A model generated the notes under the pieces. The model ran no database searches. It had not been told where the DNA came from and was given only the letters and a program-made list of their open reading frames with translations. A stretch of 64,000 nt of DNA from Dendrobates tinctorius. Taxonomy: Eukaryota. The DNA lies in assembly GCF_039654945.1 (NCBI RefSeq), contig NW_027362062.1:3100001-3164000 (forward strand). The letters run 5' to 3'. The translations under genes were made by a program, and so were the position numbers. This document shows positions 1 through 64,000 of this stretch, one piece after another (positions within the stretch are counted from its first letter, which is position 1; every line of letters begins with the position of its first letter).

Positions 1-1100
1 AGATTGTACAATCATTTTAACATGTGTTTTCAAAGTAAGTACCCCAGCCTCATCAGGTCGACTACTATTGTATGCAGTCTGAATAGTTGAATCTTGTCAT
101 AAGTCAGCTTTATAGGGAAAGGGAAATAGACCCCCACTAGATTCAGTTCTGTGAACACTCCCTAGAGCCGTTTCTCCAAGTGTCACATCCTCTTCTTTTT
201 CTTCCTAGTAGTTTCTTAGCTTCTTGTCCCAAACCCCACAATGTGGACCCCGGCCTAATTCCAAGTGCATCACTTGCCCATACCATTGCTTTTATATATA
301 AAATAGGATAATGCATGTACACTGCTATAATATTTGTACAGAGATAATTAGCTTTTAGCGAGCATTGAATACTGGAAGATTTCGGTTAGGTAGAATTATG
401 AATGCAGCTCTGGAGAATACTATAAACTCATAATTAGTATCAGATACTGTAAGTGATACAATGTATTTACAAAGAGGCAACTTCGTATGAAGATAAACTC
501 TACAAGTAAAATATTAAGGAAAAATTAGGATACAATTTAAGGATCACCTTAATGGCGTTCTTTAAAGGGGGTGTCTCATGAACACAATCCCTCGCCATAC
601 ACCTTAAGACCGTCTCTGTTGACTGATGAAACAATCCTTTTAATGCCATCTCCTCTGTATCTTTCCAAATACTCCATTTCTGAGGATCCTCTGCTACACG
701 GGAACGTCTTATGTTCTTTCTTCATGAGCACAGGGCTCCTCTGTCTCCCGACTTCCTGCTTGCCAGGAGGCAGTGTACTCCTGATGATTGATGGTTCAGA
801 CCAGTGGCGTTGTCGCTCCGCTGGTCCAACCTGTGCAAACAGAGGAAGCTTTGCCTCTGCAGCATCTGAGGAGCGCAGGGGAACTGAAGTTGGCCAGATC
901 CAGTGATTTACTCAGATTCAGAGCAACACTTACAAGCTCTAAAGCAAAGAGCTTGTAAGTGCTGCACTCTTGGCCACCTCAGTTAGACTGCAGAGATGGT
1001 CGGTAATGAGCAATAAACAATAAATAAATTGCAATTCTTTACCCATTTAGGAAGCAGAAACAACACCTTTAATAGACTCCAGCGACCGCCGCGCACTCAC

Positions 1101-4100
1101 CAGTACTCTTCTCGCTCTCTTATTTCTTCGGTGGTGCTCCATAGACAGGCATTGGAGATTGCATTGTGCACCAGTTCCTGGTGACTGGGGAATGTATAGG
1201 TCGGGTCTTCACATACGTCCACTATCCTCTGCGGTAATCCTTCTATCAGCTTGGACTTTGTCAGCCATAGCGCCTGCTTCACTCCTGACACAGAGAAGGG
1301 AAAGATGTGACTCCGCGAGGGATTAAAAATGCAGCATAAACCAAAAATGAGCAGATGACAGAATGTAGCACTGCCGAAACTCCAGAGATCAGTGTGGAAC
1401 ACCAGCCAAAAAAAAGCTAAATTTCCCTGCAGCGTCTCCACAGGAGGCAGGGATCACTACACACCTCTTACTGAAATCCATGAACATGCCGGGTCCTAGA
1501 GAACAAGACATACTGCAGCCTCTATTACAGATCCACGCCAATGTTACAGGGACATTAAAGAGATTCTGAATACGGGAATTTTTTCCCCTTATGCCCCTTA
1601 AACCCCCACTTATATAGAACAGACCCCCAACATACAGCATGTGATCCACAAAAAGCATGTGACCCCCATTAGCACACCTCATAATAAAATCTCCCTATTC
1701 TACACAGATCCCGGACCAGTCCTCCCCCTTCTACACATCGTTCCCCCACACCTGCGCGGAGCCCGGCCCTCCCTACACCTAACAAGATCCCGGCCCGGCC
1801 CTCCCTACACCTAACAAGATCCCGGCCCGGCCCTCCCTACACCTAACAAGATCCCGGCCCGGCCCTCCCTACACCTAACAAGATCCCGGCCCGGCCCTCC
1901 CTACACCTAACAAGATCCCGGCCCGGCCCTCCCTACACCTAACAAGATCCCGGCCCGGCCCTCCCTACACCTAACAAGATCCCGGCCCGGCCCTCCCTAC
2001 ACCTAACAAGATCCCGGCCCGGCCCTCCCTACACCTAACAAGATCCCGGCCCGGCCCTCCCTACACCTAACAAGATCCCGGCCCGGCCCTCCCTACACCT
2101 AACAAGATTCCGGACCGGCCCTCCCTGTCTTATGAGGAAAGGTTGCAGGATTTGGGAATGTTTAGTTTGCAAAAGAGAAGACAGAGAGGAGACTTAACAG
2201 CGGTCTACAAATATCTCAAGGGCTGTCACATTGCAGAAGGATCATCTTTATTTTCATTTGCACAAGGAAAGACTAGAAGCAATGGGATGAAACTGAATGG
2301 GAGGAGACACAGATTAGATATTAGAAAAAACTTTTTGACAGTTAGAGTGATCAAAGAGTGGAACAGGCTGCCACGAGAAGTGGTGAGTTCTCCTTCAATG
2401 GAAGTCTTCAAACAGAGGCTGGACAGACATCTGTCTGGGATGATTTAGCGAATCCTGCTTTGAGCAGGGGGTTGGACCAGATGGCCCAGGAGGTCCCTTC
2501 CAACTCTACGATTCTACACCTAACAAGATCCCGGCCCTCCCTACACCTAACAAGATCCCGGCCCGGCCCTCCCTACACCTAACAAGATCCCGGATTGGCC
2601 CTCCCTACACCTATCCAGACCCCGGGCCGATCCTCCCTACACCTATCCAGACCCCGGGCCGATCCTCCCTACACGCGCCCAGACCAGTCAATGCGCAGTT
2701 TGACACAAGCCAGACCAGGCAATGACAAACAACCAACTGGCAATTTATTCAGAGTTTCACAAAGTGTCAGCCAGAGGCCTCCCAGCACAGGGACACCGCC
2801 CCCCCCCCCCCCATACCTCCCAGCACAGGGACACCGCCCCCCCCCCCATACCTCCCAGCACAGGGACACCGCCCCCCCCCCCCCCATACCTCCCAGCACA
2901 GGGACACCGCCCCCCCCCCCATACCTCCCAGCACAGGGACACCGCCCCCCCCCCATACCTCCCAGCACAGGGACACCGCCCCCCCCCCCCCCCATACCTC
3001 CCAGCACAGGGACACCGCCCCCCCCCCCCCCATACCTCCCAGCACAGGGACACCGCCCCCCCCCCCATACCTCCCAGCACAGGGACACCGCCCCCCCCCC
3101 CCATACCTCCCAGCACAGGGACACCGCCCCCCCCCCCATACCTCCCAGCACAGGGACACCGCCCCCCCCCCCCCCCCATACCTCCCAGCACAGGGACACC
3201 GCCCCCCCCCCCATACCTCCCAGCACAGGGACACCGCCCCCCCCCCCCCCCCATACCTCCCAGCACAGGGACACCGCCCCCCCCCATACCTCCCAGCACA
3301 GGGACACCGCCCCCCCCCATACCTCCCAGCACAGGGACACCGCCCCCCATACCTCCCAGCACAGGGACACCGCCCCCCATACCTCCCAGCACAGGGACAC
3401 CGCCCCCCATACCTCCCAGCACAGGGACACCGCCCCCCATACACCCAGCACAGGGACACCGCCCCCCATACCACCCAGCACAGGGGCACCGCCCCCCATA
3501 CCTCCCAGCACAGGGACACCGCCCCCCATACCTCCCAGCACAGGGACACCGCCCCCCCCATACCTCCCAGCACAGGGACACCGCCCCCCCCATACCTCCC
3601 AGCACAGGGACACCGCCCCCCCCATACCTCCCAGCACAGGCACACCGCCCCCCCATACCTCCCAGCACAGGGACACCGCCCCCCCCATACCTCCCAGCAC
3701 AGGGACACCGCCCCCCCCATACCTCCCAGCACAGGGACACCGCCCCCCATACCTCCCAGCACAGGGGCACCGCCCCCCATACCTCCCAGCACAGGGGCAC
3801 CGCCCCCCATACCTCCCAGCACTGGGACACCGGCCCTCCATACCTCCCAGCAGCCGGCATTTGGGGTTGAATATATAGGAAGGCTGCTCCTTGTACAGCG
3901 CCATCTGCTGGGCGGGCGGGGAGCGGTAATACTGCGGGTTCCAGTCCCTACGGAACTCTATGTACTTGGGCCGCGCCAGCCAGGGGACGTAGTAACAGCG
4001 GTCCGCGTACGTGATCCGCTCCAGCCCCGGGATCTCCAGCGGCTCCTTCTTCTCCCGGGGACTCTGCTCTCGCTTCCGTCTGGCTCTGACACTCAGGCAT

Positions 4101-4165
4101 CGGAGACCGGTTCTGTGAACGCAGGACACACCGGCGGCGGAGGAGACGAGCATGGAGGCCGCCAT
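1101..4165 (-). CDS. MRPL37: Mitochondrial ribosomal protein L37 (mL37), exons 1-2; downstream exons lie left of the window
   Basis: Exon 1 4165-3844 (MAASMLV...LEIPGLERITYADR..YVPWLARP...YIFNPKCRLLG, donor G|GTATGG). Exon 2 1284-1101 (GVKQALWLTKSKLIEGLP...LWSTTEEI.EREEY, acceptor CAG, donor TG|GTGAGT, 184 nt). Motifs match mL37; head-to-head with CYB5RL as in other vertebrates. Confidence 0.95.
1763..2675. repeat. 32-bp minisatellite (CGGCCCTCCCTACACCTAACAAGATCCCGGCC), split by a CR1 insertion
   Basis: 11 near-perfect copies at 32-bp period (1771...2091), resuming with degenerate copies after 2516. Confidence 0.95.
2127..2515 (+). mobile_element. 5'-truncated CR1 LINE 3' end
   Basis: ORF2 C-terminus (LGMFSLQKRRQRGDL..YKYLKG..RFLTVRV...WNRLPREVV..S...FKQRLD) followed by a CR1-type 3' terminus GTCCCTTCCAACTCTACGATTCT. 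Confidence 0.9.
2778..3850. repeat. Minisatellite of 30 to about 40 bp with a variable poly-C tract, in MRPL37 intron 1
   Basis: About 31 copies of C(n)ATACCTCCCAGCACAGGGACACCG; explains the stop-free ORFs at 2595-4177. Confidence 0.97.
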
Positions 4166-4330
4166 GTTGGCGCGCAAGGGATGATGGGTAGCGAGCGTCA
4201 GCTGAGCGGAGCGGATCTGGAGCTGGAGTCAGTGCGGGAGCCGCAGCCGCACGCTATGTCTGTGTGCACACTGTATGCTGCGTCCATGAACGTGATCTCT
4301 ACCCAGTAGTTCTCGTCTTTGCAATTTTAC
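4166..4330. promoter_or_regulatory. MRPL37/CYB5RL bidirectional CpG-rich promoter with probable non-coding first exon of CYB5RL
   Basis: CpG-rich; YY1-like CCGCCATGTT overlapping the MRPL37 ATG; plus-strand donor TAC|GTGAGT at 4331; the CYB5RL ATG exon starts with an acceptor at 5301. Confidence 0.6.
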
Positions 4331-4375
4331 GTGAGTTTTTTTCACTTTTCTTTCTTTTCCTCTCATATCTTTCAT

Positions 4376-4480
4376 TTAGATTGTGAACCCCATCGGGGAC
4401 AGTGACGATGATGTGTGCAAACTGTAAAGTGCTGCGGAATATGTTAGAGCTATATAAAAATAAAGGTTGTTATTATTACT
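4376..4480 (+). mobile_element. L2 LINE / L2-tailed SINE 3' end
   Basis: TAGATTGTGAACCCCATCGGGGACAG...TGTAAAGTGCTGCGGAATATGTTAGAGCTATATAAAAATAAAG followed by (TTA)n, typical of an L2 3' tail. Confidence 0.7.
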
Positions 4481-4934
4481 GCTCTTATTTTTCCATCTGC
4501 CGTGTTTTTTTTGTTTTGTTTTTTTTTGCAGGAAACCTTTAATTGTATCATAGAATGCACTGGAATATAGGGAAAAAGAAATCAATTTTAATGGTTAAGA
4601 AATGTGGAATGATTGCATAACTTTTTTCTTTTAATTTTTCCATCACTGTTTTTTGGTCACGAGCTTTAGATTTTATTTCTAGCGTTTCGGGGTGCAAAGT
4701 ACGTTTTGAACACTTTTTCGTCGGGTGTCACTCACGGTCCGTGTAGAGACCTGAGTAGCCGGACCGACCGCAGCTCCACACCTGAACGTACCGCCGTGAC
4801 GTGTCTATGAGGCTGGTGACTTGGTGTTTTAACCCGCCTAGCGGGAAACCCGTCCGTCTGAAACATGCCTTACTGCATTTTTTGTGGGATGTGGGGTCAA
4901 GAAAGAGGATAAAAAAAAAACAGCTGTGACATTT

Positions 4935-4976
<42 letters not shown>

Positions 4977-5303
4977 CTTTACACAATTTTACTGTTGGGT
5001 CAGTTTTATATTTCCATTGTCCTGGCTGTTTATGTTTTTTAGTCTCTCCAGAGGATGAGGAACCCAAACTTTCGATTGTTTGATGTGACACAGTTTTGTA
5101 GTCTGTAGGCAAAATTACCGCTCTCCCATGACGCCCACTCACAGGTTCACGCACCAAGTGGCGAGGGGTTAATCCGGAAAGGGTGGAAACGTCGTTGCCA
5201 TATTATCAAATATTCTTAATTGGCAGATGGCCCTATAAATAATAATAATTAGCGCTGGAGCAATAGCTGCAAACTAAACTCTTGTGTTTTTTCTCGACAG
5301 GTT

Positions 5304-8078
5304 ATGACCAACAATGATAAGAATGACTGGTTGTCACTCAAACCAGTGGAACCGACGCCTGCACAGTGCTGCGGAAGCGGCTGCTCCCCCTGTATATATG
5401 ATGTCTATCAGGCCCAGCTGGAATTATGGGAAAAAGCAAAGGAAAAAGACAACCCCGACCTCCTACGGAAAATCAGAGTACAGGTGATTGATTGCAGAGT
5501 AAGGGTCCCGTTTCACATAGCGACGCACCAGCGATCCTGACAACGATACGACCTGGTAAGCATCGCTGGTGCGTCGCTACATGGTCGCTAGTAAGCTGCC
5601 AAACCGGCAGATCTCTCCAGCGACGCACCAGTGATCCCGACAACGATGCGACCTGGTAAGGATCGCTGGTGCGTTGTCACACAGCTGCTATTCTGAACGA
5701 TTCCCACCTGTGTCCCTGAGTTCTGCGTCGCCAACGAGATCGCTGGTCGGCATCAAACACAGCGATGCATGCTGGCCAGCGGGACGTCGACGATGAAAAA
5801 ATAGCCTAAGACATTCAAGCATGATCAGCGATATCCAGCGGGGGGGCCGCTATGTGTCACATGTAGCGAGATCGCTGTTGCGTCACAAAATCGGTGACAC
5901 ATCAGCGATCTCGCTATGTGAGACGGGGCCTTCTCTTTCTATATACTTTGCATTACTTCTCTTGTACTGGGCACGGGTTGCAATCTATATTATACTCCAG
6001 AGCTGAATTCACAATTCTGTTCAGATTATGTGAGCTGATATAAAGCCTTCAGAAATTAGTATTATTTCTTATATTGTCTTTGCAGATGATGCTTCACAGA
6101 ATGCAAATCGCTAGAGCGCAATTTGATATTGCTGGAAGATTTCAGCTCTGAAGGGTGAATGCAGCTTTGTACTATAACACAGACGGTAATACTGGGGCCA
6201 ATATAGATGAATACTGCACATGTAGATGCTGCATTATAATGAGGGGGATTGTCTAGGGTTGGTTTTCTCCTCCTTTCTATAAGAACCACTCTGATCGGTG
6301 ATCATGTGATAACCCGCCGCCATCCTCCCACAGAACCTCAGTGTGCTGCTGACTTCAGAAACTTTTGCCGAGTTCCCGCTGTGCTCCGTGGAGCAGGAGA
6401 CAGAGGACACCGGTCGCTACAGATTTCAGCTTCCATCCGGGACCAGTTTGGGACTGAAGTTAGGACAACATCTTGTGCTGAGGTATCACGTACCCGGACT
6501 AATACTCTACTTGCTGATGGATTGTCCCCACGCTGAAATGCCCCATAGGAATGGAGCGGTGTCCGCACATATACCATACGTGCCACCGCTCTATTCGTCA
6601 CCAGCTCGGCCTTCTGCAGCCTCAAAGACAATGAATGGAGGCGCGGTGAAATATATGTGTGTGGATGTGGCCACCAATCCATTGAGTCTCTTCCAAAACG
6701 CATTTTTGGGGATTGCTGGGGTTTCAAGAAGTTGGCTCCCCGTTGGTCCCCAAATTATCACCTTTGGATAACATAGAAACAATCTTCAGCCCCCTGAATG
6801 GTAAAGGGGGCAATGTTTCACTCCTCCCTCCTTCATCTGTTTGGCAAAGCGTGCCTCTACCCTAATGGAAACCTTCAACAAGCATGCCAAGAGACCCATC
6901 ACTCTAACAACCTGGCTAAGTTTCTTTTAATATGGATGAATAGTTTAATCGAATGAGAGAAGTAGTGAACCTCTTCCTGATCCATGTTGGAGCAGCCGAG
7001 GGGCTCCATCTCACGATTATCGCCCCCAACCGTACAATAAGTAGCAGTACAAGTCCATAGTCTTCGCACTGGGCCATGTGACTGCTAAAGTGCCTTCTAA
7101 AAATGTGACTGTCATATTTTTACTTTCACAGAGGAATAGTAAATGGAATGGAGATCCAAAGAGCATACACCCCCATCAGTTCTGTGGACGTACAGGACTT
7201 TTTTGAAGTTTTAATAAAGGTACATGCACTTTTTATAGGAATTAAAGGCGTTGTATTATCACTACGGTTTGTGCAAACCACTATGGTTTGTGCACACTTT
7301 GGAAGTTGCTTCCTATCTGTATGATAGTGATTTGACTTTCTGATCCCTGAGGGTCCGACTTCTGGGACTTCCACGAAGTGCCGAGAATGGGGATCTGAAG
7401 AGCGTCGTCTGAATGAAGCTGAGGTTGACCATGCATACCTGAACTGCAGTGGTACTCTATGGGCTTTTGGAGCACAGAGTTCCTCTATCTCTGGCAGTCC
7501 CATTGGGAATAAATGGAGCAGAAGGGGTGCGTGATTGACACCTGCTAAGACTCGTCCCAGCAGTTGGACCCCCCCTATGATCATTTCTTTACCTTCTATC
7601 TTACAGATAAGGGATAATTTCCAAACGTAGCACTCTTTAACTTGCCCAACCAATCAAAAAGTTGTTGTCCTCTATTGGACAACTTCTGCTTAATAAATGC
7701 TGGACCCCATAAAAAAATAAAATCAATGGATACTCTCCTCTCGCAGCTGCACAATTCCTCCGATGTTGGTGTTACTGTTCAAGGCAGGTGATGTGACATT
7801 GGCTGCAGCAGTTGTGTGACACACGACTGCTCTAACGAAGTATTGATGAGCTGCAACCGATCAGCGGCCTCCGACTGACTGCAGTGGTCACGTGATAAAA
7901 CAATGTCTTGTCAACTGCACTAATGTCACTGCTGCGGAGGTGAGTATCCATAATTTTGTTTTTCTACGGGACCCTGAATTGATTAAGCAAGGAGTGTTCT
8001 GTAGTGGACATCCCCATTAAGAGCTAAGTTAGAGCTCCAAGTTGCTAAGCAGTGGTTGTTATGGCTGTCCTGGGAAAC

Positions 8079-8147
<69 letters not shown>

Positions 8148-11100
8148 CTAAATTATGTATGATGCAAATGTGGCATTTCCTATGATAATGTAAAGAACTT
8201 GTTGCAGGTTTACGAGCACGGCTTGATGTCAGAATACATAAAGTGCTGGAAGCCGGGAGACTCTATAGCATGGAGAGGACCATTTGGAGGTTTCTTATAC
8301 AAGCCAAACAAGGTCAGCACTAAAGGATGTGTACCCTTTTCTTGCTCCAAAAAACTTTGTAAATAATCTCTTTTAAAGGGAACCTGTCACTCGATTCATG
8401 CTGCCCAAACCACGGGCAGCATGAATCGGAGCCTGGCTGCATCGATTGTAGATAAATTTTACTACTCTTGGAGTTTTCACATCAGTTTTTCCCAGCTCTG
8501 GCAAAATGGTCAAAGCTTGGGCGAGGAGAAACGTGCCACTGTCCATCTCTATCAGAGACTTGAAATTCCAACATCATTCTATCCCCCGACGACATCTGGC
8601 ACAGAATAGTTTTGAGGCCCCTAAACACATCAGTTGACCAGCTGGTGCCGTCAGAATCAACGTGTTCGTTGGCCGTTAAGATGACAATGTCTCAATCAGT
8701 TTCCATGTAGGTTCCCAAGTTCTTGTCTCGCTTGTCTTCACCTAGTTTGGGGAGTTGCTCATGCTGTGTTCGGGAACAGGAATAGCCCCGATGCTGCCAA
8801 TCTTGACCCACGTGACCGACAATGAAGTTGACGAAACCTTCATAACACTGGTGGTCTGTGCTCGAAATTTCCAAAATGTTTATATGAAGAACTTTCTCAG
8901 GGAGCAGTCAAGATACTGGAACGTAAGGATATTCTACGTCCTTAGCCAAGTGAGTACGTGGTCACTCATCCCATAAAATGTGAGTCACCTTTGTGGTTTA
9001 TAGGAGTCATTGAGCCCGGCCGGTAAGCCTTGGACTTGTGTAACGTCCTCAACAAATTGGCCATACATGTTTCTCCTGCCTGAGCGTGAACACGTCGGAG
9101 CACAGATTCAGTAGAAAGTCGACGATCAGGCACGAGCTGTGAATCTGTCTCCTAAGCTGCACATTTTATTGGTGTTTTGAGTGATTGATGGGGTCTCGAG
9201 TCCAGGTCCCCCACAGATCTACAAGTAATAGAAGGGATAAAAAATTTAATTGTTTTGCACAAACATTTAGATACTTTTTAAGTTTCTGTTAAAATCTGAA
9301 CTCAAAATTTTACGTGGTGTCTAATCTGTTGCATGCTTGACAACAGCAGTCGCTGACGGACCCCATTGACTGATGTGGTGGTCTGGAGGATTTTACCAAA
9401 GTAACTGTTATGTTGATGGGTAAAAAAAATAATGGAGCTTGCAGTAATATTCTTTTTCATCAAAAAACAGCCTTGGACGCAGATGTGAGCATGTGATGTG
9501 TATACAGCTTCTATACGGTCCTACGGTTGCATTAAAAATATTTCAACCTCCGTTGAAAATTAAATTTAGTAACAAAATGCTCTTTGCAATAAACCAGTGA
9601 AGCAAGAAAATTGCAAAAAGCTCAACACAACTAATATAAAAGATGGTTCGGCACAAAATGACACTTTTATTGCCTACTGCAGTCTCGGAAATACTCAACC
9701 CCTGAAAAGAATCCTCCATAAGAGCACACGTTGGAAAATCAGATGTAGTCTTGAGCAACCTGGTATAATAACCAGTAGGTGTGCTTGAGATAAATCTCAT
9801 CAAATACCTGGACTGGCAAAGGGTATGATGACTGGGATCATAAAAAATATAGACATTATTGAGATCTACTGATTTGGCTAAGCTCTTGATATGTGCAGTA
9901 CCGTGCTACATTTTTTCCACATCTGTCCAGAAGTTGCAGAGTTTGGCAGCTCACCAGCGATCATGTAGTGACACACCAGCGATCCTGACAAGTTCATATC
10001 GTTGTCGGGATCGCTTGTGAGTCGCTATGTGTGACGGGGCCCTAAGTTTTCAAACATAGAAGTGATAATAGTTTATTTTTTGTCAATGACAAAAAATGCA
10101 AAGTGAATGAACAAAAGCGGAAACGATTCGGTGACCGTTTTTTGCCTTCATCGGTTTTCCCAGATACACATGCACAAACTTTTTTAAAGGGACTCGGCAG
10201 GGAGGTTGTTCCAAACATCGTGTAGACCTGACCACACATCTTCATTGGATGTAGACGAGCAAAACCTTCTGTCTGAAGTCTATGCTGTTTGGTCCTGCCC
10301 TAAACTACCCCTTTTTAAGGTCAGAAATAGTCCACTTTATGCCCCTTCACTTGTTTTCTCCACAACTATGTCTTCTAGGCATTTTAGATGATAATATCCA
10401 GGCCTCGTAAAAAGGCTTTTTTTTTTTTTTTTTTTGTACACTCCTTTATTTGTACCAGGAAAGTGATTACTTGGCTTGAAAATTGACAGATCCACCAAAA
10501 TAATCCCGCTGGATTATGAATACGTTCCCTTTATATGCCCAAGATAATTTCCCTCATATATTTGATCAAAGCTGGTCTCTTTGGCTGGAGACGGAGCCTG
10601 GGGTTAATCCGAAGTATCGTCACCACTGATACTTTATTGTTGTTAATTTGTCTACTTCCTATACTACTTTTCTGACTTTAGGAGCAGAGGAGTGTGTGAT
10701 TGTGTGGATAATGGTACGAACGGTCACAATGAATATCTGGGCCTTGTCCGCCACAGTTGAGGTGTTCAGTGCCAGTCATTCATATACTTAAATTATGACC
10801 AGTTCTCCTATTCTATTGGGACATGTTTAATTTTCTCTGTGATTTATTGCATTATTTCTGTTCACCATTAGGAAGGTCATGTTCTCGTTTATTCAGGACC
10901 ATAAAAATTACAAACACTTTACTTGATTTGTGTGCGTGCTCTACCTGTTCATTGTTTATAAAGAGAAATGAAGTAGTCACCAGTTGCCACCAGATTCCTG
11001 AGGAGTCCGGTGGTCAGAACCCCACCGAATGACTGCAAATAACCTGCTGCAAGAATTTGTGACAGCGAGTGGTAAGATTTTGGTTTTAACATTAATGCAC

Positions 11101-13178
11101 ACACTAAACACTGAAGGTCTCCATGCCTGGACTCTGAGATGTCAGAAATCCTGACTCACAAGAACAGTAGACTCCAATATGCTCACAATCTTATTAAGAA
11201 GCCACAGAGGTTTTGGGATTGTGCTCCATGGAGTGATGAAATAAAACTAACTTTTCGGAGTTGGAAGAATAAAGCATACTCTGAAAAGAACACCCTGCTA
11301 AAAGTGAGACGTGGTGGCAGCTCAGTGATGCCTACGGTGAGGCAAGGTGGCAGCTTGTTGATGCCTACAGTGAAACGTGGCGGTGGTTCGGTGATGGCCA
11401 CTATGTCACCAATATTCTAGTTTTTTTGGCAGCAGCCCCCTTCTTCAAATCCCATCAAAGATTTTCTTTGGGTTTAATTGAGACGACTGATGGTCTCTCC
11501 AGAATCTTCCAGGACTTTTTCAGAAACAAAGCTTTGGTGGAGTTTTGCTTGGAATCCACACACTCAGTTAGGCAATAGGTATCATTCACACAGACAATGC
11601 GGTTTGGCCCAAATGAGCAGTTTTATTGCTTTCATAAAAAGAATTCAAAACCAAAACAGCCTCTTCTTGGCACAAACAATTCATTCATTACACACATATA
11701 GGTCAGTGCGGGCTCACCCGAACAGATTACAGTCCTTTCACCTGAAAGCAGACGTTACATGCCTACGTCAAAGTGTGACAGCTGCTCAGTGATGCGTTGG
11801 GGCTGCTTTGCTTCTTGCAGTGGAAATCTACAGCATGTGTAGGGCAAAATGGATTCAATCAAGTATCAGAAAATTCTAGGAGAAATCATCATGTCTTTTG
11901 CGTGGAGGGCTGAACTCTTGGAATCTTTGGCTCTTCTAACACTTTTAACAATGCCAAGTAGGAAATGGTTAAATCCTAGCACTGCAGGTCATAATTAGAT
12001 GCACCTGGCTAGGTTTGACTAAGAACGAGGAAATGGGTTCACCTTGTGTCAGTCTGCTGGATGTTGAGCAGAGTCAAGTCTTTTGAAGCTGGTGAGTGAC
12101 CAACCAAAATGTGAGCTGTACCTGGGAGATAAACAGGCCAGGGTCTCTCTCTGTATGGAGACTGCACAGTTCAGCTAGGAAAGCCGAGCAGTCTGTGTGT
12201 TGGAGCTGCAGAGTAACGTGTGGAAGCTGCCACCTGTTCAATGTGAACTGTGCCCAGAGTTGAACACTTCTATTTGGCTCTGGAAGCTACTGGAGCTCAG
12301 GCTGAAGGTGATACCAAGACTGGTCGGGCCGTACCTCTTCGGTATGTAACGTCTGCTTTCAGGTGAAAGGACTGTAATCTGTTCGGGTGAGCCCGCACTG
12401 ACCTATATGTGTGTAATGAATGAATTGTTTGTTTGTGCCAAGAAGAGGCTGTTTTGGTTTTGAATTCTTTTTATGAAAGCAATAAAACTGCTCATTTGGG
12501 CCAAACCGCATTGTCTGTGTGAATGATACCTATTGCCTAACTGAGTGTGTGGATTCCAAGCAAAACTCCACCAAAGCTTCGTTTCTGAAAAAGTCCTGGA
12601 AGATTCTGGAGAGACCATCAGTCGTCTCAATTAAACCCAAAGAAAATCTTTGATGGGATTTGAAGAAGGGGGCTGCTGCCAAAAAAACTAGAATATTGGT
12701 GACATAGTGGCCATTGCCCATGAGACATGAGCTAAGATCCCTCAGGAACGCTGCCAGAAGCTGGTGTAAGCATATTGTGAGACTGCAGTAGTCAGTAAAA
12801 GTGGCATTTTGTGTAGAATTTGGAGAAACCACCTGTTATATTAGCTATTGTTTATTGCAGAAAGATTGTTAATGTTACTAATAAACCGAATTTGCATTGG
12901 GGGGGAGGTGAATCATTTTGTATACAGGCACCTCCTTCTAATCACTCCTTAATTACTCCATTGTTTTGTCACAGGAAGAATCCTTAGACAATCTGCCCAT
13001 GAGTTATAGGGAAAACTCGAAGCTCGGACGAATAGACTCTGAGTTCTTGGCCCAAGTGTTGGAGACCTGCAGGAGGAAACCGTACACCCTTGTCTGTGGG
13101 TCGGTAGCATTCACTGAGGACATGACTGCAATGATGAAACTTTTGCAGAATGACGTCACATCCATTTTCTCATTTTAA
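5304..13178 (+). CDS. CYB5RL: NADH-cytochrome b5 reductase-like protein, 309 aa, 6 coding exons
   Basis: Exons 5304-5483, 6334-6482, 7132-7219, 8208-8312, 8746-8949, 12975-13178; all GT-AG and phase-compatible (930 nt). N-terminal oxidoreductase-like CCGSGCSPC motif, FAD-binding RAYTPIS, NAD-binding GTGIAPM, LVCGS, C-terminal F. Confidence 0.95.
5503..5931. mobile_element. PIF/Harbinger-type MITE (family A)
   Basis: TIRs GGGTCCCGTTTCACATAGCGA / TCGCTATGTGAGACGGGGCCT, preceded by TAA; related copies at 9950-10042, 21239-21542 and about 54417-54856. Confidence 0.75.
10940..12830 (+). mobile_element. Decayed, rearranged Tc1 transposase remnant in the last CYB5RL intron
   Basis: Fragments FWD..WSDEIK, EKNTL..V..GG.SVM (tandemly repeated), WGCF, GKMDS.KYQ.IL and an SQ..LNP.ENL-like segment; interrupted by an inverted duplication and an unrelated insert. 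Confidence 0.75.
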
Positions 13179-14289
13179 CAATTTTGTGCAGCGAACATAA
13201 AGGATGAAAATATTGTCCCCCAGAACTGAGGATACGATGTCGTAAGTGACCAGTAACCAAATAATGACACTCTGGAAGAAGTCCATCTGTGAAATGGCGA
13301 TAGGACAAGGTGCCGTAAGAGGTCCATGGTCTGGACGATATTCACATTCAAAAAATGGCAACTCAATTTTATTTTCCTCTTTTATGTTGTTCATCTTGGG
13401 GTTACATAATTTTATATTTTGATATATCTGACTCTTACAGACACAGCAACACTCATGATTTTTTTTTTTTGGATGAAGAAAATGGAGGAATTTTGAACTT
13501 TTAAGATTTAGAAAAAATATATATATATTTTTTTCAATTTTTAAGTTCCCTAGGGGACTTGAATCTGCGATTAAAACATTTATTTAGATATTTCAGTATT
13601 GCATATATGGTACAAATAATATAATGATCCCCCTATGAAGCCCAGTCTGCAGCTCGCCAAAATGGTGACAACAATGACTATTTTCTGATAGCCGCTGGCT
13701 ACCATTGCAACCTTGTGACCCTGTCATGGATAGGGCGTCCCAACAAACGCCGCAGTAATATACCACTTAAATGCCGCTGTTCATCATAGGGCGGGAAGAG
13801 GTTAAATTAGTCAAGGAAACTTTCAGAAAGGATTATATAGTCATTCTGATGTGGATTTTCATAGCAAATACACCAGTCCCATCAGATAGGTGATCTCTTC
13901 AATAATGTATTAAGCTGATGAAGGATCCGCTTCATTCTTTGTTCACTTTGCTCGTATACATGATAGATTCTGGATACCTTATCATTAAAGTGCAGGGGTT
14001 ATACTAAAGTCTACTAGTGAACTTGCGTTCATCTCCGTATTCAACTTCTGTAATTTATAAATACTCAATATACAGATCTGGAGATAAAAAAAAACTGCAA
14101 AATTACTATAATTTTCTGGCAAATATCATTGATGTCTTAGGTTAGTCCTACAATGTCTAATTAGTGGGGGGCCTGACCTCTAGGACCCTGAGTGCAGGGC
14201 CATAATTGCCTTTAACAGAAAAAATTGTGTTATTGCTGACCCACCACTGAAAATTACTTCATGAACGCTAATGTGCTAAAAGTCACTTC

Positions 14290-14741
14290 TTATGGACAAG
14301 CCGTGAGGTGCGGAGGTCAAGGAGTCAGAGGACAAAAGCCAGGAGGGTACGTGATAAACAGAGGGGTGAGACAAAGGTATAGGCAGGTCACAGTCCGGGG
14401 TCAGAATTCCAAGAAGGTAGCGGATCAAGACAAAGGGGCTAGGCAAATGAATGGTCAAAGGCAAATCCAAGGTCAGTCAACAAAGATCAAAATGCTAGAA
14501 CTCAAAGTAAAGAGAAAACTTACGCCAAACTGAGCAGAGCTACAACTGGCAGAGATTAGAGGCAGACAGCCAGCTACGGTAAGTAGGCTGGAAATCATTC
14601 CGAACAGGGGACACTTGTAGGAAACTGAAACATCCCAGCTCTGATTGGAAGTCTGGACTGTCAGTCACCACACTGACAGCTCAAGCCTCAGATTGGACGG
14701 CTGAGCTGCCACTCACCACACTGAGAGGAGGAATTGTGACA
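14290..14741. mobile_element. Possible solo LTR fragment
   Basis: GGTCAG/CAGG-rich repetitive segment ending in TGTGACA, resembling anuran LTRs; the other boundary is not resolved. Confidence 0.35.
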
Positions 14742-16204
14742 GCTAACGTGCATTACGTTGTCTTGGTGTGAAAGCAAATGAGTGAGTAATGGCGGCTTGG
14801 ACTCTATTGACTTATCGCGGTACCAAAATCAACGCTGCTCTTATCCAAATATCAAGTACTGCAGCTCAGCCATATTCACTGGAACAGGCCTGGTCTGTTC
14901 GCTACAGCTATTTTTATAGTTTGGTGCAGATTTTCCATTGAAAATTTTTCAAAAATCTCGAGCAGCAATTGCAATATAATTTAACCTACCCTAACGGTGA
15001 ATTTACGCGGGGCTGTTCATCAAGAGTAAATAAACTTTCTTTTAATTTTACTTTTTTTATATATAATTTTTTATTTTTTTATTTTAGGCGCTTTCTTTGG
15101 TTTTGTTAGGATTGGTGAGGAATCCGAGTTCTGAAATCCTCACTATTTGCTCAAACGTCCTCCTGAGAAGTGCACGGCCTAGAGACAGAAGTTGTCTGAG
15201 CGAGATCTCAGAATGGAGCACGGATTTAATAATCTTGGGGCCCGAGCTGTCAGTCAAGGAAGAAGAGGGAGGAGATAGAAGGAAGACAAGTAGGTGGGAA
15301 GGTGCACTTAAATGTTTGGCCATGCCATGGTGCACCGAGCTCCTGTGCTTTGTTTGGACAGTCATTTTGAACTTATAGACTCCGTTTAACCATTTAGATG
15401 CTCTTGTAAATGCCGCTATTGGTGATTGACATGAACTAGTTGCCGGTGCTCCCATGCATCTGTTACCATCATCATCCCCGCAACGTAATTGCTGGTGGTC
15501 AAGGGGTTGACGTGGCAGCCTGAAGCGGGCTGAAGGCCCCATGTTTCTGCCACCTTGGTCCTCTTGTGAAAAAGCGCAACATGTGGCTGGCCTTTGAAGG
15601 ACAGTGTCATTTTCGCCATATACTCAGTATATAGTAAAAATGATCAAACAATGTAGGAATCGCCTGCCTTTTCCCAGTTGAAAAATACATTTTAAAGAAT
15701 ATTTGGTATTATCGTGTTCCTTTAAAAAAAATATTTAAACCATACAGAAATTGGTTAAAAAAAAAAAAGAGCGAAACTCCAGAATTGTCATTTTTTTGGT
15801 TTTCTCACTTCTCCCCTATAAAATGGAATAAACAGCCAGAATGGAAAAATAAATAAAATTACGGGTCTCAGAATATGGGGACGCAAATCAAACATTTTTT
15901 ACAAAGTTCTTTAATTTTTTTTTTTTTTATATAACCACTAATGTATATGAAAAAAATAAAACTTATACATTTGGTATCACCATAATTGTAATGACCCAAA
16001 GAATCAAAATTGCCAGGTAATTATTACCGCCATAATAACAAAACCTAAAAAAAAAACAATGATGGAATTGCACGTTTATTTCACTTTTTTCCGTTTTTTT
16101 TTTTTTGTTTTTTTTGTATATTAAATGGTAAAATAAAGAATGTCATTAAGAACTACAATTCATAAACTATAAAAAAAAAAAAAAAATTTCATACGGCCAT
16201 ATTG

Positions 16205-17435
16205 GTATATCAACAGGGACCCTTACGGCAATGGGTATAGATATGCATAAAACTTAACCTTTAATGCAATCATGATAAAAGACAAATACGTCCACATGGA
16301 ACACAAAACACACAACCGTGTCACCTACTAAATGCTACAATAGGATCCTGATATCACAAACTACCTGACAACGGAGGTTGGCACCCTACACAAAAACGAG
16401 ATTGGCGCCCCCGTTCCACGATGGCTGTACCCTGAAACTCCTAGATGACCCTGAGTAAGTGCCATACTTTTAGTCACTCAATCACCCAGAAAAGGAGTGT
16501 ACAGGGGTTGCCAAACAGGTAGTTGGGTAGGCAACAATAGAAAAAGTGCAAAAATAGTGCAAAAGACAAGACATAAAGTGACATGTGCAAATTAGAGTAC
16601 CTAACTTTCCGTCCCCTATACTGAACACCTTCCTGTCTGCGGAGGTAGGCACCCTACTGGTCAGCGGAATGTGGACATGGCATCTAACTATCCACCTCCT
16701 GATGATCCGGTTAGAAGAAACGCGTTGAGGTTTTTTTCATCCATCATCTAAATATAAGTACCCTCTTTTTGTTATCAACAAATTGTTATTGGCATTTGCA
16801 TTTTATCTAATATTTATTAGATTTGCCTTCCTTATATATCATTGTCATAACCCTTCTCTGATTATTAGCCACAATAGGGCGAATTTTAGGGTGAGCCGTC
16901 GTGGAGCGGGGGCGCCATTCCGCTGACCAGTAGGGTGCCTACCTCCGCAGACAGGAAGGTGTTCAGTATAGGGGACGGAAAGTTAGGTACTCTAATTTGC
17001 ACATGTCACTTTATGTCTTGTCTTTTGCACTATTTTTGCACTTTTTCTATTGTTGCCTACCCAACTACCTATTTGGCAACCCCTGTACACTCCTTTTCTG
17101 GGTGATTGAGTGACTAAAAGTGTGGCACTTACTCAGGGTCATCTAGGAGCTTCAGGGTACAGCCATCGTGGAACGGGGGCGCCAATCTCGTTTTTGTGTA
17201 GGGTGCCAACCTCCGTTGTCAGGTAGTTTGTGATATCAGGATCCTATTGTAGTATTTAGTAGGTGACACGGTTGTGTGTTTTGTGTTCTGTGTGGACGTA
17301 TTTGTCTTTTATCATGATTGCATTAAAGGTTAAGTTTTATGCATATCTATATCCATTGCTGTAAGGGTCCCTGCTGATATACTAGTTGAATTACTGACCT
17401 TACTGGTGGTTTCCACAAACTTTTGATAGAACATT
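16205..17435 (+). mobile_element. Penelope-like element remnant with 467-bp inverted arms and a hammerhead motif
   Basis: Inverted arms 16205-16671 and 16916-17382; flanking direct repeat CGGCCATATTG (16194-16204 and 17436-17446); hammerhead core in the spacer. Confidence 0.7.
16694..16731 (+). ncRNA. Minimal hammerhead ribozyme motif (Penelope type)
   Basis: ACCTC-CTGATGA-TCCGGTTAGAA-GAAAC-GC-GTT-GAGGT: stem I ACCTC/GAGGT, CUGAUGA and GAAA cores, palindromic AACGCGTT stem III; stem II has a mismatch. Confidence 0.65.
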
Positions 17436-17761
17436 CGGCCATATTGATAGAAAGATAAAAACAAAAAAGTTACGGCTCTTGAAAGAAGGGGAGGAAAAAA
17501 AACAAAAGTGCAAAAAAAAAATTGCCAGTCGTTAAAGAGTTAAGATGTGCTAGCCTTTTGGCAAAAATATAGGAATAAAAGTAGACTAAGGTAGAGGTGG
17601 TGTAATGTTAGATAAGAGTGCGTAAAGATGCGCTAACTGTATCATCCAACATTGGCCGCTTAGATAAATTTGGCGCATGTTCAGACTGTCAGGTCTGCGC
17701 TGATATTGACAAGATTAGTAAATCTGCTCCATTATGTTTCTAGCAGTGATATATATATTAT

Positions 17762-20700
17762 TCACTCATAATAAACCGCATACACTGTCACCACGCAGAA
17801 CATGGTGGAGTTCTGGAAGCTACAGGAGGTGATGTTATCCGAGTACGAGTCCCACAGACATTGGCTGGTCATCAATATGTCCTCCCGGTTCTTGCTCCCT
17901 ATGGCCATGTTGCAGATGAGTTTGTATCGCGGTGGCGTGACTCTGCGGACCATTTTCTTGATATCCTCGCACAAGTTTTTGGTGAGGTCAGCAGACGTAC
18001 TTGGGTCGTAGGTTACATTCCTCAGCTTTGCTGCTAAAAAATCCTGGATAAGTTCCTTCGCTTGGGAATAGGGGAATCTTTGTGGAGGATTTGCGGAGCC
18101 AGCAGGTACCTGATAAAAAAACAGCATCAAAAAAGGTGATGTAATGAAATGACTTTACCCCTTAGAAACAAGTCAGAGTCCTCTCATCCAGCCAAATCAG
18201 CTCTCTTGATTTGCACCGAGGAGGGGTAATGCCCCCCGAAACACGTGTCTACAAGTTGAGATTCTGGTTTGGCTTTTATCCAGCATCATGTGACAAGGCT
18301 CACTAAAGGGTCGATATTGACTTTAAGGATTGCTACTTCCAATAGGTGGCGCTATAGTTAAAGTCCTCTTCCTCTCTGAATAGAAAATGTGCACATTAAA
18401 AGGTAATGTGTGATGCTTTCCATTATAATGTACATTTCATGCTCAGAGATGACAGCTATAAATGTACAGTAATTTATCACATTATTAAATAATGACCCTA
18501 TCTTACCCTGAAAAATTTACTCCAAAGCACCCGACACTAAGTGTATCCCTTCGGAATAACTTTCTGGATACTGCCTGCTGTAAAGTGTAATCCGTTCTCT
18601 AGTAGCTGAGACGGATTACAAACGTTGGGGGGGTGTCTTTGTCTCTGCCCCTGATGCCCCTGATCTCCTGTCTATCAAATAGGGAAAACAGAATAAAAGA
18701 GGATTTCAGTTCAAGACAGATAAGCTATTGGACAATGGCAGAATCAATGTATCCTGGGAAGAGGAAGTTCCAGCTCCTATAGTGCTGGCAGGATGTTGAT
18801 AACTATGAACCACCCATTTAAAAAATAAAAAATTATCATGAGAATCAAGACAGTTCCTCGATATATTTTGACACAAATGGAATATTTCTCTAGCAGCTAA
18901 GATGGATTACAGACAGTGTGTGTGTGTGGGGGTCTTTGTCTCTGTTCCTATCAAATTGGCTACGAGCATAATAGAGAGACGCATCTTCATTTCAAGACTG
19001 ATAAGCCATTGGACAGTGGCAGAATCAGTGAATACTTGGAAGTGAGGGAAAGGGAAGTTCCAGCTCTTATAATGCTGGTTGAATACTAATAAAGATGAAC
19101 CTCCCATTAAAAAAAAAAAAAATTCTCATGTTCATTAAGACAGTGCCATGACACAAGTGGAATCTCTCTCTAGCGGCTATGATGGATTACAGGCAGTGAG
19201 GGCAGGTATTTGTCTCTACTAATGTCTATCTAAATTGGATTTGAGGCAGGTTTTCAGATCAAGACAGATAAGTCATTGGACGATGACAGAAGCAATGTAT
19301 GCTTTAAAGTTAGGGAAGAGGAAGTTGCGGCTCATATAGTGCTGGCAGAATGCAGATAAAGATGAACTGCCTATATAAAGAAAGAGAACATGAGAATCAA
19401 GACAGTTGCTGGAAATATCAGACCTATGTTCATCAAAAGCAGTTTATCTATTGAGGAATAATGACGGCAAGGTCACGCTATGCTACAGAATTAAAGGTAC
19501 AGTCCCCTTTTGCAACCAATTCTTGCTTCAAAGCAGCTTATGTTCCGAAAAAAAAAAACGTTAAATTGTTTGCACCGCGAAGGGGGATATATTAATGTCA
19601 CTATGATTAAGGATTCCAGCAGTGGAGTGACTCAGGACAGTGACACCCTCCGACATCTGGTCTGTTTGGCGCGGTCAGGCCCGATGATGGGAGCGCTGCG
19701 ATGCTACTTGGTGATCCTGTATTTCCAGCCTTGTACTGATATTATGTTGCCGTTTTGTGGCCTCTTCCTTTATGACATTCAGCCTTTTATGTGTTTTGAG
19801 CCGTGCATTGTGAAAGTAAATGGCGGCTACTGTGTACTTAATTGTTCCGTGTAATGAGGACTTGTCGTGCAAACACACTTCACCGCTGATGCCATCTGAC
19901 TCCGGGTTTGTATGCAGGACAAACAGCGGGCACTCCCTCGCTCGCAGGAATGCGGCTGACCATTGTCATTGGGCTGCAACGTGCCTATAGTGGACGGAAG
20001 AAAACCGCCACCTCTCCTCCAGTGTTTGCGTTGCGAACCTTGATGGACGAGGTGAACTGTAGTTTACTGTGCAACATATCATTAGTGACGCCGTACAGGT
20101 TCTCTTTTCAACCTCAAACGCAGCAAGGAGCTTCTGTCGTAGCAGAACTATTGGGCTACAAAGGGACCAAATACTGTTATTGCACAGGGGCCCTCTTCTG
20201 TCGATGTCTGCCAAAATTAAAAAGGCAGAAAAGAAATATCCTCTGCGCTTCCAGGCAACATATTTCAGACGTACATGATCCTTTGTTAAGCCAAAGACAA
20301 TGTAGGTCTGAAACATGTTGCCTGGGAGTGCAGAGGATATTTCTTTTCTGCCTTTTTCATTTTTTGTTCGGTCGTGTTCGACCATTTATTGTGCCTTTTT
20401 TATACTATCAAATCAATAAGGCAATTATTTTAAGCTGATGTGAGTGCCATATAAGTAGGAGAGGTCTCGCAGGAGTCTACAAATTAATTTATTTTTTCTT
20501 TTATCTGATCTCGTGCAGCCATGCTCCATCCATGAGAAAATACCATATTATTCTGGAATCCCAAGATATGGGATATAAAGGGGTTACGTAATATAGGAGA
20601 TGTGGGGTCTCTAATAAAAAGTCCGTACCTGCTCATTGATGATGGGTTTGCGGTTCGGTGTGCGGGCTCTCGCCTTTCTTCTTAGAGCTGCCTGATTCTG

Positions 20701-23411
20701 AAAAAGTTTTGAGAAGCCGTTTCATCACCATTAGGCCACGTTCACACTCTCAGTATTTGATCAGTATTTTACATCAGTATCTGTAAGCCAAAATCAGGAG
20801 TGGAACAATCAGAGGAAAAGTATAATAAAAATACGTCACCACTTCTGGATTTATCACCCACTCCTGGTTTTGGCTTACAAATACTGATGTAAAATACTGA
20901 CCGTGTGAACATGGCCTTACAATAACTCTTTATCTGCAAGTTTTTAAAAGAGGATTATTGGATTACGATATAATCAGTTATGGCATTTTATATAAAACAA
21001 ATAATCTAGTTGACAAGTTTAGCCACTTTGTGGATACATCGCATGACTTATGTTGTAGTGATCCGTCCCTGATATACAGCCTTTAGTAAGTGCTCCCAGA
21101 GCTGAATTCATGATTCAGCAAGTTGTTAATGGAAATTGTCAGTAGGCTTGTCGACAACCCACAATTCTAGTTAGCTTTTTCCTATTATCCAATAGTTCAT
21201 GTTGTAAAGCCAACTCTTTCCGGAAGGCAAATTACTAAGGGTCCCGTTTCACTTAGCGATGCACCAGAGATCCCGACAACGATACGACCTGTAGGGATCG
21301 CTGGTGCGTTGCTAAATGATCGCTAGTGAGCTGCCAAACAGGCAGATCTCTTCAGCGACGCAGCAAGGATCCAGCGATCAAACACCATGATGCATGCTGG
21401 CCAGCGGGACGCCGCCGACGAGAAAATGGCCCAGGACATTCCTGCACGATCAGCGATTTCCAGCCGGGGGGGGGGGGGGGGGGGGGGTCGCTGCTGCGTG
21501 TCACATGTAGCATTAGTGATCTCGCTATGTGAGACGGGGCCTTAAGGCAAATTCTATACAGATAGTAAGTCAGCAAACAATGCTGGGAAGAATTCAAAGC
21601 TGAAGCCGGCAGAATTGTAAATGCAGCTCTGGACTTTCCGAATATGATCACGTGTAGCTATGGACATAGGTTTTAGTCAGAATGATTTTATAAATCATTT
21701 ATGTAAAGGGGCTACCCATTGCGAACAAGATATCGCCTATACCCAAGATAGGTGAAAAATGACTGCGTGGCAGGAGTCTGACCGCTCGGCAAAAAGGGAC
21801 GGGGCACTTTTATTCCCATTACATAATGGGAGGAGCAAGTTGGATTCCCGACCGACGCTCCATTCATTCTCTATGGGGCTGAGGGGAAAAGTCAAGTGCT
21901 GCGTTTGCCAGCCTTAAAGAGAAGGAATGGAGCGGAGGTCGAGCATGCGCACTGCTGCTCCATTCTAACGGGGGTAAAAGTGCGCCACTCGTACCCCAGC
22001 GGTCAGACCCCCACCGATCAACAAGTTTTCACCTATCCTGTGCATAGCTGATAACTTCTTTTCACCAGACAACCCCTTTAAAATGGTCATTGTTCTTTTA
22101 AAAAAAACTTTGCATAAATCAATAGCACAAGAAAATATCACAAACGTAAGATATCTTTTCTCCACTCATGAGCCACATTCCTGCCTTACAAACCCCTTAA
22201 TCAGTCTGAAAAGCAGCTAAAATCCATCTTGCTCAAGACAAAACTGTCAGCTCAATGCATATCAGAATACAGCTGCCTTTTAAAGTCAATGCAGAGGGTA
22301 AAAGGAGGGGGAGCAGAGTGAAAATGAGAGGCAGAGAGACAATGCTGCTCCTTTCTAGTAAGTGATGAATGAAACCCGGTCACAAGGGAGCGCGAAGGGA
22401 GCTCCTCTCCCGAGGTACCCGGCTGGAGCTGCAGTGGACTCCCCTTAATTGACCGCCAGCTTGGTGCTCCACCTAGACCGTCCTTTCTGACTTTGCCTTT
22501 CTAGTAAGTGTTTTATTTAACACCAATATTGGATTTATAGTTAGACTACTCAGAATGGATGAATAATGTTCTCCATGCTGTTTATGTGCTACATAGAGGC
22601 AGGAGAACAAGAATTCCCCATGTCTCTGTGTGCTTCCTATAAGATATACAGTATGATGGCAGATTGTCTCCACCCACCAGCTCAGAGACAAGTGGAAATT
22701 GGAGGAAACATGCAGGATGCGAGTCACACATTGGCCAAAAATAGTTATTCTTCATGTATGGGTTATTTCCATTACCCACATCCACACTAGCGCCGGCTCT
22801 TTTACCTTAAGCCTCATTGTCATCCGTTGAGCAGCTAGGAGACCAGAGAGACTGATGGATTGTGTCGTTTTTTTGGGTTCTGTAGGTTTTGAAGGTCCTT
22901 CACTTAGCAGAGGTTTCACAGTTGAGGTTCCCCTGGAGCTTTGGGCGACTGCAGGCTTAAATAGACAAAGTACTGTAGAATTGATTATTATAACTGCCCC
23001 AATCCTCATATCCCCGCACCACAACGTACGCATAGGGGTAGTAAGAAAAGTTTAGCTCTATATTTATTAATGTGCCTTCTTTTTATCTGCACCCTTTACA
23101 ATTGGCGCAATCTGGCGTCATTTTAGAAATATGTAAAAACTGCAGCGGCAAAAACCACAGAGGCTAAAACCGCGGCAATTTTCAATAAAATGATAACTCA
23201 GCCTTACATAATATCAGACAGAATGTTTCTCCTTCTGCGCACAAAAGATCACAATGCAAAACTAATTAAGTCATTAAAGCCAAACGGCCTAATTACTTAG
23301 AAACAATAAGGCATTTCCATCAGCGGAAACGGTGACCTAGTGCTGACATCCATTATAGGTAGGAGAGATAAGCCCAATACTTATTGTTTGTCTTCTCGGA
23401 CTGGGCTCCAT
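17762..23411 (-). CDS. Tctex-1 domain dynein light chain (DYNLT5/TCTEX1D-like paralog)
   Basis: Last exon 18109-17762 encodes a complete Tctex-1 domain (..YDP..LTKNLCEDIKKMVR..PPRYKLIC..G......SQCLWD..SDN.....FQNSTMFCVVTVYAVYYE*). Phase-0 upstream exons 20697-20629 (NQAALRRKARARTPNRKPIINEQ) and 22948 or 22955-22806 (..SISLSGLLAAQRMTMRLK). Candidate start exon 23411-23381 (MEPSPRRQTI, phase 1, weak donor) is tentative. Confidence 0.8.
18190..18272 (+). ncRNA. Degenerate hammerhead ribozyme at the tip of a long hairpin
   Basis: TTGCA-CCGAGGA-GGGG TAATG CCCCCC-GAAAC-AC GT-GTC-TACAA; outer stem AGCCAAATCAG/CTGGTTTGGCT; the core has C instead of U at position 4. Confidence 0.55.
18595..19410. repeat. 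Diverged tandem triplication, about 285-bp unit
   Basis: Anchors TCTCTAG..GCT...GGATTACA at about 18595, 18885 and 19165; shared TCAAGAC..ATAAG..ATTGGAC...GGAAGTT.C.GCTC.TA. Confidence 0.8.
21239..21542. mobile_element. PIF/Harbinger-type MITE (family A)
   Basis: GGGTCCCGTTTCAC...GTGAGACGGGGCCT with TAA target-site duplication on both sides. Confidence 0.8.
21704..22081. mobile_element. T2/Kolobok-type MITE
   Basis: TAAAGGGG...CCCCTTTAA ends with an internal palindrome; similar elements at about 562-1072, 24127-24557 and 25597-25957. Confidence 0.6.
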
Positions 23412-26400
23412 GTCAAGGAATTAACCTCTAGAGACTTGAGTCTGGCGCGTTTCGGGACTCCCAAGTAGGTCATCACACACTACAGTTAGCAGTCCGCCGA
23501 ACGACAATTTGGTCAATCGTTCCGCCTGCGGGTATGTACCCCACAATTCCTCAGAGCCCCTCCGCCAGACTCCTCTAGCCAGGGCTTCTCGCCAAGAGCA
23601 AAAGGATAGGCAGGGTCCAGCCAACGTGTGCCTAATGCTGAGTTCACATGTTAAGCCTAATATGTATGGGGGCATTTAGTGTCACTATTGGTCTTTATAT
23701 GGCGACTGTCCAGTTAGGGTCCCTTCTTTCCATAAAGTGAGCCACTCGCCCCTTACAAATCATCTGTTGGTGACTACATACCAAGATCTATGTCTGTAAT
23801 ACAGATAAAGGGTGGTCAGAAGGCCCAGTGTTTAAGGTCATTTAAGAAGGCTTTTGAGGTGTATAATGTGTCTCGGGTGTAGGAAGAAATGACTTGTTAA
23901 TAAAGGTTTCTAGGTGGGGCTTCTGGAGTGCATGTAGAATGTGCTGGGGAGACGCCCCTCTATAATTGTCATCTATAGTAATAGTGAGACAATACCTAAA
24001 GGGATCATGCCATTTATTATCTTCCATCATTTGATAAATGTATGATCTATGGGGGGTCTAACCACTAGAACCCAATGATTCAGAAAGAGGTTCTCTAAGT
24101 CCACTATATAGACAGTGAGTGCTACATAAAGAGAACTTTTCACTGGATTTTTTAATTTAAACTGTCTCCCTCCTCCAATTGTGGCTGCTCCACTGATTCT
24201 GGAACAGTTTTCCTTTTTCTTCTGTGCCCCTGCGTTCCACAGTTATGACCGCCAAGGTAGTAATCATGTAAACTGCCCCTTAGATCGACTGGTCGTATAC
24301 AACAGAAGCTCTGTGGGAGGGGCTGTGTTTTGATTGGCCAGTGTCAGAGGAGAAAATGAAAAGTCTTGCAAAGAAGTTCTTTGGTACACAACCAGTCGGA
24401 GAAAGGGGAAATTTACACCGTTATTACTTGGGGCATAACTTTGGAGCGGAGGGCCACAGAAGAAAAAGGAAAGCTATTCCAAAATCAGGAAAGCGGCACC
24501 AATGGGAGGAGGTACACAGTGTAAATAAAAAAAATCCAGTGAAAGGTCATCTTTAAGGGATTATTTTATTAAAAAAAGTAATTCCCTTTCCGTTTGATAG
24601 GGATTAACTTGAGGGTCTGATCAACAGGATATACAGACCACTTTGTTCACATGCGATACTTTAAGACACCTGTTTTTCTGACCAGTGGGGGTAAAGCAGA
24701 TGGACCCTCAACAATCATACCTCTACTCCCTGTGTACAACCCCTTTATTGTAACCTAGATTAAATAAATTAATAAAAGGGCAACATCATAATGTGCCCCG
24801 GTCTTCCTCTTAATCGAATGAGCATAGCCCGCCGCCTTCTGCACCAATATTGGCGCTTCTCACAACGTTCTGCAGCACGAGCCCCATAACCCTGCATGCA
24901 TCAACACGTAGGGATCTGTACACACACGGCGTTTTGTGGTTCTTACATTTTTCACAGTTGCAGGATCACTATCCCGATTAGTTGCTCGAAAAGTTACACG
25001 TGATAGTTTCACGGCTCCGAGTTTCTTGCTCTCAATTGTGGCGTCCATAATTTTAGAGGATCTAAACACAAAAGCATCCAGAGTTGAGTTTGTAGTTAAC
25101 TTCTCTTTCATTGACATTTTAGCAAGAAAGAATCTTAGGTGAAGCAAGAAAAGGAAATGAAGTCCAACGCTTTAAATTAGTTTTGCAATTAGTTTTCATT
25201 AAAAATCTTTTTCAGAGCTCCTCTCAGCTGATTTATGATCTCGGAAAGTTTACTTCAACTTTAATGTGGTTTGACATCATAACTCGGCACAGAGAAGTCC
25301 AGTAAAAGACAGACAGAATAGCTAGAAACTCTTTGGCTAGAGTGAGCTCACTGAAAGATTCCCAGTTAACTCATTCTGCAGCCTGCATTGAAACAAAGAG
25401 TCTGTAAACGCGAAACGGTGCATCTATATATGTTGGATAGTAGTTTGATCATTTTTTTTGCAGTAGAGAAGTTTGGTAGAAAATAGTTGACTGCCAAATG
25501 ACTGACGTCTATCTAAGGTCTATGGCCAAGAAAGGAAGACAGCTTCTTCCACCTGAAAAAATTCAGCAAATCAACAGAAATAGGTTATATTTAACGAGGG
25601 TCTGTTACTTGCAATAAATATATATATTATTTTTTAAACTTGGTGTACGGTAAATGCCGCTGTTCTCCTGAATCCGGCGTTTATTTTCTTTCGTTCCTGA
25701 GATATGGCTTCTTCTTCCTTTATATAAAAATGTATTCTTGTTAGCCAAGTGGGTGTGGTTATCGAAGAACACACCCATAAATAGGACTTGACAACCACAC
25801 ATCTTTAGCTAATGAGTAAATTTATATAAAAGAGGAGGCCATATCTCAGGAATGGAGGGGCATAGGCACAAAAGAAAAACGGCGCCGGATTCAGGAGAAC
25901 AGCGACATTTACACCATGCAAAAAAAATAAAATATTTATGACAAGTGACGGGTCCTTGAGAAGGTTGTTTCCTTTTATTAATTTAGAAAATCATTGGAGC
26001 ATGTCATTTGCCAGGACTGTCCAAGCTTATGCGCATGACTCTATCAATTAGGCCACACATGGAATCCGATCCCATCAGAGAACAATATGAACTCTGTTCA
26101 CAAAGAGTAACTTTACTCTATAAGTGCTAAGTATCTTAAAGGGGATGTCCAGGAATAGAACAATATGGCTGCTTTCAATTAAAAACCATGTCTGCTCCAC
26201 CACTGACCATGGGTGGTGTATTGCAATTCAGCCTCCTTGAAGAAAATGGAGCTAAGTTGCAGTACCACACACAGCCTGTAGTCAGGGGTGGTGCTATTTC
26301 TGAAAAAAAAAGCTTGGTGTTTTTTTATCGAATCCAGAACAAAAAATGTAATTAGAAAACTTCCTTTTACCCAGTGCACCATTTTCTCTAGTATATTCTG

Positions 26401-27735
26401 ATTCCTACTCTTATTGACAAAAATATGGAGCCCCATAAGGGACACTTCCACTGAAATCTTTCCAAAACACCATTTATCCAGGCAAAGTTTTCCTACACAT
26501 TTCGAACCTTATTCCCAGGTTCTTCATCATTTACTTTGATTAAAAACCAAGGAGTAGGGTGTAACGCGTGGGAAAATTGCGAGGGCCCACCTGCCATGAC
26601 AAGGTGACCTCATTAAAGCTGACCCTACACTAATATCTGCCGATCCCCCAGACATGCGCGTGCACTTAAACCTTTCCCTTTGCATTGGGGAAAAGGTAGG
26701 ACATCCCCTTACACATTAGATAGTCAACTGCTCCCACTGAATAATGGCCAACAAATCCAACATTAATCTATTGTTTATATCCAGCAGCAATTTTGCTCCT
26801 TTAAGGACTTTTTTTTTTTTTTTTACTTAAATGCTAAAAATAATTTTTACAATTGGGTTTTATTAACACTTAAGCCACATTTTGCTGTTACAGGCTCTTT
26901 GTTTCGCTACACATTCAACTTTGATGTGGTCTGTGGTCAGAAGTCAACTTAGAGGAGCTAAAAAATAAAAAAAAAAAAATGTAAGAGTTGCAAACTTCCC
27001 CATTAGACCATCATACTGGGCTCACTGATAGATCCTCAGTTAGCTCATTCTGCAGCTAGAAATAGACACCGCAAACGCAGAGGATAGAGAATGCAAACCG
27101 TGCAAATTTTTAGAATGATATCCAACTGCAAAAATTATATCTAGTCCCAAATGCTTGTGTTTAAGTAAGAAAAAAAATGTAATAATGTGATTTAAAATGA
27201 TTTCAATATTCAGTATTTGCATGTGTGTGTGTTCTGCCCCCAGACTCTACAGATTTACCATGGTGCGTGTTGCTCTTACAATTGGCAGATATTGTTTGTG
27301 CTCTTACATCCGTTCCTCCGTCGCCGCTGTGACTTCTGGATGAGCCCCTTCCAGCGTCCGATCCCGAGATCGCCCTGCAGCGAGCGGTGAAGCAGACTGG
27401 CCGCTTCCTGGAGGAGCGTTTAATACTCGGCTGTGTTTACACGTAGGTTTCCAACGCTCTTGAGTCGCTATCAATTACACTTTTATTTTGACGACTTCAT
27501 TCGGCTGCTGGTTCTGCAAACATAACAACAGAACGGGCGAGTTATGGACGCCGATACAGGGCGTGATTAACCCCTAATGCAACAGCCAGTTTTAGCCTTA
27601 AAGGGACATCAGAAAATGACCTTTTGTTTCAATCAGACCTTTTATTAAATGTATTTTTCTATCTATATTTTGGCAATTTTTTTGTATTTATAAATCAATA
27701 TATCTAAAAAAAAAAAAAATATATATGTATGTAAG

Positions 27736-27774
<39 letters not shown>

Positions 27775-28002
27775 TATATATTTTTTTTTTTAGCAACCTT
27801 ACAAGATTTATGGTGACCACTGGGGCTGTTTTTAGTCTATTCCTGTTTTATTTTTTACAGAAGATTTTTCAAAGGTCTCATTATCATCACAGGCAGGATT
27901 ACTATGACCGGTAACATCTCTATAAACAGCTGATAACACGGGATCCACCAATCATAATAAACGATGTCACAGTTCACCTCCTCCCTTCACAACCTTGACC
28001 TG

Positions 28003-29243
28003 ACTGCAGGAGTGATTTTGGTCCACTCCTCCATACAGATCTTCCAGGTTTCGGGGCTGTCGCTGGGCAACATTGAGTTTCAGTTCCCTCCAAATAGTTT
28101 CTAATGGGTTCAGGTCTGGAGACTGGCTAGACCACTCCAGGACCTTGAAATACTTCTTATGGAGACAGAGCTTAGTTGCACTAGCTCTGTTTCAGGTCAT
28201 TGTCATGTTGGAAAACCCAGCCACAACCCATATTCAATGCTCTTACTGAGGGAAGGAGGTTGTTGGCCAAAATCTTGCGATACATGACCCCATTCATCCT
28301 CCCTTCAATACGGTGCAGTCATCCTGTCCCCTTGCAGAAATGCACTCCCAAAATACAATGTTTCCCCCACCATGCTTTACAGTTGGGACGGTGTTCTTGG
28401 GGTTGTACTCATCCTTCTTCTTCCTCCAAACACGGCGCATGGAGTTGATACTAAAAAGTTCTATTTTGGTCTCATCTGACCACATGACCTTCACCTATGC
28501 CTCCTCTGGATCATCTAGATGGTCACTGGCAAACTTCAAATGGGCCTGGACATGTGCTGGTGTGAGAGGGGGAACCTTACGTGCCCTGCAGGATTTTAAT
28601 GCATGATGGTGTAGTGTGTTACTAACGGTAATGTTTGAGACTGTGGTCCCAGCTCTATTCAGGTCATTGACCAGGTCCTCCTGTGTAGTTCTGGGCTGAT
28701 TCCTGACCTTTCTCAGAATCATCCTTACCCCACGAGAAGAGATCTTGCATGGAGCCACAGACCAAGGAAAATTGACAGTTATCTTGTATTTATTCCATTT
28801 TCTAATAATTGTTCCAACAGTTGTTGCCTTCTCATCAAGCTGCTTGCCTATTGTCCTGTAGCCCATCCCAGCCTTGTGCAGGTCTACAATTTTGACCCAG
28901 GTGTCCTTAGACAGCACTTTGGTCTTGGCCATGGTGGAGAGGTTGGTATGTGATTGATTGTGTGCAAAAGTGTCTTTTATACAGGTACCGTAACAAGTTA
29001 TAACAGGTGCAGTTAATACAGGGAATGAGTGCAGAGTAGGAGGGTTTCTTAAAGAGAAACCAACAGGTCTGTGAGACGCAGAATTCATGCAATTTATTTA
29101 ATGCAATAAAATGCAATTTAATTATTTAAAAATCATATAATGTGAATTTCTGTTTTTATTTGTTAGATTTTGACTTTCACAGTTGAAGTGTACCTATAAT
29201 AAAAACTACAGACCTCTCCATTGTTTATAAGTGGGAAAACTTG
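28003..29243 (-). mobile_element. Decayed Tc1 transposon (stop/frameshift-disrupted transposase, 3'-truncated)
   Basis: ORFs 28495-29088 (MAKTK.LSKD...[14 protein letters not shown]) and 28294-28494 (WSDETKIELF...PKNTVPTVKHGGG). Confidence 0.88.
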
Positions 29244-29255
29244 AGATAATAAATA

Positions 29256-29293
<38 letters not shown>

Positions 29294-29296
<3 letters not shown>

Positions 29297-30887
29297 TGCC
29301 TACAAGTAGTATTCAACCCCCTGCAGATTTAGCAGGTTTGATAAGATGCAAATAAGTTAGAGCCTTCAAACTTCACACAAGAGCAGGATTTATTAACAGA
29401 TGCATAAATCTTACAAACCAAAAAGTTATGTTGCTCAGTTAAATTTTAATAAATTTTAAACATAAAAGTGTGGGTCAATTATTATTCAACCCCTAGGTTT
29501 AATATTTTGTGGAATAACCCTTGTTTGCAATTACAGCTAATAATCGTCTTTTATAAGACCTGATCAGGCCGGCACAGGTCTCTGGAGTTATCTTGGCCCA
29601 CTCCTCCATGCAGATCTTCTCCAAGTTATCTAGGTTCTTTGGGTGTCTCATGTGGACTTTAATCTTGAGCTCCTTCCACAAGTTTTCAATTGGGTTAAGG
29701 TCAGGAGACTGACTAGGCCACTGCAACACCTTGATTTTTTCCCTCTTGAACCAGGCCTTGGTTTTCTTGGCTGTGTGCTTTGGGTCGTTGTCTTGTTGGA
29801 AGATGAAATGACGACCCATCTTAAGATCCTTGATGGAGGAGCGGAGGTTCTTGGCCAAAATCTCCAGGTAGGCCGTGCTATCCATCTTCCCATGGATGCG
29901 GACCAGATGGCCAGGCCCCTTGGCTGAGAAACAGCCCCACAGCATGATGCTGCCACCACCATGCTTGACTGTAGGGAAGGTATTCTTGGGGTCGTATGCA
30001 GTGCCATCCAGTCTCCAAACGTCACGTGTGTGGTTGGCACAAAAGATCTCGATCTTGGTCTCATCAGACCAGAGAACCTTGAACCAGTCTGTCTCAGAGT
30101 CCTCCAAGTGATCATGAGCAAACTGTAGATGAGCCTTGACATGACGCTTTGAAAGTAAAGGTACATTACGGGCTCGTCTGGAACGGAGACCATTGTGGTG
30201 GAGTACGTTACTTATGGTATTGACTGAAACCAATGTCCCCACTGCCATGAGATCTTCCTGGAGCTCCTTCCTTGTTGTCCTTGGGTTAGCCTTGACTCTT
30301 CGGACAAGCCTGGCCTCGGCACGGGAGGAAACTTTCAAAGGCTGTCCAGGCCGTGGAAGGCTAACAGTAGTTCCATAAGCCTTCCACTTCCGGATGATGC
30401 TCCCAACAGTGGAGACAGGTAGGCCCAACTCCTTGGAAAGGGTTTTGTACCCCTTGCCAGCCTTGTGACCCTCCACGATCTTGTCTCTGATGGCCTTGGA
30501 ATGCTCCTTTGTCTTTCCCATGTTGACCATGTATGAGTGCTGTTCACAAGTTTGGGGAGGGTCTTAAATAGTCAGAAAAGGCTGGAAAAAGAGATAATTA
30601 ATCCAAACATGTGAAGCTCATTGTTCTTTGTGCCTGAAATACTTCTTAATACTTTAGGGGAACCAAACAGAATTCTGGTGGTTTGAGGGGTTGAATAATA
30701 AATGACCCTCTGAATAAACTTTTCACAATTTAAAAAAAAATTAAACAAAGAAATAACATTCTTTTTTGCTGCAGTGCATTTCACACTTCCAGGCTGATCT
30801 ACAGTCCAAATGTCACAATGCCAAGTTAATTCCGAATGTGTAAACCTGCTAAATCTGCAGGGGGTTGAATACTACTTGTAGGCACTG
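29294..30887 (-). mobile_element. Full-length Tc1 DNA transposon (1594 bp) in a (TA)n tract
   Basis: Identical 46-bp TIRs CAGTGCCTACAAGTAGTATTCAACCCCCTGCAGATTTAGCAGGTTT, TA on both sides; inner repeats TATTCAACCCC about 190-200 bp from each end. Confidence 0.96.
29499..30530 (-). CDS. Intact Tc1 DD34E transposase (340-343 aa)
   Basis: Uninterrupted ORF; N-terminal HTH region, WSDETK, PTVKHGGG, FQQDNDPKH, SPDLNPIENLW; 34 residues between the second D and E. Confidence 0.95.
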   Translation of the reverse strand: MVNMGKTKEHSKAIRDKIVEGHKAGKGYKTLSKELGLPVSTVGSIIRKWKAYGTTVSLPRPGQPLKVSSRAEARLVRRVKANPRTTRKELQEDLMAVGTLVSVNTISNVLHHNGLRSRRARNVPLLSKRHVKAHLQFAHDHLEDSETDWFKVLWSDETKIEIFCANHTRDVWRLDGTAYDPKNTFPTVKHGGGSIMLWGCFSAKGPGHLVRIHGKMDSTAYLEILAKNLRSSIKDLKMGRHFIFQQDNDPKHTAKKTKAWFKREKIKVLQWPSQSPDLNPIENLWKELKIKVHMRHPKNLDNLEKICMEEWAKITPETCAGLIRSYKRRLLAVIANKGYSTKY

Positions 30888-30916
30888 TATATATATATTA
30901 TGTGTGTGTGTGTGTA

Positions 30917-31096
30917 CAAGTGCTTTTGGGTTCTCATTGGCTGTAAGCCATAATCATCAACATTAACAGAAATAAACACGTGAAATGGATCACTCTGTGT
31001 GTAATGATTCTATATAATATGAGTTTCGCCTTTTGTATTGAAGAACTGAAATAAATTAACTTTTTGATGACATTCTGATTTTGAGAGAAGCACTTG
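30917..31096. mobile_element. Short non-autonomous Tc1-type element
   Basis: TA-CAAGTGCTT...AAGCACTTG-TA termini. Confidence 0.6.
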
Positions 31097-31574
31097 TAGG
31101 TTCCTACAGAAAAGACCAGACAGTGATCCTATGTAAGCCTTGAAATTCTCTCGCCTGACATCATATTCGGTGAATTAGTAGTAAAGTTTGAGTTTTATCA
31201 GAAGAGACTAAACCCATGTGCTTCCAATGCCTAATATAGCCTAGATGACATAATGTTGCATTGGAGCAAAATACGCTGTGCGCCCCCAAAACTACGGTCG
31301 TCCCAACCACGGATATGCTGGAGTTGAGCTGCCATAAAATAAACCCACAGGTTTGGAACAGCCGGGTCACCAGCACTTTTATCTCTTTGTAATCTTTACA
31401 TTCTGATTTGTGGAGTTTGCTTCCCCCAAATCAATTTAAAAAATCAGTTGAGGCATCCGGATCATTTTGATTAAATTAGTGCGTCCCAGCACAGGCAATG
31501 GTGATCTAAACCAGGCGCTGGTATATTAATGCCCAAATATTTAAATTCAGAGACCACTTTCAAACCAGAATTAG

Positions 31575-31675
31575 TATAGTGTTTCCATTGTCCAATGGCA
31601 GCAGATCCGATTGATTCCAATTGATCACTAAACCTGAACACCTCCCAAATTTTTCAATGGTCTTCATCGCTACAG
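31575..31675 (-). mobile_element. L1/Tx1 LINE reverse transcriptase fragment
   Basis: Translation IEKFGRCSGLVINWNQSDLLPL resembles the C-terminal RT motif F...SGL.IN..KS..LPL. A further probable L1 ORF2 3' remnant lies at about 33780-34500 (+). Confidence 0.55.
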
Positions 31676-33481
31676 TTGGTGTGGTGGGTAAATTTCTAGA
31701 AATGGGGACTACGGACCCTCCACTTCCATTTACTGGGAACTTAATAAACATTTATTATAACTCCACTATGTAAATATAACATTTGCATTAAGTTTCCTTT
31801 TTGAGGTTTTAGACTAATTATTGTTTCATAAGAAAGAAAAAATGTCAGTCCAGCTATCCTGTGGAAAAGCAAAGTCCGGCTCAGCCGCATGCACTTATTA
31901 GAAATCAGCTATTCTGTGGTTATAAATGAGATCGGCTGCAGAGAAACCTGAGATGAAATGTTTGGCAAAGGTCCCGATTGTATGTGAGTGATGGTCCCGT
32001 TTCATTAGGGCATACGTCCGAACACCCACCCCACACACACAAAAGATTTTGAAAAAAAATTGCGTGATGGAAAAAAAGAAACGGCATATGACTTCTCTCA
32101 AGCTTAACTCGAAGGAAGCCTCTCTAAATGAAGCACTGTGCAGGGGTGTGATAGGAAGGTTAGCAGAACGATTAGTCCTGGACTAGTCACCCACTGATCT
32201 GCATATCCCTGGCTAAATTAATTGATTTTATGGAAATTCATGAAACTGAAAACAAAAGAAAGGAGAGCGTTGGAAGCAATAGAAAGATTGGGGTAAAGAC
32301 ATTCAGGTCAGTTTGTGGGACATGAAGAAGCGGTCACCGTTCCCTTTAAATGCTTGGACGTTTACCCCTCCCTATCCTGTGACATACTATTACACAGTGG
32401 CAAAGATGCACTTAACTTGTTTTTACTGTACAACCCCTTATTTACCTATCCACTGGTTAACTTATTGAACTTTTATCTCGTTACAAGGAGGCATCATGGT
32501 CGACTCGACCACAGCTCCATTCATTCCCAATGTCGCTGCTGAGCGCTACCCTTTTTTTGTGTCAGCCCATTAAAAAATGAATGGAGCAGCGGTCAGACAT
32601 TCAATCTTCATGGAGGTAAATGTTTCCGATCTGTGCACATCCCAGCAGTTAAACCCTCACCGATCTATAAGTTATCAGCTTTCTGGTGGATAGGTGATAA
32701 CTTTTTTTCACTGAAGAACCCTTTTTAATGTAAACCACTGTAGTTGTACATCACACCTGTGGTGTGGTCACAGTAGATGTGCAGGAGCCCCCCGTATTTT
32801 ACAGTCAACGCCCCACTCTACTGCCTAAAAGCTAAAAGATATTGGCATGTAGCCTTAGTGCCGGCCCTTAGGCTCAATATTACCTGTGGACCCTGAGCAC
32901 CCTAGTCTAACGCTACCTGTAGTAATGTGGAGGTGTCCCAATATATTTGGCCATATCAGGAGCAGACATATCATTGGTGCAACCAGTACAACTGCACAGG
33001 GGCCCTAGAGGTAAGGGGGCTCATTTCTACCTCCAAAGCAGGGGAAATTGTACATTATGAGCTCTTGGGCTGCAAAGGGCCCATATATTGTTCTTGCACA
33101 GGGGGGGCCCTCTGCTGTCTGTCTGCCAGTGGTGCATATCTATGGGTATTAAGGACTGACGTGTACTATAGGATGATAATGCACATCACTGATGCTTCTT
33201 CCTACTGCTGTGCACTTTGCACACCATTATGGATGTTTGCCCTCCTCATCATCAGAATAAGCCCCGGATATCTCCCAGTGATTTCATGCAGGTAGTATGA
33301 TAGCGTAAATCCCGGGACACCCGATACACATCAGAACATCGAGGGTGGAGAGAAAAGTGAGATCAAGTTCCCATTCAGATATCGGATAAATTATTAATCC
33401 TATAGCAGCTCCGTGTCTGTGACTCTTATCTGTGCTGGAGGCTGAGAGCGGTGGATATATTACAGTCCTAGCCGTTGCAAT

Positions 33482-43017
<9,536 letters not shown>

Positions 43018-46000
43018 CACTTGGCTGTACCCCAAATTATCACCATGACCAGTGCTACAACCTTAGAAGAAAGGTCACTCTATGCACTTCTAATACAAGA
43101 ATGGACGCAAAGAAGTTGAGAACTCCATGATTGTGCTGGTTATATAAAGCACGTGACAATCTGTATCCACATGTGCCTGTTTTATATCCATTAACACCTA
43201 AAATCAAAAAGGTGCACATAAAAGTAACAATAGGTCACATACAGATAATGTATCAGTCGGCAAAAGGGCACATAAAATGTGATAAGAGTAACCCACATGT
43301 TCTGAAGGTAAAGTAATAAATGATTATTCTCTGTATATATCAGTTGTCAGGAATGTCCAAAATACACATGGTATACAGTATTACCAATTTAACGGTTATG
43401 GACACTTTGACATTGAAAAAAAAAAAAAGATTTCTACATGTGTTTACCTTTAATAAAAGTTTCAGTTTGCAATCGTCATCCCTTCAATCATTTTCAGAGC
43501 CCCTCATAAGCAGTTTCAAGTTTTTCTCTTGTAGGAGTGTCTCTCCCAGTAGTACAGGCTGGATTTGAGGTCTGGATGTATCCAGGATACTGCTGTCTTC
43601 ACTGCTCATATGACTACAGCTCCACAACTGTACTTACTTCCTCACCTTTGCTTTCCTCTTTGCATATAGCCTGTTTTCTTTGCCCTCCATAAGACTTTAG
43701 ATACTTTCCCTTGTCTCTGCTGCAGGTCTGTGTATAACCCCCACCCCTCCCTGCTAAGGCCGGTTTCACACCTGTATTTTGCTTTTCTTACTCGGACTGT
43801 AATTTTTAATTTAAAGACTGGCTGCCGGTCTCCAAATCCAAACTCAGCACCCTCATAGGCATAAATGAGGCTGTCAGGTTTGGGTCAGGAGGCCAATCGC
43901 TGGTTCGTGCATCACAGTCCAAGCACAGAAAGCGAAAAACGGAAGTGTGAAACCGAGATGCAAGTAGGGGAGCAGTCAGAACCAGGGGTGAATGTTCTAA
44001 CGTATTTATGTCGCACTCAGATAAATGACTTACAGACACTCTGCAGCAAAATGGTAGAAAGATTAAAAAAAAAAAAGAATACTTAGAAAGTTGCATAAAT
44101 TTGCATTTTGGAAGCAAATTAATAAAAAAAAATGCTGCAAAAGGTTTATGTAGGTTAAGTATAATTTAACGATGCATTTTGATGATGAAATGTCATGGCA
44201 TATGCCTTAAAGGGGTTGTCTCATGAAGACAAGTCCTGTCCATATTCCATAGGGGCAGGCAGACAGTTGTATAAATCGGAACACAGTGTAAGGACTGACT
44301 GGCGGCTCCCCATATCCGAAGGTGACAACTCCATGTGTTTCTATTCAGCTTTTACGCTCAGGAGATCCGCCAGCTAGTCTGTGTACTGTTACGACTTCTC
44401 GGTCCGATTTATACAGCCGTCTGACTGTGCCCTTATTATAGAATATGAAGGTTGTAAAAGAGCTCTGTAAGAATAGTCCCCGGTTCTGCTGGATTCATGC
44501 TGTCCATATAGCACGTAGATGGCAATTCATCTGGGAAATAGCAATTCTACTATACTGCTGGCCGGCTTTGCATTGGACACTGGCAAACCCAGCTCTACTG
44601 TGGACTCTGTGGCAAACCCTGCTTTACAACTAGTTAGCTCTGCCTAGTACTCTGTAACAGAGTGAAATCTATTATATCGCAGAATCATCTCTGCTACACC
44701 GCTGGTCAGCTCAGTGTTCAGAGCTGGGCCGTTCTGCTCAGTACACGGTCTATAACAGACATCGCCAGATCTGATGATAACCGATTGGTGGATTACCCAT
44801 GGATCTGATATTGGCGATTTATCCTAAAGCCGGCCATACACATTATACTCTTGTTGGCCAAACCCGCCAATATCTTCGAGTATGGCTGATGTGTATGGGT
44901 GTGCCGCCCGACTGATGGTCGAGGGAGATGTCGATCGGGCATATCCGATTGTGGACTGCCAGTGGTTTTCTCACAAAGAACACAGTAGCGCTCGGCCGAA
45001 TGAGCACTCCTCTGTATGGGAAAGATGGCCGAGATGGCTGTCGACTGAATAGGTTGTATATGGCCAGCTTAAGAGTAAATCACGGACAACCCTTTTATCT
45101 TCACAAAAAAAAAAATGACCTAAACTGGATTATTCTGTAAAAAGCTTGAGTGGAGCAAAGCTTTTAACGTTTAATGCTAAGCGATAATTTTCCCATTAAC
45201 TGACTACAAGAAGAGTCTTCAAAAGAAAAAAAGCAAAGAATTGAAACAATAAAGTATATTAGAAAGTCAAAAAATTTATTTATTCCTTGACTGCAGCTGA
45301 TTTACAAACAGGAATGCCAACTTGATTTTCAAAAATTTCTGGACGGCTTATCCGAAAATCATAGATGGCCAACATTTTTTATGGACACAGTGAAAAGCCA
45401 TAATAAATCGCTAACATTCAGTGATCTATGCCTACAGCCCATAACTCTAGATTTAATATGAATTAGACAATGATGATAACTACCTAGTACCTATTCTGTA
45501 TTAGTTTCTCTAGGAAAAAAAAAAAAAAAAATCACAAATGCAATTTTTTTTTTGTTTAATGGACAGTGGGGGAAAAAAAAAGTCTTTTTTTTTTTCACTG
45601 ACCGTCCCGGAATTCCTGGACGGTCAGCAGCGGGTTTATATGAAGGCCTTTGTGAAATCAGAGAATTTTACAGTTTACAAAATCAAAATACACATTTTAA
45701 AACATTTTCCATATCACAATCTTAAAAAAAAAAAAAACCTATGGTAAATGTTCCGTTTCTCACTGAGCGACATAATGAACTATTGCTTCGAATGTTGTAA
45801 AGAGGACTTCTCTAAATTAAACTCACTGGGGCAGATTTATCAAAAAAGTGTTTAAAAAAAAAATGACATTCAGAATATTAAAAACCAGATACTAAAATAT
45901 ACTATAACTATTAATTACATAGGCAACACCTCTTCCCTTATAATTTGTACAAGGGTGTGTTTGGGTGGGATCCAGGATAATGGTGTCAGTAGAGGATCGA

Positions 46001-46205
46001 CTTTACTCTCTCGATTACCAAACAGTTTATAGTAAAACCTTTTGTAAAAAAAAAAAAATAATAAAATCAGCAGTTTCACAACTTCTCATGTCAAAACATG
46101 TTCCCCAGCAAGAACGTGCGCTGCAATCTTCATATGATCCTTCATATACAGGATTTATCAAGGTGCAGAAGGTTTGCCTGCTCCTCCATGTATGGCTGCA
46201 GTACG

Positions 46206-46915
46206 TTACTTCTTATGTCTCTGCACCAATTGGTTGACCGGTAAATGTCCGTCTTTCACTTGTGTCCGAATCTCAGGTTTATTCTTCAGAGCGAAGACCA
46301 AAGCACGGACCGTCCTTCTGTAGTGCACATTGATGAGTCTGGAGCTTTGGTAGAAAACTTCTCTTTCTATGCACTCGGCCAAAGAGTCACCGGCCTGATG
46401 GGCGAGCAGAACATAAAACGTTGCCTTGTGAACGTTCCATTATCAGTCGCCATCTTCTGCCGTTTTCAGCGAGGCTCCAGTGTAACTGCATTTGTAACTT
46501 GACGGATCAGACAGTGGCTGCTGTGTGGACCGGAAGTCACTTTTTAAATTTTCTCAATGGAGATCTAGAGAGCCTTGAATGAGTCCCACAGACACTGAGA
46601 TCCGGCGAATGACAAAGACGGTCACTAATGCCGGAGCAAACTAGAGCGCCGCTGAAAACGGCAACTAATGAGAATCTTACTGCAATCATTACACATATAC
46701 ATCACTGTAACTAAAGGGAGGGAAAAAAATAAATAAAAAAACAACCAAACCACTTCTTTAAATCCGCAATGCTCTTACTGTAAAATGCTCAGGATTTGTC
46801 ATCCATAAATTGTGGAGAGCAACAAATATATCCTGTGGAAGCATAACCTTACAGCAGTTGTATAGCATAAAAGAAAAAAATATATAAATATTTTTTATAC
46901 TAAATATATATTATC

Positions 46916-46973
<58 letters not shown>

Positions 46974-49334
46974 GTACACACACATACATACACACAAGAA
47001 CACTGTATAAGAAAAAATTTCATTTTTTTTCTACAAAATTGTCCAGGTGTAAGAATAATTTAAAAAAATATATATATTAAATATTTTTAAGCTATTATAA
47101 GCAGTTTTTAAATTAATTTTGCAGGAAATTGGGCCACAAAAATAAAATATATATATATATATTCCAGTCTCACCTGTAAAATCGTCCACCTCTCCAATAG
47201 TTCCTACAGAATTTATTTGTCCTGCAGCAAGGACGTCACGAGCATTCTTGCCACCTCTGCAGCCAATCACAGCAGTGATGCTTTCATGTACAGCATGAGA
47301 CCGCTAACACCAGCGATTGGCTGCAGCAGTCACAGGGACGCACGTGATGTCATTGCTGCAGATCAACTAAACAAGGCCTGACAGTCCCTCAATCTAGCGG
47401 CTGCAAAAAACAGAACCACAGTGTACAAGAAGGCTCCTACCTCCTTGCCCAAGGCTTCACTGATCATCCTCCGGCCATTGCTGCGCAGCTTCTCGGTCGC
47501 AGCGTCGCTCCTCACCTCTATGGTCGGCTTACATCGCTTCTCCTGTATGAACGTTTCCCATTGGACGTGAACTTCTTTAGCAAGATTGGATACTTCCTTG
47601 TCACCATGTATCTGCAGGTGCTCCACTGCCTCCCCTGTAAGAGGAGACTAGATGACTAGGCCTGACTACAAGCAAAACAAGAAAGACATGGCCGGTGTGA
47701 ACCAAAAACTGCGCCGCACCTGCCCTCAGGCTGTGTCTGGTATTGCAGCTTGGTGTTCAGCTTGGCTGCAATAAATATGGTAATATTGAGTTCAACGAAA
47801 TAAAATTGGGAAGGTGGTTTTAATCTTCTAGCTGATCAGTCTGTCTCCATGGTAACAGACTACTAACCCCCCCCCCCCGTAGTCTGCTCCTCCTTACCGC
47901 TCCTGGATCCTGAGTCAGGCTCTCCAGTTTCCTTCTGCTATGGCCAACTCCTTCTACCCAGACGCTCTGCGGTGACATCAGGCTCCCTGCCCTTATAGGC
48001 TGGGTCATGAGGCAGGACGCCACCTGAATATTCAGGTAGTTGGCACCCATGTCACTACCTAGAACCTAGTGACAAATCCAGCTCTGTTTCACAGGCTACT
48101 TCTCGGATCAGTTCTGCATGATGACTTGTGACTAGCTCAGCTCTGCTGTATTGCTGAGCCAATCTGCATTGAACTCTAACACAGACCCAGCTCTGCTACA
48201 TCGCCAAGTCAACTCTACCTTAGGGTTGTGCTACTCAGTTCTGCTTCATCGGATCAAATGTTTGAAAATTGCTCCTGTTCATCCAGGTCCTCCTGCTGCG
48301 CCAGCATCATCTGTCTGTGCTGTACCACAAATGCTCATCCAGACCAAAGGCTTCAAAGATCCACCTTAGCAGGCGAGACATGACATCAGCTAACAGATGG
48401 AAGTGTGACTACTGGGGTTTGTAGTCTGTAACCTTGGAGACACATAGGTCTGCATTGGAACTGTAGATATAAAATGGTAAGCTATATATAATGACAAATA
48501 TGTCACAGATCTGAACTTCAGTCAGAAAACGGGACCTTTTACCTATTTTAGTGGAACGTATCACCTCCTCCGAGGGAGTTTTCTTCTTTAGTTGTGACAA
48601 AGTGTCTATCAGATTCCCTGTGCTTTGGTTGGGCAGATCCAGGATACATTTCCATCTCTTTATATCTTCCAGCACCACCACCCTCTACACGAGAGGAAAA
48701 GAAAGAGACACAGACTGACATATCAGAGGGACACGTGTCCGGCTAAATCCATCTGTTGTGAAACTTCCATAGTGCAACTTCTGGCTAAGAGGCTGCTGGG
48801 AACTACAAGTCTCAGCATGCAACCTGTAACTATCCAACTACTGGGGAACTACAAGTCTCAGCATGCAACCTGTACCTATCCAACTAGTGGGAAACTACAA
48901 GTCTCAGGATGCAACCTGTAACTATCCAACTACTGGGGAACTACAAGTCTCAGCATGCAACCTGTACCTATCCAACTACTGGAGAACTACAAGTCTCAGG
49001 ATGCAACCTGCAACTATCCAACTACTGGGGAACTACAAGTCTCAGCATGCAACCTGTACCTATCCAACTAGTGGGAAACTACAAGTCTCAGGATGCAACC
49101 TGTAACTATCCAACTACTGGAGAACTACAAGTCTCAGCATGCAACCTGCAACTATCCAACTACTGGGGAACTACAAGTCTCAGGATGCAGCCTCCACCAT
49201 TGTTGTGGAGTCTCGGTTACACATCAGACTGTTACCTTCAGTGAGTGCAGAGTCGCCTGCCCCTTGGACGCCTTGTGCTTCCCTGCGTCTCCCGCTACCC
49301 GCGGTTTCGGGTTCCTGATCACGAACCTGTCCAT
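46206..49334 (-). CDS. TCEANC2: Transcription elongation factor A N-terminal and central domain-containing protein 2, 207 aa
   Basis: Exons 49334-49236 (MDRFVIRNP...QATLHSLK), 48684-48543 ([12 protein letters not shown]...STKIG), 47634-47441 (..IEVRSD..TEKLR), 46394-46206 (..[24 protein letters not shown]). 624 nt, GT-AG. Confidence 0.95.
48796..49189. repeat. 46-bp tandem array (9 motif copies) in TCEANC2 intron 1
   Basis: AACTACAAGTCTCAG(C/G)ATGC at 48801, 48847, 48893, 48939, 48985, 49031, 49077, 49123 and 49169. Confidence 0.95.
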
Positions 49335-49478
49335 GCTGCGCCCGGCCACTACTTTTCCGTACACTACCTTCCCATTCCGTACAAAAACCTCGTCGCGCAG
49401 TGATGACGTTGGTAAACAAGTCAGTGGGCGTGGCTAAGGAACCACCTACTCCGGATGTTGACTACTGGGAGGAGAAAG
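49335..49478. promoter_or_regulatory. TCEANC2/TMEM59 bidirectional promoter (144 bp between start codons)
   Basis: Divergent ATGs at 49334 (-) and 49479 (+); CRE/ATF-like TGATGACGT at 49401, GC-box-like GGGCGTGG at 49426, YY1-like AAGATGGCCGCC over the TMEM59 ATG. Confidence 0.75.
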
Positions 49479-52400
49479 ATGGCCGCCACGAAGGTGTTCT
49501 GCGGGGCTGCGCTGTTGCTATGTTGCACCTTAGGGGCTCGGGGCTCCCTGGACACCGCTTTGGGGGACAGCTCGTCCTGCCATCAAGTCTGTGAGGGTAC
49601 CTACCCCCTCCATACATACCCTGAGGTAAGAGCAGCGCCCTCCTCACCCCCAGCCCCGACCTGTACAAGCAGCGGGGGCCGCAGCAGGTCCAGCCCTGAC
49701 TCCTGTCCCCACACTGCCGCCTGAGGACTGACTCCCGTCCCCACACTGCCGCCTGAGGACTGACTCCCGTCCCCGCGCTGCCGGCTGAGGACTGGCTCCT
49801 GTCCCCCGCGCTGCCGGCTGAGGACTGGCTCCTGTCCCCCGCGCTGCCGGCTGAGGACTGGCTCCTGTCCCCCGCGCTGCCGGCTGAGGACTGGCTCCTG
49901 TCCCCCGCGCTGCCGGCTGAGGACTGGCTCCTGTCCCCCGCGCTGCCGGCTGAGGACTGGCTCCTGTCCCCCGCGCTGCCGGCTGAGGACTGGCTCCTGT
50001 CCCCCGCGCTGCCGGCTGAGGACTGGCTCCTGTCCCCCGCGCTGCCGGCTGAGGACTGGCTCCTGTCCCCCGCGCTGCCGGCTGAGGACTGGCTCCTGTC
50101 CCCCGCGCTGCCGGCTGAGGACTGGCTCCTGTCCCCCGCGCTGCCGGCTGAGGACTGGCTCCTGTCCCCCGCGCTGCCGGCTGAGGACTGGCTCCTGTCC
50201 CCCGCGCTGCCGGCTGAGGACTGGCTCCTGTCCCCCGCGCTGCCGGCTGAGGACTGGCTCCTGTCCCCCGCGCTGCCGGCTGAGGACTGGCTCCTGTCCC
50301 CCGCGCTGCCGGCTGAGGACTGGCTCCTGTCCCCCGCGCTGCCGGCTGAGGACTGGCTCCCGTCCCTGCCGGCTGAGGACTGGCTCACGTCCCTGCCGGC
50401 TGAGGACTGGCTCCCGTCCCTGCCGGCTGAGGACTGGCTCCCGTCCCTGCCGGCTGAGGACTGGCTCCCGTCCCTGCCGGCTGAGGACTGGCTCCCGTCC
50501 CTGCCGGCTGAGGACTGGCTCCCGTCCCTGCCGGCTGAGGACTGGCTCCCGTCCCTGCCGGCTGAGGACTGGCTCCCGTCCCTGCCGGCTGAGGACTGGC
50601 TCCCGTCCCTGCCGGCTGAGGACTGGCTCCCGTCCCTGCCGGCTGAGGACTGGCTCCCGTCCCTGCCGGCTGAGGACTGGCTCCCGTCCCTGCCGGCTGA
50701 GGACTGGCTCCCGTCCCTGCCGGCTGAGGACTGGCTCCCGTCCCTGCCGGCTGAGGACTGGCTCCCGTCCCTGCCGGCTGAGGACTGGCTCCCGTCCCTG
50801 CCGGCTGAGGACTGGCTCCCGTCCCTGCCGGCTGAGGACTGGCTCCCGTCCCCCCGCGCTGCCGGCTGGCTCCCGTCCCCCCGCGCTGAGGGCTGGCTCC
50901 CGTCCCCCGCGCTGAGGGCTGGCTCCCGTCCCCCGCGCTGCCGGCTGGCTCCCGTCCCCCGCGCTGAGGGCTGGCTCCCGTCCCCCGCGCTGAGGACTGG
51001 CTCCCGTCCCCCGCGCTGCCGGCTGAGGACTGGCTCCCGTCCCCCCGCGCTGCCGGCTGAGGACTGGCTCCCGTCCCCCCGCGCTGCCGGCTGAGGACTG
51101 GCTCCCGTCCCCCCGCGCTGCCGGCTGAGGACTGGCTCCCGTCCCCCCGCGCTGCCGGCTGAGGACTGGCTCCCGTCCCCCCGCGCTGCCGGCTGAGGAC
51201 TGGCTCCCGTCCCCCGCGCTGCCGGCTGGCTCCCGTCCCCCGCGCTGCCGGCTGGCTCCCGTCCCCCGCGCTGCCGGCTGGCTCCCGTCCCCCGCGCTGC
51301 CGGCTGGCTCCCGTCCCCCGCGCTGCCGGCTGGCTCCCGTCCCCCGCGCTGCCGGCTGGCTCCCGTCCCCCGCGCTGAGGGCTGGCTCCCGTCCCCCGCG
51401 CTGAGGGCTGGCTCCCGTCCCCCGCGCTGAGGGCTGGCTCCCGTCCCCCGCGCTGAGGGCTGGCTCCCGTCCCCCGCGCTGAGGGCTGGCTCCCGTCCCC
51501 CGCGCTGAGGGCTGGCTCCCGTCCCCCGCGCTGAGGGCTGGCTCCCGTCCCCCGCGCTGAGGGCTGGCTCCCGTCCCCCGCGCTGAGGGCTGGCTCCCGT
51601 CCCCCGCGCTGAGGGCTGGCTCCCGTCCCCCGCGCTGAGGGCTGGCTCCCGTCCCCCGCGCTGAGGGCTGGCTCCCGTCCCCCGCGCTGAGGGCTGGCTC
51701 CCGTCCCCCGCGCTGAGGGCTGGCTCCCGTCCCCCGCGCTGAGGGCTGGCTCCCGTCCCCCGCGCTGAGGGCTGGCTCCCGTCCCCCGCGCTGAGGGCTG
51801 GCTCCCGTCCCCCGCGCTGAGGGCTGGCTCCCGTCCCCCGCGCTGAGGGCTGGCTCCCGTCCCCCGCGCTGAGGGCTGGCTCCCGTCCCCCGCGCTGAGG
51901 GCTGGCTCCCGTCCCCCGCGCTGAGGGCTGGCTCCCGTCCCCCGCGCTGAGGGCTGGCTCCCGTCCCCCGCGCTGAGGGCTGGCTCCCGTCCCCCGCGCT
52001 GAGGGCTGGCTCCCGTCCCCCGCGCTGAGGGCTGGCTCCCGTCCCCCGCGCTGAGGGCTGGCTCCCGTCCCCCGCGCTGCCGGCTGAGGACTGGCTCCCG
52101 TCCCCCCGCGCTGCCGGCTGAGGACTGGCTCCCGTCCCCCCGCGCTGCCGGCTGAGGACTGGCTCCCGTCCCCCCGCGCTGCCGGCTGAGGACTGGCTCC
52201 CGTCCCCCGCGCTGCCGGCTGGCTCCCGTCCCCCACGCTGCCGGCTGGCTCCCGTCCCCCGCGCTGCCGGCTGGCTCCCGTCCCCCGCGCTGAGGGCTGG
52301 CTCCCGTCCCCCGCGCTGAGGGCTGGCTCCCGTCCCCCGCGCTGAGGGCTGGCTCCCGTCCCCCGCGCTGAGGGCTGGCTCCCGTCCCCCGCGCTGAGGG

Positions 52401-55400
52401 CTGGCTCCCGTCCCCCGCGCTGAGGGCTGGCTCCCGTCCCCCGCGCTGAGGGCTGGCTCCCGTCCCCCGCGCTGAGGGCTGGCTCCCGTCCCCCGCGCTG
52501 AGGGCTGGCTCCCGTCCCCCGCGCTGAGGGCTGGCTCCCGTCCCCCGCGCTGAGGGCTGGCTCCCGTCCCCCGCGCTGCCGGCTGGCTCCCGTCCCCCCG
52601 CGCTGAGGGCTGGCTCCCGTCCCCCGCGCTGCCGGCTGGCTCCCGTCCCCCCGCGCTGCCGGCTGGCTCCCGTCCCCCCGCGCTGCCGGCTGGCTCCCGT
52701 CCCCCCGCGCTGCCGGCTGAGGACTGGCTCCCGTCCCCCCGCGCTGCCGGCTGGCTCCCGTCCCCCCGCGCTGCCGGCTGGCTCCCGTCCCCCCGCGCTG
52801 CCGGCTGAGGACTGGCTCCCGTCCCCCCGCGCTGCCGGCTGGCTCCCGTCCCCCGCGCTGCTGGCTGGCTCCCGTCCCCCCGCGCTGCCGGCTGAGGACT
52901 GGCTCCTGTCCCCCGCGCTGCCGGCTGGCTCCCGTCCCCCGCGCTGCCGGCTGAGGGCTGGCTCCTGTCCCCCGCGCTGCCGGCTGAGGGCTGGCTCCTG
53001 TCCCCCGCGCTGCCGGCTGAGGGCTGGCTCCTGTCCCCCGCGCTGCCGGCTGAGGGCTGGCTCCTGTCCCCCGCGCTGCCGGCTGAGGGCTGGCTCCTGT
53101 CCCCCGCGCTGCCGGCTGAGGGCTGGCTCCTGTCCCCCGCGCTGCCGGCTGGCTCCCGTCCCCCCGCGCTGCCGGCTGAGGGCTGGCTCCTGTCCCCCGC
53201 GCTGCCGGCTGGCTCCTGTCCCCCGCGCTGCCGGCTGGCTCCTGTCCCCCGCGCTGCCGGCTGGCTCCTGTCCCCCGCGCTGCCGGCTGGCTCCCGTCCC
53301 CCCGCGCTGCCGGCTGGCTCCCGTCCCCCGCGCTGCCGGCTGAGGGCTGGCTCCTGTCCCCCGCGCTGCCGGCTGAGGGCTGGCTCCTGTCCCCCGCGCT
53401 GCCGGCTGAGGGCTGGCTCCTGTCCCCCGCGCTGCCGGCTGAGGGCTGGCTCCTGTCCCCCGCGCTGCCGGCTGGCTCCTGTCCCCCGCGCTGCCGGCTG
53501 GCTCCCGTCCCCCCGCGCTGCCGGCTGGCTCCCGTCCCCCGCGCTGCCGGCTGAGGGCTGGCTCCTGTCCCCCGCGCTGCCGGCTGAGGGCTGGCTCCTG
53601 TCCCCCGCGCTGCCGGCTGAGGGCTGGCTCCTGTCCCCCGCGCTGCCGGCTGAGGGCTGGCTCCTGTCCCCCGCGCTGCCGGCTGAGGGCTGGCTCCTGT
53701 CCCCCGCGCTGCCGGCTGAGGGCTGGCTCCTGTCCCCCGCGCTGCCGGCTGCCGGCTGGCTCCTGTCCCCCGCGCTGCCGGCTGCCGGCTGGCTCCTGTC
53801 CCCCACGCTGCCGGCTGCCGGCTGACTCCTGTCCCCCCCGCGCTGCCGGCTATATGGCCATGTGTATATATTGTACATAGTGCATAGATTATATATTGTG
53901 TTTTATCGTGTATACATTGCATTTTACAAGGCTGTGAATATATTATGCTGGTAGAATTGCTCAATTTAGATTGTTTTTGTGTTTAAGGGAACCTGTCACT
54001 AGTTTTTCCATGTATGAACCAATATCCCCACTTTCCTCATCGCCTCTGCTGCATTCCAGAAAGTTGTATATTATGTCCTGCCTCCCCCTGTATAGTCCTC
54101 CCAAAACTTTCGAAGTGCTCCAGCGAAGTATGCAAATTCAAAAAGTCCGGTCCGATGAGCGTTATTGCAGCGTCGCCTGTGCCTCCTCTTCTCTGCTGAA
54201 CGGCATCCTCCCGCTGTGATTGATGTGGATGACGCCTCCTGGGTCATCCACATAGCCCGACGAAATTTCGTGACATCGTCGGCTCACACAGGTGTACTTT
54301 GCTTTGTTGTGAGCAGAGCCTAAAAGCTAACTGCGCATGTGCCGGCATCAAGGCTATGGAGTTGGTAAGCCAAACCACCGACTCCTCAATTTCCCTGACT
54401 TCCGACTCCACGATTCAAGGCCCTGTCACACATAGCGATCTCGCTAGCGAGATTGCTGTGTGTGACAGCGATCAGCGACCGGCCCCCCTGCAGGTATCGC
54501 TGATTGCTGCAGGAAAGGCCAGGACTTTTTTTTGGTCGCTGGTCTCCCGCTGGCCACTATGCATCGCTGCGTGTGACAGGCGGGAGACCAGCGATCAGCT
54601 GGTAACTAATGTACACATCGGGTATCCAAGGGATGTGCGTCCCTTGGATACCCGATGTGTACGTTAGTTACCAGCTTCCTGCATCAGCGCGCTGGTTACT
54701 AACGTGCACAGCGATGCTGGGCGTCGCTGTGCTGATCAATGGTGAAGCTGTCTGTTTGACAGCTCACCAGCGATCACATAGCGATTCACCAGCGATCCTG
54801 ACACATTGATATCGTTGTCAGGATCGCTGGTGAGTCGCTATTTGTGAGTTCAGCCTCAGACTCCACAGCCCCGATCACTACTGAGTACATAAAGTGCAGC
54901 ACAGATTCATCTCAACTAAAAGCAGAGATCCTTAGATCAGGAACAGGACAGACATTTCAGAACTTTCTCAAACTCTTATGAAACATTTACAGCACATCCT
55001 GCACTGTACTACTGGACCCAATTTATCATATATTTTAGGAGACGGAGTTGCTCCATTTTATACTGTCTCCGACACCACCAAAATGGACACCGACTCCATG
55101 ACTCGGACTCCACAGCCACAGGTCTTTCCAGTTTTTGCTTACTGGAACCATTTCACCCATGTTGTTTCTTGTCATCGAAATTGAAATCCTCTTCTGCAAT
55201 TTCCGTCGGCAAGGAAGAAAATAATATTATCGGAACGATTCCAGTAAGCAGGAGCCAGAAAGACGTGTGCTGGATAATCAACACTACATTATGGGATAGA
55301 ATCTCAGCATTCAACTTGTGACTATCCAACTCCTGGGAACTAATAGTTCCAGTATGTGAACTCCAATTTTGTAACTGCTGGGGAAACTTCAAACCCCAGC

Positions 55401-58400
55401 ATGCAGAATGGCAAGAAAGTGCATGGAAGAGTAGTCACAAGTAGCATGGACAGGTTCGAGATCAGGAACCCTAAACCGTGTATTCCTGTTTACAACTGTT
55501 CTGTAAGTGAACTCTCTCCCCGCTTAGGCCATGGGCACACATAGTAAAAGGTGCTGCGGATTTAGAAAAATCTGCTGATTAGCTACTTGCGGATTAGCCC
55601 TGCGGTTTCACACCTCTACAATGGAGAAGGTGTGAAACCGCTGCGGATTCCGCACAAAGAATTGACTTGCTGCGGATTTGAACCCGCAGCAAATCCGCGC
55701 GGAAAAATCCGCAGCATGTGCACAGCGATTTTCATTTTACCATTGAAAACAATGGTATCGTACAACGCAGCTAAATCTGCTGCGGACCCGCAGGGCAAGA
55801 AACGCTGCGCATCCACAGCAGAATCCGCAACGTGTGCACATAGCCTTAGGTGTAGTGCAAGCGCCGTCATTCCCTGGGGCGGTGCGTGCACATACTTTGC
55901 AGGCACTGACCGTCCTCTTCACTATGACAACTTGCGCATCCCGCTCTTTCTTTGCATCACTTGATCACTGGGTACAGAGCAGGGAGTGCCTTCAGCGCCT
56001 TCTTCACCGCATACACAGCGCACGGTCAGAACTATGGAGTCAGGAAGACAGAGATGGTAGTAAACCATCTCTGCCTTCTCAATGGGGAGTTCGGCCATCT
56101 CTGACATCCGGCTTCCCCACTCACTCCTGCAGCTGTTTATTTTGCAATGGTGTTTTAGAACTTGCTGACCGCCCCTGGGCATTTCATCTTTTTGGGTGGT
56201 CTTTGGGTCCAGCCAATGCCCTTTTGAGCAAGTAATATATTGTCTTTTTTCCCTCTATGTAATGCACAATGAGTTTTATATCAGCCGGTCAGTTGTAATT
56301 AGGTGTACAGCAGTCATTCTTCATAAAATGGGAACTCCACGTGTGTCTCCAAGACTTATCTTGTGCTTCATCGGTTATTTGGATTGTGATATCACGGAGA
56401 ATTAGATAAATTCCCAGCATCCACAGATCATTAGAGGCTTTCCAGTACCGATTTATTGATACTCTAATCATAGGCTAGGTCATCCACATAATATTTTTAG
56501 GGGTCCGACACCCCCACATATCAGCTCCAACAGCAACCACTAAACACTCCATGACTCTGTGCTCCTCTGCTCAACAACTCTACATTGGGCCACCGGCAGA
56601 GGTGAGAACCACTGATCTGTGGGGGTGCCGGGTGTCATTCTCCCACTGATCTGATATTGGTGTGCAATCACATAGGTAATTGTAGTAGAATACCCCTTTT
56701 AAGCCCACCATAAATGCAGTTCTTATTTTGTAGCCAGACCTATCACATTTCATAAGTGGATGTTATTGTTTCTCCAAACTTTGACCCTTCATCGAGCAGT
56801 ATCCCGCACACTCCTTGTGCAGACAGATACTGTCTGGTCACGAGCTTATACAGGATTTACCCTAGAAGATAATGCAGAAAAAATCCACAGCGTCCACAAA
56901 ATATGACCCCAGTGAAAAGTGGAGGCTGTTCATGTATTATCATGCAGATTGCTGCAGGTGTCAGTCCCGGGGAGGTTTATGATGTCAGCGACATTACAGC
57001 AGTGGTCTTTAACCTTACTACAACTCCATTATGGGACCACAATGGGCGCTGTCTAATATGTATGGGGTGGTGGGTGTCTTGGTTCTCTTTCAGGAGAATG
57101 GTGGGGAGAGATCAGGCCTGTTGGATTTCAACATGCCCGACTGATCACATGGGAGATAAACTGTTGGTGGAATTCTCAGGCGCCGGCTTATCTCTTTCTT
57201 TCATAATATACACATATGGTAATTGTGGGGGGTGCTGTATTTGGGGGGGGGGGGAGGACAGCTGTTACAGGAACAAAGCTTTCTGAAATGTATGGGCACC
57301 CTATTTCTAACTGGTTGCACCTGCGCTTTGCGCTGTTTTCAGGGTATTTGCAGTCTGTGCAGGTATGTGTGACTTTTTCACAGCATAAAACAAGGAATCG
57401 GGTTCTTCCAGTGTTTGCCTTGAAGGCTGGAATAATTTATCTGCTCAGCCTCCGTCCAGAGCGCTCAAATGTTGAGTTAAAAACCATGTAATCTTATTAC
57501 ACTTTGGGGACATACATCATACACGGCTCCAAAATGGCAGATGTACATCATGGAGATGCTATCGGAGCTGAGCCCGCACTATCCGCAGGAGCTGACGGGC
57601 AGAATATTACTGCTGACTCTCTGATACAGCAACCAAGCAAGTTCACGCACTGTTTATTCTGTTACGTGTCTTTTTATTATAATAGGACAATACCTGCCGG
57701 ATGCACATGGGACTTGGCAGGCACCTGTCGACGCCACCATTTCCACACCTCTGGAAATTAAAGTTGCCGGAGAAACCCTTTGACCCTGTATTACGGCCGT
57801 TGCATCTGACAGTTGCATGCAAAATGCATGATCATATATCTGCTGTCTGAATCCTGCCGTAGGTTCCCGTATGGTAGATAGATATATTCCAGTCCATGGA
57901 CAGACGTTTCTTCTTGTTTTCTCTCTGTAGGAGGAGGAGCTGTTTGCCTGTCATCGTGGCTGTCGCCTTTTTTCCATCTGTCAATTTGCTAATGAAGGAG
58001 TCGACTTGAACAAAACCAAGACAGAATGTGAATCAGGTGAAATACGGGGTGCATTCGGTTATAAGGGCATAAGTTTATGGTTTTGGGGCGGTTTGTGTCA
58101 TTAGGCGACCTTCATAATGTTACGGCATCTTGATGATACACTAACGGTACGTTCACATGTATTTCCCTTATTGGACTCGTATGAACATAGCCGAACAAGT
58201 AGTAATCAGGTGCATGAAACTACTTGCCCGCGCCTCATCCATTTACATGGCTGGAGCCAGGAGACGTCGACACAAGCTCCCTCGGTGTTTCTGATTGGCC
58301 AAAAGGGCTTTGGTTAACTTAGGCCCCCCGTTCAAGTGGAGCCGTGCAAACTTTACTTTATTCAAAGACTAGGGTATCTTAGCACCATACTCTCTGATCT

Positions 58401-61400
58401 TCTTTGGACCCATAGGCGTTTGAGAGGGGATATGCACTTATGGCTCCTGACCCCCTGATCCAGCGATAAGTGGGGTCCCAGAAGTCATAGCTTCCCCATT
58501 AAATGAACAGTTATCCTGCACTTGATGATAACTTGTTCTAACTGGAACAAAATTTTAAGTTCCTACAAAGATGAAGAGTCCACAGTCCCTGACAGATATT
58601 TCCAAAATGGACAGGACTGAAAAAAATTGCCTCTTGCTCACCGTTACCTTTCATATGTTCTTTTACACAGAGTGGTGGGAAAAGCACAGAACAAGGGTTA
58701 TAGGTTTAGCGACTCATTTACCAGCTTTGGACATATGTCGTTATATAGAGATAAGTGATGAGCGAACGTGCTGGGATAAGGTGTTATCTGAGCATGCTCG
58801 GATGCTAGCCGAGTATCTTTGGCATGCTCGAAAAGTGTGTTTGAGTCCCTGCGGCTTCACGTTTCACGGCTGTTAGGTAATCCCTTCATGTGTTGCTCCT
58901 GTCTAACATCCGCAGGGACTCGTACACATTATTTGAGCACGCCGAAGACACTCGGTTAGCACTCGAGCATGCTCTGATAACATCGTATTCGAGCACGTTC
59001 ACTCCTCACTTGTAGGGATTATTACTGTCTGGTATTGGCAACATATTTATAAGTAATTTTTGTTTCTTTACTGTTTTAGAAAACCCAATCTTTTGTCAGA
59101 TGTTTGACATTCAGTAAATGGGGAGAATACTCTTCTCTTTATTCCGTTTCCTTATATTCTCCCATGTGACTGTCGGCAAGGAGTTCTTATTACAGATTTA
59201 TTCCTGTTTTTTTTCTATTCCTCTGCAGCTTGCACAGAAGCTTATCCACAGTCCAATGAGCAGTACGCTTGTATCCTCGGCTGTCACAGTCAGATGCCTT
59301 TTGCAGAGAAGCGTCAAGAAGAAGTGAGTACAGAATTACCATGGCCGATGTAAATGATAAAGTCCAGCTCTTGTGCCTGTTAGGGCATATAAATATATCA
59401 TAAAGGGGCGCCTTGCTTGCCTTCCGCTCTATTGACTTCAGCCCTCCAGGTTCATTCATTTGTTTGGCTTCCATCATAATTCCATATTAGCATCAAACGC
59501 TGCAGGGAAAATGTCTTTCTTCCCGGAAAAAACTGTGGATTCTTAAAGTTCTTTCCCTCCTTTTAATGTAATTGTGGTTTCCGTGAGACACATGCAAGAA
59601 TAAGTAATAATTATTTTTATTATGTTTTGGGATATGGTTGCAGCTCTCTGACATGATGCCGCGAATACATGTCCTATTTCCTCTGACCATGGTAAGGGCT
59701 TTCTGGAGTGATATGATGGACTCTACACAGAACTTCGTGAGCTCCTCCTGGACTTTCTTCATACAGGCCGACAATGGACGCATCCTCGTGGTGCAGGTAT
59801 GTACAACATAACTTGGCAACAAGCTTCATCTCTTCTTACATAATTCATTGTAACTTAAAGGGGTTGTCACTCAATTCTATATCAGGACGACTTTGGGTTT
59901 TCTTATACCTGTAAGGACGGATGTACAATCTGCAGGTATCCAATCCAGACATCCCCGACCTGATAATGTTCGAGCACCTCAATGATACCCTAAAGGTGCA
60001 TTTTTTTTTGTAAACCGACTGGAACCTTGGATTTCCACCACAAATTTGCTGCTGGAGTACAACAGATCTGCAGCAGGTTTTCAAGGGAATTTGCCCCTCG
60101 GTGTTCATAAGTGACCTGCGAGTAACAACAAAAAAAACATAAAAACAAATCCTCCTCCACTCTTTAGGAGATGTTAGCAGAGAAGAAAAAAAGATTTCCA
60201 TGTTTTTATAAGTCCTGCACCTGTTCTCAGTTTACTAGAAGGATATTAGATAATTGTATAGTCAGACTTGGGCGTCCTTTACTTTTTATTCCTCCTTTTT
60301 GTTAAAAAAATCTAGTAAGTGGAGACCCAGGGACGTCCAATGTGCAGAATCTACTGAAACCTCTCAATCTGCTATCTCCCACGTTACACATTAACATTGA
60401 TAGAACCTTTTTTGGTCACTTGATTACTTGTTTTACTTCTTCTCTTGTTTTAGTCTCCACCAGAAATTCAGCAGATGCCACCACTGCAGGCAGAAGACCC
60501 GTCAGCGAGGGGCAACATGCTGGACGCCATGTCTTGTAAGTCCACTACAAAGATCATTCAGTCATGAGAATCGTTTTAATGTTTGAGACCGCGAGAGTCA
60601 ACTTTCTTTGTAATCTGCAGCAAATTTTGGAGGTAGAAATTCGGTGGGCGAGGGCCTATGGAGCAGTAGAGCGGACGTTCTGGAGTTAGATGGAGGCGAA
60701 GGGATAATGAAGTGTTTCTCAATGTAAGTTAATGAAATAAATGCGTGCAGTGATAATGACATGGTCTCCTTCACTTACAGACAAATAGATAAATGGGGTT
60801 TTCAAATCCCTGTCCATATGCAATGGGAAAAAAAACGCACGAAAAACAGAGCATTCTGCGGGTTTATAAATGTGCAGATTTCACCCTATGCAATGCCTTG
60901 TAATGCAGCAGGTTAAAATCAGCATATCTGCGTCATACCAAGCTGGTCCGAAACTATTGTTTTCTAGTTCTGGCACATGCATAGTGAAGCTTTTTTTTTT
61001 TTTTTTTTATAACTTCTATTCGAGAAATGCAGGGCATGCTCTGGAAGCAGAAGACAATAGTGCATTGCTGGGATTCCAGACCAGATTTGTGTGGGTTTAG
61101 AGCATTAACTCTACTTCTTTGACTCACACATGATACACGCAGGGATTAACAGCACATAACCACTGCAGCCAGGCACTAGCCTCATAGGGGTTGACTTAGA
61201 CTAGTTTTTTTTTTTCATATGGACCTAAGAACTTTACAGACAAGTAGTTACTTGTGCCCGGCACTGATCTCTGCTGACTCTGAGTGGCCTAGGACCACTC
61301 CTGCAGGCGATTCTGTAGCTTCTGGGGACATCCTATCTATAGCGCTGCTGCTTCTCTTCCGCTCTACTCTGTTGATGGGGCACCGATGCCAATGTCATAG

Positions 61401-63508
61401 CGCTTGACAGCTGACCCCCCCCCCCCGCTGTCTTAACTGCAGAGAGCCAGCGGTCAATGAGCAAAAAATCAGCAGTCACAGCAGGTTGATAGAGCAGCAT
61501 GGAAGAGATAAGGCTGTCCTGTAGACGCTGAGGTAGTTGCCCGTCAATTGTTAGCCTAATAGGAAAAAAATAAAATGGTCCCAGAAAACCCCTTTTATGC
61601 TAAGGTAGATGGTGCGGCAAGTGATTGGCTGCACCATGTCACTGCTGCAACCCTGTCGATTGAGAATTCTGGGGAGCTGTGTAGATGCAAAGATTGAGAA
61701 TTGTGGGGAGCTGTGTAGATGCAAAGGGTAAGAAAAACGTTATGTTCAGGATTTCAACAGATGACCATTGTAAGGTAACGTCAGGGGGGAGGCTCCTGCT
61801 GCAGCTAGTTTTACAGCCACAAGCAAGAATATATATTTGTTACCGGTTTTAGTATATTAATAAGATGCAATTCAAACGTCTTATCAGTGGGAGTTTATGG
61901 GCATTCAGGACTTTACTGACTCGTGGAATGAACATTGTGCAATTTATTCTGGAAAATACAACACAATCGAAATAGATAGAATTCCGATACAGCGATATCT
62001 GTGCTATCATTTCAGAAAGTCTAAACTGCTGCTGTACTAAACAATAAGGCACAAGTCCAGTAACGCCGGTCCAACATTCATCATTTTGGTATAATTGCTG
62101 TTTCCTTATTCAGGAATTCCAATTGGCTTCTGACGGCGACATTGTTGCTGTCTGTCCTGGTTCTCCTCTGGATTTGCTGTGCAACAGTGGCCACTGCGTC
62201 GGACCAGTACATCCCTTCTGAGGTGAGCCTGCTCCACTAATGAGGTTACATGGCTGTACAAAATGACGCTGGCCTGGATTAACCTGTTTTTATAGCCAAT
62301 AGCAACATCATTGCCTCGAGTCTGGAAGAAAAAATAAATTCTTCTTACTAGTCTGCATATTTTTAATGCTGCGTGGTTTGTAGATCTTTATACATCAGTT
62401 TTTCTGTTCCATAGGTTGAAATTCCTGGGAGTTGACGTGCAGTACCCAGGACCCTCGCCTATCTGATATTGATCATTTTTCTTTGGGGTAGTTCATCCAT
62501 ATAGTAGTGTGCAACCCCTTTAAATTATAACATTTCGCAACCACTAGGGGGCAGCATTTGTGTTGTGTTCTATAGATGCAGTGAGCCCCTAATCTATTCC
62601 TAGTGGTTGGGAAACAATATTATCTCCTTGCCTACTATCAGTAAATCCTGGTACCTATCGGTACACGAGCAGCCCTCACAAAGCTATTATTTGACTACAG
62701 TTTGTAGGATTGTGATAATGAAATGATCAGATCATAAAAACTGACGTACAGATTTACCAACCAATGTTTACAAGAGCCTCTGACCCCGAGGGTCTACCAC
62801 ACTGTAGGGGGTCATCCATTTGCATTGGATTTGTGGATAACAACCTTTTAACCACTGGGGAACACCAAGAAAAAAAATCTTTATCTGCCAATTACTTTTT
62901 ATTTTTAAAGAAAAAAAAAGGCATAAAACAAGTAATACTCAAATACTTCAGGAGGACCTCTACTTGATTCATGCTTCCCAAACCACCGGCAGTAACACTC
63001 TGGGGGGGAGTATAGGAAGAGACGACACTATTCCGGCTTTTCCCTGCACCACTCTTATTTGAATGACGGGTCGCTCTCATGAGTGTCATTCTGATTCATG
63101 CTATCTGCGGTCTCCAGGCATGTTCCCTTTAAAATGGATTAGAAGAAATGTTTTTTTGTTTTTTGGAGGAACAGCGCCACTTTTTGCATAGGCTGTGTTT
63201 GGTATTGCAATTTGTTCCCTTCAGTGGAGCTGAGCTGCAGTGTCGGACGGGACAGGAGCGGCACTTACTATCGTAGTGCAATAACAGTGTATATGAATGT
63301 GAGATTATCTTTGTGTTGGTGACGGCTTTTCATGAACTCGTTTGTCTTTTAGAAGCTGAGCATCTATGGAGATCTGGAATACCTGAACGAGCAGAAGCTT
63401 CACAAATACCCTCCTGCGTCACTCGTAGTGGTCCATGGTCATCCCCAAGAAAATGAAGATGCTGGACCTTTACCAACTAAAGTGGACCTGGCCAAGTCTG
63501 CCATATAG
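49479..63508 (+). CDS. TMEM59: Transmembrane protein 59, 316 aa, 8 exons
   Basis: Exons 49479-49625, 57931-58036, 59229-59323, 59644-59796, 60454-60535, 60621-60723, 62114-62222, 63353-63508; GT-AG, phase-consistent (951 nt). Signal peptide, TYPLHTYP, ACxRGCRLFSICQF, TM helix (WLLTATLLLSVLVLLWICCA), ATG16L1-binding motif YIPSEKLSIYGDL. Confidence 0.96.
49692..53850. repeat. About 4.2-kb GC-rich compound minisatellite in TMEM59 intron 1
   Basis: Sub-arrays of 33-bp, 27-bp and 26-bp variants of GCGCTGCCGGCTGAGGACTGGCTCC(C/T)GTCCCCC. Confidence 0.97.
55406..55478 (+). pseudogene. Inverted partial duplicate of the TCEANC2 5'UTR and first 11 codons
   Basis: ATGGACAGGTTCGAGATCAGGAACCCTAAACCG is 31/33 identical to the TCEANC2 start; the upstream sequence also aligns to the TCEANC2 5' leader. 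Confidence 0.8.
58755..59010. mobile_element. Palindromic MITE (hAT-like)
   Basis: GTGATGAGCGAACGTGCT...AGCACGTTCACTCCTCAC with a long internal inverted repeat. Confidence 0.6.
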
Positions 63509-64000
63509 GCCCGCGTCCCAGCCCACTCTTCTCTCTCCACGCCACCACTTAACTTAAAGGGGCATCTGTTGCAATGTGGATTTTTAGCATAACCATGGAA
63601 TCAAACTGCTTGCTTGTCAGATTTCATGCTCTGGGGGCTTCAGGAATAGGGATCTCTCTGATGTGGACTTTATATTATAGGTTAGAACTACATCCGGGGA
63701 GGCATCCTATTACGGATGTGAAGTGATCGTTTAGTTTTCGGGGTGTGTAGTTACCTACTTTTTCCTTCTAATTGTATCTCTACTGTAAACCTTTCTTATT
63801 TTACACGTAGGTGATATTCTGATCTCGTTGTGCCTCTGCTTTGCCTCTGTCTCCTATGCTCCATGGCGAGGACTTGCTTTGCAGCGTTTCTCTGTTGCAT
63901 TCACTTAATCCTTTTTCTGGGCGCTTACACGAACAGTTAATATGGAAGCAGTGAACCATAAAGCCTGAGCTTGTACTGTGCAACAGAGCATCGCGTGCAA

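Follow-up and report, generated by a model that had tools for sequence, protein, structure and literature searches.

The first intron of MRPL37 in the poison frog Dendrobates tinctorius opens with a minisatellite in which the end of exon 1 and the adjoining 5′ splice site are repeated head to tail, and assembled transcripts join only the first, authentic donor to exon 2. We read the array as a lineage-specific minisatellite of the type known from intron 7 of human F7 (F7 IVS7), in which the first donor is used and the copies are most likely a near-neutral by-product, and we put the probability of this reading at about 0.8. All coordinates refer to the window, i.e. the whole 64 kb stretch of DNA that was analysed, which contains no N; a slash marks the cut in splice-site and boundary sequences.

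Gene identity and the authentic exon 1/intron 1 junction

By homology, the gene is MRPL37 (mL37) of D. tinctorius, located on the minus strand. A Pfam scan of the exon 1 peptide returned no family, and the identity was settled by matches to solved mL37 chains and to frog orthologues. Each of the two exons was matched to mL37 in its own search. The exon 1 translation (3845-4165) aligns with residues ~27-114 of solved mL37 (E 1e-19) and that of exon 2 (1103-1282) with residues 117-176 (E 2e-15), and the split codon exactly fills the gap between the two matches. Joining the 3844 donor to the 1284 acceptor, which the initial annotation had already placed correctly according to both the mL37 match and the contig joint, gives a gapless alignment to solved mL37 and all frog orthologues. 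The sequence CRLLGG/VKQALWLTK across the exon 1/2 boundary is common to all frog orthologues compared, and the exon 1 translation agrees at 100% identity with the mL37 protein of D. tinctorius, P0023 (name as given by NCBI, where it carries no isoform label). The features of the locus are compiled in Table 1.

Transcript evidence was drawn from Logan contigs on 1000-4400, obtained from X1, X20 and X19 (organism A, three studies) and X11 (organism B). The data thus span four runs, four studies and two species; they are assembled contigs, which drop rare variants, and include no NMD-blocked sample.

Table 1. Features of MRPL37 exon 1, intron 1 and exon 2, in window coordinates
Feature	Position	Strand	Evidence
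MRPL37 exon 2	1101..1284	minus	Acceptor cag/GA at 1285/1284; mL37 match; contigs cover 1101-1283
Intron 1, 2559 nt	1285..3843	minus	Span skipped exactly by contig joint
Whole minisatellite	2779..3852	minus	Tandem Repeats Finder; unit table; 30 core matches against 0 expected
Distal array, units 19-31	2779..3256	minus	Units identical save for G-runs of 10-16; 12 canonical G-quadruplex motifs
Proximal array, units 1-18	3257..3812	minus	G-runs of 6-9; several point variants; both decayed donors
Unit 0 (original intron start)	3813..3843	minus	Unique variants; close to single-copy Ranitomeya/Phyllobates sequence
Authentic 5′ splice site GAG/GTATGG	3838..3846, cut 3844/3843	minus	Sole joint in four transcript assemblies; gapless mL37 alignment
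MRPL37 exon 1, coding part	3844..4165	minus	mL37 match; transcript contigs; ATG 4165-4163; ends in phase 1

On the opposite strand, X19 and X20 contigs on 4145-4332 end at a plus-strand GTGAGT (4331). This stretch looks like the 5′ exon of a divergent CYB5RL-like neighbour, the product of which carries Oxidored-like, FAD_binding_6 and NAD_binding_1 domains in the loci compared here. This putative 5′ exon stands head to head with MRPL37 exon 1, for which contigs extend to 4207 and the ATG is at 4165, and the two overlap by 60 nt or more.

Architecture of the array

Tandem Repeats Finder describes the array on the minus (gene) strand as one repeat at 2778-3852 with a period of 30-32, 32.3 copies and 93% matches, and a unit-by-unit reading of the minus strand resolves it into 32 head-to-tail units of 29-40 nt each. 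Every unit closes with the nine bases TGCTGGGAG, which are the last nine of exon 1, and GTATGG with a G-run comes next. On the minus strand, the 14-mer GCTGGGAG/GTATGG is present 30 times, once at the authentic site (exon end 3844) and 29 times as a copy, the first copy having its exon-like end at 3813 and the last at 2817; the copies are identical to the authentic site over 15 nt, from position -9 to +6. Two more units are decayed, reading GGGTG/GT (intron +1 at 3471) and GGGT/GT (intron +1 at 3442). A 26-nt unit core has 30 matches in the 64 kb window, all 30 within the array, where shuffles predict 0. The initial annotation had reported about 31 tandem 5′ splice sites, a unit whose last 14 nt equal the real junction and poly-G runs of about 6-16. 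These statements were borne out by the 30 exact junction copies plus two decayed units, by the identity, in fact over 15 nt, and by the unit table.

The G-run that follows GTAT is two bases long at the authentic site and 6-16 long in the copies, with 6-9 in units 1-18 and 10-16 in units 19-31; the exact lengths of the 10-16 nt runs may carry an error of one or two bases. Apart from the G-runs, units 14-31 do not differ from one another and show a 40/35/40/35 higher-order pattern, and the point variants are found in proximal units. The GC content is 0.71-0.76 across the array (0.73-0.76 in its distal part), with a gene-strand GC skew of ~+0.6.

Origin of the array in the Dendrobates lineage

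For comparison, we used the loci of Ranitomeya variabilis (L001), Phyllobates terribilis (L002), Anomaloglossus (L004) and R. imitator (L005). The junction is single-copy in R. variabilis, R. imitator and P. terribilis. Anomaloglossus shares the exon end, but its intron start has diverged and shows no repeat. In the alignment of the relatives the array corresponds to a gap of ~1 kb with conserved sequence on both flanks, and the orthologous intron 1 measures 874 nt in R. variabilis, 1157 nt in R. imitator and 1245 nt in P. terribilis, compared to 2559 nt in D. tinctorius. Judged from this alignment, the array is a lineage-specific insertion of ~1 kb, which we date to the Dendrobates lineage because it is absent from Ranitomeya and Phyllobates. 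Since contigs of organism B lie on the distal array, it may, though not securely, be shared within the genus.

The exon end is under protein constraint and conserved in anurans, and the four dendrobatoid relatives are without the repeat; therefore, the exon end came first and the repeat was copied from it. Descent of the exon end from an older intronic repeat was rejected, as CRLLGG/VKQ is present in all anurans and the junction is single-copy in the relatives. The earlier view of the array as an amplified MRPL37 exon-1/intron-1 boundary is upheld, with the boundary fixed by mL37 homology and by spliced contigs.

In the relatives, the intron start is very like unit 0, and ~22 nt into it lies a 10-mer that agrees with the exon end at 7/10 bases and terminates in the same GAGG. 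In the scenario we favour, a segment of ~31 nt, comprising the last 9 bases of exon 1 and the intron up to about +22, would have been duplicated in tandem, likely through slippage between the exon end and the similar 10-mer 31 nt downstream in the ancestor. Slippage between two such imperfect repeats would be the simplest origin. Unequal exchange or slippage would then have raised the number of units to 32, with the G-run of the unit growing longer towards the distal end.

Other features of intron 1

Intron 1 also harbours two arrays of a 32-bp G-rich minisatellite on the minus strand, at 1761-2126 (11.4 copies) and 2530-2674 (4.5 copies), which flank an insert at 2127-2516. As a related ~35-bp array occupies the matching intron place in R. 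variabilis (L001 2473-2719) and P. terribilis, the 32-bp minisatellite is older, evolving and apparently split by an insertion. Over the ~390 bp stretch 2126-2516, contig depth sums reach 10^4-10^5 in all four runs, and many loose ends fall at 2516 and ~2126. This stretch is a very high-copy interspersed repeat (transposable element) inside the 32-bp minisatellite.

Just downstream of the junction array, a 25-nt block containing AATAAA (2737-2761, minus) is near-invariant in D. tinctorius, both Ranitomeya species and P. terribilis (L001 ~2420-2446, L002 and L005), where its flanks are diverged or deleted; Anomaloglossus is without the block. By its conservation, it could be an intronic element, possibly a promoter-proximal poly(A) signal. 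A comparison of 2762-2778 with L001 2362-2420 indicates that D. tinctorius lacks ~45-50 nt that are found in Ranitomeya/Phyllobates between GCCTCTGTCTGAC and the AATAAA block. From the alignment, the missing segment is a deletion adjoining the array expansion.

Assembled transcripts use the first donor

In each of the four runs, one long contig (1264-2213 nt) jumps from 3844 to 1284 with GT..AG ends, which identifies the runs as RNA and the authentic donor as the one in use. Exon 1 is covered over 3843-4207 with 0 differences in the organism A contigs, and organism B is ~96% identical in exon 1. The contigs of the four runs contain no other joint involving the array. Unit 0 is particularly informative in this respect, because any mRNA from a downstream donor must contain it. 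Depth arithmetic leaves unit 0 without a contig in all four runs: the depth of the bin 3736-3849 equals the depth of the main contig multiplied by 7/114 in every run (1.6, 3.28, 1.8 and 20), so that the main contig fully accounts for the bin and nothing else is present on unit 0. At the resolution of assembled contigs, splicing uses only the first donor in mature mRNA.

The array itself is touched in X11 (organism B) by low-depth contigs on its distal part (2938-3279), which may represent pre-mRNA, with extended exons as a formal alternative; the three organism A runs have no contigs on the array. At the protein level, two protein word searches yielded no predicted protein with the exon 1 end plus array-encoded residues, which is a weak negative, and none of the 20 protein search matches is an mL37 longer than normal.

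Frame, strength and G context of the copied donors

The first copied donors are located at +31, +61, +91 and +121, all in frame +1, followed by +153, which is in frame and would add 51 aa. These offsets agree exactly with those initially annotated as frameshifting and in frame, respectively. Of the 29 copied donors, nine keep the frame, eight displace it by +1 and twelve by +2 (20/29 out of frame); the frames assigned to the distal donors could be wrong, because G-run lengths are uncertain in a HiFi assembly. If an out-of-frame donor were used, translation would terminate in exon 2, at its codon 2 or codon 25, and such frame-shifted products are classic NMD substrates by an established rule. 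As initially noted, the MRPL37 frame remains open through the array (ORF 2669-4177). The observation is correct but uninformative, because all three gene-strand frames are open through the array and the unit cannot spell a stop. Coding potential of the stop-free array was rejected on these grounds, the openness of all three frames being a matter of composition.

All 30 donors share one 9-mer, GAG/GTATGG, which agrees with the MAG/GTRAGT consensus at 6/9 positions. Since the nine scored positions are identical, the 30 sites would score alike on any 9-mer donor model, including MaxEntScan, and the choice among them must rest on position or wider context. With regard to context, the authentic donor has the poorest G environment (GG-A-GGG), whereas the G-run of the copies starts at +5. 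Intronic G-runs 3′ of 5′ splice sites are hnRNP H/F splicing enhancers that favour the upstream donor, and the runs at +5 of each copied donor resemble them in sequence. By this rule, the copied donors should be at least as good as the authentic one; yet the authentic donor wins. Position, not G-run strength, therefore seems decisive.

Canonical G-quadruplex motifs were defined as four G3+ tracts with loops of 1-7 and counted as sequence motifs; of the 23 on the gene strand of the window, 12 belong to the array. These 12 are confined to distal units with G-runs of at least 11, each with a pseudo-donor in its first loop, and neither the authentic donor nor any of the 17 proximal pseudo-donors has a canonical motif. 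G-quadruplex masking was rejected as the cause of the silence of the copies, because these 17 pseudo-donors lie outside canonical motifs. An MFE fold of the 1.2 kb repeat that included G4 terms revealed no pattern that marks out the authentic site, and it is given no weight here.

The array belongs to a known class of junction minisatellites

Minisatellites whose first monomer spans an exon-intron boundary form a known class, with examples in human F7, IFI6/6-16, CBS, LMNB2 and PDGF (PMC1557585). In F7 IVS7 (37 bp, 5-9 units) the first donor alone is used; mutagenesis revealed that the most upstream functional donor among identical consecutive donors is chosen, and that identical, even strengthened, pseudo-sites stay silent while the upstream site is intact (PMC1557585). 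For the other genes, the same paper describes the first donor and the two nearest of 25 pseudo-sites as used in IFI6/6-16, and the first donor and two pseudo-sites in CBS IVS13 (15-20 repeats), while the authentic donor alone is used in LMNB2 (100 bp, 10-15 units) and in PDGF intron 4 (81 bp, 16-18 units) (PMC1557585).

The frog array is a junction minisatellite of the F7 IVS7 type, a described class that the initial annotation had not recognised. It consists of head-to-tail units within the ~10-100 bp range of this class, its first monomer spans a genuine boundary, and in assembled contigs no donor but the most upstream one appears in mature mRNA, where the class allows for the next one or two. 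As in F7 intron 7, an authentic donor is followed by identical pseudo-donors, and the mRNA shows the most upstream one alone. The two arrays differ in that the one in F7 follows an internal exon and consists of 5-9 units of 37 bp with 4 exon bases copied, whereas the frog array follows a first exon and consists of 32 units of ~30-40 bp, with 9 exon bases copied and a run of G6-16 behind each donor. Furthermore, the F7 pseudo-sites are functional by mutagenesis, while the frog pseudo-donors are known from sequence alone. With IFI6 intron 2 the frog array shares a similar number of reiterated donors behind the authentic one; in IFI6 the two nearest pseudo-sites are constitutively used, whereas no copy is seen in use in the frog contigs.

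The repeat unit of CBS intron 13 is 31 bp long, about the same size as in the frog, and the arrays of CBS, LMNB2 and PDGF likewise span the junction. The authentic donor alone is used in LMNB2, PDGF and, in contigs, the frog, whereas CBS uses two pseudo-sites. The CBS, LMNB2 and PDGF arrays are length-polymorphic; the frog array is known from one assembly.

Interpretation and alternative roles of the array

In our interpretation, the first, cap-proximal donor is the one used for essentially all detectable mRNA. By analogy with F7, its success would follow from a position rule, by which the most upstream of identical consecutive donors is chosen, and, as this is a first exon, cap-proximal, co-transcriptional first-come recognition would push the same way. 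If a copy were occasionally used, the product would be out of frame for 20/29 donors, run into the exon 2 stop and probably be removed by NMD. We infer that near-neutrality is the most likely state of the array, which would represent a tolerated by-product of unstable repeats in a GC-rich intron close to the promoter and not a regulatory device. As a counterpoint to neutrality, G-skewed DNA with a predicted tendency to form G-quadruplexes, no more than ~400 nt from the transcription start, could affect transcription.

The initial annotation had proposed that the competing donors act as a dial between productive, NMD-targeted and extended transcripts, or as a U1 decoy, and had named junctions from the array to 1284 as the check. 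Run on assembled contigs, this check finds only the 3844 donor, with rare NMD-cleared isoforms beyond the reach of such contigs. As the contigs contain a single junction, unit 0 is uncovered and no array-encoded protein was found, neither proposal is supported. A dial in which a measurable share of transcripts uses pseudo-donors, and array length or G-run slippage sets MRPL37 output, is in our view unlikely. It could draw on the 15 nt (-9 to +6) that the 29 copies share with the authentic site, hence on their identical 9-mer donor score, and on the consequences of their use, namely an exon 2 stop for the 20 out-of-frame donors and an in-frame insertion for the other nine. The two pseudo-sites nearest the authentic donor are used at some level in IFI6 and CBS (PMC1557585), and low-level use of the +31 or +61 donor is therefore plausible here by analogy. 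On the other hand, the canonical junction stands alone in four transcript assemblies from two species, F7 pseudo-sites remain unused beside an intact upstream site even when identical or strengthened (PMC1557585), and at least 51 residues of Gly/Cys/Trp-rich repeat would be unlikely to be tolerated in a mitoribosomal protein.

A role of the unspliced RNA or of the DNA appears more improbable still. Here, the array would be a landing pad for U1 snRNP or hnRNP H/F, or an R-loop/G-quadruplex element. We see little chance that a landing pad reinforces the first donor or suppresses premature polyadenylation, and no better prospects for an R-loop/G-quadruplex element that would modulate the MRPL37/CYB5RL bidirectional promoter. 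The density of 30 U1-complementary sites and 31 G-runs of at least 6 within 1.07 kb, beginning ~360 nt from the mapped 5′ end, is consistent with such roles, as are the high GC content and skew, the 12 G-quadruplex motifs and the AATAAA hexamer, which lies 30 nt past the array in a dendrobatid-conserved block. However, Ranitomeya, Phyllobates and Anomaloglossus do without the array while expressing the same conserved gene, so that MRPL37 function does not depend on it, and the free variation in G-run length together with the two decayed units is what would be expected without constraint.

The published D. tinctorius assembly was built from PacBio HiFi reads with hifiasm (PMC11152451), and the locus of the D. 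tinctorius mL37 protein (L003, GCA_039654945.1, JAYMGB010000394.1) equals the window base for base. That the array, or its size and G-run lengths, stems from mis-assembled HiFi reads is very improbable: homopolymer length is the main residual HiFi error, the G-runs reach 16, and the three organism A runs, which have no contig on the array, provide no independent same-species confirmation, but the 1.07 kb array is far below the HiFi read length (at least 10 kb), the ordered variants and the higher-order pattern of its units are typical of real arrays, X11 contigs from a related species sit on it, and the collapse of repeats of this kind is to be expected when short reads are assembled at k=31.

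Implications

On present evidence, the array has no demonstrated effect on MRPL37. We give little credence to the more far-reaching idea that the poison-frog genome is unusually prone to minisatellite seeding exactly at 5′ splice sites, with low-level use of the copies and NMD at MRPL37. If this were true, G-rich donor junctions might serve as cores for minisatellites or as hot spots of recombination, and MRPL37 array length would be a heritable modifier of mitoribosomal protein output.

Independently of such effects, the frog array adds a non-mammalian first-exon case with 29 pseudo-sites to the few natural experiments on the choice among identical donors. Its copies reside in a richer G-run context and yet are unseen in mRNA, which agrees with a position rule ("oriented scanning" or first-come) and not with context strength. 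The array could also serve comparative work on the birth of minisatellites.
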